Notes under the pieces: generated by a model
Database searches by the model: none
The model's input: only the letters and a program-made list of their open reading frames with translations
What the model was told of the DNA's origin: nothing
Part shown: piece after piece, positions 1-6,951 of the stretch
How positions within the stretch are numbered: position 1 is the first letter of the stretch
How the letters are laid out: each line of letters starts with the position of its first letter
Source of the DNA: Octopus sinensis
Lineage: Eukaryota
Direction: 5' to 3'
DNA length: 6,951 nucleotides
Assembly: GCF_006345805.1 (NCBI RefSeq)
Contig: NW_021828850.1
Span: forward strand, 1-6,951
Program-made: the position numbers and the translations under genes

Positions 1-513
1 AATTAACAACTGATGCCGGCAGTTTGTTCCATGTTTGCTGCGTGTGTATGGAGGTGAGGAAATCAGGTGTAGTGTGGCGAATCTCAGAAAGCATGGAAGT
101 TTTGAAGGATGCAGTGCTCAGACAATTAACAACTGATGCCGGCAGTTTGTTCCATGCTTGTGTGTGTATGGAGGGGAGGAAATCAGGTGTAGTGTTGGCG
201 AATCTCAGGAAGCATGGAAGTTTTGTAAGGATGCAGTGCTCCGACAACTAACAACTGATGCCGGCAGGTTGTTCCATGCTTGAGTGTGTATGGAGGGGAG
301 AAAATCAGGTGTAGTGTTGGCGAATCTCAGAAAGCATGGAAGTTTTGAAGGATGCAGTGCTCAGACAATTAACAACTGATGCCGGCAGTTTGTTCAATGC
401 TTGCGTGTGTATGGAGGGGAGGAAATCAGGTGTAGTGTTGGCGAATCTCAGGAAGCATGGAAGTTTTGAAGGATGCAGTGCTCCGACAACTAACAACTGA
501 TGCCGGCAGTTTG

Positions 514-583
514 TTCCATGCTTGTGTGTGTATGGAGGGGAGAAAATCAGGTGTAGTGTTGGCGAATCTCAGGAAGCATGGAA
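514..583. repeat. Perfect 10-bp inverted repeat TTCCATGCTT / AAGCATGGAA (example copy; recurs in monomers carrying the consensus)
   Basis: TTCCATGCTT at 514-523 and AAGCATGGAA at 574-583 (monomer positions 29-38 and 89-98). The arms alternate in orientation every 60/61 bp along the array. Confidence 0.9.
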
Positions 584-3282
584 GTTTTGAAGGATGCAGT
601 GCTCCGACAACTAACAACTGGTGCCGGCAGGTTGTTCCATGCTTGAGTGTGTATGGAGGGGAGAAAATCAGGTGTAGTGTTGGCGAATCTCAGAAAGCAT
701 GGAAGTTTTGAAGGATGCAGTGCTCAGGCAATTAACAACTGATGCCGGCAGTTTGTTCCATGCTTCCGTGTGTATGGAGGGGAGAAAATCAGGTGTAGGG
801 TTGGCGAATCTCAGGAAGCATGGAAGTTTTGAAGGATGCAGTGCTCCGACAACTAACAACTGATTCCGCCAGTTTGTTCCATGCTTGTGTGTGTATGCAG
901 GGGAGGAAATCAGGTGTAGTGTTGGCGAATCTCAGGAAGCATAGAAGTTTTGAAGGATGCAGTGCTCCGACAACTGACAACTGATGCCGGCAGTTTGTTC
1001 CATGCTTGTGTGTGTATGGAGGGGAGAAAATCAGGTGTAGTTTTGGCGAATCTCAGGAAGCATGGACGTTTTGAAGGATGCAGTGCTCCGACAACTAACA
1101 ACTGATGCCGGCAGTTTGTTCCATGCTTGTGTGTGTATGGAGGGGAGAAAATCAGGTCTAGTGTTGGCGAATCTCAGTATGCATGGAAGTTTTGAAGGAT
1201 GAAGTGCTCCAACATTTAACAACTAATGCCGGCAGTTTGTTCCATGCTTGCGTGTGTATGGAGGGGAGGAAATCAGGTGTAATGTTGGCGAATCTCAGGA
1301 AGCATGGAAGTTTTGAAGGATGCAGTGCTCAGTCAATTAACAACTGATGCCGGCAGGTTGTTCTATGCTTGTGTTTGTATGGAGGGGTAGAATTCAGGTG
1401 TAGTGTTGGCGAATCTCAGGAAGCATGGACGTTTTGAAGGATGCAGTGCTCCGACAACTAACAACTGATGCCGGCAGGTTGTTCCATGCTTGAGTGTGTA
1501 TGGAGGGGAGAAAATCAGGTGTAGTGTTGGCGAATCTTAGAAATCATGGAAGTTTTGAAGGATGCAGTGCTCCGACAACTAACAACTGATGCCGGCAGTT
1601 TGTTCCATGCTTGCGTGTGTATGGAGGGGAGGATATCAGGTGTAGTGTTGGCGAATCTCAGAAAGCATGGAAGTTTTGAAGGATGCAGTGCTCCGACAAC
1701 TAACAACTGATGCCTGTAGTTTGTTCCATGCTTGTGTGTGTATGGAGGGGAGAAAATCAGGTGTAGTGTTGGCGAATCTCAGAAAGCATGAAAGTTTTGA
1801 AGGATGCAGTGCTCCGACAATTAACAACTGATGCCGGCAGTTTGTTCCATGTTTGTGTGTGTATGGAGGGGAAGAAATCAGGTGTAGTATTGGCTAATCT
1901 CAGGAAGCATGGACGTTTTGAAGGATGCAGTGCTCAGACAATTAACAACTGATGCCTGCAGTTTGTTCCATGCTTGTGTGTGTATGGAGGGGAGGAAATC
2001 AGGTGTAGTGTTGGCTAATCTCAGAAAGCACGGAAGTTTTGAAGGATGCAGTGCTCAGACAATTAACAACTGATGCCGGCAGTTTGTTCCATGTTTGTGT
2101 GTGTATGGAGGGGAGGAAATCAGGTGTAGTGTTGGCGAATCTCAGAAAGCATGGAAGTTTTGAAGGATGCAGTGCTCAGACAATTAACAACTGATGCCGG
2201 CAGTTTGTTCCATGTTTGCTGCGTGTGTATGGAGGGGAGGAAATCAGGTGTAGTGTTGGCGAATCTCAGAAAGCATGGAAGTTTTGAAGGATGCAGTGCT
2301 CAGACAATTAACAACTGATGCCGGCAGTTTGTTCCATGTTTGCTGCGTGTGTATGGAGGGGAGGAAATCAGGTGTAGTGTTGGCGAATCTCAGAAGCATG
2401 GAAGTTTTGAAGGATGCAGTGCTCAGACAATTAACAACTGATGCCGGCAGTTTGTTCCATGTTTGCTGCGTGTGTATGGAGGGGAGGAAAACAGGTGTAG
2501 TGTTGGCGAATCTCAGAAAGCATGGAAGTTTTGAAGGATGCAGTGCTCAGACAATTAACAACTGATGCCGGCAGTTTGTTCCATTTTTGCGTGTGTATGG
2601 AGGGGAGGAAATCAGGTGTAGTGTTGGCGAATCTCAGAAAGCATGGAAGTTTTGAAGGATGCAGTGCTCAGACAATTAACAACTGATGCCGGCAGTTTGT
2701 TCCATGTTTGCTGCGTGTGTATGGAGGGGAGGAAATCAGGTGTAGTGTTGGCGAATCTCAGAAAGCATGGACGTTTTGAAGGATGCAGTGCTCAGACAAT
2801 TAACAACTGATGCCGGCAGTTTGTTCCATGCTTGTGTGTGTATGGAGGGGAGGAAATCAGGTGTAGTGTTGGCGAATCTCAGAAGGCATGGAAGTTTTGA
2901 AGGATGCAGTGCTCAGACAATTAACAACTGATGCCGGCAGTTTGTTCCATGTTTGCTGCGTGTGTATGGAGGGGAGGAAATCAGGTGTAGTGTTGGCGAA
3001 TCTCAGAAAGCATGGAAGTTTTGAAGGATGCAGTGCTCAGACAATTAACAACTGATGCCGGCAGTTTGTTCCATGCTTGTGTGTGTATGGAGGGGAGGAA
3101 ATCAGGTGTAGTGTTGGCGAATCTCAGAAAGAATGGAAGTTTTGAAGGATGCAGTGCTCAGACAATTAACAACTGATGCCGGCAGTTTGTTCAATGCTTG
3201 CGTGTGTATGGAGGGGAGGAAATCAGGTGTAGTGTTGGCGAATCTCAGAAAGTATGGAAGTTTTGAAGGATGCAGTGCTCAG

Positions 3283-6200
3283 ACAATTAACAACTGATGC
3301 GGCAGTTTGTTCCATGTTTGTGTGTGTAGGGAGGGGGAAATCAGGTGTAGTGTTGGCGAATCTCAGAAAGCATGGAAGTTTTGAAGGATGCAGTGCTCAG
3401 ACAATTAACAACTGATGCCGGCTTTGTTCCATCCTGTGTTGCTGCGTGTGTATGGAGGGGAAGAATCAGGTGTAGTGTTGGCGAATCTCAGGAAGCATGG
3501 AAGTTTAAGGATGCAGTGCTCCGACAACAATTAACAACTGATGCCGGCAGTTTGTTCCATGTTTGCTGTGTGTGGTGGAGGTGGAAGGAAATCAGTGTAG
3601 TGTTGGCTAATCTCAGAAAGATGAAGTTTTGAAGGATTGCAGTGCTCAGACATTAACAACTGATGGGCAGTTTGTTCCATGCTGTGTGTGTATGAAAGGA
3701 GAAAATCAGGTGTAGTGTTGGCGAATCTCAGAAAGCATGGAAGTTTTGAAGATGCAGTGCTCAGACAATTAACAACTGATGCCGGCATTTTTTCCATGCT
3801 TGTGTGTGTATGGAGGGAGGAAATCAGGTGTAGTGTTGGCGAATCTCAGAAAGCATGGAAGTTTTGAAGGATGCAGTCTCAGACAATTAACAACTGATGC
3901 CGGCAGTTTGTTCCATGTTGCTTGCGTGTGTATGGAGGGGAGGAAATCAGGTGTAGTGTTGGCGAATCTCAGAAAGCATGGAAGTTTTGAAGGATGCAGT
4001 GCTTAACATTACAACTGATGCCGGCAGGTTTTCCATGTTGTGTGTGTATGGAGGGGAGGAAATCAGGTGTAGTGTTGGCGAATCTCAGGAAGCATGGAAG
4101 TTTTGAAGGATGCAGTGCTCAGACAATTAACAACTGATGCCCGCAGTTTGTTCCATGCTTGTGTGTGTATGGAGGGAGGAAATCAGGTGTAGTGTTGGCG
4201 AATCTCAGAAAGCATGGAAGTTTTGAAGGATGCAGTGCTCCGAACAATTAACAACTGATGCCGGCAGTTTGTTCCATGTTTGTTTGTGTATGGAGGGGAG
4301 GAAATCAGGGGTAGTGTTGGCGAATCTCAGAAAGCATGGAAGTTTTGAAGGATGCAGTGCTCAGACAATTAACAACTGATGCCGGCAGTTGTTCCATGTT
4401 TGTGTGTGTATGGAGGGGAGGAAATCAGGTGTAGTGTTGCGAATCTCAGAAAGCATGAAAGTTTTGAAGGAGGCAGTGCTCAGACAACTAACAACTGATG
4501 CCGGCAGTTTGTTCCATGTTTGCTGCGTGTGTATGGAGGGGAGAAAATCAGGTGTAGTGTTGGCGAATCTCAGAAGCATGAAAGTTTTGAAGATGCATGC
4601 TCAGACAATTAACAACTGATGCCGGCAGTTTGTTCCATGCTTGCGTGTGTATGGAGGGGAGGAAATCAGGTGTGTGTTGGCGAATCTCAGAAAGCATGGA
4701 AGTTTTGAAGGATGCAGTGCTCAGACAATTAACACTGATGCCGGCAGTTTGTTCCATGCTTGCGTGTGTATGGAGGGGAGGAAATCAGGTGTAGTGTTGG
4801 CGAATCTCAGAAGCATGGAAGTTTTGAAGGATGCAGTGCTCAGACAATTAACAACTGATGCCGGCAGTTTGTTCCATGTTTGTGTGTGTATGGAGGGAGG
4901 AAATCAGTGTAGTGTTGGCGAATCTCAGAAAGCATGGAAGTTTTGAAGGATGCAGTGCTCAGACAATTAACAACTGATGCCGGCAGTTTGTTCCATGTTT
5001 GTGTGTGTATGGAGGGGTGGAAATCAGGTGTAGTGTTGGCGAATCTCAGAAAGCATGGAAGTTTTGAAGGATGCAGTGCTCAGACAATTAACAACTGATG
5101 CCGGCAGTTTGTTCCATGTTTGCTGCGTGTGTATGGAGGGGAGGAAATCAGGTGTAGTGTTGGCGAATCTCAGGAAGCATGGAAGTTTTGAAGGATGCAG
5201 TGCTCAGACAATTAACAACTGATGCCGGCAGTTTGTTCCATGTTTGCTGCGTGTGTATGGAGGGGAGGAAATCAGGTGTAGTGTTGGCTAATCTCAGAAA
5301 GCATGGAAGTTTTGAAGGATGCAGTGCTCAGACAATTAACAACTGATGCCGGCAGTTTGTTCCATGCTTGTGTGTGTATGAAGGGGAGGAAATCAGGTGT
5401 AGTGTTGGCGAATCTCAGAAAGCATGGAAGTTTTGAAGGATGCAGTGCTCAGACAATTAACAACTGATGCCGGCAGTTTGTTCCATGCTTGTGTGTGTAT
5501 GGAGGGGAGGAATCAGGTTGTAGTGTTGGCGAATCTCAGAAGCATGGAAGTTTTGAGGATGCAGTGCTCAACAATTAACAACTGATGCCGGCAGTTTGTT
5601 CCATGTTTGCTGCGTGTATGGAGGGGAGGAAATCAGGTGTAGTGTTGGCGAATCTCAGAAAGCATGGAAGTTTTGAAGGATGCAGTGCTTACAATTAACA
5701 ACTGATGCCGCAGTTTGTTCCATGTTTGTGTGTATGGAGGGGAGGAATCAGGTGTAGTGTTGGCGAATCTCAGGAAGCATGGAAGTTTTGAAGGATGCAG
5801 TGCTCAGACAATAACAACTGATGCCGCAGTTTGTTCCATGCTTGCGTGTGTATGGAGGGGAGGAAATCAGGTGTAGTGTTGGCGAATCTCAGAAAGCATG
5901 GAAGTTTTGAAGGATGCAGTGCTCAGACAATTAACAACTGATGCCGGCAGTTTGTTCCATGTTTGTGTGTGTATGGAGGGGAGGAAATCAGGTGTAGTGT
6001 TGGCGAATCTCAGAAAGCATGGAAGTTTTGAAGGATGCAGTGCTCAGACAATTAACAACTGATGCCGGCAGTTTGTTCCATGTTTGTGTGTGTATGGAGG
6101 GGAGGAAATCAGGTGTAGTGTTGGCGAATCTCAGAAAGCATGAAAGTTTTGAAGGATGCAGTGCTCAGACAATTAACAACTGATGCCGGCAGTTTGTTCC

Positions 6201-6534
6201 ATGTTTGCTGCGTGTGTATGGAGGGGAGGAAATCAGGTGTAGTGTTGGCGAATCTCAGAAAGCATGAAAGTTTTGAAGGATGCAGTGCTCCGACAACTAA
6301 CAACTGATGCCGGCAGTTTGTTCCATGCTTGCGTGTGTATGGAGGGGAGGAAATCAGGTGTAGTGTTGGCGAATCTCAGAAAGCATGAAAGTTTTGAAGG
6401 ATGCAGTGCTCCGACAACTAACAACTGATGCCGGCAGTTTGTTCCATGCTTGCGTGTGTATGGAGGGGAGGAAATCAGGTGTAGTGTTGGCGAATCTCAG
6501 AAAGCATGAAAGTTTTGAAGGATGCAGTGCTCAG
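3283..6534. repeat. Higher-order duplication: monomers 28-40 (3283-4843) correspond to monomers 42-54 (4963-6534), 14-monomer period
   Basis: Rare variants recur in the same order at an offset of about 1681-1686 bp: TCAGGA 3488/5170, GGCTA 3605/5286, TATGAA 3691/5377, GTGCTT 3999/5685, TCAGGA 4085/5770, CATGAAA 4454/6139 and 4577/6263. The +3 variant occurs in M29/43, M30/44, M33/47 and M38/52. Confidence 0.85.
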
Positions 6535-6716
6535 ACACAATTAACAACTGATGCCGGCATTTGTTCCATGCTTGTGTGTGTATGGAGGGGAGAATATCAG
6601 GTGTAGTGTTGGCGAATCTCAGAAAGCATGAAAGTTTTGAAGGATGCAGTGCTCGACAATTAACAACTGATGCCGGCAGTTTGTTCCATGCTTGCGTGTG
6701 TATGGAGGTGAGGAAA

Positions 6717-6834
6717 TCAGGTGTAGTGTTGGCGAATCTCAGAAAGCATGAAAGTTTTGAAGGATGCAGTGCTCAGACAATAACACTGATGCCGGCAGTT
6801 TGTTCCATGCTTCAGCAACTTCACACGTGAAAAA
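6717..6834 (-). mobile_element. Degenerate C-terminal fragment of a CR1/L2-type non-LTR retrotransposon ORF2, spanning the flank and the terminal repeat unit; putative parent of the satellite monomer
   Basis: Minus-strand translation from 6834 gives FFTCEVAEAWNKLPASV. In intact monomers it continues VNCLSTASFKTSMLSEIRQHYT*, with TGA at plus-strand TCA 6717-6719 in this copy. The spacing FF-x7-W-N-x-L-P-x2-V-V-x3-S-x3-F-K matches the CR1-clade ORF2 C-terminal motif as I recall it (pattern like FFSNRVVNAWNSLPxxVVxAxSxxxFK). This copy has two 1-bp deletions at about 6780-6786 and an in-frame TGA just upstream (6835-6837). Not confirmed by a search. Confidence 0.6.
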
Positions 6835-6951
6835 TCATATAGGAAATGAATAGAGAAAATTAATTTGGTGGATTATTACAATACATAGTACAACAGGTCA
6901 CATATCGACAAATGGAAACTTGAAATTTCGAAGGAAATTATGATGTGCGCC
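6813..6951. other. Unique AT-rich flank; no ORF; the first ~22 bp are probably LINE-derived
   Basis: It does not match the monomer. The minus-strand frame continuing from the array has stops at 6835-6837 and 6898-6900. Confidence 0.8.

What the first reader, a model, noticed from the sequence alone, without database searches (positions are those of the whole stretch)
1..6812. The satellite monomer encodes the C-terminal signature of a CR1/L2-type LINE ORF2
Seen: the minus strand of every consensus monomer reads (Q)AWNKLPASVV[N/S]C[L/R]STASFKTSML[S/P]EIRQHYT* (for example the ORF at 305-496). Established: CR1-, L2- and related LINE ORF2 proteins end in a conserved W-N-x-L-P-x-x-(V/I)-V-x3-S-x3-F-K motif shortly before the stop codon. 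W, N, L, P, V, V, S, F and K all fall at the expected spacing here. Inference: the 121-bp satellite was amplified from the last ~33 codons of a LINE plus a short stretch of 3' sequence. TE-derived satellites are known in general, but this family may be undescribed.
Basis: partly seen in the sequence, partly recalled or inferred. Interest (0 to 1): 0.7.

Follow-up and report, generated by a model that had tools for sequence, protein, structure and literature searches.

The report
Octopus satellite born from LINE tail
This 6.8-kb block of 121-bp tandem repeats is non-coding satellite DNA, most likely from the common octopus, copied from the last 31 codons, stop codon and first 22 bases of trailer of a jumping gene (a CR1-group LINE); it is a clean new example of a known way that satellites arise.

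Summary

- **Array:** window 1-6812 is a 121-bp tandem array of 56.3 copies. The minus strand of its consensus reads QAWNKLPASVVNCLSTASFKTSMLSEIRQHYT*.
- **Source:** the peptide is 31/31 identical to the C-terminus of an Octopus vulgaris LINE fragment. One monomer variant is 118/121 identical at DNA level to that LINE.
- **LINE identity:** relatives carry Pfam RVT_1 and the same tail within one protein. The element ends in a ~150-nt 3'UTR with an (ATT)n tail, as in CR1-group LINEs. The exact clade is unresolved.
- **Chance excluded:** a profile of seven distant LINE tails scores the monomer 20.2 bits, against a maximum of 6.6 in 1000 shuffles.
- **What the monomer is:** an internal LINE segment. 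In the LINE, GAAGCATG occurs twice exactly 121 nt apart, and the satellite junction lies in that repeat.
- **Links to the LINE:** the array edge (6813-6834) continues 22 nt further into LINE ORF2. An O. vulgaris locus shows a LINE copy running directly into 6.9 units.
- **Not coding:** there is a stop in each unit, 121 is not a multiple of 3, about 26 of 56 frames are broken, and there is no third-position excess.

Verdict: a new member of a known kind (LINE-derived satellite), of moderate interest.

The parts
1..6812 (-). Tandem array of the 121-bp (variants 115-131 bp, common sub-variant 124 bp) LINE-derived satellite, 56.3 copies; it runs off the left end of the window
   Evidence: TRF. Monomer alignment. 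Junction variants. No higher-order periodicity: identity falls smoothly from 0.920 to 0.904 over lags 1-12.
429..521 (-). Representative monomer: 31 codons AWNKLPASVVSCRSTASFKTSMLPEIRQHYT inherited from the end of LINE ORF2
   Evidence: ORF list and tail table. 31/31 identical to the C-terminus of O. vulgaris P0008.
426..428 (-). The LINE ORF2 stop codon (TGA), retained in each monomer
   Evidence: Same position as the stop in L001 8364-8366.
404..425 (-). First 22 nt of the LINE 3'UTR (TTTCCTCCCCTCCATACACACG) retained in the monomer
   Evidence: Alignment of the window with L001 copy B. Multiple alignment of LINE tails.
516..528 (-). Monomer-to-monomer junction CACAC-AAGCATGG, lying in the short direct repeat (GAAGCATG) that occurs twice in the parent LINE
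   Evidence: GAAGCATG at L001 8268 (ORF) and 8389 (3'UTR), exactly 121 nt apart. Junction variants tabulated.
6813..6834 (-). 22 nt of further LINE ORF2 sequence at the array edge (TTTTTCACGTGTGAAGTTGCTG, reading FFTxxVAE), upstream of the first monomer
   Evidence: Local alignment with L001. blastx FFTCEVAEAWNKLPASV against FFTLRVAEAWNKLPASVV.
6835..6951 (.). AT-rich unique flank with no detectable LINE or satellite similarity
   Evidence: blastx and blastn of the flank against the LINE proteins and all fetched loci gave only chance-level hits.

Best explanation
The window holds a non-coding satellite array, most likely from Octopus vulgaris or a very close relative. Its 121-bp unit is an internal piece of a resident CR1-group LINE: the last 31 codons of ORF2, the stop codon and the first 22 nt of the 3'UTR.

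Shown:
- In the parent LINE the octamer GAAGCATG occurs twice in direct orientation. One copy is at the codons for E-A-W, the other 22 nt after the stop, exactly 121 nt apart.
- The monomer-monomer junction lies inside this repeat.

Inferred:
- A slippage, unequal sister-chromatid exchange or microhomology-mediated repair event between the two octamers in one LINE copy made the first duplication.
- Unequal crossing-over and gene conversion then expanded and partly homogenised the array to at least 56 copies.

The reading frame is a fossil. Nothing in the array is expected to be translated, and the array has no demonstrated function beyond being satellite DNA.
For: 1. Array anatomy is given.
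2. The peptide has significant, specific matches to LINE tails. phmmer gave E = 4e-7 to 3e-5. P0003 ends at the same residue and carries the upstream VRPHLEF...VQRRAT...YSERL...TRGH...FFTLR region. P0008 from O. vulgaris is 31/31 identical.
3. DNA identity to the LINE is 118/121 for the LINE-like monomer variant and 114/121 for the majority consensus.
4. The tail belongs to a reverse-transcriptase ORF. The L002 piece carries KYADDIKLY. P0024 and P0032 carry both RVT_1, above Pfam's cut-off, and the tail. P0027, P0030 and L006 carry RVT_1. In L006 the RT and tail pieces are contiguous.
5. The profile-HMM test gave 20.2 bits against a shuffle maximum of 6.6.
6. The LINE 3'UTR continues about 130 nt beyond the part kept in the monomer and ends in (ATT)n. 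The monomer is therefore an internal segment.
7. GAAGCATG lies at L001 8268 and 8389, 121 nt apart.
8. The array edge continues 22 nt further into LINE ORF2.
9. In L005 a 5'-truncated LINE copy runs straight into 6.9 copies of the unit. The LINE-proximal junctions keep more ORF sequence (ACACGCTGAAGCATGG) and the distal junctions are of the window type (ACACACAAGCATGG).
10. There is no coding constraint. Each unit has a stop, 121 is not divisible by 3, only about 30 of 56 frames are intact, and substitutions at codon positions 1/2/3 number 62/56/33.
Against: - Only one LINE copy in hand (L001 copy B) has both octamers intact. Copy A has CAAGCATG in the UTR, copy C has CAAACACG, and the O. sinensis copy has diverged there. 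The 121-nt spacing therefore rests on one copy.
- Two junction types exist, a 121-bp and a 123-124-bp type. A single crossover point does not explain every unit.
- The distal end of the window's array was not seen, and the distal end of the L005 array abuts another LINE. It is therefore not shown that any array arose where it now lies.
- The host species is inferred from sequence identity only.
- Genomic abundance and chromosomal location are unknown.
Confidence: 0.85

Rival explanations
1. The arrays did not each expand where they lie. A LINE variant or transcript that already carried the tandem units was copied by the LINE machinery, through 5'-truncated retrotransposition or reverse-transcriptase template switching. 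This seeded arrays at new loci, which then grew locally.
For: - Two loci have the same structure, LINE ORF2 followed by the array, but with different lengths of upstream LINE: about 550 nt in L005 and 22 nt in the window. This is the pattern of variable 5' truncation.
- Both loci share the same derived junction type ACACACAAGCATGG and the CCGGC variant.
- In L005 the block [LINE fragment + 6.9 units + a second, 5'-truncated CR1-group LINE tail + (AACT)n] is co-oriented. It is flanked by TTACTAC at 6108 and 7888, exactly at its two ends, which is a possible target-site duplication.
Against: - The 7-nt match lies in TAC-rich, low-complexity sequence and could be chance.
- No array has yet been seen ending in the LINE's own 3'UTR and (ATT)n tail.
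- Only two loci were available.
- Segmental duplication followed by deletion would give similar pictures.
Confidence: 0.25
2. The unit is a severely 5'-truncated whole LINE 3' end with a (CA)n tail, and the array arose by repeated head-to-tail insertion or by template jumping from one LINE 3' end to the next.
For: Read on the minus strand, each unit starts at AAGCATGG and ends in CACACAC. The array edge at 6812/6813 falls at that phase. CR1-group LINEs do end in short repeats.
Against: - The real LINE continues for about 130 nt after the CACACA stretch and ends in (ATT)n (L001 B and C, L002, L003b, L007). The monomer therefore lacks the LINE's 3' terminus.
- The array edge carries 22 nt more of ORF2 than a monomer does.
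Confidence: 0.03
3. The resemblance to a LINE tail is chance, or the array is a real protein-coding tandem gene.
For: The motif is short. ORFs of 54-96 aa exist on both strands.
Against: - The peptide is 31/31 identical, and the DNA 97.5% identical, to an Octopus LINE.
- The HMM test separates the real monomer from all 1000 shuffles.
- Every unit has a stop, the frame shifts by one base per unit, about 26 of 56 units are broken, and substitutions show no third-position excess.
- There were no Rfam or tRNA matches.
Confidence: 0.01

Closest known systems
Chicken HinfI tandem repeat with an embedded CR1 fragment (Li and Leung 2006, as summarised in PMC9659126)
   Same: A tandem repeat whose unit contains the 3'UTR and a partial ORF2 of a CR1-family LINE. 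It has the same class of parent element and the same region of it.
   Different: - The host is a bird, not a cephalopod.
- There the CR1 piece is embedded in a longer repeat unit, whereas here the whole 121-bp unit is LINE sequence.
- Here the breakpoints, the microhomology and a LINE-attached short array are visible.
Common cetacean satellite, PROsat (Phodopus) and Pvc20 (seal), all derived from L1
   Same: These satellites have monomers derived from the 3' part or the ORF2 of a LINE (PMC9659126).
   Different: The parent is L1, which has a poly(A) tail and belongs to a different clade, and the hosts are mammals. No CR1-group C-terminal motif is involved.
CR1-group LINEs (CR1, L2, Rex1, Daphne, Crack, Kiri; definition in PMC13343379)
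   Same: The parent element has an RT followed by the conserved C-terminal region ending in W-N-x-L-P...F-K just before the stop, and a 3' end made of a short microsatellite rather than poly(A). That the motif marks CR1 and L2 is recalled from my own knowledge. It was tested here only against unnamed relatives.
   Different: The window contains only a 121-bp fossil of the element, not an element. Which clade of the group the octopus LINE belongs to was not determined, and no copy with the endonuclease domain was retrieved.
Ascaris 120/121-bp germline-restricted satellite
   Same: The unit length is the same (PMC5741062).
   Different: This is a coincidence of length only. The window's relatives are Octopus sequences at 94-99% DNA identity. 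No sequence comparison with the Ascaris repeat was made.

Membership tests
Satellite DNA (tandem repeat array) | Long head-to-tail array of one unit with high inter-copy identity | tested here: met
   56.3 copies of a 121-bp unit over 6.8 kb at 93% matches. The array runs off the window.
Satellite DNA (tandem repeat array) | Present at more than one locus, or abundant in the genome | tested here: inconclusive
   A second, 6.9-copy array is present in O. vulgaris L005. Genome-wide abundance could not be measured. Metagenome scans found nothing.
Transposable-element-derived satellite | The monomer is homologous over its full length to a segment of a dispersed element | tested here: met
   118/121 identity to L001 8270-8390. 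Single dispersed copies occur in L001 A/B/C, L002, L003 a/b, L004, L006 and L007.
Transposable-element-derived satellite | Transitional forms link the element and the array | tested here: met
   In L005 a LINE copy continues into 6.9 units. The window array edge keeps 22 nt of extra ORF2 sequence.
LINE (non-LTR retrotransposon) ORF2, as the parent of the monomer | Reverse-transcriptase domain in the same ORF as the tail | tested here: met
   RVT_1 is above Pfam's cut-off in P0032 (53.4 bits) and P0024 (31.7 bits), and both also carry the tail. A YADD motif is in the L002 piece. RT and tail are contiguous in L006.
LINE (non-LTR retrotransposon) ORF2, as the parent of the monomer | Apurinic/apyrimidinic endonuclease domain at the N-terminus | not tested
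   All retrieved copies are 5'-truncated. No full-length element was obtained.
CR1-group LINE (CR1/L2/Rex1 and allies) | Conserved C-terminal region ending in W-N-x-L-P-x2-(V/I)-V-x3-S-x3-F-K shortly before the stop | tested here: met
   The monomer scores 20.2 bits on an HMM of seven distant tails, and 0 of 1000 shuffles reach that score. The upstream VRPxLE(F/Y)...VQRRAT...Y(S/E)ERL...TRGH...FF block is present in P0003 and P0007. That this block is diagnostic of CR1/L2 rests on my memory.
CR1-group LINE (CR1/L2/Rex1 and allies) | 3' end formed by a short tandem (microsatellite-like) repeat, not poly(A) | tested here: met
   Copies end ...CAATAATTTCATT(ATT)n in L001C, L003b and L007.
CR1-group LINE (CR1/L2/Rex1 and allies) | Placement of the RT domain inside the group, and in a named clade, by phylogeny with Repbase/Dfam references | not testable with these tools
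   No Repbase or Dfam library was available. Source names say only 'jockey-like RNA-directed DNA polymerase' or 'Tick transposon'.
Protein-coding gene | Open frame maintained by purifying selection | tested here: not met
   There is a stop in each unit, the unit length is not divisible by 3, and about 26 of 56 frames are broken. Substitutions at codon positions 1/2/3 number 62/56/33.

The most novel reading that the evidence does not exclude
The 121-bp array is not only derived from the LINE but is also spread by it. Transcripts of a LINE copy carrying the array would be reverse-transcribed, with 5' truncation or template switching onto another LINE's cDNA, to seed new arrays. The L005 composite insertion flanked by TTACTAC would be one such event and the window's array another. 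This LINE tail would then be a recurrent generator and disperser of satellite DNA in octopus genomes.
Probability: 0.25. Interest if true: 0.6.

Novelty: new member of a known kind. Interest (0 to 1): 0.4.

Why it matters
Satellites derived from transposable elements are known, but the founding event can rarely be read from the sequence. Here the parent LINE, both breakpoints, the 8-nt direct repeat at exactly the unit spacing, a short LINE-attached array and a long array are all available. This makes a compact textbook case for how a coding fragment of a retrotransposon becomes satellite DNA.

It also has a practical side. Gene and repeat annotation of cephalopod genomes will otherwise report these arrays as dozens of small 'reverse-transcriptase-like' ORFs. 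No description of cephalopod satellite DNA was found in the held literature, so the family may be worth adding to repeat libraries.

Tried and rejected
- **Word-indexed protein search:** a search with a 40-aa monomer peptide found nothing, because no candidate shared three 5-residue words.
- **RNA searches:** Rfam at E<=1 and tRNA scans gave one sub-threshold lncRNA hit and no tRNA.
- **Ascaris lead:** the length coincidence with the Ascaris 121-bp eliminated satellite was followed. It was dropped once Octopus relatives at 94-99% DNA identity appeared.
- **Whole-3'-end hypothesis:** the idea that the unit is a 5'-truncated whole LINE 3' end with a (CA)n tail was rejected, because the LINE 3'UTR runs on for about 130 nt and ends in (ATT)n.
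- **Pfam on tails:** Pfam on tail-only fragments gave no family. The tail region is not modelled in Pfam.
- **PDB:** a sequence search with P0032 gave only marginal hits.
- **Metagenome scans:** two exact-pattern scans of JGI metagenome contigs for the junction and for a conserved monomer segment gave 0 hits.
- **Window ORF look-ups:** two window ORFs were looked up to recover the source contig, and neither is on record.
- **Literature:** searches for an octopus or cephalopod satellite and for the WNxLP motif found nothing relevant.
- **Higher-order repeats:** none was found, apart from a short run of alternating 124/121-bp units.
Full report
**1. Observation**

Tandem Repeats Finder reports a single array at window 1-6812, with period 121, 56.3 copies, 93% matches and 2% indels. 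Splitting on a conserved anchor gives 56 units of 115-124 bp, mostly 121 bp, with a recurrent 124-bp sub-variant. The last 139 bases (6813-6951) are not repeated.

The reverse complement of the consensus reads ...HTQAWNKLPASVVNCLSTASFKTSMLSEIRQHYT*, followed by FPPLHTHT. An S-C-R...P type dominates at roughly 126-1700, and an N-C-L...S type dominates elsewhere.

'Every monomer' is true of the consensus only. About 30 of the 56 units keep the whole 32-codon frame, and the others carry indels or stops. The ORF quoted at 305-496 exists but has W changed to L.

**2. Is the motif more than chance?**

A word-indexed protein search found nothing, because no candidate shared three 5-residue words with the query. 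An exhaustive phmmer search of the 32-aa peptide (window 2739-2834, minus strand) against 1.84 billion representative proteins returned four hits. Their E-values were 4.1e-7 to 3.4e-5 and their identities 69-77%.

One hit, P0003 (148 aa), ends at exactly the same residue...FFTLRIAETWNKLPASVVGCRSTESFKASMLPVVRRHYT. Upstream it carries VRPHLEFASPVWNPY...LEAVQRRATR...YSERL...TRGH. From my own knowledge, this is the conserved post-RT region of CR1/L2-like ORF2 proteins.

I then built a profile HMM from seven distant tails (P0013, P0017, P0018, P0019, P0024, P0028, P0032; none above 49% identity to the octopus family in the search tables). I scored six-frame translations of the consensus monomer and of 1000 dinucleotide-preserving shuffles. 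The real monomer scores 20.2 bits on the minus strand. The shuffles gave mean -3.1, sd 1.8 and maximum 6.6.

**3. Host and parent element**

Searching with P0003 returned proteins from Octopus sinensis and Octopus vulgaris. Their source names include 'RNA-directed DNA polymerase from mobile element jockey-like' and 'Tick transposon'.

- P0008 (O. vulgaris) ends ...FFTLRVAEAWNKLPASVVSCRSTASFKTSMLPEIRQHYT. This is 31/31 identical to the S-C-R...P monomer variant.
- At DNA level that variant is 118/121 identical to the LINE segment L001 8270-8390, and 120/121 identical to the consensus of a short array in O. vulgaris (L005).
- The majority consensus of the window is 114/121 identical to the LINE.

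The window therefore most likely comes from O. vulgaris or a very close relative. This is an inference from identity; the source contig itself was not found.

**4. The tail belongs to a LINE reverse transcriptase**

- The O. sinensis copy (L002) has an open piece of 283 codons that starts with ...KYADDIKLY, the RT active-site motif, and ends in the tail.
- Searching with that piece found O. bimaculoides 'jockey-like' proteins with PF00078. It also found P0024 and P0032, which carry both RVT_1 and a WNxL tail in one chain.
- A direct Pfam scan confirmed RVT_1 above the curated cut-off for P0032 (53.4 bits), P0024 (31.7), P0027 (64.9), P0030 (46.8) and the L006 piece (46.1).
- In L006 the RT piece and the tail pieces are contiguous in one decayed copy.

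All copies retrieved are 5'-truncated, so the endonuclease domain was not seen.

Aligning eight 3' ends shows that the element continues about 150 nt after the stop. It ends ...CAATAATTTCATT(ATT)n, which is a microsatellite tail and not poly(A). This agrees with a CR1-group LINE as defined in PMC13343379. The clade within the group is unresolved for lack of reference libraries.

**5. What exactly was amplified, and how**

The monomer corresponds to LINE codons A-W-N...H-Y-T (31 codons), the TGA stop, and the first 22 nt of the 3'UTR (TTT(T/C)CTCCCCTCCATACACAC). It lacks the remaining ~130 nt of UTR and the (ATT)n tail. It is therefore an internal segment, not a truncated whole 3' end. That rejects my first idea, which was suggested by the CACACA end of the unit.

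In L001 copy B the octamer GAAGCATG occurs at 8268 (GCT GAA GCA TGG = A E A W) and again at 8389 in the UTR (ACACAGAAGCATGTATC). The two are exactly 121 nt apart. The satellite junction, CACAC(A/G)CAAGCATGGAAC, has UTR sequence on its left, ORF sequence on its right, and the shared AAGCATG in between.

A direct repeat sitting at both breakpoints with the unit's own spacing is the expected signature of slippage, unequal exchange or microhomology-mediated repair. This step is inferred.

Two caveats apply:
- Only copy B has both octamers intact. Copy A has CAAGCATG in the UTR and copy C has CAAACACG.
- A second junction type retains more ORF sequence (ACACGCTGAAGCATGG in L005; ACACGCAGCAAACATGG in the window's 124-bp units). 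Either the exchange point varied, or the junction was later remodelled.

**6. Links between element and array**

At the right edge of the window's array, the minus strand reads TTTTTCACGTGTGAAGTTGCTG|AAGCATGGAAC..., that is FFTxxVAE-AWNKLP. This is 22 nt more of LINE ORF2 than a monomer contains. Further out (6835-6951) there is no LINE similarity.

In O. vulgaris locus L005, a 5'-truncated LINE copy (about 6115-6794) runs without interruption into 6.9 units (6665-7495; TRF period 121, 93% matches). Its LINE-proximal junctions are the ORF-rich type and its distal ones are the window type.

Single, non-tandem copies of the tail are found in O. vulgaris (L001 A, B and C), O. sinensis (L002), O. 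bimaculoides (L006) and ENA contigs (L003, L004, L007). More than twenty separate protein fragments also carry it.

**7. Not coding**

- Each unit has the LINE stop codon.
- 121 is 3 x 40 + 1, so the frame shifts from unit to unit.
- About 26 of 56 units are broken.
- Substitutions relative to the consensus number 62, 56 and 33 at codon positions 1, 2 and 3. This is the opposite of what purifying selection on a protein would give.
- There is no Rfam or tRNA signal.
- Inter-unit identity falls smoothly with distance, from 0.920 at lag 1 to 0.904 at lag 12, with no higher-order period.

**8. Rival and more novel reading**

L005's array ends inside a unit and abuts a different, co-oriented, 5'-truncated CR1-group LINE tail (...WNKLPDEMVKMLTTARFKVSLDQKW...*) that has an (AACT)n end. 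The whole block is bracketed by TTACTAC at 6108-6114 and 7888-7894, exactly at its two ends. This may be a target-site duplication. If so, the block is one retrotransposition event in which the enzyme switched templates onto a transcript of an array-bearing LINE.

Two further observations fit that reading. The two loci carry different lengths of upstream LINE (about 550 nt against 22 nt). They also share the same derived junction type. This keeps open the possibility that arrays are seeded at new sites by the LINE machinery.

The 7-nt match lies in TAC-rich sequence and only two loci were available, so I give this reading about 0.25.

**9. Comparison with what is known**

LINE-derived satellites are documented. 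Examples are the chicken HinfI repeat containing CR1 3'UTR and partial ORF2, the common cetacean satellite from the L1 3' end, and PROsat and Pvc20 from L1 ORF2 (review PMC9659126). The present case is the same kind of thing in a cephalopod, with an unusually legible origin.

I found no description of an octopus or cephalopod satellite in the held literature. Repbase and Dfam could not be consulted. The equal length to the Ascaris 120/121-bp eliminated satellite is a coincidence.

**10. Verdict**

This is a new member of a known kind, of moderate interest (0.4).

My confidence that the satellite is non-coding and derived from this LINE segment is about 0.95. My confidence is about 0.6-0.7 for the microhomology founding event specifically. 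The figure of 0.85 given for the best explanation covers the statement as a whole.

Noticed in passing
window 126-1700 versus 1700-6812: Two monomer variants occupy different parts of the array. The LINE-like S-C-R...P type (118/121 to the LINE) is concentrated far from the LINE-bearing edge. The derived N-C-L...S type fills most of the rest, including the units next to that edge. This is the reverse of a simple 'oldest units at the edge' picture.
   Followed up: partly
window 2184-3165: There is a short run in which 124-bp units (junction ACACGCAGCAAACATGG) alternate with 121-bp units. This may be an incipient 245-bp dimer repeat. No array-wide higher-order period was found.
   Followed up: partly
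window 3288-4130: This stretch holds noticeably more degenerate units: many small indels, unit lengths of 115-131 bp and lower identity to the LINE (81-86%). It could be an older core of the array or a region of lower assembly quality.
   Followed up: no
window 1-6812: Strand asymmetry is strong and constant, with GC skew of +0.33 to +0.42 on the plus strand. Each unit has a GGAGGGGAGG tract, which is the complement of the LINE's CCTCCCCTCC 3'UTR.
   Followed up: no
L005 7496-7890 (O. vulgaris CATOCA020000001.1): A second, unrelated 5'-truncated CR1-group LINE tail (...WNKLPDEMVKMLTTARFKVSLDQKW...*) with an (AACT)n end abuts the distal end of the 6.9-unit array, in the same orientation. TTACTAC occurs at both ends of the composite block (6108 and 7888), which is a possible target-site duplication.
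   Followed up: partly
L001 7716-8560 (O. vulgaris OX597841.1): Two 5'-truncated tails of the same LINE lie head to tail with a different period of about 390 bp. The 3'UTR position ...ATCTGAC is joined to the ORF position AACCAAGAGA. So this LINE's 3' region has undergone tandem duplication more than once, at different breakpoints. The locus sits inside a cluster of C2H2 zinc-finger repeats.
   Followed up: partly
L007 1-530 (ENA ERZ27277065 contig): An inverted partial LINE tail is followed by a forward 5'-truncated tail, giving a head-to-head arrangement. This explains why protein P0004 starts with a reverse-strand reading of the same sequence.
   Followed up: no
L003, L004, L007 (ENA metagenome assemblies ERZ26693861, ERZ23500404, ERZ27277065): Relatives of this LINE at about 80% DNA identity to the O. 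vulgaris copy (L003, L004) turn up in assemblies labelled as metagenomes. Their source organism was not determined, but animal host or prey DNA in those samples is the likely explanation.
   Followed up: no

Follow-up and report, generated by a model that had tools for sequence, protein, structure and literature searches.

A 121-bp octopus satellite array in register with an apparently 5′-truncated CR1-like LINE copy

Organisation of the locus

The window (the whole stretch of octopus DNA analysed, 6,951 nucleotides) is filled by one tandem array and, at its high-coordinate end, a short flank (Table 1). TRF reports this array and no other. The array consists of the near-identical head-to-tail monomers expected of a satellite derived from a transposable element (TE), with 56.3 copies at 93% matches; it reaches position 1 and leaves the window there, so that the copy count is a lower bound of at least 56.

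Table 1. Coordinates of the array, of representative units and of the flank within the window
Feature	Position	Strand	Description
Satellite array	1–6812	minus = LINE sense	Period 121 bp, 56.3 copies, 93% matches (TRF)
Coding part of one clean unit	5396–5488	minus	Last 31 codons of LINE ORF2, AWNKLPASVVNCLSTASFKTSMLSEIRQHYT
Stop and 3′UTR of the same clean unit	TGA 5395–5393; UTR 5392–5370	minus	~23 nt of UTR, TTTCCTCCCCTCCATACACACAC; aligned to LINE
Unit adjoining the flank	6694–6812	minus	119 bp
AAGCATG, 7-nt word bounding every monomer	6806–6812	minus	(G)AAGCATG occurs twice in the parent LINE
Leftover LINE ORF2 upstream of the array	6813–6834	minus	22 bases; with AA at 6812–6811, codons FFTCEVAE
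Non-LINE flank	6835–6951		117 bases; in-frame TGA 6837–6835; no LINE or repeat similarity

Units were listed by cutting the minus strand at AAGCATGGAAC. They range from 116 to 128 bp; most are 121 bp and a 124-bp variant is common. A clean unit reads, on the minus strand, AWNKLPASVVNCLSTASFKTSMLSEIRQHYT, TGA, TTTCCTCCCCTCCATACACACAC and then the start of the next unit. G+C content is ~46% in the array versus 33% in the flank (139 bases, 6813–6951). The 124-bp variant, which ends in …ACACGCAGC joined to AAACATGG, alternates with the 121-bp unit over 2218–3078 and elsewhere, forming a 245-bp higher-order unit. Between 3330 and 6000, one-base insertions and deletions are many, often within short homopolymers, and single-base deletions number 1.5–2.8 per unit versus ~0.1 over 1–3330. 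These indel-rich units could reflect a noisy long-read consensus or real decay.

The array stops abruptly. On the plus strand the repeat (…gttccatgctt) continues through 6812, after which the sequence diverges. A search of the 139-base flank for a decayed repeat copy returned none on either strand: the best local score was 18, within a shuffle null of 16.2 ± 2.3, and the flank was accordingly rejected as a degenerate part of the array. Since the flank carries no residual similarity to the unit, the edge is sharp, as the original prediction had described it.

Read on the minus strand in frame 0, the edge is crossed by an open frame (…SFPI, a stop and FFTCEVAEAWNKLPASV). The stop is TGA at 6837–6835; it is followed by TTT TTC ACG TGT GAA GTT GCT GAA at 6834–6811 (FFTCEVAE) and, from 6810, by GCA TGG AAC AAA CTG CCG GCA (AWNKLPA). 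Every codon of this reading agrees with the one first proposed from the sequence. A single occurrence of the pattern TTTTTCACGNNNNNAGTTGCTGAAGCATGG is seen in the window, against 0 expected, and both Octopus vulgaris LINE copies described below have it as well. A TRGH-like motif is absent from the flank in all frames, again as had been reported, and the bases just outside 6835 read …CCTATATGA. In the unit that adjoins the flank, the frame is lost after AWNKLPASV through two single-base deletions.

Repeat units were also said to carry a different segment upstream of AWNKLPA, and TPDFLPSIHTQ is indeed seen there. The arithmetic of the unit explains this segment: 121 is 3 × 40 + 1, so that the end of each unit is read in the frame of the next AWN. 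TPDFLPSIHTQ is the stop codon of the LINE and the 3′UTR bases that follow it, translated in a shifted frame.

The parent LINE

Two protein searches returned nothing. A word-indexed search with a 44-aa peptide spanning the junction gave no candidates, and a search with a 96-aa antisense ORF of the array gave no match; ORFs of the array are therefore absent from the protein collection, and other arrays cannot be found by that route. Exact scans of metagenome and viral contigs with a 26-mer of the repeat gave 0 matches. An 18-mer gave 31 metagenome matches, all of which were dismissed as chance seeds.

An exhaustive HMMER search with the repeat peptide was productive. Its profile, from which the flank columns had dropped out, comprised only the 31 repeat-encoded positions. 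The search for the parent was thus blind to the flank, which makes it an unbiased test of what lies beside the array. Four of the seven matches are C-termini of LINE ORF2 proteins, to which the coding part of the repeat unit aligns with E-values of 6e-13 to 1e-9. One of the four (P0005; CAI9742694.1, O. vulgaris, assembly GCA_951406725.2) ends in …HLSNTYGHIYKVRKQHSSHDFRKHFFTLRVAEAWNKLPASVVSCRSTASFKTS. The O. vulgaris parent ORF2 tail reads …NTRGHxYKVRKQHSSHDFRKHFFTLRVAEAWNKLPASVV…QHYT followed by the stop, or, as a motif, NTRGHxYKVRKQH..DFRKHFFTLRVAEAWNKLPASVV.C..ASFK.SMLP. A second search with this tail yielded 14 ORF2 relatives, and all those that cover the region read KHFF(T/S)LR(V/I)AE(A/T)WNKLP. 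One relative (P0008, 410 aa) carries a reverse transcriptase domain (PF00078, RVT_1) upstream in the same ORF and the same tail at its end; RVT_1 itself is not in the window. UniRef names for the relatives include ‘jockey-like’ and ‘Tick transposon’.

The C-terminus of ORF2 in CR1-group elements (chicken and turtle CR1, L2) has the form …TRGH..K...FF..RV...WN.LP..V....FK…. The parent ORF2 shares the TRGH..K and FF..RV...WN.LP motifs with this group, and both are present in all of the ORF2 relatives. The window, by contrast, has only FFTCEVAEAWNKLP of these motifs; of the ORF2 tail it keeps FF...V..WNKLP...FK and the stop. Two copies of the LINE align at their 3′ ends to …ACAATAATTTCATTA, after which comes a (TTA)n-like stretch and not poly(A) in the two ends seen. 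By its sequence, then, the parent is a reverse-transcriptase-bearing LINE with CR1-type tail motifs. Its assignment to the CR1 clade is plausible at the level of motifs, RVT_1 and the non-poly(A) tail. Cephalopod genomes are about two-thirds repeats, and 13 CR1 families are reported to have been recently active in O. vulgaris (PMC13282606).

One of the O. vulgaris loci used for comparison (L001, OX597841.1) holds two 5′-truncated LINE copies head to tail at 10127–10945. Copy 1 ends in its 3′UTR at …GTATCTGAC and the 5′ end of copy 2 follows immediately; no target-site duplication was found around this composite. The surroundings of these LINE copies contain 84-bp periodic C2H2 zinc-finger gene arrays (4261–4982, 8822–9601 and 14143–14948), which match the known expansion of zinc-finger genes in octopus.

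Continuity of the flank with the LINE

The O. vulgaris LINE DNA corresponding to the junction (L001 10671–10700; L006, a second locus described below, 10643–10672) reads TTTTTCACGCTGAGAGTTGCTG joined to AAGCATGG, whereas the minus strand of the window reads TTTTTCACGTGTGAAGTTGCTG joined to AAGCATGG. The junction sets a single register, in which flank and LINE share 17 of 22 bases (binomial P = 8.6e-7); among 37,150 22-mers from unrelated octopus DNA, agreement with the LINE is never higher than 14/22. At the protein level, FFTCEVAE and the LINE consensus FFTLRVAE agree in six of eight residues. Beyond 6834 identity drops to 11/38, the background level, and local alignment of 6837–6951 to the LINE scores 19–20 against a null of 19.0 ± 2.4. 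Further LINE homology upstream in the flank, including a frame-shifted YDF to be set against HDF, was discarded on the same background identity.

The five differences between flank and LINE are contiguous (6820–6824, TGTGA versus CTGAG, turning codons L,R into C,E). Neither a simple inversion nor a single indel accounts for the block. Its appearance suggests a single complex mutation or an error in the consensus more than general divergence; a different LINE subfamily is another candidate cause.

The alignment confirms, more strongly than the sequence of the window alone could, that the flank from 6834 to 6813 continues the ORF2 of the parent LINE. The array thus has its parent element in register on the 5′ side (17/22 bases, 6/8 residues). 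The LINE copy itself is 5′-truncated at ~6834, and the NTRGH..KVRKQ motif of the parent is missing from the window because of this truncation. The original prediction had proposed such a continuation of the reading frame over about 22 bp and the attachment of this end of the array to a 5′-truncated LINE copy. Both proposals stand, and the length is exact. The parent agrees with the flank and not, as the prediction had allowed for, with the units' own upstream segment, since DFLPSIHTQ is the LINE stop and 3′UTR (TGATTTTCTCCCCTCCATACACAC) in a shifted frame.

A trivial account of the junction would be that the resemblance is due to chance or that the assembly was misjoined at 6812. The stretch of homology is only 22 bases long, a block of five mismatches lies beside the join, and the indel-rich units suggest a noisy long-read consensus. 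Yet the match has a probability of ~1e-6 in a single, pre-specified register, the pattern, unique within the window, recurs in each of the two O. vulgaris LINE copies, and a misjoin would not fall in perfect LINE register. We regard this account as very improbable.

Breakpoints of the monomer in the parent LINE

Units of the array are collinear with L001 10693–10813, part of the O. vulgaris LINE, and 85–96% identical to it (mostly 90–96%). Within the monomer, the final 96 nt of ORF2 are followed by the TGA stop and by ~25 nt from the start of the 3′UTR. The monomer is an internal segment of the element, because the 3′UTR runs ~125 nt past it to …ACAATAATTTCATTA and the (TTA)n-like tail; this longer UTR also rules out a position of the monomer at the very 3′ terminus of the LINE.

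Both boundaries of the monomer can be read in the parent. In copy 2 of L001, GAAGCATG occurs at 10692–10699 within ORF2 (…GTTGCTGAAGCATGGAAC…) and again at 10813–10820 within the 3′UTR (…ACACACAGAAGCATGTATCTGAC…), exactly 121 bp from the first. The joint between units, …ACACACGC followed by AAGCATG and GAAC, is the LINE UTR up to AAGCATG continued by the ORF2 sequence that lies after AAGCATG. In copy 1 the UTR counterpart of this joint is ACACACGCAAGCATG. Outside the array, the 22 bases at 6834–6813 correspond to those that come before the upstream AAGCATG in the LINE. The UTR word is intact in two of the three O. vulgaris copies seen, and the third has AAACACG. By our own arithmetic, an identity of 7–8 nt at both breakpoints would arise by chance at ~6e-5 per position pair. 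In at least ten LINE tails seen elsewhere, the segment is present once.

These observations point to the AAGCATG words as the putative site of the first duplication, which would have been microhomology-mediated. We consider it quite probable that the window represents a 5′-truncated CR1-like octopus LINE copy, within which the internal 121-bp segment was amplified to at least 56 copies. The proposed course of events would begin with a 5′-truncated CR1-like LINE copy, from O. vulgaris or a close relative, at the locus. This parent would carry two AAGCATG words 121 bp apart, with TTTTTCACG......GTTGCTG upstream of the first. A microhomology-mediated template switch, replication slippage or unequal exchange between the two words would have produced the first duplication. 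Unequal exchange or replication slippage at the locus may then have expanded the array to more than 56 copies and generated the 121/124-bp alternation and the homogenised variants. The far end of the array, off the window, would continue into AAGCATGTATCTGAC…, the rest of the UTR and the (TTA)n tail. Under this course the ‘sharpness’ of the edge at 6812 reflects the lack of any joining event at that point, since the LINE merely runs on as the first unit.

The interior of the array can be compared with this proposal. LINE-like variants (AGTTGTCGGAGC, CTTCCTGAG and GATTTTCT; at most 96% identity to the LINE) lie at 1–1700 and 6207–6451, and the middle of the array consists of homogenised derived variants. 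LINE-like ends around a homogenised middle fit growth by unequal exchange. Unit subtypes marked by AATTGTCTGAGC and by the LINE-like AGTTGTCGGAGC are spatially segregated.

A second LINE-joined array

Arrays of the 121-bp repeat are seen at two loci, the window and an O. vulgaris locus (L006, CATOCA020000001.1) that was reached via the protein P0016. The LINE copy at L006 starts at ~10115, ~550 bp upstream of the repeat, and passes, without a change of register, into an array of the 121-bp unit with 6.9 copies (10665–11495, 93% matches). Its flank is the LINE consensus TTTTTTCACGCTGAGAGTTGCTG (FFTLRVAE) and not FFTCEVAE. The different flank and the other 5′ truncation point make this a different LINE copy from that of the window.

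The original prediction went further than the structure of the edge: it took the LINE-joined edge as a sign that the satellite was born at this locus, and expected such an edge only at the founder or at co-mobilised copies. L006 does not bear this out, as it shows the same join in an independent LINE copy with a different truncation point; a junction with the parent element is thus not unique to the window. Nor is a LINE-joined edge a mark of the founder, because any expansion within a LINE, or any retrotransposed LINE that bears an array, will show one.

The window might nevertheless be the single founder locus from which all other arrays derive. Its flank is truly LINE, and the units closest to the LINE (at most 96%) lie inside its array, at the low-coordinate end. 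Against this, L006 has the same repeat next to a longer stretch of LINE that belongs to that locus, with FFTLRVAE as its flank, and a LINE-joined edge, being expected for any in-LINE expansion, cannot establish founder status from one junction. We therefore hold a single founder at the window to be improbable. The same join at two loci means either that arrays originate more than once within LINE copies or that LINE copies carry them along. The array of the window grew inside, or arrived with, a 5′-truncated LINE copy, and is one of at least two such loci; the sequence of the window alone does not single it out as the place where amplification started.

Amplification in place or arrival as cDNA

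The structure of L006 bears on this choice. Two kinds of joint occur within its short array: ACACACAC joined to AAGCATGG, and ACACGC joined to TGAAGCATGG (123 bp), for the second of which the 7-nt microhomology alone is an insufficient explanation. The array directly abuts the 5′-truncated tail of a different CR1-like LINE (…VRVADPWNKLPDEMV…, with an (AACT)n tail), and no remainder of the first LINE lies downstream of it. The heptamer TTACTAC is present at 10108–10114 and 11888–11894, precisely where the composite begins and ends, an arrangement with a chance probability of ~1.8%. This suggests that TTACTAC is a candidate 7-bp target-site duplication and that L006 (10115–11900) is one chimeric insertion.

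Such an insertion raises the alternative that the repeats of the window were made, or already existed, at the level of RNA or cDNA, so that the window holds a retrotransposed daughter and not a birthplace. Reverse transcriptase (RT) would either return again and again from the upstream AAGCATG to its downstream counterpart, or copy a LINE transcript that already holds repeats. The composite at L006 favours this route: a 5′-truncated LINE with 6.9 units abuts a different LINE tail with nothing left of the first LINE, its candidate target-site duplication would imply one chimeric cDNA insertion, and several joint types coexist within one short array. At L001, likewise, a LINE is cut in its 3′UTR and abutted head to tail by another copy.

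The variants of the two arrays are informative in both directions. Two non-singleton transversions, AAAACGTCC and GATTAGCC, are common to the window and L006. For three non-singleton variants shared between the arrays, P is 0.006. Since one of them represents the ancestral state of the LINE, we ourselves put the probability for the other two at ~0.04. The two transversions are a weak hint of common descent or of exchange between the arrays. On the other side, no derived substitution that is fixed in one of these arrays was found in the other; each has its own.

Other features also speak against arrival as cDNA. If cDNAs are truncated at points scattered over their length, a cut just 22 nt above an array of at least 6.8 kb would be coincidental. 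The candidate target-site duplication is short and of low complexity, and none was found at L001. At least ten other LINE tails, moreover, hold the segment once. Taking both sides together, we think arrival of the window's array by this route unlikely, though it is the strongest competitor of amplification in place, which we continue to prefer.

A more general proposal is that the LINE's own RT makes the satellite. During target-primed reverse transcription (TPRT), it would slip repeatedly from the upstream to the downstream AAGCATG and so produce tandem-repeat cDNAs that are inserted in 5′-truncated or chimeric form. If this were true, seeds would exist at many loci and some would later grow into long arrays such as that of the window. 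We offer this as a speculation, somewhat more doubtful than the arrival of the window's array as cDNA.

Tandem and inverted LINE tails at other loci

Related arrangements were noticed in passing. On an unrelated contig (L007, ENA ERZ27284690), an 87-bp unit is repeated 2.2 times in tandem at 1393–1580 and encodes the corresponding region of another CR1-like ORF2 (FWNKLPQVVVDQTSLYAFKT); the proteins P0007, P0009 and P0006 go with this observation. Another repeat protein, P0006, has units of the form SVQNCARQAQFKT. Tandem duplication of the CR1-like ORF2 tail region seems to recur. At a further locus (L002, ENA ERZ27277065, 95–370), an inverted partial LINE tail adjoins the forward tail of a related subfamily (~80% identical), and the ‘protein’ called there (P0004) is a read-through of the inverted and forward tails.

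Comparison with known systems

Satellites built from segments of TEs, including parts of LINE ORFs and UTRs, and the expansion of short arrays within TEs are well documented (PMC12628747, PMC9659126, PMC6947457), and a plant case has been described (PMC7004042). Models in which microhomology, NHEJ or NAHR gives rise to TE-derived satellites have been reviewed (PMC12628747). The literature searched yielded no report of an octopus satellite of the LINE-derived kind and no paper with the monomer sequence, and satellites are not mentioned in the survey of O. vulgaris CR1 families (PMC13282606).

The present case is a clear, ordinary transposon-derived satellite. Its monomer is a subsegment of a TE, a short array lies within a TE (6.9 copies at L006) and a long array occurs elsewhere (at least 56 copies in the window), as in other satellites of this kind. 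A first duplication at microhomology followed by unequal exchange is, too, the standard model. Two features set it apart. Here both breakpoints are legible in the parent, as a direct repeat of 7–8 nt one monomer apart, and the edge of the window's array has kept the register of the LINE. No general concept is changed by a LINE-derived octopus satellite. It nonetheless provides a base-level example of how a satellite starts, with the founding breakpoints readable in the parent LINE and the array in register with it. The two loci, with seven copies inside a LINE at one and at least 56 in the window at the other, form a testable system in which repeated birth in place can be set against spread by retrotransposition.

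A second comparison is with insertions made by template switching. For L1- and R2-type elements, head-to-tail and chimeric LINE insertions that result from template switching by reverse transcriptase are known. The octopus loci resemble these in that copies 1 and 2 of L001, and the first and second LINE of L006, are joined tail to head inside the 3′UTR, and in that the L006 composite has a candidate target-site duplication. They differ in that template switching would here have the added role of making 121-bp repeats, a role that we only infer.
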